DNA of 64,000 nt, from positions 192,001-256,000 of the forward strand of contig CAWFFN010000005.1 of assembly GCA_963815115.1 (NCBI GenBank), given 5' to 3'. Under the pieces are notes generated by a model. The model was not told where the DNA came from. It worked only from the letters and a program-made list of their open reading frames with translations, and did no database searches. The number at the start of each line of letters is the position of its first letter. The stretch's first letter is position 1. The translations under genes and the position numbers were made by a program. Below are positions 1 through 64,000 of this stretch, one piece after another. This DNA comes from an uncultured delta proteobacterium (GTDB lineage: Bacteria; Desulfobacterota; Binatia; DP-6).

Positions 1-1524
1 CAGGCCCTCGTGCGCCGGGCCAATGGCCCGCGCGAGGTGAGCGTGACGGACATCGTTCCGGGTGACGTCGTGGTCCTCAAGCCGGGCGCCCGTGTTCCGG
101 TGGACGGCGTGGTGCTCGCCGGGCACTCCTTCGTCGACCAGGCCACGGTGACGGGCGAGTCGATGCCGGCCGAGAAGGTCGCAGGCGCGCCCGTCTATGC
201 CGGGACGATCAACCAGTCCGGAACGCTCGACGTACGCGCCACCTGCATCGGCCGCGAGACCGCCTTCGGGAAGATCATCGAGGCGGTCGAGGCGGCGGAG
301 AGGTCTCGGGCACCGGTCCAGAGGACGGCGGACCGGCTCGCCGGCTACCTCGTATACTTCGCCCTCGGCTGCGCGGCCGTGACGTTCCTGATCACCCGCG
401 ACGTGCGGTCGATGATCTCGGTCATCATCGTCGCGGGTGCGTGCGGCATCGCCGCCGGCACCCCGCTCGCGATCCTCGGCGCGATCGGTCAGGCGGCGCG
501 CCGGGGGGCGATCGTCAAGGGTGGGCTCTACCTCGAGGTCTTGAGCCAGGTGGACACGGTGGTGCTCGACAAGACCGGCACCCTGACGTACGGCAGGCCC
601 GCAGTCGTCGCCATCCATGCCGTCGCCGGCGCGACTGCCGAGGAGGTGCTCGCCGCCGCCGCGATTGCCGAGCGTCCGTCCGAGCACCCGGTGGGGAAGG
701 CGGTCCTCGGGAAGGCAGCCGAGACGGCCCTCGCGGTCGTCGAGCCCGAATGGTTCGCCTCCGTGCCGGGGAAAGGGGTCGTCTGCACGGTCGGCGGCGC
801 GGAGATCGTCGTCGGGAGCCAGACCTTTCTCGCCGAGCGCAACGTCGACGTCACGCCGTGTGCTTTCGGTGCCGTCCAGGGCTCGGAGGTCCATGTGGCG
901 CGCCGGGGGCGTGTGCTCGGGCACCTGCACGTTGCCGACGTCCTGCGGCCCGAAGCCGAGGATGCCGTCGCCGGGCTGCGCCGGATGGGCCTGCGCACCA
1001 TCCTCTTGACGGGTGACGCCGAGGCAGTCGCCGGCGCGGTGGGTCGACAGCTCGCCATCGACGAGGTGGAGGCCGAGCTGCTGCCCGCCGGGAAGCTCGC
1101 CCGCATCGAGGCGCTGCTCGCCGAGGGCCGGAGGGTGGCGATGGTCGGGGACGGGATCAACGACGCGCCGGCCCTCATGCGCGCCAGCGTCGGTGTGGCC
1201 ATGGGCTCCGGAACGGATGTCGCTCGCGAGAGCGCGCCGGTCGTGTTGCTCGGGAACGACCTGCGGACCTTCGTCGAGACCCTGCGCATCGCGCGGCGGT
1301 GCCGCCGCATCGTCATGGCCAACTTCGCCGGGACGCTCCTGGTGGACGCCGTCGGGGTGGGTCTGGCCGCCTCCGGGCTGCTCGGCCCGCTACTCGCCGC
1401 CTTCGTCCACGTCGCGTCCGAGCTCGCGTTCATCCTCAACGCGGCCAGACTGCTGCCGGCAGGGCCAGCGGCGTCGAAGGTGGAAGGCGCCGAGCCGTCC
1501 ACGGCGCTGCGTGCGGCTGCGTAG
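1..1524 (+). CDS. Heavy-metal P1B-type ATPase (5' part outside window)
   Basis: TGES, DKTGTLT, SEHP, TGD and GDGINDAPAL motifs; TM motif IVAGACG instead of CPx. Confidence 0.93.
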   Translation, partial: QALVRRANGPREVSVTDIVPGDVVVLKPGARVPVDGVVLAGHSFVDQATVTGESMPAEKVAGAPVYAGTINQSGTLDVRATCIGRETAFGKIIEAVEAAERSRAPVQRTADRLAGYLVYFALGCAAVTFLITRDVRSMISVIIVAGACGIAAGTPLAILGAIGQAARRGAIVKGGLYLEVLSQVDTVVLDKTGTLTYGRPAVVAIHAVAGATAEEVLAAAAIAERPSEHPVGKAVLGKAAETALAVVEPEWFASVPGKGVVCTVGGAEIVVGSQTFLAERNVDVTPCAFGAVQGSEVHVARRGRVLGHLHVADVLRPEAEDAVAGLRRMGLRTILLTGDAEAVAGAVGRQLAIDEVEAELLPAGKLARIEALLAEGRRVAMVGDGINDAPALMRASVGVAMGSGTDVARESAPVVLLGNDLRTFVETLRIARRCRRIVMANFAGTLLVDAVGVGLAASGLLGPLLAAFVHVASELAFILNAARLLPAGPAASKVEGAEPSTALRAAA

Positions 1525-1580
1525 CCAGGCCGGGAAGCGGTGGGCGGGAGCCATCGGCCACGGCGTCCCGGTCCCTTCCC

Positions 1581-2865
1581 CTACACCGTGATGCCGTCCT
1601 CCCGCAGCGCCGCCGGCGTCGCACGTTCCGCGACGGTACCGGCGGGGTGCCGGTACCACCCGGGATCCTCGAAGGACGTGATCCCGGTACGGACCTTCAC
1701 GATGGTGAACATGCCGCCCATGTCGATGGGGCCGAACGGACCCGCGCCGCCCAGCATCGGAATGCTGTTCGGCGGCACCCCCATGGACTCGCTCATCCCG
1801 CTCATGGCTCCCATGCCCGTCTCGCCCATCGTCATGTACTCGGGCAGCAGGCGCCGGACCTTGCGATCGAGCGGGCCGGGCTTCACGCCCAGCATGTTCG
1901 GCAGCCCGTGGCCCATCTGGTTCATCGTGTGATGGGTCATGTGGCAGTGAAACGGCCAGTCGCCGGGCGCGTCGGCCACGAACTCGATGTCGCGCGTGCT
2001 GCCGACCGGCACGAGCACGGTCGTCTCCGGCACCCAGGCCGACTCCGGGATGCGTCCCGCGTCGGTACCGGTGACCCGGAAGGCGTGGCCGTGGATGTGG
2101 AAGGGATGATGATCCGTGGAGCCGAGATTCCCCAGACGGATGCGGACACGCTGGCCGGTGCGGACGACCAGGGGAGCCGTCGCCGGGAACACCTTGCCGT
2201 TGATGGTGAAGATGTTGAAGTCGTTCATCACCGTGGGGTCGGGCCTGCGCGTTCCCGCCTTGATCGCCCACTCGCTCAGCATGATCGAGAAGTCGCGATC
2301 GATCGGCGGCCCGAGCGGCGCGCGCGGGTGAACCACGAACATGCCCATCGTGCCGAGCCCGATCTGCACCATCTCGTCGAAATGCGAGTGATACATGTAG
2401 GTGCCCGACTGACGGAGGGTGAACTCGTACCTGAAGGTCTCGCCCGGGCGGGATGCCGGGCTGGGTGAGACCGGCGACGCCGTCCATGCCGTTGGGAACG
2501 AAGAGGCCGTGCCAGTGGACCGCGGTCGCCTCGGGCAGCCGGTTGGTGACGTAGATGCGGACGCGATCGCCCTCGACGGCCTCGATGAGCGGCCCCGGAG
2601 TCACGCCGTTGTAGCCCCAGCACTCGGCGCGCAGGCCGGGCGCGAACTCGTGGGTGAAGGGTTGCGCGACCAGGTGGTACACCTTGACGCCGCTCACGAG
2701 CTTCCAGGGCAGCGTGGAGCCGTTCGGCACCGTGACCGGCGACTGCGATCCCGCGGCGGGCGCCGGCGTGCTCGGCTGCGGCGCGGACTCCTCGGCCCGG
2801 GCAGCGACGGCGACACCCGCCACGGCGGTGGCACCCGAGACCAGGACCTCTCTCCTCGACAGCAT
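1581..2865 (-). CDS. Tat-exported multicopper oxidase (+1 frameshift near 2443-2445)
   Basis: MLSRREVL Tat signal; HWHG, YHSH, HPFHIHGH and WPFHCHMTHH motifs over two ORFs; removing one base in cccgggcgag restores PPGETFRYEF. Confidence 0.9.
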
Positions 2866-2869
2866 GCCG

Positions 2870-4291
2870 TTACCCTCCGTGCTCGTCTTCGAGTCGCGGC
2901 CGCGACGCGTCCGGTGCCGGCGGCTCGCCCGGCTGGAGCTCGCCACCGACGGCGCTCTCCAGGTCGGTGCGCGCAATCCAGTAGTCGCGCAGCGACTCGA
3001 TGAGTCCCCGGCCGGCGTCGATCTCGTCGCGCTTGGCGACCAGGAGCTGGAAGACGCCGACCAGCATCGCGTTGTACTCGAGCTGGGTCTGCCGGATGAT
3101 CCGCTCGCGGAGCGGCACGAGCACCGTGCGATAGTGCTCCGCCAGCGCGCGCGCCTGCTGCATTCGCGTGTGGGCGCGCCGCACCTGGGAGCGCACCGTC
3201 ACGGCGAGCGCGGCGTGCTGGTCCTCGCCCTGTCGCACCTGTGCCGACTGGCTCGCGAGCGCCGCCTGGCCCTGATCGAAGATGGGGATGGGCAGCTCGA
3301 CCGCGGGGCCGACCGACCATGCCCCGTCGTCGACCTCGCGCTCCGCGGCGACGCCCAGGCCCGCCATCGGGAGGAAGCGCGAGCGGCGGGTGAGGTCGCG
3401 GGCGAGCAGCAGGCGGTGGACGCGCTGCTGCGCGGCCGCGAGATCGAGGCGCTGCGAGACGGCGAGCGTCTCGAGGCCGTCGGGCGCGACGTCCTCGCGC
3501 GGCAGGTCGGGGAGCCGTGGCCCGATGCGCCACGAGGCCGCCTCCGCCGACAATCCCATCAGCGCGGTCAGCTCCTCGCGGTCCTCCGCGGCCTCGGTCT
3601 CGGCACGCGCGAGGTCCGCGCTGGCCTGCTCGTTGAGGGCGAGCTCGCTGGCGAGGTCGAGATCGGTGATGTTGCCGGCGTCGTGCTGCCGCCGGGCGAC
3701 GTCCGCGGAGAGCGCGGTGGCCTCGACCACCGAGCGCCGCAGCTCGAGCAGCTGCTCGGCGCCCTGCGAGCGATAGAACGCGCGCTTGACCGCCGTCACG
3801 AGATCGACGACCGCCGCCGAGACCGTGAGCTTCGCCTCCTCGAAGGCGGCTCCCGCGACCCGTCTCTTGAGCGGGATCTGGATGATCGAGACGATCTGCT
3901 GCACCAGGCCGATGGCGGCGCCGGTGAAGAGACCGGCGGGCGTCGGGAACGTCACCTGGGCGGAGAGGATGGGGTTCTGGAGGAGTCCCGCCTGCACCAG
4001 GTCGGCCTGTGCGATACCGAGCTGCGCGTAGACGGCCTGCAGGCTCCGGTTGTTCAGCAACGCGATCTGGACCGCCGAGTCGATGTCGAGCTCGCTCGCG
4101 AGCAGCTCCTGCACGTGGCGGCCCGCCTCCTCGTCCTCGGGCGTCCCCTGGTTCCACTGGATGGTGCGCCCGGGGCTGCGCGCGGCGATCAGATCGGACA
4201 CCGCATCGAATCCGGGACGCGGGACGATGCGGGTGCAGCCGGCCAGGACGACGGCCACGCCGAGGAGCGCGGCGCTAGCCCGCCGAGGCAT
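2870..4291 (-). CDS. TolC-family outer-membrane efflux lipoprotein (copper-associated)
   Basis: LAGC lipobox; AVQIALLNN, ELPIPIFDQGQ and YNAMLVGVFQLL motifs; directly upstream of the oxidase. Confidence 0.88.
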   Translation of the reverse strand: MPRRASAALLGVAVVLAGCTRIVPRPGFDAVSDLIAARSPGRTIQWNQGTPEDEEAGRHVQELLASELDIDSAVQIALLNNRSLQAVYAQLGIAQADLVQAGLLQNPILSAQVTFPTPAGLFTGAAIGLVQQIVSIIQIPLKRRVAGAAFEEAKLTVSAAVVDLVTAVKRAFYRSQGAEQLLELRRSVVEATALSADVARRQHDAGNITDLDLASELALNEQASADLARAETEAAEDREELTALMGLSAEAASWRIGPRLPDLPREDVAPDGLETLAVSQRLDLAAAQQRVHRLLLARDLTRRSRFLPMAGLGVAAEREVDDGAWSVGPAVELPIPIFDQGQAALASQSAQVRQGEDQHAALAVTVRSQVRRAHTRMQQARALAEHYRTVLVPLRERIIRQTQLEYNAMLVGVFQLLVAKRDEIDAGRGLIESLRDYWIARTDLESAVGGELQPGEPPAPDASRPRLEDEHGG

Positions 4292-4438
4292 GGGGGGTGG
4301 CGGGCGCCGGCAGGCCGTGTCCGGCCGGCAGGCAAGACGAGGTTCGAGCCATGGGATCTCCTCTCTCGGGTCGCGCTGCGTGCGGCCGTCGCATCTCGAC
4401 GGGCGCACGCTCGTCGGTCGTTCAGCGAGTGGAGAGGC

Positions 4439-4855
4439 TCAGAGCAGCAGGACGCAGGTGCGGAGGCGCGACGGGCCGGAGGCGGCGCGACCGGCGATCG
4501 AGACGAGCCAGCCGGAGGATCGGAGCGCTGCGGTCCGCGGGCGCGGGACGAGCGCGAGGAGACCCGGCCACGCGGCGAGATGCAACGACGGCATCTGCGA
4601 GCTGCCGCCCGGCGCGAGCGTCAGCTGGCAGTGGCTGCACGCGGGATCGTGCCCGGTGGGCGACGGCCGATGACCGGAGCCGGGGCAACAGGCGTGCGCT
4701 GACGGGTGGGCCTGCGGCGCGCTCGCGGCGCGCGCGGGCGCGCAATCGCAGGAGAGCTGCAGCAGCAGGATGGCGGGCAGCAGGAGCGCGGCGACGATGT
4801 GCCGCGGCGCGCGGTGCGTGCACGCGGGGCGAGCCAGGATGCGCGGAGCGGGCAT
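4439..4855 (-). CDS. Small exported Cys/His-rich protein (DUF2946-like metal-operon leader)
   Basis: Hydrophobic N-terminus; CDC, HACC, CSHC; ends in CVLLL; upstream of TolC. Confidence 0.55.
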   Translation of the reverse strand: MPAPRILARPACTHRAPRHIVAALLLPAILLLQLSCDCAPARAASAPQAHPSAHACCPGSGHRPSPTGHDPACSHCQLTLAPGGSSQMPSLHLAAWPGLLALVPRPRTAALRSSGWLVSIAGRAASGPSRLRTCVLLL

Positions 4856-4887
4856 CGACGATCCCTTGGCGGTTCTTCCGACGGTCT

Positions 4888-5148
4888 TCAGCTCGCCGAC
4901 TTGGTCGTCGCCGCGTCCTCCTCGTCCTCGTCCTCGGCCGTCTCGGCTTCCTCCCCTTCGGCCTCCTCGCTTCCGGGGGGGTGCCAGCCCGGGGGGGGAT
5001 CGACGCCGACCGCCTGGCTCCAGTCGATGTCGTCGTCAACCCCGGACGCCGAGTGCTCTTGGCGCTCGCGTTTGCGAGCCTCCTTGGCCTCGTGCTTCGC
5101 CTTGCGCTGCAGCTCTTTTGCCCGTTTGTTGGAGCGAAATCGCGCCAT
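4888..5148 (-). CDS. Small protein, basic N-terminus and acidic tail
   Basis: GGGAGG RBS before ATG 5148; MARFRSNKRAKELQRKAK...EDEDEED. Confidence 0.7.
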   Translation of the reverse strand: MARFRSNKRAKELQRKAKHEAKEARKRERQEHSASGVDDDIDWSQAVGVDPPPGWHPPGSEEAEGEEAETAEDEDEEDAATTKSAS

Positions 5149-5338
5149 GCCGACCTCCCGGACTGCCGCGTGTCCCGCGGCCCGGCGCGGCGAGGCGTCG
5201 CGTGCGTCGATTCCGCGCCGTGCCCGACCCGCCAAGGTCTAGCATGCCTCCGCGAGCGACGTAAACGGCACCTCGCGTCGGCGCGTCTGGCGTGCCGCAA
5301 CGCTTGACAGGGCTTGGGGTGCGTGGAACCCGGAGGCG

Positions 5339-6118
5339 ATGGACGGCCGCGAGGTCCTCGCGCTCATGGACCTGAATATGCAGGAGATGTATCGCGAAGA
5401 TGCCCGTACCACGACGGGCGGCTTCGTCGTCGAGCGTGACGGCATGGTGCTGTGCGGATCGCCGCACGGCACCGAGTTCACGAACATGGCGATGGTCGTG
5501 CGCCCGTGTGCAGCGGCTGCCGTACGCAGCGCGCTCGACGAGACCTTCCGTGCCGCCGGCCTGGCCTGCTCCGTGTGGACGCGCGCGCACGCCGACCGCG
5601 CGCTCGAGGACGAGCTGCGTGAGGAAGGGTTCGACGAGCTCCTCACCGTCCCCGCCATGATGCTTCCCAACGACGCGCCCCTCGCGCCGCTGCCCCGCGA
5701 GATCGAGCTGCGTCCCGTCGGCGACGACGCGGCCCGCCGTGCCTATCTCGGCGTGATGGTCCCGGCGTGGGCGGTGTACGGGATCGAGCCGGGGTCGACC
5801 GCCGCGCACTTCCCGGCGATCGACAGCCTGCTCGGTCCGATGAAGACCGCCTTTCTCGCCTACCGCGACGGGGAGCCGGTCGCGGGCGCCATCCTCTACC
5901 TGTCGCACGACGTGGCCGGCATCGGCTGGGTGGGCACGGTGCCGGAGTCGTGCGGACGCGGCTACGGTGCCGCCGTCACGGCGTCGGTCGTGGCGGAGGG
6001 CCGGCGACGCGGAGCCCGCTTCACCAACCTCCAGGCGTCACCGCTGGGCGCGCCGGTCTATCGCCGCATGGGCTTCACGACGCCGACGCACTATCGCGTC
6101 TTCGTGCTCCGCGGCTGA
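5339..6118 (+). CDS. GNAT family N-acetyltransferase
   Basis: VGTVPESCGRGYG acetyl-CoA motif, LQASPLGAPVYRRMGF; GGAGG RBS. Confidence 0.88.
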   Translation: MDGREVLALMDLNMQEMYREDARTTTGGFVVERDGMVLCGSPHGTEFTNMAMVVRPCAAAAVRSALDETFRAAGLACSVWTRAHADRALEDELREEGFDELLTVPAMMLPNDAPLAPLPREIELRPVGDDAARRAYLGVMVPAWAVYGIEPGSTAAHFPAIDSLLGPMKTAFLAYRDGEPVAGAILYLSHDVAGIGWVGTVPESCGRGYGAAVTASVVAEGRRRGARFTNLQASPLGAPVYRRMGFTTPTHYRVFVLRG

Positions 6119-6127
6119 CGCGCGTGC

Positions 6128-7387
6128 GTGGCGCCGCGTGCCCGCATCTTTCACGGGTGGTTGATCGTCGCGACCGCCTTCGTCTGCCACGCCGTCAACG
6201 TCGGTCTCATGTTCTACGCCTGGAGCGTGTTCTTGACGCCGCTGGCGAACGAGTTCGGCGGGCGAGCCGCGGTGGCGCTCGGCTACTCGCTCACGCAGTT
6301 CGCGACCGCGGCCTACGGGCTCGTGGTCGGCCGGCTGGTCGACCGGCGTGGGGCGCGCCCCGTCGAGATCGTCGGCGCGTGGGCCATGGCGATCGGCTTC
6401 CTGCTGGTCTCGCAGGTGCGCTCGCTGCCGGCGCTGTATCTCTGTCTCGCGGGACCGGTGGCGCTCGGCTCGACCTGCATCGGGGCGCTGCCCAACAATG
6501 CGGCGGTGGCGCGCTGGTTCGTGGTGCGGCGCGGGCGGGCACTCGGCATCGCGACGGCGGGCATCTCCGCCGGCGGCATCGTGTTCGCGCCCCTGGCGCA
6601 GTACCTGATCACGCACCTGGGCTGGCGCGAAGCGTACGCCGTCCTGGCCGTTCTCGTCCTCGTCCTGGTGCTGCCCCCGGTGCTCGCGTTCATGCGGCGC
6701 GATCCGGCCGACCTCGGGCTGCTGCCCGATGGCGAGCCGCCCGCGGGTCGCCACCGGACGCAGGCGAGCCTGGCGCTCGTCGAGGAGGAGATGGAGCGCT
6801 CGGTGCGGCCCGACGTGGCGGTGCGGCAGGCGAGCTTCTGGCTGCTCGCGGTCGCCTTCGGGCTCACCATGGCGGGGCTGGCGGGCGTGCTGCTGTATCA
6901 GATCCCGCTGCTCGTCGACCGCGGCATGCCGCCGACGCGCGCGGCGCTGGTGCTCGGCGCCACGGCGGCAATGGGCGTGGTCGGCAAGCTCGGGTTCGGC
7001 GCTCTCCTCGATCGCTTCGACCAGCGCCGCATCGCCGCGGCATGCTTTTGTCTGCAGGCGGTCGGGGTGCTTCTCCTGTGGCAGGGACGCGGCCCGTTGA
7101 TGCTCGTGTGCTACGTCGTCCTCTACGGCTACGCCATGGGCGGCAACGCCACCCTGCAGGCGAGCCTGGTCGCCGAAGCGTTCGGCCGTGCCCACTTCGG
7201 CGCCATCGCGTCGCGGCTCGTGCCCTTCGTCGTCACGGCGCAGGCGCTCGGCGTGCCGGCCACGGGCTATCTCCGCGACGTGACCGGAAGCTTCACGCCG
7301 GCGCTGCTGGCGATCATCGTGGCCGCGCTGGTGGCGGCGGCGGTCGTTCTCCAGGTTCGGCTGCCGCCGAAGCCCGGACGTCGCTGA
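6128..7387 (+). CDS. MFS transporter
   Basis: About 12 hydrophobic segments; GRLVDRRGAR motif A; WFVVRRGRALG. Confidence 0.9.
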   Translation: MAPRARIFHGWLIVATAFVCHAVNVGLMFYAWSVFLTPLANEFGGRAAVALGYSLTQFATAAYGLVVGRLVDRRGARPVEIVGAWAMAIGFLLVSQVRSLPALYLCLAGPVALGSTCIGALPNNAAVARWFVVRRGRALGIATAGISAGGIVFAPLAQYLITHLGWREAYAVLAVLVLVLVLPPVLAFMRRDPADLGLLPDGEPPAGRHRTQASLALVEEEMERSVRPDVAVRQASFWLLAVAFGLTMAGLAGVLLYQIPLLVDRGMPPTRAALVLGATAAMGVVGKLGFGALLDRFDQRRIAAACFCLQAVGVLLLWQGRGPLMLVCYVVLYGYAMGGNATLQASLVAEAFGRAHFGAIASRLVPFVVTAQALGVPATGYLRDVTGSFTPALLAIIVAALVAAAVVLQVRLPPKPGRR

Positions 7388-7391
7388 GCCC

Positions 7392-8576
7392 TCAGCGCCG
7401 CCGGTCGGGAGCGCGCGGCGGCGTGCGGCGTGCCAGCAGCAGGTACGAGCCCAGCAGCGCGAGCAGAGCGAGCACCGCGAGCGTGGACCACGGAAAGCGT
7501 GACGCCGGCGCGGGAGCGGCTGCGGCCGGCTCGTGCGTCCGGCGAGAGGCCGTCGCGGCGGGCGAGGACGAAGCCACGGGCGCGGCGACGCCGGGGCGGG
7601 CTCCATCGTCCGCGGGCCGCTCCGGCTCGAGCACGGGCCGGTGGTGGTGGGCCCTGGCGTGCGCCGCCAGGGGTGCCGGCTCGTCGCCGTCGGCGCTCTC
7701 GAGCGCCGCCTGGGCGAGACGCACGCCGTCGCCGTCGAGCAGGTCGGCGACCCGGCGCGACACCGTCCGGATCGGCAGATCGCGATCGCGGCGCATGCCC
7801 TCGCGCAGGACCGCGCGGGGGTCGAGCTCCATGAGTCGCAAGGACACGCGGCCCCGCCCGTGTCCGTCGCCGGCGAGCGCGTGCAGGTCGTCGAGCGCCT
7901 CCGCCTCGCGACCCGCCCCCCGCTTCGCCGTCGCCGCCGCGTACAGCGCGTCGTCGGTGAATCGGCTATCGGGATGCGCGATCGCGAAAGCCATGAAGGT
8001 CTCCGCGGCGCCCTGCACGTCGCCCGCCCAGTAGCGCGCGTAGGCCTCGACGAGCGGCGCTGCCTCGCCCAGCACCGGATCCGTTGCGCTCGCGGCGACG
8101 GTCGCACCTGCCCCCGCCCCGCCCTCCGCCGCGTCGAGCAGCGCGGTCGCGAAATCCGCCGTGGGGCGCTGAGCGACGTCCGCTGCGACCGCGGCCGCCA
8201 GGTGGTCGCGCGCTTCGTCGAACCCGCCACGCCCGAGCGCGCACCAGGCCAGACCGAACTCGGCGGCGCCCGTGAGCTGCGGGCCGGTGCCACGATCGCG
8301 CACGTCGCCGTACCAGGCCGCCGCGGTACGGTAGAGTCCGGCTCGCGAGGCGGCATCGCCGATGAGCAGCTCGTGGATCGGATTCAGCTCGCCGGCCCGT
8401 TCCTGGCGCGCGGCCTCGAGAAGCTGCCGGCCGCTCCCGTTGGGATCGCGCACGTAGTTCGCGATGGCCTGCTCCGTCGCGGGTGACATCGAGGGGGCGG
8501 ATGCCGTGACGGCCCTGCGTGGGTTCGCCGCGACTGCCACCAGGAAGGCAAGTGCGATGGCGGCGGGACGGGACAT
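7392..8576 (-). CDS. Exported TPR-like protein with C-terminal TM anchor
   Basis: Signal peptide; Ala-rich helical repeats (HPDSRFTDDALY); Pro/Ala linker, TM helix and basic tail. Confidence 0.7.
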   Translation of the reverse strand: MSRPAAIALAFLVAVAANPRRAVTASAPSMSPATEQAIANYVRDPNGSGRQLLEAARQERAGELNPIHELLIGDAASRAGLYRTAAAWYGDVRDRGTGPQLTGAAEFGLAWCALGRGGFDEARDHLAAAVAADVAQRPTADFATALLDAAEGGAGAGATVAASATDPVLGEAAPLVEAYARYWAGDVQGAAETFMAFAIAHPDSRFTDDALYAAATAKRGAGREAEALDDLHALAGDGHGRGRVSLRLMELDPRAVLREGMRRDRDLPIRTVSRRVADLLDGDGVRLAQAALESADGDEPAPLAAHARAHHHRPVLEPERPADDGARPGVAAPVASSSPAATASRRTHEPAAAAPAPASRFPWSTLAVLALLALLGSYLLLARRTPPRAPDRRR

Positions 8577-8675
8577 CGACGGTCCGTCGAGTCCTACCGT
8601 GGCCCCGGCCGAGGCGCAATGCGATGTTCGTTCATCTTGCAGGTCCGGAGCGCATCGCGTACTCAACGCGCAGCG

Positions 8676-9848
8676 ATGCGGTACGACTTCACCCCGGAGC
8701 AGCTCGCGTGGCGTGATGAGGTGCGTGCGTTCTGCGCGGCGAACGTCACCGAGGCGCTGCGCGCGGAGCTGCGGCAGGCGGGGAACGAGGGTGACGGTCC
8801 GCTCGCGAAGGCGTTCCATCGCCGGCTGTTCGAGCAGGGCTGGTGGGGCGTGGGATGGCCGAAGGACTTCGGCGGCATGGGGAAGGCGGCGGTCGAGCAG
8901 TACATCTTCATCGACGAGATGCAGGCCGCCGGTGCGCCTGCCATGAACCTCTCCGTCACGTCGGTGGCGCCGACGATCCTGCGCGAAGGCAGCGAGGAGC
9001 AGAAGGCCCGCTGGCTGCCGGCGATCCTGCGCGGCGAAGCCGACTTCGCGGTCGCGTACTCGGAGCCGAACGCCGGCACCGACCTGGCGGCGCTCAGCAC
9101 GCGTGCCGAGCTGGACGGTGACGACTGGGTCATCACCGGACAGAAGATCTGGAACACCGGCGCGCACACCGCGACGCACAACTGGGTCGCCGTGCGCACC
9201 GAGCCCGACGCACCGAAGCATCAGGGCATCTCGATGATGATCGTGCCGATGGACGCGCCCGGCATCGAGGTCCAGGGCATCTGGACGATGTCGAACATCC
9301 GCACCAATGCGGTCTTCTTCGACGGCGTGCGCGTGCCGAGGGATCACCTCATCGGCCAGCGCGGCATGGGCTTCTACTACGCCATGATGGCGCTCGACTT
9401 CGAGCGCATCCAGATCGGCTGCGTCGGCATGCTGGCGCGGCTGCTCGGCGAGCTGAAGGACTTCGTGCGCGGCACGGTACGCGACGGGCGGGCGCTCGGC
9501 GCGGTCTCCTGGGTGCGGCGCGCGCTGGCCGATCTCGAGGTGCGCGTCGAGGTGGGACGGCAGATCGGGTTGCTCAACGCCTGGCTCATCGACCAGGGCG
9601 TCGTGCCCACGAAGGAGGGCTCGATGTCCAAGGTGTACGTCAGCGAGCTCAACGCCCACTTCGCCAGCGTCGGGCTCGACATCCTCGGGTTGGCCGGGCA
9701 GCTCGGCCCCGAGGACGAGACGGCGCCGCTGCACGGCCGGCTGCAGTGGCTCTATACCATCGCGCCCATGCAGCGCTTCGGCGGCGGGACCAACGAGGTC
9801 CAGCGCCTCATCATCGCGCAACGCGGGCTCGGTCTGCCGCGCAAGTGA
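8676..9848 (+). CDS. Acyl-CoA dehydrogenase
   Basis: YSEPNAGTDLAAL, GQKIWNT and FGGGTNEVQR motifs. Confidence 0.93.
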   Translation: MRYDFTPEQLAWRDEVRAFCAANVTEALRAELRQAGNEGDGPLAKAFHRRLFEQGWWGVGWPKDFGGMGKAAVEQYIFIDEMQAAGAPAMNLSVTSVAPTILREGSEEQKARWLPAILRGEADFAVAYSEPNAGTDLAALSTRAELDGDDWVITGQKIWNTGAHTATHNWVAVRTEPDAPKHQGISMMIVPMDAPGIEVQGIWTMSNIRTNAVFFDGVRVPRDHLIGQRGMGFYYAMMALDFERIQIGCVGMLARLLGELKDFVRGTVRDGRALGAVSWVRRALADLEVRVEVGRQIGLLNAWLIDQGVVPTKEGSMSKVYVSELNAHFASVGLDILGLAGQLGPEDETAPLHGRLQWLYTIAPMQRFGGGTNEVQRLIIAQRGLGLPRK

Positions 9849-9853
9849 GCGCC

Positions 9854-10981
9854 ATGGATCTCGCCCCCACCGCCGAGCAGAAGGCCGTCCAGGACGAGGC
9901 GCGCCGGTTTCTCGCCGCCGAGATCACCCGCGAGCGCCGGCTGGCGTGGGACCGCACGCCGGAGGGGCACGACGCCGCGTTCTGGGGGGCCGTCGCACGT
10001 CTCGGCTGGTTCGGCTTCGCCCTGCCGGAAGCGGCGGGTGGCCAGGGGGCGTCGCTCCTCGAGCTCGGGCTGCTGCTGGAGGAATGCGGCCGCGCGGTGG
10101 CGCCGCTCGGGGTGTTCGCCGCCGTCACCGGCGGCCTCGCGCTCGACGCGCTCGGCACGCAGCCGCAACGCCGCGAGTGGCTGCCGTCGCTGGCGCGCGG
10201 CGAGCGCATGGTGAGCCTGGCGGTCGCGGAGCGCGACGCGGTGCGCGAGCCGGCGGCCTTCGCCACGGTGCTCACCCGGCGAGGCGACGCGCTCCGGCTC
10301 GACGGAGAGAAGCGCTTCGTCCTCCAGGGGGTGACCGCCGATGCCTTCCTGGTGGCGGCGCGCGACGGTGAGGGCGTCTCGGTGGTGCTGGTCCCGGCGA
10401 CCGTTGCCGGCGTGCGCGTGACGCCCAGCTCGACCCTCGGCAAGGACCGCCAGAGCACCGTCCATCTCGACGGCGTGTCGCTGCCGTCGACGGCGCTGTG
10501 CGAGCGACCCGGAGAAGCCTGGGCCGGTCTCGATCGGCTGCGGCGCACGCTGGCGGCGCTGCTGTGCGCCGATCTGATCGGCGGGGCCGATGCGGTGCTC
10601 CAGACGACGGTGCGCTACGTCGGCGAGCGCGAGCAGTTCGGTGTCAAGCTCGGCACCTTCCAGGCCGTGCAGCAGATGGTCGCGGTGATGGCGATCGATC
10701 TCGAGGGCGCGCGCCACGTCACCCGGCAGGCCCTATGGCGTCTGGCGGCGGCGCAGCCGGCCGATCGCGAGATCGCCATCGCCAAGGCGTGGACCGCAAG
10801 GGCCTATCGCGACGTCACGTTGCTCGCCCACCAGCTCCACGGCGGAGCCGGCTACGTGGTCGAGCACGAGCTCCACCGACACTCCTTGCGCGCCAAGCAG
10901 GCCGAGCTACTCTTCGGGTCGACGGAGGAATGGCTCGAGGACCTGGCAGATCAGCTCCGGCTCGTGCCCGGCGGGCGCTGA
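9854..10981 (+). CDS. Acyl-CoA dehydrogenase family protein (probable heteromeric partner)
   Basis: REQFGVKLGTFQAVQ and HQLHGGAGY motifs; tandem with previous gene. Confidence 0.9.
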   Translation: MDLAPTAEQKAVQDEARRFLAAEITRERRLAWDRTPEGHDAAFWGAVARLGWFGFALPEAAGGQGASLLELGLLLEECGRAVAPLGVFAAVTGGLALDALGTQPQRREWLPSLARGERMVSLAVAERDAVREPAAFATVLTRRGDALRLDGEKRFVLQGVTADAFLVAARDGEGVSVVLVPATVAGVRVTPSSTLGKDRQSTVHLDGVSLPSTALCERPGEAWAGLDRLRRTLAALLCADLIGGADAVLQTTVRYVGEREQFGVKLGTFQAVQQMVAVMAIDLEGARHVTRQALWRLAAAQPADREIAIAKAWTARAYRDVTLLAHQLHGGAGYVVEHELHRHSLRAKQAELLFGSTEEWLEDLADQLRLVPGGR

Positions 10982-12705
10982 CCCGGCTGCCGGCGCTGCT
11001 GCTGGCGGCCGCGGCGGGCCAGGCGGCCGCGCTCACGATCGCCCCGGGGTTCACCGCGTCGCCCATCGTCGGCGGGCTCGCGGCTCCCACCGCGGCCGCG
11101 TTCGCACCCGACGGCCGGCTCTTCGTGCTCGAGAAGGGCGGCGGCGTTCGGGCCTGGTCGGCGGCGGCCGGGCTCGCGCCCGCGCCGCTCGCGACCCTGC
11201 CGAGCTGTACGGACTCCGAGATGGGGCTGCTCGGGCTCGCCTTCGACCCCGGGTTCGCACGCAACGGGTTCCTGTATCTGTACCACACGCAGCCGCCCGG
11301 CGGTGACCCGGCGCGGTGCGCGGAAGGCGCGGCAGCGGGCCGGCAGAACCGCGTCGTCCGGGTCACGGTGTCCGGCGACCGCATCGATCTCGGAAGTCTC
11401 GTCGTGCTGCGCGACGGCATTCGCACCGACAACGGCAACCACGACGGCGGCTGTCTCCGCATCGGGCCCGATGGCCTGCTCTATGTCGGCGTGGGCGACA
11501 CCGGTCGCGGCGATGGCGGAAGCCCCGGTGACTCGACGAACCCGTACGCGCGTGATCTCGCCAGCCTCAACGGCAAGATCCTGCGGCTCGCGCTCGACGG
11601 CGCCCCGGCACCCGGGAATCCGTTCCTGGGACGGGGCGGCGCGGCGGACTTCATCTTCGCGTCCGGCCTGCGCAACCCGTTCCGCTTCTCCTTCGATGCC
11701 CGCAGCGGGCTGCTCTGGGTCGGTGACGTGGGCCAGAACACCTTCGAGGAGATCGACGTGGTACACGCCGGCGACGATCTCGGGTGGCCGATGTGCGAGG
11801 GATTCGCGCCGGCTCCGCCATGCCCGGGAGGGACGGTCCCGCCGATCGACGTCTACGCACACACCGACGCCGGCGCCTCGGTGACGGGCGGGGTCTTCTA
11901 CGAGGGCGAGCAGTTCGACCCGGCGTTCCGCGGCGACTACTTCTTCGGTGACTTCGTCTTCGACATCGTGTGGCGTGCGAGAGTCGATGCCGCTCGCACC
12001 GGCTTCGACGGCGAGCCGGACGTCTTCGTGCGCGATGCGGGCGGCCCGGTGGACTTCACCGTGGGACCCGACGGTGCGCTCTACTACGTCGCCTTCAGCC
12101 GCGGGCAGGTCATGCGTATCGTCGAGGACACGGCGGGCGGCGCTCCGACCGCTTGCTCGCTCGCCCTGGCGAAGACTGCGCCCGGGCGCCTGCAGGCTGC
12201 GGGACGCCGGCCGGGCGCCTGCGTGCCCGGCTGTCCGCCGCCGCGGGTGTCCCGTCCGCTGCGGGCCCGGCTGCGCCGCGCGTGTCCGGTAGCGCCCCCG
12301 GGCCTGTGCGAGCGCCTGGGCTGTGCGCCGTGCGCGACGTCCGCCGATCTCGCATCCTGTCTGGGCGCGGCGGCGGCGGGGATCGTCACCGAGGTGGTCC
12401 ACGCGGATGCGCCGCCGGACGACGACCGGTGCTTCCGGGCCGCGAGACGAGCGGGGGTGCGCGCGGCGGCAGGCCGCCTGCGCGCCATCGCCGGCTGCGC
12501 CCGCTCGGGCGGAGGTGCCTGCGTGACGGCGGCGCCGGCCCCTCGCGTCACCGGCCTCGCGCGCGCCTGCCGGACGCCGCCGGCGGCGGCGTGCACGGCG
12601 TTCGCGTGTCTCCCCTGTGCGACCGCTGCCGATCTCGCCTCCTGCGTCGGCCGGGCCACCGTCGCCCCGGTGGACGCGCTCGCCCGCGCCCTGCTCGGCG
12701 GCTGA
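10978..12705 (+). CDS. PQQ-dependent sugar dehydrogenase (GSDH-like) with Cys-rich C-terminal repeats
   Basis: GLLGLAFDP, NHDGG, GLRNPFRFSFD and GDVGQ motifs; start codon uncertain. Confidence 0.85.
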   Translation: MTRLPALLLAAAAGQAAALTIAPGFTASPIVGGLAAPTAAAFAPDGRLFVLEKGGGVRAWSAAAGLAPAPLATLPSCTDSEMGLLGLAFDPGFARNGFLYLYHTQPPGGDPARCAEGAAAGRQNRVVRVTVSGDRIDLGSLVVLRDGIRTDNGNHDGGCLRIGPDGLLYVGVGDTGRGDGGSPGDSTNPYARDLASLNGKILRLALDGAPAPGNPFLGRGGAADFIFASGLRNPFRFSFDARSGLLWVGDVGQNTFEEIDVVHAGDDLGWPMCEGFAPAPPCPGGTVPPIDVYAHTDAGASVTGGVFYEGEQFDPAFRGDYFFGDFVFDIVWRARVDAARTGFDGEPDVFVRDAGGPVDFTVGPDGALYYVAFSRGQVMRIVEDTAGGAPTACSLALAKTAPGRLQAAGRRPGACVPGCPPPRVSRPLRARLRRACPVAPPGLCERLGCAPCATSADLASCLGAAAAGIVTEVVHADAPPDDDRCFRAARRAGVRAAAGRLRAIAGCARSGGGACVTAAPAPRVTGLARACRTPPAAACTAFACLPCATAADLASCVGRATVAPVDALARALLGG

Positions 12706-12786
12706 ACCGGCGTTGATCGGGATCCTGCGGAGGGTCATGCTGGCGCGAGCGGACGCAGGAGCCCGCGGGACGGCGAGGAGGACACC

Positions 12787-13812
12787 ATGCGCGTCGGAGT
12801 GCTCACGGGTGGCGGCGATTGTCCTGGCTTGAACGCGGTGATTCGCGCCGTCGTGCGCAAGGGCGTGGCACTGTACGGGCACGAGTTCATCGGTTTCCGT
12901 GACGGCTGGCGCGGGCCGCTCGAGGGCGACGGCTTCGCGCTCGACGTGAAGACCGTGCGCGGCATCCTGCCACGCGGCGGGACGATCCTCGGCTCGTCGC
13001 GCACGAATCCGCTGAAGGTCGAGGGCGGTGTCGATCGGATCGAGGAGAACCTGCGCAACTTCAAGGTCAATGCCCTCGTCGCCATCGGCGGCGAGGACAC
13101 GCTGGGCGTCGCGACCGCCCTGCACGAGCACGGCATGCAGGTGGTCGGCGTGCCCAAGACCATCGACAACGACCTCAACGCCACCGACTACACGTTCGGC
13201 TTCGACACCGCGGTCAACATCGCGATGGAAGCGATCGACCGCCTGCACACCACCGCGGAGTCGCACCGCCGCGCGCTCATCGTCGAGGTGATGGGTCGGC
13301 ATGCCGGCTGGATCGCGCTGCACGCCGGCCTTGCCGGCGGGGCGAACGTCATCCTGATCCCGGAGCTTCCCTTCGACGTCGCCAAGGTCTGCGGCTACAT
13401 CGAGAGCCGCTTCAAGACGAGGTACGCGCCCATCATCGTGGCCGCCGAGGGCGCGATGCCCTCGGGAGGCGAGATGGTGCTGAAGGACGCGTCACGCGAC
13501 GCCTTCGGGCACGTCAAGCTCTCCGGTGTGGGAGACTGGCTGGCACGCGAGGTCGAGAAGCGAACGGGCAAGGAAGCGCGCTGCACCGTGCTGGGCCACA
13601 TCCAGCGCGGCGGCACGCCGACGGCGTTCGACCGGGTCCTGGCGACCCGCTTCGGCCTGCACGCGATCGACGCGGTGCACGAGGGCGACTGGGGCAAGAT
13701 GGTGGCGCTCCGCGGCACGGACATCGTCCGCGTGCCGCTCGCGGAGGCCACGCGCGAGCTCAAGACGGTCAACGTCGCGCGCTACGCCGAGGCGGAGGTG
13801 TTCTTCGGGTGA
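12787..13812 (+). CDS. pfkA: 6-phosphofructokinase (actinobacterial type, possibly PPi-dependent)
   Basis: GGGDCPGLNA, GGED, PKTIDND, MGRHAG and LGHIQRGG motifs; GAGGAG RBS. Confidence 0.95.
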   Translation: MRVGVLTGGGDCPGLNAVIRAVVRKGVALYGHEFIGFRDGWRGPLEGDGFALDVKTVRGILPRGGTILGSSRTNPLKVEGGVDRIEENLRNFKVNALVAIGGEDTLGVATALHEHGMQVVGVPKTIDNDLNATDYTFGFDTAVNIAMEAIDRLHTTAESHRRALIVEVMGRHAGWIALHAGLAGGANVILIPELPFDVAKVCGYIESRFKTRYAPIIVAAEGAMPSGGEMVLKDASRDAFGHVKLSGVGDWLAREVEKRTGKEARCTVLGHIQRGGTPTAFDRVLATRFGLHAIDAVHEGDWGKMVALRGTDIVRVPLAEATRELKTVNVARYAEAEVFFG

Positions 13813-14735
13813 AGGCGATCCGCCTGCACGGGCCGGATGCAGCATCGCTGCGGTACGAGGACGCGGCCCGTCCCAGCCCGGGCGCGGGTGAGGTGCTGAT
13901 CCGCGTCCACGCCGCGGGGGTGACGCCGTCCGAGCTCCAGTGGGCGCCGACCTCGACGATGGCGAACGGCAAGCCACGCCCGCGGCCCGTCATTCCCGGC
14001 CACGAGTTCTCGGGCGTGGTGGCCGGGCTGGGCGCCAGCGTCGACGGGATGGCGGTGGGCGACGAGGTGTACGGCCTGAACGACTGGTATCGCGACGGTG
14101 CACAGGCCGAGTACTGCGTCGCGCGCGCCGCCGAGCTGGCGCTGCGGCCGCGCACCGTCGACCACGCGCACGCCGCCGCGACGCCGATCTCGGGCCTGAC
14201 CGCCTGGCAGGCGTTCTTCGAGCACGCGCACCTCGAGCCCGGCGAGCGCGTCCTGGTCCACGCCGGCGCCGGTGCGGTCGGGACCTTCGCCGTGCAGCTG
14301 GCGCGCTGGCGCGGCGCCCGGGTGATCGCGACCGCGGCGACCGGCAACGTCGAGTTCGTGCGCGAGCTGGGGGCGCAGGAGGTGATCGACTACACGCAGG
14401 TTCGCTTCGAGGACGTCGCGCGCGACCTGGACGTGGTGCTGGACACCGTGGGCGGCGAGACGCTGGAGAGGTCGTGGAACGTGCTCCGCCCGGGCGGGCG
14501 TCTGGTGACGATCGCCGCCGGGAGCGAGGCGACCACCGATCCCCGGGTGCGAGAGGCGTTCTTCATCGTGCGTCCCGACCGGATACAGCTCGCCGAGGTG
14601 GCAAGCCTCATCGACGCCGGCTCGCTGCGGCCGGTCGTCGCCCGCATGTTGCCGCTCGCCGAGGGCCGCTCGGCGTACGGCGGTCATGTGCGCGGCGCCG
14701 GTCGCGGCAAGACGGTCCTCCGGATCGCGGCGTGA
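13809..14735 (+). CDS. NADP-dependent oxidoreductase (MDR/quinone oxidoreductase family)
   Basis: PGHEFSGVV and VLVHAGAGAVG motifs. Confidence 0.88.
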   Translation: MKAIRLHGPDAASLRYEDAARPSPGAGEVLIRVHAAGVTPSELQWAPTSTMANGKPRPRPVIPGHEFSGVVAGLGASVDGMAVGDEVYGLNDWYRDGAQAEYCVARAAELALRPRTVDHAHAAATPISGLTAWQAFFEHAHLEPGERVLVHAGAGAVGTFAVQLARWRGARVIATAATGNVEFVRELGAQEVIDYTQVRFEDVARDLDVVLDTVGGETLERSWNVLRPGGRLVTIAAGSEATTDPRVREAFFIVRPDRIQLAEVASLIDAGSLRPVVARMLPLAEGRSAYGGHVRGAGRGKTVLRIAA

Positions 14736-14807
14736 GCGGCGTTCACTCCCGCCACTCGCGATCTGGTCTGGTGCCGCCTCCGCAAGTCCGCTATCTCGGC
14801 GACTCCC

Positions 14808-15531
14808 GTGACCAAGCCGATGATGATCGCGCTCGGCATCGGCGTCGCCGGCGCGTGCTGCGCCGTGGCGGCGATCGCGAGCACCGGTCCGTCGCGCTTC
14901 GCGTGGGCGTGGACGTCGGGCTCGTGCGCCGTGGCGACGGTGGCCTACGTCGCCAATCGACCGGGCGTGGCTCGGGAAGCATGCCGGAAGGCTGAGACCG
15001 CGTGCGTTCCTCATCCTTCCCTACCTCGTGGCGTTCCGCATCGCCTGCGAGCTGATCCGCTGGTGGCGCGGGCCGGACGCCCCGGCGCTGGTGGCTCCCG
15101 GGCTGTGGGTCGGCGGGCATCTCGAGGCCCGCACGTTTCCGGCCGGCGTGACCCACGTGGTGGATCTGGTCGCCGAGTACCCGGCTGCCGCGTGGGTGCG
15201 CGCCTTGCCGGGCTACCGTGGTCTGCCCATCCTCGACGGAGCCGAGCCGCCGAGCCCCCGGGCGTTCCTGGGTCTCGTACGCGAGCTGCGGGACGTGACC
15301 GGCGGCGTGCTCGTGCACTGCGACTCCGGCCGCGGCCGCGCGCCGACCGTGGCCGCAGCCATCATGATCGCGCGAGGGCTCGCGCCGGACGTCGCCTCGG
15401 CGCTGGCGCTCGTGCGCGGGCGGCGACCGGTGTCGTCGCCGACGCGGGTCGACGTCGCGTTCCTCGAGCGCGTGCTGCCCCGGTTGCTGGGCTTGCAGCG
15501 GAGTGACGGCGCCTTGCGCCGCAGCGGATAG
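14808..15531 (+). CDS. Membrane-anchored dual-specificity phosphatase (+1 frameshift near 14963)
   Basis: HCDSGRGR (CX5R) motif; removing one G in ccgggcg joins the TM N-terminus via PAWLGK...FLILPY. Confidence 0.8.
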
Positions 15532-15555
15532 GGCGTCGATCGCCCGGGAGGACTG

Positions 15556-17901
15556 ATGGGACGTTTCGAGGTCGATGGTGGACGTGTGAACCTCCGGACC
15601 CTGCTCGATTTCGCCGATGTCGCACGGCGGATCGGTGCGGAGATCGACATCGAGAGATGGCTCACCAGGGCGTCGGTCTCCGGGATCGAGGTGACGCAGG
15701 GCATCCAGTACTTCCGCGCCGACCGTCATCTCACCAACGCCGACGATCGTGGTCCCGACAACTCCGTCCGTCTGGCGGCACAGAAGCCGGCGTGGGTGCG
15801 GGTGTACGTGCGCAGCGGGATCCTCGGCCCCGACCAGGACCTGGCGGGCGACCTGGTCGTCGAGCGCCGCACGGGGATCCTCGACACCCAGTGGACGACG
15901 ATCGCCACCATCGGGCCGCAGCCACCGGGCTTCGTCAGCTCCCAGCGCGAGCCGACCTACGCCACGGAACGCGGCACGATCTGGTGGTCGCTCAACTTCA
16001 TCGTGGGCGCGAGTCTCATGAAGGGCATCCTGCGCTTCACCGCACGCATCTGGCCGCGCAGCGACGGGACGCGCACGCCGATCGACACCTGGCAGGAGAG
16101 CGTCGACGCCTCGATGCTGCAGACGCTCAGCCTGCGCGGCGTGTTCGTCACCTACAGCGGTCCCGATCCGACGAAGAACGCCACCAATCCTCCGACGGTC
16201 AACCTGCCGGCCCCGACGCTGGCCAACCTCCAGGCGACGGCGGCGTGGACGCTCACCACCAACCCCCTCGAGTCGCAGGGAGTGTTCTCGAGCGCGGGGA
16301 ACATGAACTGGTTCGCGCCGCTCACCGGCACCGCGACGGGGCCCGGTGGCTGCTCGGCGGAGTGGCAGTCGTTCACCTACTGGCTGTCGCTGATCAAGAA
16401 CAACGATGGCAACCGCAGCGACGTCATCTATTACGGCCTGCTGCCGGCGGCGACGCCGATCGCGAACGTCAGCGGCTGCGAGCTGTACGGAGTCAGCGCC
16501 GGCACCGACACCGACCAGGTGACCATGGCCCACGAGATCGGGCACGGCGCCGGTCGGGCGCACGGCCCGTGCGGCGTCACCGGGACGACCGTGGACGCGA
16601 ACTATCCAGCATACGAGCCGTACGATCCCGCGAACACCCCGACCGCATCGCTGGGCGAATACGGGCTCGACATCACCAACGGCACGATCCACCCGCCCAC
16701 CGACAAGGACTACATGTCGTATTGCGGGCCGGTATGGATCTCCCTCTACGGTCACGCGCAGCTCTGCAACAATGCCATCTTCAACCCGCGCCGGGTCGGC
16801 CTGCCCACCTGGCGGCCGCCCGACCTCGTCGATCCGTACCTGTGGCCGTGGGAGTACATTCCCGACCCGCCCAACTGGGAGCGCCATCCCGGCGACCTGC
16901 GCGTGAAGGCGGAGGCGCTGATCTCGATTCTCGGGGTCGTCGGCGAGGCGGGCGCCGTCGAGGTGAGGAGCGTCACCCGCGTGCAGGCGTTGCGGCGAAC
17001 CCGGGATGCGGCTCCGACGCCGTACGTCGCACAGCTGATCGGCGCCGAGGACGAGCCGGTGGCCACCGCGGCGGTGGTGCGCCTGCCCGCGCAGGGCGGC
17101 GGCTGCGGATGTCACGGCGATCCGCCGGAACGGGATGGCGGCCCGTTCGTGTTCGAGGCGATGGTGCCGGACGTGGCGCCCGGGACCGAGCTGCGCATCC
17201 TCAAGCGCAGCGAGGAGGACGGGCGCGCCGAGACGATCTGGACGCGCAGCGCTCCGTCGCGCCGCCCCCGCATCGCGCGCTTCGCCGTGACCGCCACGCG
17301 CGGGTCCGGCCATGCGGTGTGGGAGGCGACCGGCGCCCGCGAGTGCTCGCTCGAGTTCTCGCTCCAGTTCTCCAAGGACGCGGGACGCTCGTGGAACGGC
17401 CTCACGGTCGGCCTCACGACCAAGCGCCATCGCTTCCCGCTGACCCACCTGCCGAGCGGCCGGCTGATCTTCCGGCTGCTCGCGCACGACGGCTTCCACA
17501 GCGTGAGCGCGGTGTCCCGACCGGTGGAGATCCCGCGCCGCCCGCCGATCGTCAGCATCCTGAGCCCGCAGCCGGGGCGGCCCTACTACGCCGGCGCGCC
17601 GCTCCGCCTGTGGGGCGCCGTCACCGAGGACGACGGGGCGCTGCCCGATGCGGAGGGGTGCTCGTGGTGCATCGGCGACGAGCCCGTGCTGGAGGGGATC
17701 GACGGGTGGATCGTGGCGCCGGAGCCGGGTGAGCATCGGTGCACGCTCGCCGTGCGGGGTCGCGGTGGTGATGCGGAGGTGGAGGTGGTGTTGCGGACGG
17801 TCGGTGCAGCGGAGGTGGGCCCGGAAGGGCCCGGCCGAGTGTCGAAGCCGAAGGCGTCGGAGCGTTCGGCGATGCGGCGGGGACGCGGGCGTCGTCGCTG
17901 A
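15556..17901 (+). CDS. Metzincin-type zinc metallopeptidase (M66-like) with C-terminal Ig-like domains
   Basis: HEIGHGAGRAH (HExxHxxGxxH), DYMSYC Met-turn; GGGAGG RBS. Confidence 0.75.
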   Translation: MGRFEVDGGRVNLRTLLDFADVARRIGAEIDIERWLTRASVSGIEVTQGIQYFRADRHLTNADDRGPDNSVRLAAQKPAWVRVYVRSGILGPDQDLAGDLVVERRTGILDTQWTTIATIGPQPPGFVSSQREPTYATERGTIWWSLNFIVGASLMKGILRFTARIWPRSDGTRTPIDTWQESVDASMLQTLSLRGVFVTYSGPDPTKNATNPPTVNLPAPTLANLQATAAWTLTTNPLESQGVFSSAGNMNWFAPLTGTATGPGGCSAEWQSFTYWLSLIKNNDGNRSDVIYYGLLPAATPIANVSGCELYGVSAGTDTDQVTMAHEIGHGAGRAHGPCGVTGTTVDANYPAYEPYDPANTPTASLGEYGLDITNGTIHPPTDKDYMSYCGPVWISLYGHAQLCNNAIFNPRRVGLPTWRPPDLVDPYLWPWEYIPDPPNWERHPGDLRVKAEALISILGVVGEAGAVEVRSVTRVQALRRTRDAAPTPYVAQLIGAEDEPVATAAVVRLPAQGGGCGCHGDPPERDGGPFVFEAMVPDVAPGTELRILKRSEEDGRAETIWTRSAPSRRPRIARFAVTATRGSGHAVWEATGARECSLEFSLQFSKDAGRSWNGLTVGLTTKRHRFPLTHLPSGRLIFRLLAHDGFHSVSAVSRPVEIPRRPPIVSILSPQPGRPYYAGAPLRLWGAVTEDDGALPDAEGCSWCIGDEPVLEGIDGWIVAPEPGEHRCTLAVRGRGGDAEVEVVLRTVGAAEVGPEGPGRVSKPKASERSAMRRGRGRRR

Positions 17902-17934
17902 GCGGTGACGTCTGGCGATAGCGCCTGGGCGGTT

Positions 17935-20729
17935 CTACCGACACGGGAGGACTGTCACCCCGCAGCGCCTGAGCGCGTTGGCGAGGTGGCAAACCATTGG
18001 CCGCTTCGGCCGGCGGTGTGCGTTGATAGCACGCCCGATCTTTCGGGCCAGCTTCTTGGCCTTGTGGCGAAGCTTCGGTCGCTGACACTGATCGATGTTG
18101 CAGGTCGAAGGGATCTCCGGGTCGCAGATCCGGCGCAACGTTGTCGTCGTGGAGGTCGAACCGGGGGTCGTTGTCGTAGCGGGTCGTGCAGTGGTCGTCG
18201 TCGGAGGATTCGTCAAGGAGGTGGACGTCGTCGGGGATATCGTGGACGTGCTGGTGGCCGGAGCCGCCGTGCTCGTCGTGGTTGTCGGCGTGGGAACCGT
18301 CTCGGTAGTGGTTGTCGTGCTCGGCAACGCCATGGACGTCGTCGTCGTCGAGGTCGCTGGCAATATCGTGGACGTGGTGGTCGCGGACGTGGGCGTTGTG
18401 AAGGTCGTGGTCGTCGTAAGCTGGGTTGTCGTCGTCGAAGTACTGCCGACGCATGTGTCGCTGCCGTCGTCCTTGTCTCCGTTCCCGTCCTCGCATGCAG
18501 CGCCGGACGGGTCATTGGCGCAACCTTTCGGGTCACAGAAGAACGGATTCAGCGTCCGATACGCATTGGTCCCATGCTTTGTGACCTCGAGGACCATCTG
18601 AGCGTAGCAGTCAAACGGCATCCGGAAGGCCAGCATCGTCGGCGTCACCGCGTCCGGGGCGATGCTGGCGAGGATCGTGTCATCCGTGAGGGACCTGATG
18701 AGGATGCGATTCGGTGGAGGCAAATTGAGATTGGGATCGGGATCGGTCCCTCCATTTCGTGCTTGAACCTCAGGGTTCTCGATCGAGCACGGACATGTTG
18801 GGTTTCCGTCTACTAGTATGCACGGACCAGTCGGACACGTTCCTTCCGGCGAGCACGGCGAAGGCTGGGTGTCCAGGCAGGCATCACGCGTCGGGTTTCC
18901 GTTGATCGCGTCGAAGTTGTCGCCGAAGACGCGCACGATATCGCCCTTCCGTGGTCGGGCGGGCGTGATGTGAGTGATGACGGCCGATCCACTGCGCGGA
19001 CCTTGGAAGGGTTGGTCGTTTTCGGCCAGCGTGATCAGAGAGGAACCGGCGGGCGAGACGTCTTGCTGTCGCACCACGGTGGGATCACAGTCGTTTCCCG
19101 TGCAATGTCCCCACTGATTGCCTTCCGCGGGTAGGGGAGCGAGTCGAGTTGGTCAGCAGGAAGTTGGCTCCCTCGTTCACGTCTCGCTTGTTCGAGGTGA
19201 ATGCGTTCCGGCCGGGCGTCGGTGCGACGCCGTAGCTGACGACTGGCGGATCGTGAAGGGCGTCTAGCGAAGCAGCCTTCGCCTGGCGCGTCTCCGCTCC
19301 GACTCCGGAGCTTTTTGCACTATAGTTGCAGACGAGCGCCACGCCGTGGAAACGCGCCGAGGAAACCCGCTCGTGTCCGCTGTCGTCGACGGGGACTGAT
19401 TCAGTCGTCTCTACCTCGCTGCCCTTGACATCGTTGCTGGCCACGTAGTCGCTCTCGAAGACCGCGTCTGCGTTGTCCCGTACGGACAACCCTCGGCCGC
19501 CCGAGAAGCGAACGACGTTGCCCTTCGTCTCGAGGGTGCTTGTCCGCTGTCCTGGGCATCCTGGGTTATCGTCCTTGCAGGTATCGATGACGGTGAGACC
19601 ATTCTGGCCCTCGCCGCCCATGTTGTGCTGCACGACATTCTCGATCGCGACTACCCGGCCGCCAAGAGTGCTCTGGATGCCGCCCTTGGCGTTGTCATGA
19701 ACGCAGGTCCGTTCGATGGTCACCGAGCCGTTGTTCGCCTTCACTCCCCGATCCTGGGCCTTGGCGATCCGGCTGGTGACGATGACGTTGCAGCTGGCCC
19801 CATCGTCGACGTTCACTGCATCCCCGCAGGTCGGCCCCAAGATGATCGACTGTTCGATCCGGTTGCCGTGTGCTTCAGCTCCCGTGATGGCGACGGTATC
19901 CACTTGTCGGGAAGTCGGGCTGCCATCCGGATGATCGTCATTCTCGCACGGATTCGTGATTGCGCTCCTGCTGCCCTCGAACTGGATTCCGCGAAAGACG
20001 TTGTCGCTACCGGAGATCCTCGAGCAGGGACACTTCGTTCATGACTGACCAGACGACGGCTCCAGTGGCTGCATTCCGGTCCAGACCGTCGACCACGACT
20101 CCCGAGCCTGAAAAGCACACGCCCGCATCGTGGTCGTCCGTGCTGCAAGGCATGCCTGCGAAGACGATCTTTCCAGGAGCATCCGCGCCGGGGAAGGCCT
20201 CGCGAGAGAACGTGACCAGCGCGTGGCCCGACGGGTCATTGGCAGCGGCCTTCAGGGTGCTCAGGAGGCCACCGTCGCTCTCGTCCGACCTCGTGTTCGT
20301 GACGACGTAGGTCCCTGGGTACAACGTCCAAGCGACGGCGTTGGACACCCCGATGGGGTCTCCGGCAACGACGACGCTTCGCTGCGCTTGGTTCTGGGCG
20401 TCTGCACCCGAGAGCTGGACGGAGAGAGGATGAATCCAAGCGCCGGGCCGGAGGTTCGGGATTGAGCCGCAGCTCCCGGATCCGGCTGGGCAGGTCAGCG
20501 GCTCGCTGTAGGTGAGTTCGCCAGCTCCAGCACATGTGGCGGCGTCGGCTACAAGCCGGCCGGTGACGCTGATGTCGATGGGGGCGGAAGTTGGGTTGTC
20601 GGCGAACACCGTGAGCGTCGCTGTACCGGGGCACGGTGGCGGTGCATCGCCAGAAGCAGAGGTCGGCGCTAGGAGCGAGGGGAGTAGCAAGAGCGTTCTC
20701 ACGAGCACAGGGAGACTTCGGACGAACAT
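17935..20729 (-). CDS. Large secreted beta-helix protein with Thr-rich linker (frameshifts near 20021 and 19138)
   Basis: Three ORFs join after single-base shifts (LLRISGSDNVFRGI; PAEGNQWGHC); signal peptide, beta-helix-like repeats, T-rich tract; visibly lower GC. Confidence 0.7.
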
Positions 20730-21092
20730 GCGAAGGACGGTAGGTCGAATGTGCATCGGAGCGTGCGGAAATACCGCATTCGCTCGACACGCGTCAACTT
20801 GTTCGGGGCACCGAGTGCTCGGCGTCTATCTTCACTCCGTAGCCACAAGCTAGCGTGCCAAGGCGTAAGGTAAGATGGCGAGAATAACCCGCCGTTCGGT
20901 CGTGCGATGCCACAGGTGCGGCACGGGTTTGGTCGGATCGATTGGCCCAGATCATTGCACAGGTGCCAGCAGGTGCGGGAAGTAGAGGACCGGAGTATGT
21001 GCTCGTTGCGTAGAACCAGACCGCGCACAACGCTGCGGGCGGGCTCTAGGCGCATTGGGCTTCACCGGCGCAGTTGGTGTAGACACCGCCCC

Positions 21093-22040
21093 ATGCGCTT
21101 CGGCATCCACGCCGGACCCCAGGACTGCACCGTCGACGACCTGCGCCGGCTCTGGAAGATCGCGGACGAGCAGGGATTCCACTGGTGTTCCGTATGGGAC
21201 CACCTCTACTCCGTTTCCGATCTCTCGAACCCCGCGAAGCCCTCCTTCGAGGGGATCGCCACCATGGCGGCGCTGGCCCAGGCCACCCGCACCGTCCGCG
21301 TCGGCTGCCTGGTGTTCTGCGTCGGCTACCGCAACCCGGGGGTGCTGCTGAAGGCGGCCGTCACCATCGACCACCTGAGCGCCGGGCGCTGCGAGCTCGG
21401 GCTCGGCGCGGGCTGGAACGAGAACGAGTTCCGGGCCTTCGGCATGCCGTTCCTCCCCATCAAGGACCGGCTCGATCACCTCGAGGAGACGGTCACGGTG
21501 CTACGACGCCTGCTCGACGGCGAGCGCGTCACGTTCCAGGGGAAGCATCTCGAGCTCGACGACGCGCTGTGCGAGCCGCGGCCGGTGCAGCAGCGCCTGC
21601 GGCTCTGGATCGGTGGCCAGGGCGAGCGCCGCCTGCTCCGCATGGTCGCCCGCCATGCCGACGGGTGGAACGTCCCGTTCCTTTCTCCCGAGTTCTACGC
21701 CATGCGCAACGGCACCCTGAACGACTGGTGCGAGAAGGAGCGCCGCGACCCGCAGTCGATCGTCCGCACCTGTAACGTCGGGCTCGCCATCGGCGAGAAC
21801 GACGCGCGCGCGCGCCAGCAGGAGGACAAGCTCCAGCTCATGTTCGGCGCCCTCACCGACTTCGTGAAGCCGGGACACCTCATCGGGACGCCGGCGCAGG
21901 TTCGCGACCGCGTCGGCGAGTACGCCCGCGCCGGCGCGGAGTGGGTCATCCTGGCGCTGCGGGCGCCGTTCGACTGGGAGGGCCTCGACCTCTTCATTCG
22001 CGACGTCATGCCCGCGTTTCGCCAGGAGGCGTCATGCTGA
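21093..22040 (+). CDS. LLM-class (probably F420-dependent) oxidoreductase
   Basis: WDHL, YRNPG, LGLGAGW and WIGGQGE motifs. Confidence 0.9.
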   Translation: MRFGIHAGPQDCTVDDLRRLWKIADEQGFHWCSVWDHLYSVSDLSNPAKPSFEGIATMAALAQATRTVRVGCLVFCVGYRNPGVLLKAAVTIDHLSAGRCELGLGAGWNENEFRAFGMPFLPIKDRLDHLEETVTVLRRLLDGERVTFQGKHLELDDALCEPRPVQQRLRLWIGGQGERRLLRMVARHADGWNVPFLSPEFYAMRNGTLNDWCEKERRDPQSIVRTCNVGLAIGENDARARQQEDKLQLMFGALTDFVKPGHLIGTPAQVRDRVGEYARAGAEWVILALRAPFDWEGLDLFIRDVMPAFRQEASC

Positions 22041-22903
22041 TCTACATCGACGGCGAGCTCCGGTCTCGCGAGACCGCGACCATCTCGGTCTTCGATCACG
22101 GGCTCCTCTACGGCGACGGCGTCTTCGAAGGCATCCGGGTCTACAACCGCCGCATCTTCCGGCTCGACGCGCATCTCGACCGGCTGTACGAGTCGGCGCG
22201 CGCGATCGCCCTCGGGATCCCCCTCGTGCAAGCCGAGATGGCCGAGGCGGTGCGGCGAACGGTGCGCGAGAACCGCAAGGAGGATGGCTACATCCGCCTG
22301 ATCGTCACGCGCGGCGCCGGCGACCTGGGACTCGACCCGCGGAAGTGCGAGCGCCCCACCGTGATCATCATCGTCACCGACATCCAGGTGTATCCCGCGG
22401 CGCTCTACGCGGCGGGCATCAGGGTCGTCACCTCGGCGACCCGGCAGGTGTCGCACGAGGCGGTCGACCCGCGCGTCAAGTCGCTCAACTATCTCAAGAA
22501 CGTGCTCGCCAAGATCGACGCCGTGCAGGCCGGCGCCGAGGAGGCGATCATGCTGAACCAGGACGGCTTCGTCGCCGAGTGCACCGCGGACAACCTGTTC
22601 GTCGTCCGCGGCGGCGCGCTCCTCACGCCGTCGCCGCAGGACGGCGCGCTCGAGGGCATCACGCGCGGCGCCGTCCTCGCGCTCGCCGCCGAGGCGGGCG
22701 TCGAGGCGCGCGAGGGGCGCCTGACGCGCTTCGACCTGCACACCGCGTCGGAGTGCTTCCTCACCGGCACCGGCGCCGAGGTCATGCCGGTGATCGAGGT
22801 GGACGGCCGGCGCATCGGCGACGGCACCCCCGGGGAGCTGACCCGACGCCTGCAGCAGGCCTTCCAGGCGCTGGCGCGCGCCGAGGGCGACCCGCTCTGG
22901 TGA
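22034..22903 (+). CDS. ilvE: Branched-chain amino acid aminotransferase
   Basis: DHGLLYGDGVFEGIR, VKSLNY, LEGITR and TGTGAE motifs. Confidence 0.93.
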   Translation: MLIYIDGELRSRETATISVFDHGLLYGDGVFEGIRVYNRRIFRLDAHLDRLYESARAIALGIPLVQAEMAEAVRRTVRENRKEDGYIRLIVTRGAGDLGLDPRKCERPTVIIIVTDIQVYPAALYAAGIRVVTSATRQVSHEAVDPRVKSLNYLKNVLAKIDAVQAGAEEAIMLNQDGFVAECTADNLFVVRGGALLTPSPQDGALEGITRGAVLALAAEAGVEAREGRLTRFDLHTASECFLTGTGAEVMPVIEVDGRRIGDGTPGELTRRLQQAFQALARAEGDPLW

Positions 22904-22910
22904 TCGCCGG

Positions 22911-23603
22911 CTACTGCCGCGGCGACCAGGACGCGCAGCGCAGCAACTTCGACTCCCAGCGTTCGCGGTAGCGGAGCCCCTCCACCATCCATCCGCCGCG
23001 CTGCGCGCCCTGCTCGCCGCGGGCGAGCAGGGCGGTGAAGCGTGGCCAGTCGAGGATCTTCTGCAGGAGCACCACCTCGTGGTGGCGGCCCGTGCCGGGC
23101 GCGACGCTCCAGCAGGCCTCGACCGAGATCATGCGGGTCTTCAGGATCTGCGGGTAGTAGATCGAGCCCAGCGCTCCGACGTACTCGTCGAGCTTGCCGG
23201 AGTACGGCCAGCCCGTGTCGTGCAGGTAGAGCGCGGGCTGGTCGACCGAGACCGACGCCGGCGGCGCGTCGAGATCGATGTCGCCGAGCGGCGACCACGG
23301 CGCGGGCTCCAGCATCTTCGCCGTCACCTCCCGGCGCACTTCCCAGACGCGCCGCTGCCAGTCGCGGTAGCGCGCGTCGGCCGCCATGCGCTCGCGGAGC
23401 GCGCCCCACGTCGCCCAGTCCCGCACTGCCGTGATGGAGAGGGCCTGATAGCTGGCTCCCGTGCCGTGGGTCAGGTGCCAGAACCAGAGCAGCCGTACCC
23501 CGCCGTGCTCTTCGACGAGTGGCCGCCAGAGTGTTCGCACCGCCTCCTCGAACTCCTCCATCTTGCCGCCGGCGACCTCGTGGGTCTCGTGGACGAAGAG
23601 CAT
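22911..23603 (-). CDS. NIPSNAP-like two-domain protein
   Basis: LFVHETHEV, HGTGASY and WESKLLRCASWSP motifs. Confidence 0.7.
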   Translation of the reverse strand: MLFVHETHEVAGGKMEEFEEAVRTLWRPLVEEHGGVRLLWFWHLTHGTGASYQALSITAVRDWATWGALRERMAADARYRDWQRRVWEVRREVTAKMLEPAPWSPLGDIDLDAPPASVSVDQPALYLHDTGWPYSGKLDEYVGALGSIYYPQILKTRMISVEACWSVAPGTGRHHEVVLLQKILDWPRFTALLARGEQGAQRGGWMVEGLRYRERWESKLLRCASWSPRQ

Positions 23604-23706
23604 CCCGCGCGCATAGCGAGAGTCGGCGCTTCGGCGCAAGGGGGAACCGCGGGTTCGTCCACGGATTGCACCGCCACCGCCCGCAGGGTAGCGGCGAAGC
23701 GGTCAG

Positions 23707-26112
23707 ATGCCCCTCGACGAGTACCATCGCAAGCGCGACTTCCGTCGGACGCCCGAGCCAGCCGGGTCGGTCGCCGCCGCACCGGGTGGTCGTTTCGTGA
23801 TTCAGCGCCATGCCGCTCGACGCCTCCACTACGACTTCCGGCTGGAGATGGACGGCGTGCTCAAGAGCTGGGCCGTGCCGAGAGGCCCGAGCCTGGATCC
23901 CGTCGAGAAGCGCCTCGCCGTGCACGTCGAGGACCATCCCCTCGACTACGCCACCTTCGAGGGGGTGATCCCGGCGGGGGAGTACGGAGCGGGCGACGTG
24001 CTGCTGTGGGATCATGGCCAGTGGACGCCCGTGGGCGACGCGGAGGACGGCTACCGTCGCGGCAAGCTCAAGTTCGTGCTGGCGGGCCAGAAGCTGCGCG
24101 GTGGCTGGACGCTGGCGCGGATGGGAGGCCGGGCGTCGGAGGGCGGCAAGAACTGGCTGCTGCTGAAGGAGCGCGACGCGGAGGCGCGCTCCGCGACCGA
24201 CGGCGACATCCTCGCCGAGCGACCGGAGAGCGTCGCCGCGGTGGCCTTCGAACCGCTGCCGGCCCGTCTCGCGCCGCAGCTCGCGATCCTGGCCGAGGAG
24301 GCGCCCGGCGGCGACGGCTGGCTGCACGAGATCAAGTACGACGGCTACCGCGCCCTCTGCCGGATCGAGGAGGGGCGGGCACGGCTCTTCACGCGCAGCG
24401 GCCAGGACTGGAGCGAGCGCTTCGGGCCGGTGGCGCGGGCGTGCGCCCGCCTGCCCGTCCAGTCGGCGTGGCTCGACGGCGAGGTCGTCGTCCTCGACGC
24501 CGACGGGCGCACCAGCTTCGAGGGTCTCCAGCAGGCGCTCGGCTCTCCGGCGGCCGCTGGCGACCTGCGCTACGTCGTCTTCGATCTCCTGCACCTCGAC
24601 GGCGCGGACCTGCGCGCCCAGCCGCTGGAGCAGCGCAAGCAGCGCCTCGCGGCGCTGGTCCGGCGCGTCGCGGACGACACCGTCCGCTACGGTGACCACG
24701 TCGTGGGACGCGGCGAGGCGTTCCTGGATCAGGCGCGCACTTACGGCCTCGAGGGCATCGTGTCGAAGCGGCGCGCCGCGCCCCACCGCGACGGCCGCCA
24801 TGCCGACTGGCGCAAGATCCGCTGCCACGAGCGGGGCGAGTTCGTGGTGGGCGGCTTCACCGATCCCGCGGGCTCGCGTGCCGGCTTCGGCGCCCTGCTG
24901 CTGGGCGTGAACGAGGGCCCGGGACCCATCACGTTCGTCGGGCGGGTCGGGACCGGGTTCTCGGACGCCCGGCTCGGCGACCTCCACCGCCGCCTGGCCG
25001 CGCTCGAGGATGCGACCACGCCCTTCGTGCCCTTCCCGGACGTCCCCCCGGGGACGCACTGGGTGCGCCCCGAGCTGGTTGCCGAGGTCACCTTCACCAA
25101 CTGGACGCGTGACGGGCGGCTGCGCCATCCCGTGTTCGTCGGCCTGCGCGACGACAAGCCCGCGAGCGAGGTCGTCCGGGAGCGGCCGCGCGCGATTCCG
25201 GCGCCGCGACGCGCCGACGAGACGGTCGAGCTGGAAGGCGTGCGTCTCTCGCACCCGGATCGCGCGCTGTGGCCCGAGGTGGGCGTCACGAAGCTCGAGC
25301 TGGCACGCTACTACGTCGCCGTCGCGGGCTGGATCCTGCCCCACGTCGCCGGGCGTCCGCTCGCCGTCGTGCGCGGGCCGCGTGGCCACGCGGGCACGAC
25401 CTTCTTCCAGAAGCACCTCGCCGCCGGGATGCCGGAGGCGATCCGCAGCGTCCGGCTGGAGGACGAGGAGGGCGTGAAGGACCACCTGGTGATCGACTCC
25501 GCCGCCGGCCTGGTCGCGCTCGTGCAGCTCGACGTGCTCGAGATCCATGCCTGGGGGGCGCGTGCGGATCGCGTGGAGCGGCCCGATCGCCTGGTGCTCG
25601 ATCTCGATCCCGACGAGTCGCTGCCATGGGACGCCGTCGTGGGCGCGGCGCGCGCCGTCCGGCTGCGCCTCGACCACCTCGGGCTCGCGAGCTTCGTGAA
25701 GACGACCGGCGGCAAGGGCCTGCACGTGGTGGTGCCGCTGGCCCGCCGGCACGGCTGGGTCGAGATGAAGGCGTTCGCGCGCGCGGTCTCGAACGACCTC
25801 GCGCGGCGGCTTCCCGACGCGTTCACCGTGAGCTCGGCCAAGGCCGCGCGCCGCGGGAAGATCTACCTCGACTACCTGCGCAACGGCCGCGGCGCCACGG
25901 CGGTGGCGGCGTACTCGGCGCGGGGACGACCCGGCGCGCCCGTGTCGGTGCCCCTGTCGTGGCGCGAGCTCGGCGGACCGCGCGGCGAGCTGACCGTGCG
26001 CACGGTGCCGGAGCGGCTGGCCAGGCTGCGCGCCGACCCGTGGGCCGGCATGGCCACCACGAACCAGTCGATCACGAGTGCGATGCGGACCGCCCTGCGG
26101 CTGCCCAGCTGA
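23707..26112 (+). CDS. ligD: DNA ligase D (phosphoesterase-ligase-polymerase)
   Basis: HYDFRLE PE domain, EIKYDGYR ligase motif I, DLDP/KTTGGKGLH polymerase domain. Confidence 0.96.
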   Translation: MPLDEYHRKRDFRRTPEPAGSVAAAPGGRFVIQRHAARRLHYDFRLEMDGVLKSWAVPRGPSLDPVEKRLAVHVEDHPLDYATFEGVIPAGEYGAGDVLLWDHGQWTPVGDAEDGYRRGKLKFVLAGQKLRGGWTLARMGGRASEGGKNWLLLKERDAEARSATDGDILAERPESVAAVAFEPLPARLAPQLAILAEEAPGGDGWLHEIKYDGYRALCRIEEGRARLFTRSGQDWSERFGPVARACARLPVQSAWLDGEVVVLDADGRTSFEGLQQALGSPAAAGDLRYVVFDLLHLDGADLRAQPLEQRKQRLAALVRRVADDTVRYGDHVVGRGEAFLDQARTYGLEGIVSKRRAAPHRDGRHADWRKIRCHERGEFVVGGFTDPAGSRAGFGALLLGVNEGPGPITFVGRVGTGFSDARLGDLHRRLAALEDATTPFVPFPDVPPGTHWVRPELVAEVTFTNWTRDGRLRHPVFVGLRDDKPASEVVRERPRAIPAPRRADETVELEGVRLSHPDRALWPEVGVTKLELARYYVAVAGWILPHVAGRPLAVVRGPRGHAGTTFFQKHLAAGMPEAIRSVRLEDEEGVKDHLVIDSAAGLVALVQLDVLEIHAWGARADRVERPDRLVLDLDPDESLPWDAVVGAARAVRLRLDHLGLASFVKTTGGKGLHVVVPLARRHGWVEMKAFARAVSNDLARRLPDAFTVSSAKAARRGKIYLDYLRNGRGATAVAAYSARGRPGAPVSVPLSWRELGGPRGELTVRTVPERLARLRADPWAGMATTNQSITSAMRTALRLPS

Positions 26113-26168
26113 AGCCGCCCGGAGCAGGCTCTTGCGTCCCGCTGTCTGCTTGTCTAGCAAGTGGTAGC

Positions 26169-27023
26169 GTGCAACAGCCACCTCGCACAGCCCTGCTCGC
26201 ATCCGAGCCGGACGATCGGGTCGAGTTCGCAACCGTGCCGGAGGTTCCGGGGGTGGAGTTCTTCAGGGTCGACGCGGTGGCACGGCTGTGGCGCTGGCAC
26301 CACGAGACCTACACCGTGTCCAGCCCCCCCGAGCCGATGCAGGTCGAGTGGCGTTATCGCACGCGGCTCCACCGAACCGATCCCGCAACGATCGCCTTCA
26401 TGGAGCCCGGCGAGGTGCACGTCGAACTTCACAAGACCGCGCGGTACGAGCGGCTGCGGGTGCTGTTCTTCTCGCCCGAGATCGTGCACGCGGCGGCCCG
26501 GGAGCTCGGCCGTCCGAGCGCTGAGGTGCACTGGCGTGACGGGCAGCAGAGTCACCCGGATCTGCAGGGCGAGCTCCTGCGCACCCATGCGGCGTTCGAG
26601 ACCGAGACCACGACGCTCGAGCGCCAGTCGCGCATCGCGCACGTGCTCGAGCGTCTGCTGACCGAGTGCTCCGACTCGCGCTCCCCACATCCGCCGGCGA
26701 CGCTTGAACCCGACGCCGTGCGGAAGGCGCGGACCTTCCTGCTCGACCGCTGGGCCGACAACGTCTCGCTGGAGGAGCTGGTCGGCGTCGCGGGGATCGG
26801 TCGCTTCCGCCTCGTCCGCGCGTTTCACGCTGCGATCGGGCTGCCTCCGCACGCGTACCAGATCCGCGTGCGGGTGGGACGCGCAATGAGCATGATCCGG
26901 ATGGGGAGGCCGCTCGTGCAGGTGGCGGCGAACACGGGCTTCACGGATCAGAGCCACCTGGCGCGCCACTTCAGGCGGATCGTCGGCATCGCCCCCGGTC
27001 GCTACCGGCAGGCGGTGCGCTGA
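26169..27023 (+). CDS. AraC family transcriptional regulator (start uncertain)
   Basis: GLPPHAY and GFTDQSHLARHF HTH; N-terminal HHETY cupin. Confidence 0.9.
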   Translation: MQQPPRTALLASEPDDRVEFATVPEVPGVEFFRVDAVARLWRWHHETYTVSSPPEPMQVEWRYRTRLHRTDPATIAFMEPGEVHVELHKTARYERLRVLFFSPEIVHAAARELGRPSAEVHWRDGQQSHPDLQGELLRTHAAFETETTTLERQSRIAHVLERLLTECSDSRSPHPPATLEPDAVRKARTFLLDRWADNVSLEELVGVAGIGRFRLVRAFHAAIGLPPHAYQIRVRVGRAMSMIRMGRPLVQVAANTGFTDQSHLARHFRRIVGIAPGRYRQAVR

Positions 27024-27040
27024 GCCGCGCGCAGCTGGCG

Positions 27041-27631
27041 TCAGGCTGCCGCGAGCGCGGAGCGCCGGCGTCGGGTCGCGACGCGGATCGCCAGGGCGAC
27101 GAGCAGGAGCGCCACCGGGATCAGCTTGAGCGGCGCCCGCGCGCTGCCGAGCGCGTAGGTGATCAGGAAGATCTGCCAGATCCAGTACCCCCCGACGGTG
27201 TGCAGGAGCTGCCAGCGCCGGGGCCCGAGCCACGCGACGCTGGCGTCGTTCGAGGTCGCCGCCATGGCGGCGACGAAGACGTACCCGATGCCGCCGACCA
27301 CGATCGTGCTCGTCGCGGTGCCGCTCCAGAACGACGCGGGGGAGCTCCTCAGGAGCGCGAGGATCGCCACCAGGTGCAGGAAATGGGACGCCGCGAACGA
27401 CAGTCCGAGATGGCGCCGGTTGGCGAGGAGCCAGCGCGTCACCGCGCCGGGTCGGAGCCGGAATGCGGCCGAAGCGCTGAAGGCGAGCAGGAAGAGCGCC
27501 AGCGAGGTGCGCGCCGTCAGCCGGATGACCGCGCGGATGCCGTCCTCGCCGGTACCGGCGAATCCCAGCACCGCGAGGCAGAGCCCGCACACGACCGCGG
27601 TCGCGACGCCGACGAGGCGCGGGCCGGCCAT
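27041..27631 (-). CDS. Ferric-reductase-like transmembrane protein (MsrQ-like)
   Basis: NRRHLGLSFAASHFLH and ATSND..WQLLH motifs. Confidence 0.8.
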   Translation of the reverse strand: MAGPRLVGVATAVVCGLCLAVLGFAGTGEDGIRAVIRLTARTSLALFLLAFSASAAFRLRPGAVTRWLLANRRHLGLSFAASHFLHLVAILALLRSSPASFWSGTATSTIVVGGIGYVFVAAMAATSNDASVAWLGPRRWQLLHTVGGYWIWQIFLITYALGSARAPLKLIPVALLLVALAIRVATRRRRSALAAA

Positions 27632-28767
27632 CACCGGAACCGCGGCGCGATCTCGGTGGCGAACAGCTCGATCGATCGCATCACCTTGTCGTGCGGGATG
27701 CGATCCGCCTGCATCAGCGCGATGAAGTGGTCGAGTCCCGCCTCCGCGTAGCGCTCGACCTTGCGCAGGCAGTGGTCGACGTCGCCGACGATCACCATGT
27801 CCTCCGAGTCGAGGTCGTCGAAGGTGCACTTGTTCTTCATGCATCTTGAGGATCGATCGGGTACTCCTTCGCGATCATGTCGCGATACGGCGTGCTCTTG
27901 ATCTCCACGATCGGCGTACTCGCGCTCGCATGCCGCGCCCGCGCGGGTCGGCGAAGCCGCCGAGCACGCGGAAGGCGTAGAGCAGGTAGTTGATCGCGGC
28001 GTCGGCGCCGCCGTTGGCGATCGCGTCGGCCTTCGAGTCTCGGCGACGTGGACGATGGTGAAGGCGCCGACCCGGTCGTTGACGAACTTGCCGACCGGCT
28101 TGGCGTCGCGCAGCGCCGCCCGGTAGGCGCGCACGCGGTCCGCGAGCTGCGGTACGCTGACGAAGATGGTCAGGCCGAGGATGCCGATGCCGTTGCGGCC
28201 CGGCCAGCTCCCACGACTGCGGGCTGGTCGCCGCCATCCAGATCGGCGGGTGCGGCTTCTGCAGCGGCTTCGGGATGATGCTGCGCGGACGGGATCGAGA
28301 CGAAGCGGCCCTGGTACTCGAAGGGGTCCTCCGTCCACATGCGCGGGATGATCTCGAGCGACTCCTGCCACATGTCGCGCGAGTGCTCGGTGTCGATCTC
28401 GAAGCCGGCCTGCTCGTACTGGCTCGAGCGGCCGGTGCCGAACTCGACCCGGCCGTCGGAGAGGATGTCGAGCGCCGCGACCCGCTCGGCCACCCGGATC
28501 GGGTGGTTGAACTTGTGCGGCAGCAGCATGACGCCGTGGCCGATGCGGATGCGCTTCGTGCGCTGCGACGACCGCGGCGAGGAACACCTCGGGCGCCGAC
28601 GAGTGCGCGAACTCGGTGAGGAAGTGGTGCTCGACCGCCCAGACGGTGTCGAAGCCGAGCCGGTCGGCGAGCACGATCTGCTCGAGCGCCTCGTGATAGC
28701 AGCGGTACTCGCTGCGCTCGTCGTGCGGCTTCGGGATCTGGAGCTCGTAGAGGAGGTCGAACTTCAT
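27631..28767 (-). CDS. LLM-class flavin-dependent oxidoreductase with several frameshifts
   Basis: AVEHHF..SSAPE, DILSDGRVEFGTGRS and PKPLQKPHPP lie in different frames. Confidence 0.8.
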   Translation of the reverse strand: MKFDLLYELQIPKPHDERSEYRCYHEALEQIVLADRLGFDTVWAVEHHFLTEFAHSSAPEVFLAAVVAAHEAHPHRPRRHAAAAQVQPPDPGGRAGRGARHPLRRPGRVRHRPLEPVRAGRLRDRHRALARHVAGVARDHPAHVDGGPLRVPGPLRLDPVRAASSRSRCRSRTRRSGWRRPARSRGSWPGRNGIGILGLTIFVSVPQLADRVRAYRAALRDAKPVGKFVNDRVGAFTIVHVAETRRPTRSPTAAPTPRSTTCSTPSACSAASPTRAGAACEREYADRGDQEHAVSRHDREGVPDRSSRCMKNKCTFDDLDSEDMVIVGDVDHCLRKVERYAEAGLDHFIALMQADRIPHDKVMRSIELFATEIAPRFR

Positions 28768-28835
28768 CGCCGCACGGTATGCGACGTCGGCGCGGTGCGG
28801 TGCAAGTCGCGGCGCGGCGGGGTAGGGTGATCGAC

Positions 28836-29612
28836 ATGGCCGAGTTCGCCCTTCCGCGCAGCGAGGAGCCGTTCGACTTCCGCCACCAGGCGGCGATCTA
28901 CGCGCGCTATCGCCGTGACTACTCGGCAGACCTCTACGACGCGATCGGTGCGCGCACCGGTCCCGCGGCGGGACGCCTCGCGATCGACGTCGGCTGCGGG
29001 ACGGGCTTCGTCACCGCGGGTCTCGGCCGCTACGGGTGGCGCGCGCTGGGCGTCGACTTCTCCGAGCCGATGCTCGCCGGAGCACGCGAGGCATGGGCGG
29101 GCCGGCTCCGGCTGGTGCGTGCGCGCGGCGAAGCGCTGCCGGTGCGCGACGGGCGCGCCGCGCTGATCACGTGCGGCACGTCCTTCCACTGGCTCGCACC
29201 GGCGCCGGGGCTGACGGAATTCACGCGCACGCTCGCGGGGGGCGGCTGGGTCGCGCTGTTCTGGCGCTACGCCGCGCCGGGCGAGCCGTCGACGCGGCTC
29301 GTGATGGAGGTGCTGCGCGCCACCAACGCCGCCGTGCCACCCGACTTCGAGCAGCTCCGCGTGCATCCGGTCGATCCCTTCGCCGGCTCGGGGCTGGAGT
29401 CGGTGCCCCCGGTCGTCCTCCGTTCCAGCCTCGAGTTCACCGCCGACGACTTTCACGGCTACGTGGCGACGCTCGAGTGGATCCGGCGCTTCGCGGGCGC
29501 GGGACATGCGGGGTTCCTGACCCGCCTGCGCGACGTGCTGGCGGAGCGCCACCCGGACGGCTTCTCGGAGCGCAACGAGGAGTATCTGTTCCTGGCCCGC
29601 AAGCCCGGCTAG
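28836..29612 (+). CDS. Class I SAM-dependent methyltransferase
   Basis: IDVGCGTG, VDFSEPML and SFHW motifs. Confidence 0.9.
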   Translation: MAEFALPRSEEPFDFRHQAAIYARYRRDYSADLYDAIGARTGPAAGRLAIDVGCGTGFVTAGLGRYGWRALGVDFSEPMLAGAREAWAGRLRLVRARGEALPVRDGRAALITCGTSFHWLAPAPGLTEFTRTLAGGGWVALFWRYAAPGEPSTRLVMEVLRATNAAVPPDFEQLRVHPVDPFAGSGLESVPPVVLRSSLEFTADDFHGYVATLEWIRRFAGAGHAGFLTRLRDVLAERHPDGFSERNEEYLFLARKPG

Positions 29613-29617
29613 GAGGG

Positions 29618-29763
29618 CGACCCGGAGGCGAGCGTGTGGCGTTCGGCGAATCGAGCGGACGCCGTGCCGCGGCGGCTTTGCCGCTCGCGGCACGACGAAC
29701 GCACGGTTCATCGAGTCTGATTCTCGCCCTCCGTCTCGACCCGAGACGGAGTCTCGGGTCGAG
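29618..29763 (-). repeat. Structured dispersed repeat copy 1 (REP/MITE-like)
   Basis: 13-bp palindrome ctcgacccgagac-gga-gtctcgggtcgag; reverse complement aligns with 59999-60203. Confidence 0.85.
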
Positions 29764-29994
29764 CTCCTAGGCCGGAGCGTACGCCTGCCGGAAGCCCAGG
29801 CCTCTCGCAAGCCGCAAGCCACCCGTCCGTCCGTTCGCTTGTCAGGGACGAATCGAACGCATAGGAGCACCTAGTCCTCGGCGGTGGCTGCGAAGGGCAG
29901 GAAGAGCTCGACCGTGGTGCGGAAGAGAATGACTGTGGGGAAATTCTTCGCGTTCTTTGCTGACGCCGTGGAAACCACGCGGTAATACCGGGTC

Positions 29995-32647
29995 GTGTCG
30001 GACGACGAGGCGACCAGCCGCTGGCTCCGGAAGGGACCGGCCAATCGTCCGGGTCGCGACGTCGTCCCGGCCCGGGGCGATGGCGCGCCGAGAAAGCGGG
30101 CGGCACGACGAGCCGGCCGCATTCTCGGCGTTCTCGCGCTCCTCCTCGCCCCTGCTGGAGCCCCTGCTGCCGATCCCTGCGACCCCACGCTTGCGGGCAT
30201 GGCCTGCAGCCTGCCGGTCGGGCCGATGCAGTGCTACGAGGTGAAGCCCGGCGCCTTCCCGCGTACCCCCGTGAGCGTGCAGAGCGCGCTCGGAACGCTC
30301 GACTACTCCCTGCGCTTCCCGCACCGGCTCTGCTTCCCGCTGACCGGCGACGCCAGGACGGCGGCGTCGCCGGCGCAATTCCTCCTGGGGTACGTGGTCC
30401 GGACGTCGGCTCGCTCCGTGCCGGGTCGCCGGGTGGTGACCCAGTTCGGCACGGTGACGCTCGACGTGAAGCGCCCCGACCTGTTGCTCGTGCCCACCGC
30501 CACGAGTCTCTCGGGACCTCCCGCGCCGCTGACGGCGCCCCTCCTCGACAACTTCCAGTGCTACGGCGTGCGGCCCAGCCGCGGCACGCCCAGGTTCGTG
30601 CCGATCCGCGGGGTGGAGGTGGCCGACGCGCTCGAGACCCGCGTCGTCGACCTTCTCGAGCCGACCCGGCTGTGCGCCCCGGCGAATCTCGACGGCGAGG
30701 ACGTCGACGCGCCGGGCCGATCCGCGCGTCTGCTGTGCTATCGAACGCAGTCCTCCGCCAGCTTCGGCGAGGTGGATATCTTCACCCGCAACCGGTTCGG
30801 GGCCGACGACGGCACCCTGATCCACCGCCGCGAGCTGTGCGTCCCCTCGCTCGTCGATTCCGTTCCGAGCACCACCACGACGACGTCGAGCACCACGTCC
30901 ACCACGGTCACCTCGAGCACGACGACCACGTCCACTTCCACCGCCACGACGACCACCTCGAGGCCGTCCGGCACCACGACCACGACGGCGACCGCCACCA
31001 CGCCGACGACCACCAGCACCGTTCCGCCCGTCGTGTGCGGTGACGGGATCGTCGACACCTCGGCGGGCGAGGCGTGCGACGACGGCAACACCGCGGCGGG
31101 TGACTGCTGCTCTCCCACCTGCCAGATCGACCCCGACGGCACCAGCTGCAGCGACGGCGACGTCTGCAACGGGGAGGAGATCTGCCGCGGGGGGCGCTGC
31201 GTGACGGCCACGGAACCCGAGAGCGCGGCGTGCCGGAGCGGCTTCGGGATCGCGGCGGTGAGCAACTTCCGCGACGACACCGTGTCGCTCGTGAACCTCG
31301 CGACCGGCACCGTGGCGGCGACGGTGCCGGTCGGAGCCGGGCCCTGGGGCGTCGCGGTCCACCCCCGCGGCACCGAGCTGTGGATCACCAATCGGGGTGG
31401 ACGGAGCGTGTCGGTGGTAGACCTCGCGACCCGCACGGTGTCCGCCACGATCGCGGTCGGCCGCGTTCCCCTGGGCATCGTGTTCGACGCGAGCGGGGGC
31501 CGCGCCTACATCGCGAGCTACGGCGACGATCGGGTGGACGTGATCGACACGACCACTCGCACCGTCGTCGGCCGCTTCCGGGTCGATCGCGGGCCGTCGA
31601 GCCTGGTCCTCGATCCGGCCGGTCAGACGCTGTACGTCGCGAGCTTCGGGGCGGATACCGTCTCGGCGCTCGATCCCGCCAGTGGACGGCTCCTGGCGCG
31701 GGTGCGGACGGCCCACAAGCCGCTCCATCTGGCGCTGGACGCCGGGCGCGGCCGGCTCTACGTCACCAACTTCGGGGGCGGGTCGGTCACGGTCATCGGC
31801 CTGGTGAGCCGCACCGTGCTCACCACCATCCGGGTGGGACGGAAGCCCTTCGGGGTGGCCGTCGACTCGGAGCGTGCCCGAGCCTGGGTGAGCGACGCCG
31901 CGCAGAGCACCGTGGTCGCGATCGACACGGCGGAGAACGACGTCGCCCAGGTGCTGCCGGCGGCGTCGGGGCCGCTCGGCGTCGCGGTCGACTCCACTGG
32001 CCGTGTCCTCGTCGCCAGCGGCAACGCCGGGGTCCTGACCCTCCTGGAGCCCTCGGGTGCGGTGGCGGGCTCGGTGGTCGTCGGCGCGGTGCCGGTCGCG
32101 TTCGGCACCTTCGCCGGCACCGAAGCGAACGGCTGTCCGGCGCACGGCGCCTCGCTGCGCGAACGCCGACCCCGGGCTCGCGGGCCACTGCGCCCCGCAG
32201 GCCGGCTGCGAGTTCAGCCCGCTCGCGGGACTGGACGCGCTGGCGGCGTTGCTCGACGCTCTCGACGAGACGATCCGCAACGCTCCCCCCGAGGCCACCC
32301 GGGACCAGGGCGCCGCCGGCGCGATCACGGCAACCATCGCGGACGCCCGTGCGACGCTGCGTGCCGACGGCGCACGCGCGCCGGCGCTCCGGAGCGAGCT
32401 GCGGAGCCTCGTCGGCACGGTGCTCCGCGCGCTGCGCACCGGCGGGCTGCGGCGCGATACCGCCTTCCGACTGCTCGATCTGGGCCGCCGCGCGCGCTCG
32501 CTGCTGGTGGCGGGCCCGCGCGGCAGCGCACTGGGACCGCGGCCAGGACGGCGCGGCGCGGGTCCTCCGCGTCGGTCCGATGGAAGCGCGTCCTCGGTGA
32601 GCGTGCGCCTGGTCGCGCACGATGGCGCTTGCCGCGCTGACGCTTGA
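29995..32647 (+). CDS. Secreted modular protein: Cys domain, Thr linker, Myxococcus Cys-rich repeat, YVTN beta-propeller (frameshift near 32140)
   Basis: CGDGIVD..GEACDDGN..GDCCS; repeated LYVTN/VSVVD blades; C-terminal helical domain in frame 32057-32647. Confidence 0.8.
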
Positions 32648-33577
32648 TCGTGCCCGGGCGGCCCGCGGCCAGCGATGAGCCGGCGCTGGAGGTCCGCCCG
32701 CAAGGCGACAAGCACTGGTCGGCGTATGCCAGCCAGCGGGCTCCAGTACGACTCCAACGTCGCGCTCGATCCGAGCGGCCAGCGGCTCCCCGGGAGTCCC
32801 GCCAATCCGGCGGACGGCGCCGCAACCTTCGGAGCGGGGGGCCGATACGACTTCGTCGACAGCCCGCGCTGGCAGGCGGCTCTGGAGTACGACTTCTACC
32901 AGACGGCCCACTTCCACCTGCACGACTTCAACCTGCGCTCGAACCGGGTGGCCGGCACCGCGGGCTACTCGCTGGTGCCCGACCTCTGGACGGGCGTCCA
33001 GGCCGGCTACCAGCACTACGTCCTCGGCACCGACGCCTACTCGGGGGCGCCGTTCGTGACGCCGTTCGTCTCCCTGGTACAGGGCGACTGGGGTCTCACC
33101 CAGCTCGTGTACGAGCACGCCCAGGTCACCTATCTGAGCCAGCCGTTCGAGAACGAGCGCGACGGTCCGACCGACACGGCGAGTCTCAGCCAGACGCTGT
33201 ACTGGGGATCGCGCTACTTCACGATCGGCTACGAGTTCGGCTCCGAACGTCCGCAGTCGCAGTCCTTCGTGGGCACCGCCTATCGCGAGCGCTACCACCA
33301 GGTCGGGGTCGGCGTCGGCTTCTCGCCGGGCTGGCGCACGACGGTCGACCTCTCCTACCTCTTCCGCTACGAGAACTACCCGGAGCCGAACAGCGCGGTG
33401 GACTTCGGCACGAACCGGCAGGACACCGTCAACCAGTTCTCGGTCCGACTCCGGCGTCCGATCACCGCGTACCTCAGCGCCGGATTGGCGTACTATGGCA
33501 CCTTCGACGACTCGAACATCGCGATCTACCAGTACCGCCGCAACATCGTGTCGGCAGAGGTACGCCTTGCCTTCTGA
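32644..33577 (+). CDS. Outer-membrane beta-barrel protein (frameshifted 5' end)
   Basis: GLQYDSNV start motif, Tyr-rich amphipathic strands, terminal Phe (EVRLAF). Confidence 0.75.
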
Positions 33578-34400
33578 TCCCGCGCGCAGCGCACCCCGGT
33601 CTCGGCGAGCGACGATCCTGGCCGCGCTCGCTCTCATCGCGGCCGCCGCGACGACCGTGCGGTCACAGGAGCGTGTCGGGTCGGTCGCCGGGCTCGAGGG
33701 GCAGGCCGAGGTGCTGCATTCCGGCGCGAGCGACTGGAGCCCGCTGGCCGTGGGCGATCCGGTCCTCCTCGGCGACCAGCTGCGCACGCGGCCCGACTCG
33801 AAGGTCCAGGTCACGCTGCGCGAGGACTCGGTCCTCACCCTGGCGCCCGGCTCGCAGCTGGCGATCACGGAGCAGCTCGTCGCGCCCGCCGCCGTGTCGC
33901 GCTTCCAGCTGCTCCTCGGCACCATCAAGGCCGCCGTCACCGAGCGCTACTCGGAGCCGAACGCGCGCTTCGAGGTCGAGACCCCGACGGCGATCGCGGG
34001 GGTGCGCGGCACGAGCTTCCTCGCCTCCTACGACCCTGCGCAGCAGGAGACCCTCGTCGTCGGCCTCACCAGCCTGACCCGCGTTCGCGCGCTCGTGGAC
34101 ACGCGAGGTGCCGCAGAGGTCGATCTCGGCCCCGGCATCGCCACCCGGGTGCGCCGCGGAGCCCGTCCGCTCGCGCCTGCCCCGCTCCCGGAGGATCAGC
34201 TCCGGTCGCTCCAGAGAGCGACCGAGCTCGGAGGCCCCGCTGCGGGCGGGGGCGCGAACCGACTCGACGCGCGCCGTCCGCAGCGCCCGGGCGAGCGTGC
34301 GATGTCCACGGAGGAGCAGGCGGTGGATCAGCCGCTGTTCGTCCCCGGAGGCTCGAAGCCGCCCCCGCCACCTCCGCCCGTCCCGAGGGGCGGGCGCTGA
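33567..34400 (+). CDS. Periplasmic FecR-domain protein
   Basis: Signal peptide; GDQLRT and FEVETPTAIAGVRGT motifs; Pro-rich tail. Confidence 0.85.
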   Translation: MPSDPARSAPRSRRATILAALALIAAAATTVRSQERVGSVAGLEGQAEVLHSGASDWSPLAVGDPVLLGDQLRTRPDSKVQVTLREDSVLTLAPGSQLAITEQLVAPAAVSRFQLLLGTIKAAVTERYSEPNARFEVETPTAIAGVRGTSFLASYDPAQQETLVVGLTSLTRVRALVDTRGAAEVDLGPGIATRVRRGARPLAPAPLPEDQLRSLQRATELGGPAAGGGANRLDARRPQRPGERAMSTEEQAVDQPLFVPGGSKPPPPPPPVPRGGR

Positions 34401-34418
34401 CGCCGGCGCGAGCGTCGT

Positions 34419-36431
34419 GTGCGCGCACCCAGGCTCGGGGTCACTGCGGTCTGCACCGCGATCGCGATCGCGGTCGCGGCCGTCCGGCTGCTGGCGCCCG
34501 TGCCGCTCGAGGTCCTCGATCGCAAGTTTCTCGACTTCCGCCACCTGATCCGCGGGCGCGTCACCGCGAGCGACCGCGTCGTGATCGTCGCCATCGACGA
34601 GCCCAGCCTCGCGCGATTCGGCCGCTGGCCCTGGCCGCGGGCGCGGCTGGCAGAGCTGATCGACCGGCTGGACGCCGCCGGGGTCGCGGCCATCGGCCTC
34701 GACGTGGTCCTCGATCAGCCGGTCACGGCGATCGATCGGCGAGACCTGGAGGCCGCGCTCGATGCGGATCCGCAGCGGCCGGCCGCGGCGCTCCGCGACG
34801 TGGTGCGAGCCGAGCTCGACGACGACGTGCGGCTCGCGGCCGCCCTGCAACGCAGCGGACGCGTGGTGCTGGCGCATTTCTACGAGTTCGGCGGCGCAGC
34901 GACGCCCGAGCTGACCCGGGCGACCGCAGGGCTGCCCGAGCTGACCGTGCTCGCGGTCGCCGGGACGAGACTCGCCGGCGTTCCGGGACCTCCCGAGGCG
35001 ACCCGCGCGCGTCTGCCGGTCGCGCCGCTCGTGGCGGCGGCGGCGGGCACCGGTCACATCAACTTCGCCCCCGATCCGGACGGGATCTACCGCCGCCTGC
35101 CGATCGCCGTTCGCGTCGGCGACCGGCTGATCCCGTCGCTCGCCCTCGAGCTGCTCCGCGTCTCGGACAGCGCCGCCGCCAGCGTCACCGTGGCGCCGGA
35201 AGGCATCCGGACGGCGCGGGCGGGGCCGCTCGAGTTGCCCGTGGACGGTGCGGGGCAGCTCTGGCTCGACTTTCTCGGTCCGCCGCGAACGGTCACGACG
35301 GTCGGCGCGGGCGAGGTGCTCACCGGCCAGGTGCCCGCCGGCCAGCTCGCCGGCCGCATCGCGCTGATCGGCTTCACGGCGGCGGGCTTCGACGAGGTGT
35401 CGACGCCCTTTGCCGCCGTCGTGCCCGGCGTCGAGCTCCAGGCGACCGTCCTCGACAACGTGCTCCTCGGAAGGTCACTGCGCCATCCGTGGTGGCTCGT
35501 GCCTGCCGAGGCGCTGGTGATCCTCATGATCGGCCTGGTGGTCGGGCCCGCGCTCCGCTGGCTGCGCGGCGGCTGGGGAACCGCGGCCGCGCTGCTGCTC
35601 GCGCTGGTCTACTTCGCGGTCACGCAGGTGCTCTTCACGCGCGCGGGGCTCGCGCTCGGCGGTCTCTACCCGCTCGTCGCGCTGGTCCTCTGCATGGCGG
35701 GCGGCGCGGCCTACCTCTCGGTCGTGGAGGAGGGGGAGAAGCGGAAGATCCGCGCCGCGTTCCGGCAGTACGTGAACCCCGAGATCGCCGATCTCATCGC
35801 GAGCGTCCCATCGCACCTGCGTCTCGGCGGCGAGCGGCGGCCCATCAGCGTGCTGTTCTCGGACATCCGGGGATTCTCGAGCATCGCCGAGCATCTGCCG
35901 CCCGAGACGCTCGGCGAGATGCTCGGCGAGTACCTCGAGGCGATGACCGACGTCGTGTTCGCGCACGGCGGCCTCCTCGACAAGTACATCGGCGACGCCG
36001 TCATGGCGTTCTGGGGCGCGCCGGCACCGGCCGAGGACCACGCCGCCCGCTGCTGCCGGGCGGCACTCGACATGATGGCCGCGCTCGAGCGCCTGAACCA
36101 GCGCTGGGCCGATGCGGGGCTGCCGCGTCTCGGGATCCGCATCGGCATCAGCTCGGGAGACGCCATCGTCGGCAACTTCGGCTCCTCCCGCCGCTTCAGC
36201 TACACGGCGGTAGGCGACACGGTAAACCTGGGCTCTCGTCTCGAGCGGCTGAACGAGGAATTCGGGACCGACGTGCTGATCTCCGACGACACCCATGCCG
36301 AGATCGGCGAGGAGTTCGTCTGCCGCGAGGTCGGTCGCACGGCCGTCAAGGGGAGAACCCAGTTGACCACCGTCTACGAGCTGGTCGGACGGCGCTGCGA
36401 TGCGCCCGCGGCCGGCTCGGGATCCGGCTAG
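34419..36431 (+). CDS. CHASE2-domain class III adenylate cyclase
   Basis: IDEPSL..GRWPWPR, DPDG..RR, PGVE; three TMs; FSDIRGF, DKYIGDAVMA and GDTVNLGSRLE. Confidence 0.93.
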   Translation: MRAPRLGVTAVCTAIAIAVAAVRLLAPVPLEVLDRKFLDFRHLIRGRVTASDRVVIVAIDEPSLARFGRWPWPRARLAELIDRLDAAGVAAIGLDVVLDQPVTAIDRRDLEAALDADPQRPAAALRDVVRAELDDDVRLAAALQRSGRVVLAHFYEFGGAATPELTRATAGLPELTVLAVAGTRLAGVPGPPEATRARLPVAPLVAAAAGTGHINFAPDPDGIYRRLPIAVRVGDRLIPSLALELLRVSDSAAASVTVAPEGIRTARAGPLELPVDGAGQLWLDFLGPPRTVTTVGAGEVLTGQVPAGQLAGRIALIGFTAAGFDEVSTPFAAVVPGVELQATVLDNVLLGRSLRHPWWLVPAEALVILMIGLVVGPALRWLRGGWGTAAALLLALVYFAVTQVLFTRAGLALGGLYPLVALVLCMAGGAAYLSVVEEGEKRKIRAAFRQYVNPEIADLIASVPSHLRLGGERRPISVLFSDIRGFSSIAEHLPPETLGEMLGEYLEAMTDVVFAHGGLLDKYIGDAVMAFWGAPAPAEDHAARCCRAALDMMAALERLNQRWADAGLPRLGIRIGISSGDAIVGNFGSSRRFSYTAVGDTVNLGSRLERLNEEFGTDVLISDDTHAEIGEEFVCREVGRTAVKGRTQLTTVYELVGRRCDAPAAGSGSG

Positions 36432-38707
36432 CGGGACCGCACCGAGGGCACGGCGCAGCGCACCTGCAGCCGGAGCGTCTTCAGGTCGTCTCCGATCGTG
36501 CGGGCGTCGTTCGCCAGTGCCGAGACCTCGGCCGCCACGCTTCCGCGACGGGAGCGCGGCGCGAGCAGGGCTCGGGCGATCGTCACCAGGCGGCGCGCAC
36601 GGCGCAGGCGCGCGCGCGCCGGACGGACGCTCCCGTCGGCGCAGGCGGTATCGGCATCGCGCGTGACGGCGGTCGCGCGGTCGAGCTGCTTCAGGATGCG
36701 CGGCCCGGGACGCCCCAGGTCCGTGGCCGCCCGGGCCGCGGCGCCGAGCGCGTCGAGGCGGCACTCGAGCGAGGTGAAGCTCGCGCCGGAGGGGCAGCCG
36801 CCATCGACCGGCGGCACCGTCGTGGTGGTGACGCCGCCCCCGGGCGCCGTCGTCGTCGGCTGCCCCGCCGCGGTGGTGGTCGTCACCGTCGCGGTCGTCG
36901 TCGTACGCGGTGGGCGCGTGGTCGTCGAGGTCGTGGTCGTCACGGTGGCGCCCACCGGGGCAGTGCACGGCGAGAACTCCGAGGTGTCGCCGTCGCGCGT
37001 GGTGGCGGTCGCGGTCAGGATGCGCCCCGCGGGCAGCGGATCCACCGGCGACAGCGAGAAGGTCGCGTGGCCCGCCGCGTCGGTGGTGACCATGACGGAG
37101 CCGAGTGACGTCTCGCCCTGCCCGTTGCCGTCCGGGCAGTCCGCGTTCGAGAACACCTCGATCGTGACCTGCGTCCCGGCGGTGGTGCCCAGCGTGCCCG
37201 CCACGGAGATCGCGCCGACCACGAGCAGCGGCGTGAGGTCGGGAGAGTTCTGCAGCCCGTTCGGGCCGCCGTCCGCGTCGTGCGGGTCGTTCGGCGTGAA
37301 GCCGTCGGCGCCGAGGTCGATGCCGCGTCCGGTGTTGTCGCGGATCCGGTTGCCCGTGATCGCGTTCCCCGTCCCCGATCTGACCGCCACGCCGCTCTGC
37401 ACGTTGGACGCGATGAGATTGGAGGTGCCGCCGCCGATCGTGTTGTCGCTGCCCGCGACCTGCACGCCGTTCAGCCCGTTGGGAATCGCGATCGTACCGT
37501 CCCGGGAGGTTCCGATCACGTTGCCCTGCACGAACTGGTTGCTCGACTGGCTCACGTTGACGCCATTGCCGGTGTTCCCGGAGACCACGTTGCCGCCGCC
37601 GCTGGTGCCGACGTGGTTCGCGGCCGTGCAGTTCAGGACCCGGATGCCGCTGGCGTTGGGCAGCGCGGCGGTGCCTGCGGCGGTCGTCCCCACCAGGTTG
37701 CCGAAGATCTTGTTGCCGCCCTCGTCCACGTTCTGCACGTCGATGCCGACGCCCGTGTTCCCGGAGACGACGTTGCCGGAGTTGCTCGACGTGCCGCCGA
37801 CGGTGTTCCGGTTGGCCTCGGCGATGACGATACCAGCGCCGTTCTGAACTGCGACGCTGCCGGTGGCGTCGGTGCCGATGTAGTTGCCCAGCACCTTGTT
37901 CGACTGGGTCTCCTTGTCTCGCAGGCTGATGCCGATGACGTTGCCGGAGATGACGTTGCGTCCGGTCGGGCTGGTGAGACCGACGGACGTGCCCGTCGCA
38001 CCGAGCGCGATGCGTACGCCGGCCTTGCTGTTCCCGATGGGCGAGCCGTTGGTGCCGAGCCCGATCACGTTGCCCTCGACGACATTGCCTACCGAGGCGG
38101 CGCCCTCGACGGCGACGCCGTTGCCGTTCCCCGAGATCACGTTGCCCGCTCCGGTCGTGGTGCCGCCGATGGTGTTGGCGGGCGAGCCGTTCACCCAGAT
38201 GCCGCGGAGCATGTCGGGCCCGACCTTCACCGTGCCCGTCGCGTCCAGTCCGACGATGCAGCCCGTCACGGTGCTGCCGCCCAGGGGCGAGGCGCCACCG
38301 CCACCGGCGAGCTGTATCCCGTAGGTGACGAAGCCGTTGACGACGAGCCCGCGCACGGTGCTCGCGCCGCCGCCCACCAGGAGCCCGCCGTCGAGCGTCC
38401 CGCCGCCGCTGATCACGACCGCGCCCCCGGTCTGCATGCTGCCGTCGATGACGACCGGGCTGGTGATCTCGGGCAGCAGGCTGGTCAGCGAGATCGTCGG
38501 GATGCCCGTCCCATCGATCGTGAAGTCGATGGTGTCCGGCCCCGGATGCGCCGTTTCGTCGTTCGCCTGCGTGATGGCGTCGCGCAGCGTCCCCGCGCGG
38601 CCGTCGTCGGCGGCGCTCGTGACGGTGAAGGTCGCGGCCCGGGCCGGCGCGCACACGCCCGCCGCGGCGGCGACGACGAAGGAGAAAGCTAGGAGGCGAG
38701 GGTGCAC
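36428..38707 (-). CDS. Secreted right-handed beta-helix protein (CSLREA-like start) with Thr linker
   Basis: ATFTVT..GTLRDAITQAN, repeated GNVISGN/GNYIGT, GDTSEFS. Confidence 0.85.
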   Translation of the reverse strand: MHPRLLAFSFVVAAAAGVCAPARAATFTVTSAADDGRAGTLRDAITQANDETAHPGPDTIDFTIDGTGIPTISLTSLLPEITSPVVIDGSMQTGGAVVISGGGTLDGGLLVGGGASTVRGLVVNGFVTYGIQLAGGGGASPLGGSTVTGCIVGLDATGTVKVGPDMLRGIWVNGSPANTIGGTTTGAGNVISGNGNGVAVEGAASVGNVVEGNVIGLGTNGSPIGNSKAGVRIALGATGTSVGLTSPTGRNVISGNVIGISLRDKETQSNKVLGNYIGTDATGSVAVQNGAGIVIAEANRNTVGGTSSNSGNVVSGNTGVGIDVQNVDEGGNKIFGNLVGTTAAGTAALPNASGIRVLNCTAANHVGTSGGGNVVSGNTGNGVNVSQSSNQFVQGNVIGTSRDGTIAIPNGLNGVQVAGSDNTIGGGTSNLIASNVQSGVAVRSGTGNAITGNRIRDNTGRGIDLGADGFTPNDPHDADGGPNGLQNSPDLTPLLVVGAISVAGTLGTTAGTQVTIEVFSNADCPDGNGQGETSLGSVMVTTDAAGHATFSLSPVDPLPAGRILTATATTRDGDTSEFSPCTAPVGATVTTTTSTTTRPPRTTTTATVTTTTAAGQPTTTAPGGGVTTTTVPPVDGGCPSGASFTSLECRLDALGAAARAATDLGRPGPRILKQLDRATAVTRDADTACADGSVRPARARLRRARRLVTIARALLAPRSRRGSVAAEVSALANDARTIGDDLKTLRLQVRCAVPSVRSR

Positions 38708-38893
38708 ACGCAATCCGCGGGACCGGGCGGTCGACCTGTCGAACGTACGGGCGGTCCTCGCCGCGCGCAAGGTGGACCAAGGGGCAGATCGCCGTTGCGC
38801 GACTGCACGCAGCGGGTGGGGATGCACGACGGGCGAGGCCTTGGCGCGGCTCCGGCCGGATGGCTACCAAGTGCGAGGTTCGGCGAGGAGAGG

Positions 38894-39025
38894 AGATACG
38901 CATAGCAATGAAGACGGGCTGCCCTGCGCTGCGATACGGTTCGCGGCGGAAATGCGGATGCCGTGCGGATGAGACGGCGCCAGCCTCGCCGCGCGAGCCA
39001 GAGCGTCCACGGAGGGCGGTCCGTC
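38894..39025 (+). mobile_element. Orphan IS110-like left end / putative bridge-RNA-like structured element (copy A)
   Basis: Similar to 40957-41062; closing stem gacgggctgccct/agggcggtccgtc; no transposase follows. Confidence 0.55.
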
Positions 39026-39090
39026 ACGGCGTCCCCGGCTACGTCCCGCTGCGGCAGGGTGTCGACGAACGAGGGCCGGCCCGACGGCCC

Positions 39091-39132
39091 AAAAGGGAAG
39101 CCCCCGGGTCCCGCTCGGGACCCGGGGGCTTC
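39091..39132 (-). terminator. Rho-independent terminator
   Basis: Perfect 16-bp stem (gaagcccccgggtccc/gggacccgggggcttc) then CCTTTT on the minus strand, about 25 nt after the stop at 39158. Confidence 0.8.
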
Positions 39133-39157
39133 TGGTCGAATCTGGACCTAGCAGACG

Positions 39158-40813
39158 CTAGTTGTGCGCGAGGAACGTACCCGGGAGGGATACGGCGCCC
39201 GGGCCAGGCAGGTCGGCAGCGAAGTTCACCAACCCGTTGGCGGTCGACGCGATACAGAAGACGGATGCCAGCGTCGCCGTCGCCGGTACACCCGGGGTGA
39301 CAGAGCTGGCCGGGGCGCCGTTCTCGATGATGGTCTGACAGGTCGGCTGGCCGAAGCACCCATTCGTGCCGGGGCTTCCCCCTGGCCGGGGCAGAACGTG
39401 CCGGTGGCATTGTTCGCGTTGGCAATGCCCGTGGTGAGTGGCGAGAGATCGACCGCGATCGGGCCGACGATCGTGCCGTCGACGCAGCCGTCGTGCCCGG
39501 GGACGCCGGCCTGGCAGTCCTTCGGAGAGGGGCCGACGCCGCCGGTCAGGCAGTCACGCGTGTACCCGGTGGAGCTGACGGTCGTGCAAGCCATCGTGGC
39601 CCGCGGGCCGCGGTCGCAGAAGCCCGTCTTCGGGCTGGCCGGGGTGCCGCTGAGGATCGCGCCGGTACCGCCGGCGCCGGCGCGGCACGCGGGGCAGGGC
39701 TGCGCCAGGTTGCCCGTGAGGTACGTGGTGGAGGTGAGCGAGATGTTCGTGCTCGAGGTGCCGGTGGACAGGTCGACCGTGCCGCTCGAATCAGCGGCGA
39801 AGGTGTTCAGCACGCAGGTGGTCAGGTTGGGCAGGGACGCGTTCGGGATCGGCAGCGGCGTGCCGAAGTTGCAGCCCGTGCTGCTGCAGTCGGGGAGCGC
39901 GCTGTTCACGGGAGGCGTGGTGTGCGACGCGGTAATCGCGCAGCTCGTTCCCGTGCAGCTCAGCCCGAAGCGGCTCTGCGAGCCGTCGGGCGTCGGTCCC
40001 TCTCCCACGGTCGAGGCGCCGCCCCCGATGTTGAGACCACCGCAATGTGAGGGTCTTGATCACAGTGTTGGACCCGTCCCGCGCCGAACCGCAGGTGCCA
40101 CCCGGGAGGCCGTTGGCGAAGTCGAGGATGGTCGGGGGCGGCGGCGGGGTCGTCAGGTTGAAGATGTCGAGCGCGAAGGCGTCGACCTTGGCCTCCATGG
40201 CCGCGACGTCGATGGGGGTCAGGCAGTCGTTCGGGACCTTCGCATAGAGCTTCGCGAAGCAGCCCTTCGTCGGGTCGGCGCCGCCGTCGAACTTGTCCGT
40301 TGCCTTCTGGAGGCAGGCGGGGTCGACCGGGAGGTTCTTGCCGGCCGCCTTGTTGTAGCAGCCGAGCACCGCCTTCACCTTGTTGGCGACGCACTTCTTC
40401 TTGCCCGCCGAGCACTTGCTCAGCACGGGCGCCGGGTAGCCGGGATCGAGCTCTTGCACCACGTCGAGCACGAAGGCGTCCGACTTGTTCTCGAGGAGCG
40501 CGATGAATCCGCTACCACTGTTCGGGCAGGGCGACTTCACCAGGTCCTTCTCGGCCTTGTCCATGCAGCCCTTGGCCGGGAGCGTGAACTTCTGCTCGGC
40601 CTTCGTGATGCACTCGGGATCTACCGCCACGTTCTTCCCCTCGGCCTTGTTGTGACAGCCGAGGAAGGCGGTGGCCTTGCCGCTGACGCACTTGATCTGC
40701 GCCGCGCTACACTTGAACGTGGTCGGTGGCCCGGCCGCCTGTGCGCCGATCGCGCCGAGCAGGAGCGCCGCCGCCGACAGCGTGGCCGCCCCGTACATCG
40801 CGACTCGCTTCAT
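39158..40813 (-). CDS. Secreted Cys-rich protein (frameshifts near 40047 and 39380)
   Basis: Signal peptide, two K/C-rich repeats; repaired frames read LTCGGLNIGGG and LASVFCIASTANGLVNFAADLPGPGAVSLPGTFLAHN*. Confidence 0.8.
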
Positions 40814-40956
40814 ACCTTGACCCCCCCTCTTTTTTTTGGCTTGGTGAATCGACGTCTACTGCCGTGAGGTGTAAACTCGACCCGCGTTCGGCGTCAAGCA
40901 GCTGTTTCGACATTTTGCATCCGCCTAAGACATGGCGGTTCGATGAATAGGTCGGC

Positions 40957-41092
40957 AGATAGCCGTAGCAATGAAGACGGCCTGCCCTCCGCCGCGATGC
41001 GGTTCGCGGTGGCCCACGGGGGTCAGCCGAGACGGCGCCCCAAACTGCAGGAGGGCAGCCCGATGGAATGCTACGTGGGATTGGACGTGCAC
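40957..41092 (+). mobile_element. IS110-family remnant: structured left end (copy B) plus first 10 transposase codons
   Basis: GGAGG RBS, ATG 41063, MECYVGLDVH resembles the IS110 RuvC-like N-terminus; the RBS is paired in stem ctgccctcc/ggagggcag. Confidence 0.7.
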
Positions 41093-41099
41093 ATCTCCT

Positions 41100-41503
41100 A
41101 CCGGACGCCCGAGCCGCGCTCGTTCGTGCTCTCGCAGGCGTCACCGTCACTGCCGGCACACGATGTCGTTCGCCAGCACGGTCGACAGGACGGCGGCGAC
41201 GACGACGAGCGGCGCGCGCAACGTACCCGGTCCGAGATTCGCCACCGCCACCCACCGCGTCACGTGGTCGTAGAAGCCCCTCACCCGGAGCTGCACCGAG
41301 ACGACCATCAGGCCGAACAGGAGGAAGAGCGTGGCCGCGTCGATGGACTGCCATGCCTGCTGCGGAGACTCGAGCTCGGTGGCGACCAGCACGATGGCCT
41401 CGAGGAGCGCGGCCTCATCCGGTCCAGCGCCAGGCCCCGGAATCCCTCCCAGCAGCGTGGCCAGGTAGACCAGCGCGAAGGCGGCGAGGACGGGCGTCGT
41501 CAC
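41100..41503 (-). pseudogene. Truncated ArsB/NhaD/CitMHS-like anion transporter
   Basis: IDAATLFLLFGLMVVS and LANDIVC motifs; compensating frameshifts in GLALDR; ends at the IS110 remnant. Confidence 0.75.
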
Positions 41504-41987
41504 GACGGGGCACGCTCGGCAGCGAGTCGTCGCAGGACGGGACCGAGACCGGCGAGCAGCCGCTCGTGGAGCGCGGGCGCGGACTGCTCCAGGTCTGCCG
41601 AGACCTCCGCCTGGACGGCGGCATAGGCGCGCTCACGCCCCTGCGTGACGAGCGACTCGAGCTTCCGATCGCGCAGCAGCACGCGCAAGGCCGCCGCCGG
41701 CAGCGGGACGGTCTTCGTCCACTCGCCGACCGAGGCACGGCTCAGGTCGAACAGGCCCGCGGTGACCGCGAAGGCGCCGAGGGCGCCGATCAGGAAGCCG
41801 ATCGGGCCCGTCGTGTGCAGCAGCGTCGAGACGATCGCGAGGCCGAGCGTATGACCGATGCCGCCGCTGACGGTGCCGGCTGCGAGCGCGACGGCGGTCG
41901 ACACCGTCACGGTGATGGCCTCCGTGAGCTCGTCGCTCAGCACGCCCCCGGGATTGCCCGAGCCGGCGACCGGCAGGGTGCCGAGGG
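41487..41987. repeat. 501-bp direct repeat, copy 1 (duplicated 3' end of gene 43703-45568)
   Basis: Matches 43690-44190 (offset 2203) with 6 mismatches counted by eye. Confidence 0.95.
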
Positions 41988-42740
41988 GCCGGTTTCAACT
42001 CCTCTCGGCTCTGCCTCCAATGTCGCGCCTTGCCGGCTCCTGGCTCTGCTGCGACGGACGAGGTTGCATCTGGGTTGCGTATCGTCGTCGCACGGCCGGC
42101 GTGCGCCAGGTGTCCATCGGTATCCCCGGTTAGGCGGATGCTGATGGCCATCCGGTCTTTTTGTGTACGCCAGGCACCTTGGGCGAGCCGCCGGCTGGAG
42201 TACGAGCGCCCAAAGTCATGGATACGGGTGCACTCGCAGTTGGCTGTGTTGCTTGCCCCTGATCTCCCTATCTGCTAGCTGATCCCAACATGAGCTCGGT
42301 AAACAGGGGCCTTGCAGTTGCTGCTTGCATCATTGTCCCTCTTGTCAGCTCGCGTGTTGCGGATCCTCGACACACTCCCCAAGAGCGACACAACCGCCGT
42401 CCAAACCCACCGCGGTTTCACCGCAAACCTGGCCCAGGGTGCGAGCAATCTTCTTGCCACCTATGAGAGCCTCCCAGGTTGGAGTGGTGCACTACAGCCG
42501 TCGTGCGTGCACGGACGGGCTACGTGTACTCTGGGGGTTGCGAGGCTGGAACACCGCCGGCCTGCGCTCGTGAGCATAGGCGACGGTGCTGAAGCAGGTG
42601 GCTGCCAATACTTCTTCCGAGGGCATCAGCATCGGAAAGGTAAAATGCGCAGTGACCGAATCCACCCGTCCGAAGGTATGCAAGCCGTGGCGCTGGAAGA
42701 ATCAGCGGCTCAACGTGAGCGCCACTGCCGGGGGTACATT

Positions 42741-43127
42741 ATGAAGAATCGGCAGCTCATTGTCTGGTTCGCGGTGTTGCTGGCGAGCGCTGTTGCCGGG
42801 TGTGCGACCGCGCGTTCGACGACAGGTAAGGACTTCGACACGTCGAAGGTGTCGCGGATTGTCAAAGGAGAGACAACGGCGGCTCAGTTAGTGGAGATGT
42901 TCGGTACCCCTCAATCAAAACAGCCGGAAGCCAACGGTGGCGAGCGTTGGTCTTACTCCTACGCTGATGCTACGGCCCATGCATCGTCTTTCTTCACGAC
43001 GAAGGTCACGACTGAGGGGTACAAGAAGAACTTAGCAGTCTTGTTGGATGCTTCTGGGAAGGTGACCAACTTCACCTTGGACGAAGGGCCGATCCCGAAG
43101 CAGACGACCACCTCGCACCAGTTCTGA
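42741..43127 (+). CDS. Lipoprotein with SmpA/OmlA(BamE)-like domain, lower GC
   Basis: VAGC lipobox; [21 protein letters not shown]. Confidence 0.8.
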
Positions 43128-43147
43128 CTAGGCGAGTTGCTCGGTCT

Positions 43148-43400
43148 GTGCTGACGGCGCGCACGCGGAAGCGCGGCGTCTCGCCGAGCCGTACGTCGGA
43201 GCCCATGGGCGCCGGGCCGCAGGGCGCGTTCTCGAGGTCGAACCAGAGGAGGATCCGCTCGCCGCTCGTCCCGTACACCTCGCGCCGCCGGAGCGCGTCC
43301 CAGATGCTGTCCCGATCGCGGCCCGCCGCGTGGACCGCGACGAGGCCGGCCGTCATGAAGAACGACGCGTGGCGCTCGAAGTCGAGCACCTGGAAGTTCT
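43148..43400 (-). pseudogene. Internal fragment of a DUF3604-family gene
   Basis: [39 protein letters not shown]; both ends missing. Confidence 0.7.
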
Positions 43401-43689
43401 GCAGTCCCGGCGGCGGATTCGACGGAATCGAAGGCCACCGATTGGCCCTCGGGCGGCTGCGGGCCGGCGGGCGCAGTCTGGAGATAGGCGGGAAAACGGC
43501 CCTTTCGGCGAAAGCTGACCGACCATCCCATCGCGGACCTTCACCCGTCCTTCGCCCTTCTGCAGGGACGGAGGCGTCAATGCCCCCGGCGCCGGTGGCG
43601 GGCGAAGGTGGTGAGGAGCCGGGACACGCGGATCGGAAGGTACGAAGTCGTAGTCCTGTGTCAGGTATCCCTCTGACCTACCGACGGCC

Positions 43690-44190
43690 AGGACGGGCGT
43701 CGTCACGACGGGGCACGCTCGGCAGCGAGTCGTCGCAGGACGGGACCGAGACCGGCGAGCAGCCGCTCGTGGAGCGCGGGCGCGGACTGCTCCAGGTCCG
43801 CCGAGACCTCCGCCTTGACGGCGGCATAGGCGCGTTCACGCCCCTGCGTGACGAGCGACTCGAGCTTCCGATCGCGCAGCAGCACGCGCAAGGCCGCCGC
43901 CGGCAGCGGGACGGTCTTCGTCCACTCGCCGACCGAGGCACGGCTCAGGTCGAACAGGCCCGCGGTGACCGCGAAGGCGCCGAGGGCGCCGATCAGGAAG
44001 CCGATCGGGCCCGTCGTGTGCAGCAGCGTCGAGACGATCGCGAGGCCGAGCGTATGACCGATGCCGCCGCTGACGGTGCCAGCTGCGAGCGCGACGGCGG
44101 TCGATACCGTCACGGTGATGGCCTCCGTGAGCTCGTCGCTCAGCACGCCCCCGGGATTGCCCGAGCCGGCGACCGGCAGCGTGCCGAGGG
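43690..44190. repeat. 501-bp direct repeat, copy 2
   Basis: Matches 41487-41987. Confidence 0.95.
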
Positions 44191-45568
44191 ACGGGGTGGC
44201 GGCGACGGCGTCGTGCCCCACCGGCTCGGCGCCGATCAGCCGCGCCGCGCGCGCGGCGACGGCACGCACGTACGACGCGTGCGCTTCGGTGACGAAGCGT
44301 TCGAGCGCCGGCTCGAACGCCTGGCAGGTGGTCGCGAGCTCCGCCTCCAGATCGGCGATGCGACCGCCTCGCTCGCGGAAGGCGCGCAGCACGGGAACCA
44401 CACGGGGGTCGTACAGCTCGTCGCGGACGAACACGGCGATCGCCTCGGCGAGCTTCGCCCCCTCGATGCGCAGCTCGAGCGCCAGCGGCTCGCTGATGCG
44501 CTCGAGCTGCAGCGCCCGCCCGTGCTCGACGAGGCGCGTGTAGTACGGCTCGTCGAGATCGACGGCCAGCCGGCGGCCGCGCCGGCGGAGCCTGATCGTG
44601 TCGAGCGTGGCGAGGATCGCGCGCGGCACGAGGATGTACATGGCGGCGGCGACCGCGAGCAGGTGGATGTACGGCGCCGCGGGCAGGCCCGCGGGTGCGA
44701 GGAGCGCTTCGATCTCCGCGGTGTCGAAGCCGCGGCCCCGGAGTACCAGCGACGCGGGGCCGAGGAGGGCGTTCGCCAGCAGGCGCACCGTGCCGGGATG
44801 GCGCACGAAGGTGCTGCGCCAGACGACGGCGTACTCGAGGAAGACGCCGCGCACGTACGTTCCCAGCAGTGCGCCCAGGCAGAGCGCGATCGCGCCGAGA
44901 TGCAGCGCGCGCTCCAGCCGGAACGATGCCAGGTTGCCCTCGGTGCGATGCCAGAGCACCAGCAGCCGCCGGGCGACGCCGGTGACGCGCCGTCCGCGCG
45001 CGGCGTTCGCGCGTACCGTGTCCCGCCCGCGCTCGAAGCGTTCGTGGACGCCGGCCAGCGCCGGCACCATCAGCTCGAGGAGCCGCCACGACGTGCGTGG
45101 CTCCCGCGCCGCGGCCACCGTCGGCGTCGCGACGCTCGCCGGAGCGTCGTCGGACCGGGGACGCTTCTGCGGGCGGTGCGAGCGCAGCGCGAGCACCGCC
45201 ACCACGACGTAGACGCCCAGGTTCCACAGGACCAGCGCGACGAGCGGATTGTAGAGCAGGTGGATGTGCTCGCTCGGACCGAGGTAGTTCGCGGCCAGGC
45301 CGATCAGGAACGCGCCGCCGATGACGGCCCGCAGGAGCGTCCGGGCGGCACGCGCCAGCAACGCCGGGAGTCCGGGGTAGGGCGGCAGGAGGTGCGGGAG
45401 CAGGAGCGCCGCGCGGCGGGCCAGCCACGTCTCGGGCGGCTCGATCGCGCCGGCGTCGACGGCAGCATCGCCGCGCGCGACGGGCGGCACGGCCTCCGGG
45501 TCGCGCTCCTCCACGGCACGGACCAGCAGCACGCGGCCGACGTCGTCGGCGGGAAGGATGGAGGGCAC
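43703..45568 (-). CDS. DUF2868-like membrane protein
   Basis: VLLVRAVEE start, several TMs, LHLGA..RG..Y..WRSTF and YILVPR motifs. Confidence 0.7.
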   Translation of the reverse strand: MPSILPADDVGRVLLVRAVEERDPEAVPPVARGDAAVDAGAIEPPETWLARRAALLLPHLLPPYPGLPALLARAARTLLRAVIGGAFLIGLAANYLGPSEHIHLLYNPLVALVLWNLGVYVVVAVLALRSHRPQKRPRSDDAPASVATPTVAAAREPRTSWRLLELMVPALAGVHERFERGRDTVRANAARGRRVTGVARRLLVLWHRTEGNLASFRLERALHLGAIALCLGALLGTYVRGVFLEYAVVWRSTFVRHPGTVRLLANALLGPASLVLRGRGFDTAEIEALLAPAGLPAAPYIHLLAVAAAMYILVPRAILATLDTIRLRRRGRRLAVDLDEPYYTRLVEHGRALQLERISEPLALELRIEGAKLAEAIAVFVRDELYDPRVVPVLRAFRERGGRIADLEAELATTCQAFEPALERFVTEAHASYVRAVAARAARLIGAEPVGHDAVAATPSLGTLPVAGSGNPGGVLSDELTEAITVTVSTAVALAAGTVSGGIGHTLGLAIVSTLLHTTGPIGFLIGALGAFAVTAGLFDLSRASVGEWTKTVPLPAAALRVLLRDRKLESLVTQGRERAYAAVKAEVSADLEQSAPALHERLLAGLGPVLRRLAAERAPS

Positions 45569-45797
45569 GACGGGTCAGCCGTCGACCAGGCGCTTTCCCG
45601 GCGCGCCGACTCCGGCGGCGGCGCGGCGGTGCAGTGCGGGCAGCCAGACGGCCACGAGCCCCGGCGGCGGCGCCAGGGAGCGGAAGCCCCCGACGGCGAC
45701 CAGCAGTGTCTCGACGGCCGTGCCGAGCGTTGCCCCGGTGAAGGCGAGCGTCACTCCCGCCCGGAGCCAGCGGGGTGACGGCCGGACCGAGGCGTCC

Positions 45798-46034
45798 TCA
45801 GCCCTTGGCCTTGAGCTCGCCGTCGTGGTCGCGAATGAAGGCTCGGATGTCATCGGCCATGTCGAGCAGCTTCGCCCATTGCTCCTTGTACAACGTGACG
45901 GGAAAGCGGCCGAGCCCGTACACCGATACGCCGCCCTTCTCGCTCACCTTGAGGCTGCCGCGGCTCTGCGCCCGCTTGAGCCGCTCGTTCTCCATCCGTA
46001 GCCGATCGAGCTCCGCGCGATCCTGGTCGTCCAT
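45798..46034 (-). CDS. Conserved small hypothetical protein
   Basis: Coiled coil then KVSEKGGVSVYGLGRFPVTLYKEQW motif. Confidence 0.8.
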   Translation of the reverse strand: MDDQDRAELDRLRMENERLKRAQSRGSLKVSEKGGVSVYGLGRFPVTLYKEQWAKLLDMADDIRAFIRDHDGELKAKG

Positions 46035-46366
46035 TGCGCCCCCGATAGCAAGCGCGCGGCCGTGGAGCCAGGCCATCGAGTCGCGCCGATTTGCGTCGCG
46101 GGTCCGGGTAGTCCGATCGTGGTGTCTCCGGCCCCGAGCCCGGGCGTCGCCTTCGGTGTCTTCAGCGGCCACGTCGCGGTGGCGCAGATAGCCTGCGCGA
46201 CGCCCTTTCTGCGAGCGAAAGCGACCGTCCGGGGAAGGAGGCATGTCAGACGAGCTATTGTCTGCTCTAGCTACCAAGCTCAGCTCATCAGATTCGTGAT
46301 GGTACGTGTGGGGGAACCCTTGTCAAAACCTGGACCAGGGAGTAAGACTCGCCGCGACCGCAAGCA

Positions 46367-47890
46367 ATGACGCCTTCGCCCCGCCATAGCACTTGCGTAG
46401 GCGCCATCGCCGCCGCGATCTTCCTCGCAGCCTCCGGGGCCATCATCGTCCCGGCAGCGAGCGCGATCACCGGCGCCACGACCCGCGTCGTGGCCAGTAG
46501 CCGCTACCACATCGACCTGCCCGGTGCCGGCCTGCCACGCGACGTGGTGCTCGGGCCGCCCAGCGACATGATGAACGACGGCACGACCTCCGCGGGCATC
46601 ACGGGCGGAAACGTCGGCGTCGAGGGACGCTTCAATTGCAGCGGGGACGTGGCGATCCTGCTGGGGCAGGCCTTCTCCGGGACCGCGGGTGGCACGGCCG
46701 ACTTCGGCCTCCTCCTCGCAAGCGCCGACGCGAGGATCGAGAACACTCCCGCCGACATCAACTGCCCGGGCACCACGCCGGAGGCGAACAGCTACCCCGG
46801 CAATACCGCCACCACGGTGACGGCGACCTTCGACGATTTCGTCACGGTGGGCTCGGCGTCCGGTCTGCCGGTTGGCACGATGAAGCACCTCCGCTTCACC
46901 GCGGTGGTGAGCGGTGCGGTCGGCGGCTCCGGGGGCAGCGGGGCGCGCGCGGTCGTCCTCTACACCGTCACGCACAACGTAGGGAGCGGGTCGCCCACCG
47001 TGAATACGGACCTCGGCCCGGACGGATTTCCGGAGACCTTTCCGCCGAGCGGCCAATCGAGCCAGGAGGTCGATGTCGCCGTCGGCACGCGCTTCCGTTA
47101 CTCGGGCATCCTCACCGTGGGTGCAGGTGCCACCGGCGGCACCGTCGTGGGCGCGAACGCGAATTCGGGGGACGCGCACGCGTTCATCGATTCCGACGAT
47201 GCCGACGTCGTCCTCGTGAGCGCGAGCGGCCACGACTACCGCTCGAACGCCGTCTCTACCACCACCACGTCGACCACCACCACGCTGCCACCCGCCACGC
47301 TGCCACCCGCCACGCTGCCACCCAGCACGCTGCCGCCCAGCACGCTGCCTCCCGCCACCCTGCCGCCCCTGCCGCCCAGAACGCTCGATCTCGTGAGCGC
47401 CGACAGCTTCGTGCTGAAGGACTCGGCAGTGCCCAGGAAGCGGAGGGCGGCTTTCGCATCGAGCGATCCTGCGTTCTCCACCGCCGGCCTCGACCCGCGC
47501 ACGGGTGGCGCCGAGGTGCGGCTGTTCGGGCCGGATACGGGCGCATCCGACGTCTGGGCGCTGCCCGCAAGCGGCTGGACCATCAAGAAGGGCAAGTACC
47601 GGTACGGCGACAAGGCGCACGCATACGGGCCCGTCGTGTCGGCGATCGTTGCCGACAAGCGGATCACGCTCCAGGCAAATGGCGCAGCGATCACCTACCC
47701 GCTCCTCGGCACGGCGCCGCGGGCGATCGCGCTGGCGCTCGTTCTCCCGGCGGGGCCCTCCGACCCGACCGCCGCGGTCTGCGCCGAGCTTCCCGGTGCG
47801 CAGGGCCCGCCCAACAAGAAGGACCTGGCGAAGAGGCTCTTCAGGGCCACGAAGGCCAAGGCGCCCCTGAGCTGCCGCGCGCTCCGCTGA
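46367..47890 (+). CDS. Secreted two-domain protein with Thr/Pro repeat linker
   Basis: Signal peptide, TTTT(TLPPx)6 linker, C-terminal GW..KYRYGD domain. Confidence 0.8.
   Translation: MTPSPRHSTCVGAIAAAIFLAASGAIIVPAASAITGATTRVVASSRYHIDLPGAGLPRDVVLGPPSDMMNDGTTSAGITGGNVGVEGRFNCSGDVAILLGQAFSGTAGGTADFGLLLASADARIENTPADINCPGTTPEANSYPGNTATTVTATFDDFVTVGSASGLPVGTMKHLRFTAVVSGAVGGSGGSGARAVVLYTVTHNVGSGSPTVNTDLGPDGFPETFPPSGQSSQEVDVAVGTRFRYSGILTVGAGATGGTVVGANANSGDAHAFIDSDDADVVLVSASGHDYRSNAVSTTTTSTTTTLPPATLPPATLPPSTLPPSTLPPATLPPLPPRTLDLVSADSFVLKDSAVPRKRRAAFASSDPAFSTAGLDPRTGGAEVRLFGPDTGASDVWALPASGWTIKKGKYRYGDKAHAYGPVVSAIVADKRITLQANGAAITYPLLGTAPRAIALALVLPAGPSDPTAAVCAELPGAQGPPNKKDLAKRLFRATKAKAPLSCRALR
47282..47371 (+). 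repeat. 15-bp coding tandem repeat (TLPP[A/S/L]) x6
   Basis: acgctgccacccgcc-like units. Confidence 0.9.
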
Positions 47891-48134
47891 TCGGGCCATT
47901 CGATTGGCGGCGGGCGAAGGTCCGTTCGCCGATGTGCCGCTGTTCGGGTCCGCCGGCCGGCCCGGCGTCGCGGCCTTCTGCGCGCACTCGAGCAGCGCGC
48001 CGGCCATCTTCGCCGCAAGGTCTACCGCGGGTCGGCCACTACTTCGCGATGTCCGGGGACCGCCATCACGCGGCGGCGGCGAAGGAATTGCGCGATCGGG
48101 TACCGTGCTGCTTCCGGTCGATGGGAGCTGCCGC

Positions 48135-48470
48135 TCAACTTGCTCGACGAATCCAGCCGAGTAGGGCCGCCCGCATCGCTTGGTGCAGGTTCAGGTGCCT
48201 CGTGCGTGCCGCCCGCTCGAGCTCTTTCCACAGCGCCTCGGGCAGTCGTACCGACCGCACGACGGTCGTGCGTGTCTTTCCTTTCCCCGGATGACCCCGC
48301 CGCAGCAGCATGGCGCCGGTGGCGAGCTGCGGCATCTCCCACAGCGCCAGGAGAGAGGGGCCGCCCCGTTCGTGGGCGCCCGCGAAGGCGTTGCGTCGCA
48401 TCGGCCCGAACCGTGAAAAGTCGATCGGACCGTCGAGCGGATCAGTCGTTCTCGTAGCGCGCTTTTTCAT
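48135..48470 (-). CDS. BrnA-like antitoxin (ribbon-helix-helix)
   Basis: IDFSR..RRN, RRGHP and RSVRLP motifs; overlaps the toxin 3' end. Confidence 0.7.
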   Translation of the reverse strand: MKKRATRTTDPLDGPIDFSRFGPMRRNAFAGAHERGGPSLLALWEMPQLATGAMLLRRGHPGKGKTRTTVVRSVRLPEALWKELERAARTRHLNLHQAMRAALLGWIRRAS

Positions 48471-48708
48471 GCCTCGTCGCCTTTCGTGCGCTGATGATGC
48501 GGATGGCGTCCACGCGGACCTCGGCGTGAACGACGTAGAGCAGGCGCGGCTGCCGGGACTGCCCGATCAGGATGAAGCGGTCGTCGTGCATGGCATCGGG
48601 GTAGTAGGCACCGAGGGGGTCTCCGAACGCCGTGGAGGCCTCGTCGAAGGACACCCCGTGCTTCTCGAGGTTGGCCGCCGCCTTCCTCCGGTCCCAGACG
48701 AAGCGCAC
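48442..48708 (-). CDS. brnT: BrnT family toxin
   Basis: FVWD..KAAANLEKHGVSF and IRIISARKAT..E..Y motifs. Confidence 0.92.
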   Translation of the reverse strand: MRFVWDRRKAAANLEKHGVSFDEASTAFGDPLGAYYPDAMHDDRFILIGQSRQPRLLYVVHAEVRVDAIRIISARKATRHEKARYEND

Positions 48709-48714
48709 GTCACA

Positions 48715-48743
48715 AATGTACGACAATACATCACCACGGGCAA
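48715..48743 (-). promoter_or_regulatory. Sigma70-type leaderless promoter of brnTA with overlapping inverted-repeat operator
   Basis: TTGCCC-17-TACATT, 6 nt before GTG 48708; ATGTA-N6-TACAT at 48716-48731. Confidence 0.7.
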
Positions 48744-48801
48744 TGCGTGGCACGGCCGCGAATCGCCTGGCGTGCGAGTGCCTTCGGCCACGTGGCGACC
48801 G

Positions 48802-49218
48802 CTAGGGCTTCGGCTGGCGCGGCTCGAGCCGGACGGCCACCGACTGCGAGGTGTCGGCGAGGAGGCCGATCCAGCGGTCGGCCCAGCCGTACTTCGCCGC
48901 CAGGAGGCTCCGGATCTTGCGGTGCCCGGGCGAGCCGGGCACCGGCACCGCACGCAGCGCGAGCACCCTGCCGTCGCGAACCAGCTCGACGTCCGGATCG
49001 GATTGCAGGTCGAGGAGGAACGGCCGCTCGCGATTGGCCGCCTCGATCCACATGGCACCGTCCGCGTCCGCCACCCAGGTGCGCGTCGTGCGGACGCCCC
49101 CCTCGGGCATGGTGGTCCGGAGCCGCACCACCTCGCGGCCCTCGAGCGCGTCCAGCGTCACCGCGACGAAGGCGGCGGCCGCGATCGCGAGCCCGAGCGC
49201 CAGCCGGCGCCAGCGCAT
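48802..49218 (-). CDS. Membrane-anchored DDN/nitroreductase-like (split barrel) protein
   Basis: N-terminal TM; EVVRLRT..TRTWV and KYGWADRWI motifs. Confidence 0.65.
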   Translation of the reverse strand: MRWRRLALGLAIAAAAFVAVTLDALEGREVVRLRTTMPEGGVRTTRTWVADADGAMWIEAANRERPFLLDLQSDPDVELVRDGRVLALRAVPVPGSPGHRKIRSLLAAKYGWADRWIGLLADTSQSVAVRLEPRQPKP

Positions 49219-50033
49219 CAGAGCCCGTGGCGGGCGAGGAACGGCCGCACCGCGGCGAGGAAGCCGGCGGGATTGTCGCCCATCACGGAGTGGCCGGCGC
49301 CGGGCACGAGGGCGACGGTGCTTCCGGGAACGGTACGGACGAAGCGCTCCGCACCCTCGGCGGTGAGGATCGGGCTCTCGGCGCCGCGGACCAGCAGCGT
49401 CGGACAGCGGAGGCGGCCGACGGCCCGCCACAGCGTCTCGATCTCTCGAGTCCCGCCCGCGATGGACGGATCGAACTTGTAGCTCCAGCGGCCGTCCGGG
49501 CCCTTGCGCATGGCATGGTGCAGGCGCTCGCGGATGTTGGCGACCGTGCGGCGCGGGTTGAACGCGCGCGCGTGCGCCACCGCCTCGTCGAAGGTGTCGA
49601 AGTCGCGTACCGCGAGCTGCCGTCCGATGGCGTCGCGCCCTGCCGGCGCGACGCTCGGCACGACGTCGACGACCACCAGGCCGCGCACGCGCTCGGGATG
49701 CCGGGCGGCGAAGGCGATCGCGTTCAGGCCGCCGAGGCTGAGCGCCATCAGCGTGGCCGCTTCCCAGCCGTACGCGTCGAGCACGGCGCCGATGTCGCCG
49801 GTGAACGCCTCCCGGTCGTAGCGTGCCGCCCAGTCCGAGTCGCCGTGTCCGCGCTGATCGAGCGCGAGCACGTGGTGGTCGCGGGCGAGCGCCGGCGCCA
49901 CCTCGTCGAAGCTGTGCGCCGTCTGCGCCCCGCCGTGGAGGAGCAGGAGCGGCGGCAGACCGGCCGCGCCCCAGTCGAGGAGGTGGAGGCGGAGGCCGGC
50001 GTGATGGATCGCGACGTCGCGCGGGCGGGACAT
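49218..50033 (-). CDS. Alpha/beta hydrolase
   Basis: LLHGG, DQRGHG, SLGG nucleophile elbow, GHSV. Confidence 0.9.
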   Translation of the reverse strand: MSRPRDVAIHHAGLRLHLLDWGAAGLPPLLLLHGGAQTAHSFDEVAPALARDHHVLALDQRGHGDSDWAARYDREAFTGDIGAVLDAYGWEAATLMALSLGGLNAIAFAARHPERVRGLVVVDVVPSVAPAGRDAIGRQLAVRDFDTFDEAVAHARAFNPRRTVANIRERLHHAMRKGPDGRWSYKFDPSIAGGTREIETLWRAVGRLRCPTLLVRGAESPILTAEGAERFVRTVPGSTVALVPGAGHSVMGDNPAGFLAAVRPFLARHGL

Positions 50034-50124
50034 GCGGGATCCGCCTAGCCTGCTCGGCGACCGGAAGTCCAGGGCCGACGCGTGGCCAATTGCGTGGTCC
50101 GGGGCCGCGCGCTATCGCTCGCCC

Positions 50125-51360
50125 GTGATCTCCGTCGGCGAGGCGCTGCGTGCCGTGCTCGACGCGGCCCCGGTGCTGGGAGCGGAGCGCGTTCTCCTCT
50201 CGGCCGCCGCCGGACGCATCGCCGCCGAGGACGTGGTGTCCGGCCGCGCCGTCCCCGCCGCCGCCAACTCCGCCATGGACGGCTTCGCGGTGCGTGGCGA
50301 GGACGTGTGCAGCGCCCCCGCCACCCTCCGCCTCCTCGGCACCGCCCCGGCCGGAACGATACTCGACGCGGCGATCCTCCCGGGAACGGCCGCCAAGATC
50401 TTCACCGGCTCGGTCGTTCCCGAGGGCGCCGACACCGTGGTCCGGGTCGAGGACACCGAGGAGCGCGACGGCACCGTCGTGATCCGCGTGCCGGTGCGCG
50501 CGGGGGCCAACGTCCGCCTCGCCGGCGAGGACATCGAGCGCGGCGCCGCGGTGGTGCCGGCGGGCGGCGTGCTCGGCGCCGCCGACCTGGGCGTGCTGGC
50601 GTCCGTCGGCCGCGCCACCGTCGTCGTGCACCGCCGTCCCCGGGTGGCGATCCTCTCGACCGGCGCCGAGCTGGTCGAGGTCGACGAGAACCCCGGTCCC
50701 GGGCAGGTGGTGAACAGCAATGCCTACGCCCTCGCGGCCGCCGTCACCGAGGCGGGCGGCGAGCCGACGGTGCTGCCCATCGTGCGGGATCGCTTCGAGG
50801 ACATTCGCGAGCGGCTCGGGGAGGCTGCCGAGGCGGACGTGGTGCTGTCGACCGGCGGCGTGTCGGTGGGCGAGTTCGACTTCGTGAAGGAGGCGCTCGA
50901 CGCGCTCGGGGTGGAGCGACGCTTCTGGAAGGTGGCGCAGAAGCCGGGGAAGCCGCTCACCTTCGGCACGCGCGGCAGCCATCTCTTCTTCGGCCTCCCG
51001 GGCAATCCGGTCTCCGCGCTCGTGTGCTTCGCCGTCTACGTGCGGCCGGCGCTCCGGCGGCTGGGCGGCCATCGGCGGCTTCACCTGCCGGCAGTCGACG
51101 CGATGCTCGAGGCGCCGGTCAAGAAGGCGTCCAAGCTGACCGAGTTCGTGCGCGTCCGGCTCGATCGCGGCGCCGGAGGCTGGATCGCCCGGCCCTGGCC
51201 GTCGCAGAGCTCCGGGGTGCTCACGTCGCTGGGCGGAGGAGCGGGTCTGCTCGTCGGTCCGGCGTCGGCCGACGTCCTGGAGGCGGGCGCGCGCTATCCG
51301 GTGCTGGTGCCCTCGCCCGAGACGCTCGCCTGCGACGAGCCCCTCCCCGAGCTGGGGTGA
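50125..51360 (+). CDS. moeA: Molybdopterin molybdotransferase
   Basis: SAMDGFA, STGAEL, TGGVSVG, KPGKP and GLPGNP motifs. Confidence 0.95.
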   Translation: MISVGEALRAVLDAAPVLGAERVLLSAAAGRIAAEDVVSGRAVPAAANSAMDGFAVRGEDVCSAPATLRLLGTAPAGTILDAAILPGTAAKIFTGSVVPEGADTVVRVEDTEERDGTVVIRVPVRAGANVRLAGEDIERGAAVVPAGGVLGAADLGVLASVGRATVVVHRRPRVAILSTGAELVEVDENPGPGQVVNSNAYALAAAVTEAGGEPTVLPIVRDRFEDIRERLGEAAEADVVLSTGGVSVGEFDFVKEALDALGVERRFWKVAQKPGKPLTFGTRGSHLFFGLPGNPVSALVCFAVYVRPALRRLGGHRRLHLPAVDAMLEAPVKKASKLTEFVRVRLDRGAGGWIARPWPSQSSGVLTSLGGGAGLLVGPASADVLEAGARYPVLVPSPETLACDEPLPELG

Positions 51361-51376
51361 CGGCTGCGCGCCGCGC

Positions 51377-53368
51377 TCAGAGGCTCCGGCCGGCCACGTG
51401 CCCGTCGTAGATGGCGCGATCCGCGAAGCGGACCGCGACGGCGTCACCGATCCGGAGAAGCTCGGGCACGCGTCCCCGGAGCGACTCGTAGAGCGCGGTA
51501 TCGGGCACGCCGTGCGTGCGGATCACGACCGTGTCGACCTCGTGCACGATCTCCGGCCGCTGGCCGAGCACGTCGAGCAGGGTGACCTCGTGGTCGCCGA
51601 TCGCGGCGAGGGCGGTGTTCGGCCGCCAGCGCATTCCCGCGCGGACCGCCAGCGGCAGCGCCGCGGCCGCAGTCTCGGCGTCGAGCAGGACGGGCGCGGG
51701 CAGCGGCGTCGCGACCGTGACCTCGATGCCCATCGTGGCGAGCAGGTGGCCGAGCCCGATCGCCTCGATGTGCCCGACCGCGTCGAGGATGATCACCCGC
51801 CGGCCGAGCTCGCCGGCGTGAAGGAGGGCGCGCTCGTGGTCGGCGACCCAGTCGCGATCCGAGCCGGGCACCGGCATCGGGTGCGCCTTGGACGCGGCGT
51901 CGGTGCAGGCGATCCCGCCGGTCGCGACGACCACCGCGTCGGGCGCGAGCGTGAGCACGGCGTCGGCGGTCGCCGTGACGCCGAGCCGGATCTCGACGCC
52001 GCGCCGGGCGCATTCGGCCGCCCGCCAGTCGGCGAAGTCGCCGATCTCGGCACGGCCGGGCAGCCGCTCGGCGAGGCGGATCTTGCCGCCGAGACGATCG
52101 TGCTGCTCGAGCAGGGTCACCCGGTGCCCACGCGCGGCTGCGACCCACGCCGCCTCGAGGCCGGCGGGACCACCGCCGACGACCACGATCCGCTTCCGCC
52201 GCGCCGCCGGCGTGAGCGTGGCCGCGCCCAGCACGTCCTCGCGCCCGACCTCGGGGTTGGTCACGCAGGTGACGGGCAGGCCCTGGAGCAGGTTGCCGTA
52301 GCAGCCCTGGTTCGTGCCGGTGCACCTGCGGATGGTCACGGCCGCGCCCGCCCGCGCCTTGGCGGGCCACTCGGGATCGGCGATGAGCGCCCGCACGAGC
52401 GTCACCGCATCGGCGTCGGCACGGACGAGGATGCCCTCGGCCTCCTCGGGAAGCAGGATGCGGTGCACCGCGAACACCGGCGTGCGGCGGAGCGCGCGCT
52501 TGACGGTCGCGGCGGCGTACACGCCGAGCCCGTGCGGCGCGTACATCGGTCGCACCATGCCGGCGCCCGAGATGCCGACGCTGACGTCGAGGAAGTCGAC
52601 CAGACCGAGGGCTTCGAGACGCGCGCCGATCTCGGCCGCGTCCCGGGGGGTGAGGCCGCTCCCGTCGCGCTGCTCCTCATCGCCGACCAGGCGGAGGCCC
52701 ACGGCGACCCCGCTGCCGGCGGCGGAGCGCACGGCCTCGAGCACCTCGACACAGAAGCGCATGCGGTTCTCGAGGGAGCCGCCGTACTCGTCGTTCCGCC
52801 GGTTGCTGCGCGGCGAGAGGAATTCGTGGATCAGGTAGCCATGCGCGCCGTGAATCTCGATGCCCTCGAAGCCGCCCGCGACGGCGTTGCGGGCGGAGCG
52901 GGCGAAGTGCTCGACGAGCTCGCGGATCTCGTGCGTCTCGAGCGCCTTGGGCGGCTCCAGGTGGTTGGCGACTCCCGAGGCGGCCCACACCGGCAGCTTC
53001 GACCACGTGCCGCGGTTCACTCCGCCGTTGTGGGCGAGCTGGAGGAAGGCGAGGGCGCCGTGTGACCGGATCGGTGCGGTCACCCGCTCGAAGTGCGGAA
53101 TCGCGGCCTCGTCCCACGCGATCGCGTTGTTGAGCATCTGGTAGGCGGTGCTCGGATGCACCTGGGCCTGGCCGGCGATGATCACGCCCGCGCCGCCGCG
53201 GGCGCGCTCGCCGAGGTAGCGACCGTAGCGCTCGCCGAAGAAGCCCGGCTCGCCCCACGTGCCGCTCGGCTCGGTGAACATCGTGAAGTGGGCGCCGCAG
53301 ACGATGCGGTTGCGCGACTCGAGTGGCCCGATGCGCAGCGGCGAGAAGAGGTGCGGGTAGCTCGTCAC
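51377..53368 (-). CDS. NADH:flavin oxidoreductase (OYE/FadH-like)
   Basis: HGAHGYL..FLSP..N.R.DEYGGS and VVGGGPAGLE motifs. Confidence 0.9.
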   Translation of the reverse strand: MTSYPHLFSPLRIGPLESRNRIVCGAHFTMFTEPSGTWGEPGFFGERYGRYLGERARGGAGVIIAGQAQVHPSTAYQMLNNAIAWDEAAIPHFERVTAPIRSHGALAFLQLAHNGGVNRGTWSKLPVWAASGVANHLEPPKALETHEIRELVEHFARSARNAVAGGFEGIEIHGAHGYLIHEFLSPRSNRRNDEYGGSLENRMRFCVEVLEAVRSAAGSGVAVGLRLVGDEEQRDGSGLTPRDAAEIGARLEALGLVDFLDVSVGISGAGMVRPMYAPHGLGVYAAATVKRALRRTPVFAVHRILLPEEAEGILVRADADAVTLVRALIADPEWPAKARAGAAVTIRRCTGTNQGCYGNLLQGLPVTCVTNPEVGREDVLGAATLTPAARRKRIVVVGGGPAGLEAAWVAAARGHRVTLLEQHDRLGGKIRLAERLPGRAEIGDFADWRAAECARRGVEIRLGVTATADAVLTLAPDAVVVATGGIACTDAASKAHPMPVPGSDRDWVADHERALLHAGELGRRVIILDAVGHIEAIGLGHLLATMGIEVTVATPLPAPVLLDAETAAAALPLAVRAGMRWRPNTALAAIGDHEVTLLDVLGQRPEIVHEVDTVVIRTHGVPDTALYESLRGRVPELLRIGDAVAVRFADRAIYDGHVAGRSL

Positions 53369-54882
53369 GGTTGCTGCGGCGCGGGGGCGCCGCACTCCGG
53401 GGTCGTTGCCGCAGGGTCGCACAGGTCGACGCGGGCGATGCGTGGCGACGCCGCTTCCCGGGGGCCGTAGATCACGGAGACACGCACGCGTGCGGCGCGC
53501 GTCTGACCCCCGCGCGAGACGACACCCTTGAAGGTGGCCGTGGTGTCCGATTCGGCGACGGGAGGCTCCCAGCTCGGCTGCAGCACGAACAGGTCGCAGA
53601 ACTCGCCGGGATCGACGTCCTCGCGCGCGCCGGGGGAAAAGACGCGATCGTAGATGGCGAGCGGGGCGGTGGTGAGCGGCACGAGCGGACGCCGCCCGAA
53701 CCACGCGTCGGCCAGCGACCGGGCCAGGCGGCACGGGGCCGAGGCGTCGCAGCTTCCCCAGCGGAAGCCCGATTGCACGGCGGCGCGCACGTCCTCGTCG
53801 GTCAGGCAGCCGTCGAGGTGGGCCTGGCTGCGGTCGGGGTCGTAGCCCGTCTCCCGCATGGCGGCGAGGACCACCGCCGTCTCGTCGCCGGGATTCAGTC
53901 CGACCGACGTACGCAGGAAGCGCCGCAGGCGCCGGCAGCTCTTCACCTTGTCGACGTCGTTGCTCTCCCGCATCTCGTCCAGGAAGAAGCTGATCTTGCC
54001 GCGCATGGCCGACGGCTCGACGAGCACCAGGTTGGGATCGTAGAGGCGGTTGCGGCGGTCGACGCGGATCACGGCGAAGGTGGGGTCGGTGTCGCTCAGG
54101 ACCTGCTTCGCGTCCAGCAGGCGGTCGTGGTCGGCGTCGAAGCGCGCGAGGTCGGTGGCGGGCACCAGCTCGATCCGGTCGATCTCCCACAGGGGCCGAT
54201 CGAGCTTGCCGTCGCGCTTGATGGTGACGTCGCGCGGCTTGGCGCCGGCACGCGCGAGCTGCCAGAACTGCGACGCGACACCGACGGCCGCCCCGCCTCC
54301 GGGCACCACCGTCGAGACCGGCAGCGAGGCCGCCGATCCGACGGTCTTGGCGGCGTCCACGAGCTTGGTCTCGTTCTCCTCCGAGGTCTCGACCAGGCTC
54401 GCCTGGAGGGTGAGCTGGTCGCCTTCCTGGAGGCGCATCGGCGGCGCGAGCGCTTGCCCTTCCTTGAGCTCGTGGGTGACGGCGCCGGACGCGGTCTTGA
54501 GCGTGGCGAGCGGCAGGGCGCCGACCGCCTGGCCGTTCAGCTGCGCACCCACGGTCAGGATGACGCTGGTCGAGCGGTCCACGAAATACGATCCCACCGA
54601 CTGCCAGAAGGCGCTGCGTTGCGGGCGCCCGATGTGAACGCGGGTGGCGACGAGCTGCAGGTACTCGTCGGGACTGAACTGCGCACCGGCGGCCGGGACC
54701 GTGCGCGCGATGAGCTCGGGCGCCTCGGTCGGCGGAGGCGGCTGCTCCGCGTGCCGAGGGCAACCGCTCGCGAGGGCCGCCACGACGACCAGACACGCCA
54801 CCGTCCCCAGCCTGCGCGCGCGCTGCACGCGTGGAATACTAGCGATCGGATCCGTGGCGGGCGAGGGCAGGCCGGTGGACAC
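53365..54882 (-). CDS. Hypothetical lipoprotein (start uncertain)
   Basis: Long ORF with host-like codon use; LASGC lipobox-like sequence. Confidence 0.65.
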   Translation of the reverse strand: MSTGLPSPATDPIASIPRVQRARRLGTVACLVVVAALASGCPRHAEQPPPPTEAPELIARTVPAAGAQFSPDEYLQLVATRVHIGRPQRSAFWQSVGSYFVDRSTSVILTVGAQLNGQAVGALPLATLKTASGAVTHELKEGQALAPPMRLQEGDQLTLQASLVETSEENETKLVDAAKTVGSAASLPVSTVVPGGGAAVGVASQFWQLARAGAKPRDVTIKRDGKLDRPLWEIDRIELVPATDLARFDADHDRLLDAKQVLSDTDPTFAVIRVDRRNRLYDPNLVLVEPSAMRGKISFFLDEMRESNDVDKVKSCRRLRRFLRTSVGLNPGDETAVVLAAMRETGYDPDRSQAHLDGCLTDEDVRAAVQSGFRWGSCDASAPCRLARSLADAWFGRRPLVPLTTAPLAIYDRVFSPGAREDVDPGEFCDLFVLQPSWEPPVAESDTTATFKGVVSRGGQTRAARVRVSVIYGPREAASPRIARVDLCDPAATTPECGAPAPQQP

Positions 54883-54926
54883 GATACCCGTTTCGGTAGG
54901 ATGAAGGGGCGACCCCTCGGGTGGTC

Positions 54927-55766
54927 ATGCGCGGACGCGCCTATTTCCGGGACGACCGGGTGCTCTACGTCGGGCCCGACCTCCCCTCGGTCCTGCACGC
55001 GCACCACGCTGCTCAGGTGTGCGTCTCGCTGTCCGGGCCCCTCCGCATCCGGTCGGCGCCGTCCGCGAGATGGCTGCGCTGCGACGGGGCCATCATCCCG
55101 CCCGACGTCCCGCACGAGACCGATCCCCCGGTGGCGCTGATCGCGACGTTCTGGCTCGACGCCGACGCGCCGGAGGCGAGAAGCATGGTGCCGCCACACG
55201 CGCGCGATGCGATCCGTGCGCTCGACCGGTCGCGCGTCCGCGCGCTCGTTCCAAGCCTGCGTCGATGCTGGCAGGAGCGCTTCGACGGCACGCGCGCCGC
55301 GGGTGTGCTCGCAGACACGATGCGGCTGCTCGTACCGTCCCCCGACTCGCACGCCACGCTCGACCCGCGGGTCGCCCGCGCGCGTGACCTCCTGCGTGCG
55401 GCACCGGAGCGCCGCCTCGCGATCGGCGGCGTGGCGGCGGCGGTGTCCCTCTCGCCGAGCCGCCTTGCCTGTCTGTTCCGGTCTCAGCTGGGAGTGCCCG
55501 TTCGCCGGTACCTCCTCTGGCTCCGCCTGCGCGACGCGGTGCAGGAGATGACGCGCGGAGCGACCATCACCCAGGCCGCGCACGCCGCAGGCTTCGCGGA
55601 CACCCCGCACCTCGATCGCACGTTCCGCCGCATGCTCGGCTTCACGCCCTCGGCCGCGCTGCACGTCAGTGAGTTCGTTCAAGACGCACCCGGCCCGCTC
55701 GCCTATGATCGCCGCCGAACGGGAGGTGCAGCGTCATGGTCCATCGAGCGAATGCCCCGCGAGTGA
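54927..55766 (+). CDS. AraC family transcriptional regulator
   Basis: HAHHAAQ, LSPSRL..LF and GFADTPHL motifs. Confidence 0.9.
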   Translation: MRGRAYFRDDRVLYVGPDLPSVLHAHHAAQVCVSLSGPLRIRSAPSARWLRCDGAIIPPDVPHETDPPVALIATFWLDADAPEARSMVPPHARDAIRALDRSRVRALVPSLRRCWQERFDGTRAAGVLADTMRLLVPSPDSHATLDPRVARARDLLRAAPERRLAIGGVAAAVSLSPSRLACLFRSQLGVPVRRYLLWLRLRDAVQEMTRGATITQAAHAAGFADTPHLDRTFRRMLGFTPSAALHVSEFVQDAPGPLAYDRRRTGGAASWSIERMPRE

Positions 55767-56235
55767 TCGCCGGGCCGTCGTGGCGTGGAGCAGCGTCATC
55801 GTCGTCGTGTTGATCGGCAGGTCCGTGGTGCCGGAAGGACCCCTGCGCGACGGCGTGCTGCGGGGGATTCTCCTCCTCATGGCCGCGGGTGAGGCGGCCG
55901 CGGGCGTCCTGCAGGTGTTCGGGGCCCGACAGGCTGCAACGATGGCCGGCCGGACGTACTCGGCGAGCTATCACGGGCTCGTGCAGGACTTCGGATTCTA
56001 CAACCTGGCCATGGCCACGCTGTTCGTGCTGGGCGCCGTCGATCCGGCGCGCAACCGGGTCGTCCTTCCCGTCGCCATGCTGCTCTACGCCGTGCACGGC
56101 GGCACCCACCTGCTCCGCGCGTTCGGGATCTACTACGGTGGCGAGACGACCATCCCGACACGTCCGTCGGCGTACGAGATGCGGGACGGCCTTCCCCTCG
56201 TGGCCGCGGTCGTCGGTCTGCTGCTCTTCGGCTGA
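55736..56235 (+). CDS. Small integral membrane protein (probable frameshift near 55773)
   Basis: GGAGG RBS before ATG 55736; hydrophobic frame ending 56235 (QDFGFYNLA, HGGTH). Confidence 0.6.
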
Positions 56236-56416
56236 CGGCTCGGTGCGGAGCCGCCCCTCCGGAGGCACGGCGAAGAACGGACGAAAGGTCGAAGCTCGGG
56301 GGCTACCCAGGCCTGAGCGCGAAAGGCCCTTCACGCTTCCCATCCCGATCTATACATGCCGGCGCGGATCCATTAGGCGTGGATCCGTGCAAAGAGAACG
56401 GGCTGCCATCACCGCC

Positions 56417-57670
56417 ATGCCCCAGCGCGACGGCCACGCGCCGCCGCCGCCGATCCTCAAGTCGGCCAAGCTCGCCAGCGTCTGCTACGACATTCGCGGT
56501 CCGGTGCTGGCCCGCGCCAAGCAGATGGAGGAGGAAGGCCACCGCATCATCAAGCTCAACATCGGCAACCCTGCGCCGTTCGGGTTCGAGGCCCCCGAGG
56601 AGATCGTGCAGGACGTGATCCGCAACCTGCCCCAGGCCTCGGGCTACTGCGACTCGAAGGGCCTGTTCGCCGCGCGCAAGGCGATCATGCACTACACGCA
56701 GCAGAAGCACGTTCGCGGCGTGACCGTCGAGGACATCTACGTCGGCAACGGCGCCTCGGAGCTCATCGTCATGTCGATGCAGGCCCTCCTCGACGCCAGC
56801 GACGAGGTGCTGATCCCGGCGCCCGACTACCCGCTGTGGACCGCCGCCGTGAGCCTCTCGGGCGGAACGCCCCGGCACTACCTGTGCGACGAGCAGGCGG
56901 ACTGGCTTCCCGACCTCGCCGACCTGCGCGCCAAGATCTCACCGCGCACGCGCGCCCTGGTGGTGATCAATCCCAACAACCCGACCGGCGCGCTCTATCC
57001 CGAGGACCTGCTCGCCGACCTGCTCGCGATCGCGCGCGAGCATCGCTTGATCGTCTTCGCCGACGAGATCTACGACAAGGTGCTCTACGACGGTGCGCAG
57101 CACACGGCGATCGCGTCGCTCGCCGACGACGTGCTCATCGTGACGTTCGGCGGCCTGTCGAAGAACTACCGCGCCTGTGGCTTCCGCGCCGGGTGGATGA
57201 TCGTCTCGGGCGAGCGCTCGCACGCCCGGGATTACGTCGAAGGCCTGGACATGCTGGCCTCGATGCGCCTGTGCGCCAACGTTCCGGCGCAGTATGGCAT
57301 CCAGACCGCGCTCGGCGGCCACCAGAGCATCGAGGACCTGGTGCTGCCGACCGGGCGGCTCGGCAAGCAGCGCGATCTCGCGCACGATCTGCTCACCCGC
57401 ATCCCGGGTGTGAGCTGCGTGAAGCCCAAGGCGGCCATGTATCTCTTCCCGCGGCTCGATCCGCAGCGCTATCCCATCCCCGACGATCAGGAATTCGTCC
57501 TCGAGCTGCTGCAGGAGGAGAAGGTCCTCGTGGTCCAGGGCACCGGCTTCAACTGGCCGGAGACCGATCACTTCCGGGTCGTGTTCCTGCCCGACGCGGA
57601 CCTGCTCACCGACGCGATCGGCCGCATCGCGCACTTCCTCGATCGCTATCACCGGCGGCACGCCGCGTGA
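56417..57670 (+). CDS. alaA: Alanine aminotransferase (AlaA/AlaT)
   Basis: YDIRGP, KLNIGNPA, DEIYDK and GLSKNYR..GFR motifs. Confidence 0.92.
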   Translation: MPQRDGHAPPPPILKSAKLASVCYDIRGPVLARAKQMEEEGHRIIKLNIGNPAPFGFEAPEEIVQDVIRNLPQASGYCDSKGLFAARKAIMHYTQQKHVRGVTVEDIYVGNGASELIVMSMQALLDASDEVLIPAPDYPLWTAAVSLSGGTPRHYLCDEQADWLPDLADLRAKISPRTRALVVINPNNPTGALYPEDLLADLLAIAREHRLIVFADEIYDKVLYDGAQHTAIASLADDVLIVTFGGLSKNYRACGFRAGWMIVSGERSHARDYVEGLDMLASMRLCANVPAQYGIQTALGGHQSIEDLVLPTGRLGKQRDLAHDLLTRIPGVSCVKPKAAMYLFPRLDPQRYPIPDDQEFVLELLQEEKVLVVQGTGFNWPETDHFRVVFLPDADLLTDAIGRIAHFLDRYHRRHAA

Positions 57671-57724
57671 TCGGCGCGGCGCGAGTTTCGCCGCAGGGGC
57701 GAAGCGGGTAGAGACCGCCGGGCG

Positions 57725-58483
57725 ATGAGCGAGTCACCGTCGGCGTCTGCGGCGAGCCGCGTCGGACCGGCCGAGGAGCCGCGTTCGCTGCGCGTCGCGC
57801 TCTCGCCGTACGTCTTCCGCGGCATGCTGGTCGGGATGGGCGCCGCCGCCGTGGCCATGCACCGCGTCACCGGGAACCAGCGCCTGACCTGGAACTTCGC
57901 CAAGGCGCGCGCCCGCACCCTCGAGCGCATGCTCGGCGTGCGCGTGCAGATGACCGGGCGCGAGCACGTCGCGACGGGCGGCCCGTTCGTGTTCACGCCG
58001 AATCATCAGAGCCACCTCGACATCCTCGCGCTGCTCGGCCACTTGCCCGGTGCGACGCGCTTCGTCGCGAAACAGAGCCTGTGGCGGCACGCGGTCGTGG
58101 GCGCGGTGCTCGACTCGCTGGGCATGGTGCCCATCGATCGCGAGAGCTCGGCGGAGGCCGTCGCCGTGCTCGATCGCGTGCGCGACGAGGGACAATCGTT
58201 CGTGGTCTTTCCGGAGGGCACGCGCAGCCGCGATGGACGCCTGAACGAGTTCAAGAAGGGCGCGTTCGTGCTCGCCATCCGCCTCGGCCTGCCGGTGGTG
58301 CCGGTGGTGTGCCGCGGGACGCGACGACTGATGCCGCGAGGCAGCCGGCTCACCGTGATCCCCGGCGAGGTCGAGGTGGTCGTCGAGCGACCGATCCCCA
58401 CCGCGGGACTGCGCTTCGAGGACCGCGACGATCTGGCGGCGCAGGTGCGGGAGGCCATGCTGCGGCATCACACGGGGTGGTGA
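57725..58483 (+). CDS. plsC: 1-acyl-sn-glycerol-3-phosphate acyltransferase
   Basis: NHQSHLD, FPEGTRS and FKKG motifs. Confidence 0.88.
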   Translation: MSESPSASAASRVGPAEEPRSLRVALSPYVFRGMLVGMGAAAVAMHRVTGNQRLTWNFAKARARTLERMLGVRVQMTGREHVATGGPFVFTPNHQSHLDILALLGHLPGATRFVAKQSLWRHAVVGAVLDSLGMVPIDRESSAEAVAVLDRVRDEGQSFVVFPEGTRSRDGRLNEFKKGAFVLAIRLGLPVVPVVCRGTRRLMPRGSRLTVIPGEVEVVVERPIPTAGLRFEDRDDLAAQVREAMLRHHTGW

Positions 58484-58484
58484 C

Positions 58485-59531
58485 GTGACGGACACGATGA
58501 GTGCCGCGTTCTGCCGCGGCCCGGGCACGGTCGTCCTCGACGAGGTCGCACGCCCTGCGCCGGGACCCGACGACGTCGTCGTCGCGGTGCGGAGTTGCGG
58601 CATCTGCGGGACCGACCTGCACTGGTACCACGACACGATGATGATTCCCGCCGTCTGCCCCGGGCACGAGATCGCAGGCGAGGTCGCCGAGGTGGGCTCG
58701 GCGGTGCGCGGGTTGCGAGCTGGCGATCGCGTGGCGCTCGAGGGCATCGCCTCGTGCGGGAGCTGCCGGTCGTGCGCCGCCGGCAACTACCACCTCTGTC
58801 CGTCGCTCGGGGTCGTCGGGATCACCATCCCGGGCGGCTTCGCCGAGCGTGTCCGGATCCCCGCTCGACATTGCTTCCCGATCCCGCGCGACATCGATTT
58901 CCCGACCGCGGCGCTCTCGGAGCCGCTGGCCGTCGCCGTGCATGGAGCGCGCATCGGCGGACTGTCGCTGGGCCAACGCGTCGTCGTCCTGGGTGCGGGC
59001 ACGATCGGGCTCGCCGCGGTGATCGCGGCGCGGGCAGGCGGCGCGGGCGAGATCCTGGTGACGGCGCGCCGGCCGCAGCAGCGCGCGGCCGCGCTCGCCC
59101 TCGGCGCCGATCGCGTCTTCGACGACGCCGACGAGTCGGCGCTGCGCGAAGCGGCGCAGGAGTCGCCCGTCGATCTCGTGCTCGAGACCGTCGGCGGGAT
59201 GGCCGATACCCTCGAGGCCGCGGTCGGCGTGTGCCGGCCAGGTGGGACGATCTGCGTGGTCGGCGTGTACACCAAGCCGATCGTGTTCCCGTCGATCTTC
59301 ATGATCGCGAAGGAGCTGCGCCTGCAGGGCTCGATGGTCTACAACCGCTCCGGCGCGCGCGCCGATTTCGAGATCGTCGAGGACATCCTGGCGCGCCGGG
59401 GAGCGCAGATCGGGGAGACGCTCGTCACGCACCGCTTCCCGCTGGCCGACATCGCCGCGGCCTTCCGGACGGCAGACGACAAGGGGACCGGCTCGATCAA
59501 GGTCACCGTGACGGCCGACGCGGCGCGATGA
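58485..59531 (+). CDS. Zinc-dependent alcohol dehydrogenase
   Basis: CGTD, GHE, CGSCRSC..C and GAGTIG motifs. Confidence 0.92.
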   Translation: MTDTMSAAFCRGPGTVVLDEVARPAPGPDDVVVAVRSCGICGTDLHWYHDTMMIPAVCPGHEIAGEVAEVGSAVRGLRAGDRVALEGIASCGSCRSCAAGNYHLCPSLGVVGITIPGGFAERVRIPARHCFPIPRDIDFPTAALSEPLAVAVHGARIGGLSLGQRVVVLGAGTIGLAAVIAARAGGAGEILVTARRPQQRAAALALGADRVFDDADESALREAAQESPVDLVLETVGGMADTLEAAVGVCRPGGTICVVGVYTKPIVFPSIFMIAKELRLQGSMVYNRSGARADFEIVEDILARRGAQIGETLVTHRFPLADIAAAFRTADDKGTGSIKVTVTADAAR

Positions 59532-59995
59532 GCCTCCCGATCCAGCGTCTCAGCCACGTCGGCATCTGCGTCTCCGACCTCGAGCGCTCGCTGCGCTTCT
59601 ACCGCGATCTGCTCGGCTTCTCCGCCGAGCACGAGCTGGAGGTCGGAGGAGAGCCGACCGACACGTTACTGCGGCTGCGCGGCACGAAGCTGCGGGCGCT
59701 CTACCTGGCCCGGGACGGCGTGCGGATCGAGCTGCTGCACTTCGCGAGCCCGCCGGCGCCGCCGGCCCGGGGGCGCGTGATGAACGAGTCCGGTCTCACC
59801 CACCTCTCGTTCCGCGTCGCCGACCTCGATGGGATGCTGGCGGCGCTGCGGACGGCCGGGGTGCGCGTGCTCGAGGACACGGTCTTGCGCTTCCCCGAGT
59901 TCCGGTCCGCCGCCTGCTTCATCGCCGATCCCGACGGCCAGCTGATCGAGCTCGTGCAGGCGCCGGGCGATCCGGCGGCGCCGCCCCGAGCGTAG
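59528..59995 (+). CDS. VOC/glyoxalase family protein
   Basis: HVGICVSDLERSLRFY and DPDGQLIEL motifs. Confidence 0.9.
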   Translation: MSLPIQRLSHVGICVSDLERSLRFYRDLLGFSAEHELEVGGEPTDTLLRLRGTKLRALYLARDGVRIELLHFASPPAPPARGRVMNESGLTHLSFRVADLDGMLAALRTAGVRVLEDTVLRFPEFRSAACFIADPDGQLIELVQAPGDPAAPPRA

Positions 59996-59998
59996 TAT

Positions 59999-60232
59999 CC
60001 GACCCGAGACTGCGTCTCGGGTCGGGACGGAGAGCGAGCGTGCGGCTCGATGAACGGTGCGGGTGTCGTGCCGCGGCCGGCGAAGCCGGCGCGGCAGACG
60101 TGACCGAGCACGAGCCCGTGGCGCCGCCGGACGGCTTGGGCCGAGGCCCGGGGTCGTGCCGCGGCGTCCGCCCGAGTCACCGGACGCTACACGCTCGCCT
60201 CCGCTATCGACCCGAGACGAAGTCTCGGATCG
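59999..60232 (+). repeat. Structured dispersed repeat copy 2, palindrome at both ends
   Basis: ccgacccgagac-tgc-gtctcgggtcgg (59999-60025) and cgacccgagac-gaa-gtctcggatcg (60208-60232). Confidence 0.85.
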
Positions 60233-60452
60233 TTGTTCCCTCGCTGGCGTCGGCCATGCGCATCAGCCAGGACGCCAGCAGCCGCGCGCGATCGGACCGC
60301 AGCAGGACTCCGCCGACGTCGCCTCCTCCCGGGCCGTGCAGGGTCAGCGCGACGCGAGGCGACTCGAGGAATCGAGTGACGCGCAGCGACGCACCGGCTG
60401 CGAGCGGCATCAACAGCGAATCGCCCTGATGGAGCGGCACGATCTTGGCCAT
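60204..60452 (-). CDS. Small hypothetical protein
   Basis: GGAG RBS, 82 aa; last codons come from the repeat palindrome. Confidence 0.6.
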   Translation of the reverse strand: MAKIVPLHQGDSLLMPLAAGASLRVTRFLESPRVALTLHGPGGGDVGGVLLRSDRARLLASWLMRMADASEGTTIRDFVSGR

Positions 60453-60539
60453 GGCTTCTCCGGACTGGCGCCCGGTCCGCTCCTCCCTGTGCCGGGTTCA
60501 TCACAGCCGCTTCGCTCCTGTCAAGTGAAATTGTCAACG

Positions 60540-61703
60540 TCAGCGCGGCAGCCCGAGGATGCGCTGCGCGATGATGTTCGCCTGGACCTCCGAGGTCCCT
60601 CCGGCGATGGCGCCGACGCGCGACCACAGGAACGCCTGCTGCCAGCGCCCGCCGTCCGGGGCCGCCGCGAGCTGCGCCTCGGGACCGAGCACCTCGAGCG
60701 CCAGCTCGTGCAGGCGCTGCGTCAGGTGGGCCCAGAACAGCTTCACGAGAGACGACTCCGGGCCCGGTTCCTCGCCGCGCCCGAGCCGCGTGAGGGTGCG
60801 GCAGTTCATGAGCCGCATCACCTCGACGTCGATCCATCCGCGCGCCACCTCCTGACGGACCCGCGGATCGCGAGCCGCGCCCCGCGCACGTGCCAGGCCC
60901 ATCAGCTCCTCGAGCGCGATCCGCTGCAGCACCTGCTCCTTGAACGCGAAGCCGGTGCCGCGCTCGTGGGCGAGCGTGGTGAGCGCGATCTCCCAGCCCC
61001 GGTTCATCCCTCCGACGACGTGGGCACGCGGGAGGCGGACGGCGTCCAGGAACACCTCGCTGAACTCGGTCGAGCCGGTGAGCTGGCGGAGCGGCCGGAT
61101 GGTGATGCCCGGGCTCCGCATGTCGAGGATGAAGTAGGTGAGCCCGCGGTGCTTGGGCAGGGCGGGATCGGTGCGGGCGAGGAGGATGCCCCAGCGCGCA
61201 AACTGCGCGTAGCTCGTCCACACCTTCTGCCCGGTGACGACGAAGTCGTCGCCGTCGAGCTCGGCGCGCGTGCGCACGGCCGCCAGGTCGCTGCCCGCGT
61301 CCGGCTCGCTGAAGAGCTGGCACCAGACCTCGTCGCCGGTGAGGATGGGCGGCAGGAGGCGGCGCTTGAGCGCCTCGTCGCCGTGGGCGATCAGCGTCGG
61401 GCCCGCGTTGTTGATCCCGACCCGGTTCAGCAGCTGCGGCGCGCGCGCGCGTGCCAGCTCCTCGTTGAGGATCGCCTGCTGCACGGGCGGCGCGCCGTGC
61501 CCGCCGTAGTCGCGCGGCCAGGCGAGGCCGACGTAGCCGGCGCCGTGCAGCCTGCGCTGCCAGCGGCGCAGGAAGCCGAACTCCTCGGCGAGCGACGCGT
61601 CGTCGTACGGGACGCGCTCGCCGCGCGCCGGCCGGTTGGCGGCGAGCCACGCGCGCAGGGTGGCCCGGAAGCGCGCGTCCTCGGGCGAGTCGGCGAAGTC
61701 CAC
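60540..61703 (-). CDS. Acyl-CoA dehydrogenase
   Basis: WCQLFSEPDAGSDLA, GQKVWTS and IAGGTSEVQ motifs. Confidence 0.93.
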   Translation of the reverse strand: MDFADSPEDARFRATLRAWLAANRPARGERVPYDDASLAEEFGFLRRWQRRLHGAGYVGLAWPRDYGGHGAPPVQQAILNEELARARAPQLLNRVGINNAGPTLIAHGDEALKRRLLPPILTGDEVWCQLFSEPDAGSDLAAVRTRAELDGDDFVVTGQKVWTSYAQFARWGILLARTDPALPKHRGLTYFILDMRSPGITIRPLRQLTGSTEFSEVFLDAVRLPRAHVVGGMNRGWEIALTTLAHERGTGFAFKEQVLQRIALEELMGLARARGAARDPRVRQEVARGWIDVEVMRLMNCRTLTRLGRGEEPGPESSLVKLFWAHLTQRLHELALEVLGPEAQLAAAPDGGRWQQAFLWSRVGAIAGGTSEVQANIIAQRILGLPR

Positions 61704-61750
61704 GGCGCCGTCTACCACCCCCCGCGCGCGCGATGCTACATCGGGAGGCG

Positions 61751-62638
61751 ATGCGCTTCGGGCTGGTCACGCCGATCGTCACCCGCCATCCCGCCAACGA
61801 CGCGGCCTGGACGGAGGACGCCGGTCCCGCGGAGCTCGTGGAGATCGCGATCACGGCCGACCGGCTCGGCTATCACCACCTGACGTGCAGCGAGCACGTC
61901 GCCATCCCCGCCAGCGTCGCGCCCGTGCGCGGCGCCCGCTACTACGACCCGCTCGCCACCCTCGGCTTCCTCGCCGCGCGGACGTCGCGCATCAGGCTGG
62001 TCACCCACGTCCTCGTCCTCGGCTACCATCACCCGCTGGCCATCGCGAAGCGCTACGGCACCCTCGACCGTCTCTCCGGGGGCCGGCTCGTGCTCGGCGT
62101 CGGCGTGGGAACGCTGGCGGAGGAGTTCGCGCTCCTCGGCGTTCCGTTCACGGATCGCGGCGAGCGCTACGAGGACGCGCTGCGCGCGCTGCGGGCGGCC
62201 TTCGGCCGGCGTGCTCCATCGTACGCCGGCACGCACTATCGCTTCGCCGACCTGCTCGTCGACCCCTGCGGGGTGCAGCCCGAGGTGCCGATCTGGCTCG
62301 GCGGCCGCACGCCGCGCTCGCTGCGTCGCGCGCTCGTCCTGGGTGACGGCTGGGATCCGTTCGGGCTCGACCTCGCGCAGCTCCGCGCCCTCGTCGCGAG
62401 AGCGCGCGCCACGCGCGCGTGGCAGGAGCGCACGCGCCCGTTCACGTTGGTCCTCCCGATCGACGCGCTGCTCGATCCGACCGACGCGACGGAACGCGAG
62501 CGGCTGGCCGAGCGCTGCCAGGAGTACCGCGCGCTCGGCACCACGGTGCTCAACCTGCGGCTGCGCCACCGCAGCCTCCAGCACTATCTCGAGCAGCTCG
62601 ACGTCGTCGCGCGCGAGCTCGCGCCACGCTTCGCGTGA
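61751..62638 (+). CDS. LLM-class (probably F420-dependent) oxidoreductase
   Basis: CSEHVAIP and TLDRLSGGRLVLGVGVG motifs; GGGAGG RBS. Confidence 0.9.
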   Translation: MRFGLVTPIVTRHPANDAAWTEDAGPAELVEIAITADRLGYHHLTCSEHVAIPASVAPVRGARYYDPLATLGFLAARTSRIRLVTHVLVLGYHHPLAIAKRYGTLDRLSGGRLVLGVGVGTLAEEFALLGVPFTDRGERYEDALRALRAAFGRRAPSYAGTHYRFADLLVDPCGVQPEVPIWLGGRTPRSLRRALVLGDGWDPFGLDLAQLRALVARARATRAWQERTRPFTLVLPIDALLDPTDATERERLAERCQEYRALGTTVLNLRLRHRSLQHYLEQLDVVARELAPRFA

Positions 62639-62647
62639 GCTGCGCCG

Positions 62648-64000
62648 TCACGATGCGGGATCGGCGTCGCACGCGTAGAGCCGTGCGAAGTACTCCCGGA
62701 GCATGCGGTCGGAGGAGAAACGTTGCTCGGCCATGGCGATGCTGGCCTGCATCATCGAGACCCAGCGCTCCCGATCGGCGTACGCCGGCAGCACCTCGTG
62801 CTCGAGCACGTCGTAGAGTGCGACGGCGTCCCGCTCGTCCTGATCCGAGACGCCACTGGTCTCGTCCCCGATGGCCCAGCCGTTCACGCCGTGCTCGCAC
62901 GCCTCCGGCCACCAGCCGTCCAGGATCGAGCAGTTCAGCACGCCGTTCATCGCCGCCTTCATGCCCGACGTGCCGCAGGCTTCGAGCGGACGGACCGGGT
63001 TGTTCAGCCAGACGTCGGCACCGCGAGTGAGCGCGCGGCCGAGCGCCATGTCGTAGTCCGGAACGAAGGCGACCGCCTCGGGAAAGCGTGCCGCCATCAG
63101 GACCAGCTCGCGGATGATCTGCCGTCCCATCTCGTCGTCCGGGTGGGCCTTGCCGGCGAACACGAGCTGCATCCTGCGACCCTCGAGCAGCGGCTCGATG
63201 CGCTCGGGATCGTGGAAGATCAGGTTGCTGCGCTTGTAGGCCGCGGCGCGCCGGGCGAAGCCGATGGTGAGGACGGCGGGATCGAGCCGGACGCTGCTGC
63301 GGGCGGCGACCTGGTCGAGCAGCTCGGCTTTCATCTGCTGGCGGGCGGCCCACAGGCGCTCGGGCGAGCCGCTCGCCTCGCGCACGCGGGCGTCCTGCCA
63401 GGTCGGGACGTGCACGCCGTTGGTGATCGCGATGATCTCGCTCGCGCCCTCGACGTCGCGCCACATGGTGCGCGAGACCTCGGCGTGGAGCTCGGAGACG
63501 GCGTTGGCGCGCCGCGACAGCCGCAGCCCGGCGATCGTCATGTTGAAGGGATCGCCGCCGATCTGGCGCATCTCCCAGTCGACCAGCTCGCAGCAGGCAC
63601 CGAGCCGGCGCAGCTCGGCGATCGCGTGCACCTCGTTGCCGGCGGCCACGGGCGTGTGGGTGGTGAAGACGATCTGCTCGCGCACTGCCCGCCAGGCGTC
63701 GGCGAACTGCGTGCCGGCGGCCATGCGCTCGGCGATCAGCTCGACGCCCGCGAACACCGCGTGGCCCTCGTTGAAGTGGTAGCCCGCGACCTCGATGCCG
63801 AGCTTGCGCAACGCGCGGACGCCCCCGACGCCGAGCAGGATCTCCTGGGCCACCCGGCAATCGAACGTGGGGTCGTAGAGCCGGTTGGTGATCCACGCGT
63901 CGCGGGTCGCCACCGGCTCGAGCAGCAGCAGGGGGGCGTTGCCCCAGCGTTCCGTCCGCCAGACCCGGGCCTCGACCTCGCGCGTGGCGACGCGCACCCG
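62648..64000 (-). CDS. glgP: Alpha-glucan phosphorylase (5' part outside window)
   Basis: HFNEGH, FTTHTP, GKAHP and EACGTSGMKA motifs. Confidence 0.95.
   Translation of the reverse strand, partial: RVRVATREVEARVWRTERWGNAPLLLLEPVATRDAWITNRLYDPTFDCRVAQEILLGVGGVRALRKLGIEVAGYHFNEGHAVFAGVELIAERMAAGTQFADAWRAVREQIVFTTHTPVAAGNEVHAIAELRRLGACCELVDWEMRQIGGDPFNMTIAGLRLSRRANAVSELHAEVSRTMWRDVEGASEIIAITNGVHVPTWQDARVREASGSPERLWAARQQMKAELLDQVAARSSVRLDPAVLTIGFARRAAAYKRSNLIFHDPERIEPLLEGRRMQLVFAGKAHPDDEMGRQIIRELVLMAARFPEAVAFVPDYDMALGRALTRGADVWLNNPVRPLEACGTSGMKAAMNGVLNCSILDGWWPEACEHGVNGWAIGDETSGVSDQDERDAVALYDVLEHEVLPAYADRERWVSMMQASIAMAEQRFSSDRMLREYFARLYACDADPAS

Follow-up and report, generated by a model that had tools for sequence, protein, structure and literature searches.

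Features of the locus

The window, that is, the whole stretch of 64,000 nt that was analyzed, corresponds to positions 192001-256000 of contig C5 of genome G000, which comprises 6.9 Mb in 12 contigs with a G+C content of 70%. Two short fragments, here called copies A and B, lie in direct orientation on either side of a gene for a Cys-rich secreted protein (Table 1). Each is divergent from a secreted-protein gene. Copy A lies 185 nt from the GTG start (38707) of a NosD-like gene, which continues with a signal-peptide-like N-terminus, and copy B lies 142 nt from the ATG (40813) of the Cys-rich protein gene, distances that agree with those first described. In the original prediction, these direct repeats around a secreted-protein gene were read as bridge-RNA-like left ends of IS110 elements that had lost the recombinase, i.e. 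as bridge RNAs, or sites of recombination, that have been orphaned or domesticated and act with a recombinase in trans to shuffle or regulate surface-protein cassettes. The arrangement itself favors that reading, which is nevertheless considered very unlikely in view of the junctions, the parent element and the other copies described below.

Table 1. Features around copies A and B (positions are those of the window).
Feature	Position	Strand	Remarks
Secreted beta-helix (NosD-like) protein gene	36428..38707	-	Pfam NosD 8.4e-08, Beta_helix 4.5e-4
Left flank of copy A	38892..38900	+	5/8 match to the IS-A right-end guide word, weak
Copy A, IS-A left-end remnant	38901..38981	+	left inverted repeat 38908-38924, hairpin P2
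12-codon 5' stump VTDRPPWTLWLA of membrane-protein gene	38992..39027	-	paralogue of the 530-aa gene at G000:C9:650174
G+C-rich hairpin 3' of Cys-rich protein gene	39085..39143	-	common to the C9 paralogue
Cys-rich secreted-protein gene	39158..40813	-	large paralogue family, no Pfam family
Left flank of copy B	40955..40963	+	8/8 match to the IS-A right-end guide word CAGATAGC
Copy B, IS-A left-end remnant	40964..41093	+	left inverted repeat 40971-40987
CitMHS-family transporter gene, N-terminal fragment	41147..41632	-	profile positions 14-100 of 336

Copies A and B are 86% identical over 56 nt (E = 1.2e-11 with a 151-nt copy B query), and six further places in G000 are related to them. A left-end profile of 18 left ends (nhmmer, 6.9-Mb genome) matched copy B at 40960-41065 with an E-value of 1.1e-22. 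The same profile matched copy A over only 50 nt (38901-38950, E = 2.8e-8), and copy A is therefore much shorter and more decayed than was first thought. Beyond 38950 it is decayed, with a small duplication, as far as 38981, and a further 9 unassigned nt (38982-38990) precede the junction with host DNA. Both copies contain TAGCAATGAAGACGG..CTGCCCT, the CCGCGA/TCGCGG hairpin and GAGACGGCGCC. The direct-orientation similarity of two related elements is thus real, but the 3' third ascribed to copy A (38991-39025) is host-derived and has a paralogue on contig C9. Similarly, the predicted hairpin is present in both copies, whereas the GCCG..CGGC stem, whole in copy B, has lost its 5' arm in copy A. 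Copy B was correctly described as running through GGAGG and ATG into a coding sequence: it carries the Shine-Dalgarno sequence GGAGG at 41050, the ATG at 41063 and 10 codons (MECYVGLDVH), and is truncated after 41093, where similarity is lost. Neither window copy has a transposase (copy B retains only the first 10 residues), a Transposase_20 domain or a guide region. Origin of the two copies by recent duplication of each other was ruled out by their different left flanks and interiors.

Contigs of 139-479 nt from four soil-metagenome runs were also compared with the locus. One contig spans the left junction of copy B and shows no difference there. Another runs past 41093 into transposase sequence with 8 differences, and therefore comes from another IS copy and not from copy B. 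Copy A is bridged by none of these contigs, and no excision joint was found among them at a depth too low to prove anything. Among public RNA runs, none was listed that contains the stretch. A promoter and terminator scan of 38600-41300 gave 0 and 0 sites. Rfam yielded nothing relevant in 36000-44000 of the window or in three full IS loci, and this lack of a family match in these regions counts against a bridge RNA.

Right junctions and the bracketed segment

Window positions 38991-40933 are a 93% paralogue of G000:C9:650138-652086, a segment in which the gene for a Cys-rich secreted protein is intact (551 aa) and is accompanied by the start of a gene for a 530-aa membrane protein. No left-end fragment lies on either side of the C9 segment, which has the same upstream region without any left end, and the borders of the paralogous segment do not coincide with the left-end fragments. 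Both observations speak against the original prediction. The junction between copy A and the membrane-protein stump lies at 38990/38991. The "closing" GGAGGGCGG of copy A, taken originally for a motif shared with copy B, is formed by codons 4-6 of the stump, which has three local differences from the C9 copy, all of them synonymous and in third positions. The "variable loops" reported for copy A consist likewise of non-homologous host DNA and decayed sequence. What look like variable loops can thus originate from host DNA at the junction left by a deletion. The hairpin behind the Cys-rich protein gene is not called by a simple terminator scan, and an Rfam match to mir-769 at this place is spurious. 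Compared with its intact counterpart of 551 aa at C9:650306-651961, with which it shares a stretch of about 550 bp at 100% identity, the bracketed gene has two 1-nt indels that break it, one near 39378 and one near 40048; the indels could be assembly errors. The CitMHS orthologue in sister genome G003 is full length and spans the whole profile, and the missing 3' part of the window gene falls where copy B was truncated. As both right ends abut truncated host genes, each IS has lost its body, its right end and part of the host gene on its right. On its right-hand side, each window copy ends in a deletion scar. The host origin of the loops and closing stem of copy A and the scars at both right ends speak against the orphan reading. 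The arrangement in the window, and these insertions at the same locus, are absent from four sister genomes.

The parent element

Copies A and B are left-end fragments of one IS110-family element, here called IS-A. The part of the original prediction that saw in them IS110-family left ends without the recombinase gene is borne out by the profile matches and by this parent. A single full-length copy is present in G000 (G000:C5:1374836 to about 1376345). It matches DEDD_Tnp_IS110 (PF01548) with 46.3 bits against a cut-off of 29 (C5:1374955-1375398) and Transposase_20 (PF02371) with 94.7 bits (C5:1375607-1375852). The latter domain lies in a different frame from the N-terminal one, which indicates a single frameshift near C5:1375446-1375454 that may be real or an assembly error. 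Its insertion point is 10 nt within the left end of another repeat element. The motif precedes IS110-family transposases, as expected, at this locus and at no fewer than 15 (at least 15) related loci in other genomes. Of 25 genomes of the order, 5 (G000 included) contain relatives with 62-73% amino acid identity, and soil MAGs contain such relatives at 22 loci. The N-terminal 165 aa of IS-A have one other match in G000, a 552-nt fragment at C5:76393. G000 thus contains only two N-terminal domains of the IS-A type, one frameshifted and one truncated, which weakens the case for a recombinase acting in trans; other IS110-family transposase genes with long open frames are present in G000 and would favor it.

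The ends of the element are defined by four near-identical copies in sister genome G004, which give a length of about 1.5 kb. In 20 copies, 88-101 nt separate the left repeat from the ATG, and the right repeat follows the ATG at a distance of 1277-1464 nt, each repeat being detected in 14 of the 20 with up to 3 mismatches allowed. The subterminal inverted repeats measure 14-17 bp, of the ATGAAGACGGGCTG type on the left and its complement on the right. Transposases of 365-371 aa are encoded by 10 of the 20 copies; the left end is about 100-140 nt long, and the right end is about 240-360 nt long in the copies with these ORFs. The 8 nt beyond the left extension vary far more among copies than the interior of the IS, a comparison made among occupied sites. 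Long subterminal repeats, a short left end and a long right end place IS-A in the IS1111 group. The group is described as having extensions of 7 bp beyond the left repeat and 3 bp beyond the right repeat (Siddiquee et al. 2024, PMC11187229), with which the IS-A sequences are consistent, and as encoding its bridge RNA or seekRNA downstream of the transposase gene (Durrant et al. 2024, PMC11208160; Siddiquee et al. 2024, PMC11187229). In the same accounts, ISEc11, IS4321/IS5075 and IS1111 share with IS-A the DEDD and Transposase_20 domains, subterminal repeats of 14-17 bp, the short left and the long right end, as well as right-end words that match the insertion site and site-specific insertion. 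Unlike those elements, IS-A is present in G000 only as a frameshifted full copy and truncated left ends. IS-A is an undescribed IS1111-group element of the IS110 family from uncultured Binatia-like bacteria.

Predicted position of the guide

The right end of the element contains a conserved block, GTGACCCCGG ... TGGGGCC ... CGACCCCGAATGG. The 18 nt preceding TGGGGCC differ between IS types, and in 4 of 7 types they share a word of 8-9 nt with the DNA immediately to the left of their own left repeat. When scored by position over the 7 types, word sharing between this part of the right end and the flank averaged 6.9 for the own flank and 4.27 for other pairs (maximum 7, n = 48). An earlier ungapped scoring of right-end and left-end words on 5 IS types was weak, and scoring over the whole right end was noisy (own 8.5, other 7.0, maximum 11). 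The guide word of IS-A is the one listed for copy B in Table 1. The 8 nt to the left of the eight IS-A-type left ends in this genus match it at 8, 8, 7, 6, 6, 5, 5 and 5 positions, the background for a match of at least 6/8 being 0.27%. Together with the 7-bp left extension, the variability of these 8 nt suggests that they are the left half of the target, so that each solo (a left end apart from a transposase gene) would mark an independent, guide-conforming insertion. By the same IS1111 rule for the left extension, the left flank of copy A is probably also the left half of an insertion target. A second guide-like word, corresponding to the right terminus, is ATGGGTGA or ATGGACG after CGACCCCG; only these two states were read, by eye.

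The left-end interior shares no own-specific words with its flanks (own 6.5, other 6.27), and its loops are nearly invariant across IS types whose flanks differ. The match between loops and flanking DNA that was looked for under the original prediction was therefore not seen in the left ends. On these word comparisons, the predicted guide RNA of IS-A is assigned to the right end and not to the left end. The fragments in the window derive from the short 5' end, and the long non-coding end lies 3' of the transposase gene. IS621, of the IS110 group, has the same recombinase family as IS-A and also a structured non-coding region 5' of the transposase gene, and its 177-nt bridge RNA is located in the left end and recognizes target and donor by base pairing in two internal loops. 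In contrast, the left end of IS-A has a multi-branch fold of about 100 nt with small, near-invariant loops and no words matching its own flanks. The IS1111 layout, the right-end location of the site-matching words, the truncated host genes at both junctions and the absence of left ends at C9 speak against the description of copies A and B as bridge-RNA-like or domesticated. The case is a worked example in which the sharing of words between right end and insertion site across IS variants separates a leader from a guide by sequence alone.

Fold of the transposase leader

The covariation that had been suggested as a check is present: RNAalifold of 18 left ends gave a fold of 23 pairs, 4 of which have compensatory changes on both sides. 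In the closing stem P1 (10 pairs), which encloses two hairpins, the left repeat pairs through its inner half with the GGAGG/ATG region. One of the P1 pairs is C-G in 11 sequences and U-A in 7. In copy B the arms of P1 are at 40979-40990 and 41050-41061, with one C-C mismatch. The full-length left end of IS-A folds with -72.5 kcal/mol (z = -6.4), and its pairs include the start codon. Because the left inverted repeat is engaged in this fold with the Shine-Dalgarno sequence and the start codon of the transposase, the fold is a leader structure. A structured 5'-UTR whose fold occludes the translation signals of an IS110-family transposase was reported for ISPpu9 (Pares-Guillen et al. 2025, PMC12288879). 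By analogy, P1 most likely throttles translation of the IS-A transposase by hiding its start signals. Conservation and covariation of the fold are in favor of the orphan reading, as is the existence of orphan copies of an IS110-family small-RNA module described for ISPpu9 (PMC12288879). A conserved, covarying fold at an end of an IS110-family element need not, however, be a bridge RNA. The left end of IS1111-type elements is a transposase leader with an inverted repeat, and the guide is at the opposite end.

The alignable solos have one broken pair in each of 4/4 cases, three of them in P1. Among the transposase-linked copies, 9 of 14 have no broken pair, and the counts for loci L055, L056 and L063 are partly alignment artefacts. 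Copy A can form a 13-bp P1-like stem with the host-gene stump (MFE -68.3, z = -2.55, equaled by 2 of 200 shuffles). This stem is read as fortuitous, which cannot be proved. A hexamer T(T/G)GAC(A/C), read by eye, is present in all 9 aligned right repeats. A promoter at the circle junction is known in the IS110 family. With extensions of 3 bp and 7 bp, the junction of an IS-A circle would put this hexamer 17 bp from TA(G/T)C(A/G)A, a predicted spacing that fits the family's junction promoter. A solo left end would be without the -35 half of such a promoter.

Other solos and the left-end bias

The proposed association with secreted-protein genes does not extend to the other solos of G000, none of which (0/3) has such a neighbor. 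The first lies by genes for seryl-tRNA synthetase, a UPF0102 protein and an amidase, the second by an S15 peptidase and an HWE kinase, and the third by a PCMT-esterase and an epimerase. Contexts are unrelated also for the solos of G003 and G004. Insertion of the IS body into a pre-existing repeat of about 100 nt was ruled out, since the solos run 33-450 nt into the ORF. The right ends of 8 aligned solos all differ (about 86, 90, 107, 139, 143, 172, 180 and 552 nt), and no right-end sequence was found after any solo.

These right ends bear on a reading of the solos as MITE-like mini-elements, bounded by the left repeat and an inverted copy of it at the Shine-Dalgarno sequence and mobilized in trans. 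The 3' arm of P1 does resemble the right inverted repeat, one solo (C8:121648) stops right after this arm, and there is a precedent in ISPpu9 and MITEPpu9 (PMC12288879), the latter consisting, like the solos, of part-elements apart from the transposase gene. As far as it is described there, however, MITEPpu9 has defined A'/B' boxes at both ends and forms minicircles, whereas the right ends of the solos vary and lie at deletion junctions. What follows copies A and B is in each case a truncated host gene and not target sequence. With no two aligned solos sharing a right end and none followed by right-end sequence, mobile mini-elements are extremely improbable.

Truncated copies in G000-G004, G025 and G026 comprise 10 anchored at the left end, 1 anchored at the right end and 3 internal ones, in a census that is small and phylogenetically clumped, copies within one genus not being independent. 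Of the 10 left-end-anchored copies, 7 end within the first ~180 nt. Such an excess is not predicted by random decay. It could be accounted for if the solos were by-products of a regular recombinase-linked process such as failed excision, in which the right junction suffers breakage and resection and the left end stays bound in the complex, maybe leaving usable half-sites that promote further deletions. The bias of 10 to 1, the clustering of truncation points near the left end, the loss of DNA to the right of the IS in both window copies and the retention of guide-matched left junctions are all in line with this, and, according to a preprint, transfer of an IS110 element is stepwise and begins with the top strand. 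On the other hand, the numbers are small and the copies not independent, truncation points do not fall at one defined site, and G025 and G026, which have active-looking copies, contain no short left-end solos. No such mechanism was found described for the IS110 family in the literature examined, and failed excision is regarded as an unlikely origin of the solos. A broader proposal is likewise improbable: in IS1111-type elements, bridge recombination that fails or engages one end only would routinely leave left-end relics, the right junction being resected along with adjacent host genes and the left end protected, and the relics, with their guide-matched junction and left inverted repeat, would serve as half-sites or landing pads. 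If one-ended recombination did occur, IS1111-type elements would prune and reshuffle accessory regions like this one. Should the left-end excess hold in a larger census, it could inform how these recombinases fail.

Origin of copies A and B

Copies A and B are best explained, with a probability of about 0.8, as decayed IS relics that were independently inserted and then truncated, that have no function of their own and that are not orphan bridge RNAs. Two separate insertions of IS-A would have taken place in an uncultured Binatia-like soil bacterium, each remnant keeping a few terminal bases, the left repeat and all or part of the transposase leader of about 100 nt. In the intact element the guide RNA would come from the long non-coding region after the transposase gene, a region that is missing from both fragments. 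Deletions that began within the IS and extended rightward into the neighboring DNA would have produced the 12-codon membrane-protein stump beside copy A and the stump of about one-third of the transporter beside copy B. The position upstream of secreted-protein genes would then reflect only where guide-matching target words fell in a rearrangement-prone accessory region. Like ordinary partial IS copies, A and B have one end intact and the other joined to truncated host genes, have accumulated point mutations and show no conservation across species; the left-end-anchored excess distinguishes the group from such copies. What both fragments retain, a left junction matched by the guide word together with the left inverted repeat, could in principle still be a substrate for an active IS-A recombinase.

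Identical tract and duplication in the window

The Cys-rich secreted-protein gene bracketed by copies A and B, the truncated left ends of the IS1111-type element IS-A, is 100% identical over about 550 bp to its paralogue on contig C9, and elsewhere the paralogues are about 90% alike; the tract is probably the result of gene conversion. Its family of Cys-rich secreted proteins is a large one, lacks a Pfam assignment, and has many copies in the source genome (G000) and in its sister genomes G002 and G003. In the window the 3' end of a DUF2868 gene is duplicated directly, and the two repeats enclose a 1.7-kb stretch of lower G+C (0.63, down to 0.56), which is unique within G000 and gave no Pfam match. 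The corresponding region of G003 is uninterrupted.

IS110-family elements elsewhere in the genome

Outside the window, G000 carries another IS110-family element, IS-B (1572 bp; left end about 314 nt, right end short), in four near-identical full copies. Its first ~91 nt are also found alone about 14 times outside the window, as two sequence types with both ends sharply defined, once immediately after a full IS-B copy. These solos may be MITE-like or target elements, and they look more like the orphan or domesticated guide RNAs or sites, served by a recombinase in trans, of the original prediction than copies A and B do. The sole full-length IS-A, also outside the window, is inserted 10 nt within the left end of a 91-nt element, the first 10 nt lying to its left and the remainder to its right; thus the left terminus of a different IS110-family element can serve as a target for IS-A. 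In loci of the IS-A clade the leader holds an invariant word, ACGGGGTCA, and a conserved word in the right end, TGACCCCG(G/T), is complementary to it; the two may pair over a long range in the complete transcript or represent a common protein-binding word. An additional weak left-end-like match (E 1.2e-4) lies on contig C8, about 270 nt from the solo at C8:121648 and in inverted orientation.

Coordinates of the features described (C5, C8 and C9 are contigs of G000; L003 is a locus of the IS-A clade)
Feature	Location	Remark
Identical tract	window 40050-40600; C9:651199-651750	
DUF2868 3'-end repeats	window 41482-41987; 43685-44190	506 bp, 98.6%
Stretch between repeats	window 41988-43684	
IS-B, full copies	C9:341963-343534; 352679; 366037; 428601	
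91-nt solos, examples	C5:1393802; 1397549; 1400724; 1402431; 1404582; 1418356; 1418990	
91-nt solos, examples	C9:322800; 357345; 367600; 416563	
Region of full-length IS-A inside a 91-nt element	C5:1374800-1376420	
Leader word / right-end word, example	L003:1560-1570 / L003:2766-2775	
Weak left-end-like match	C8:121334-121385	minus strand
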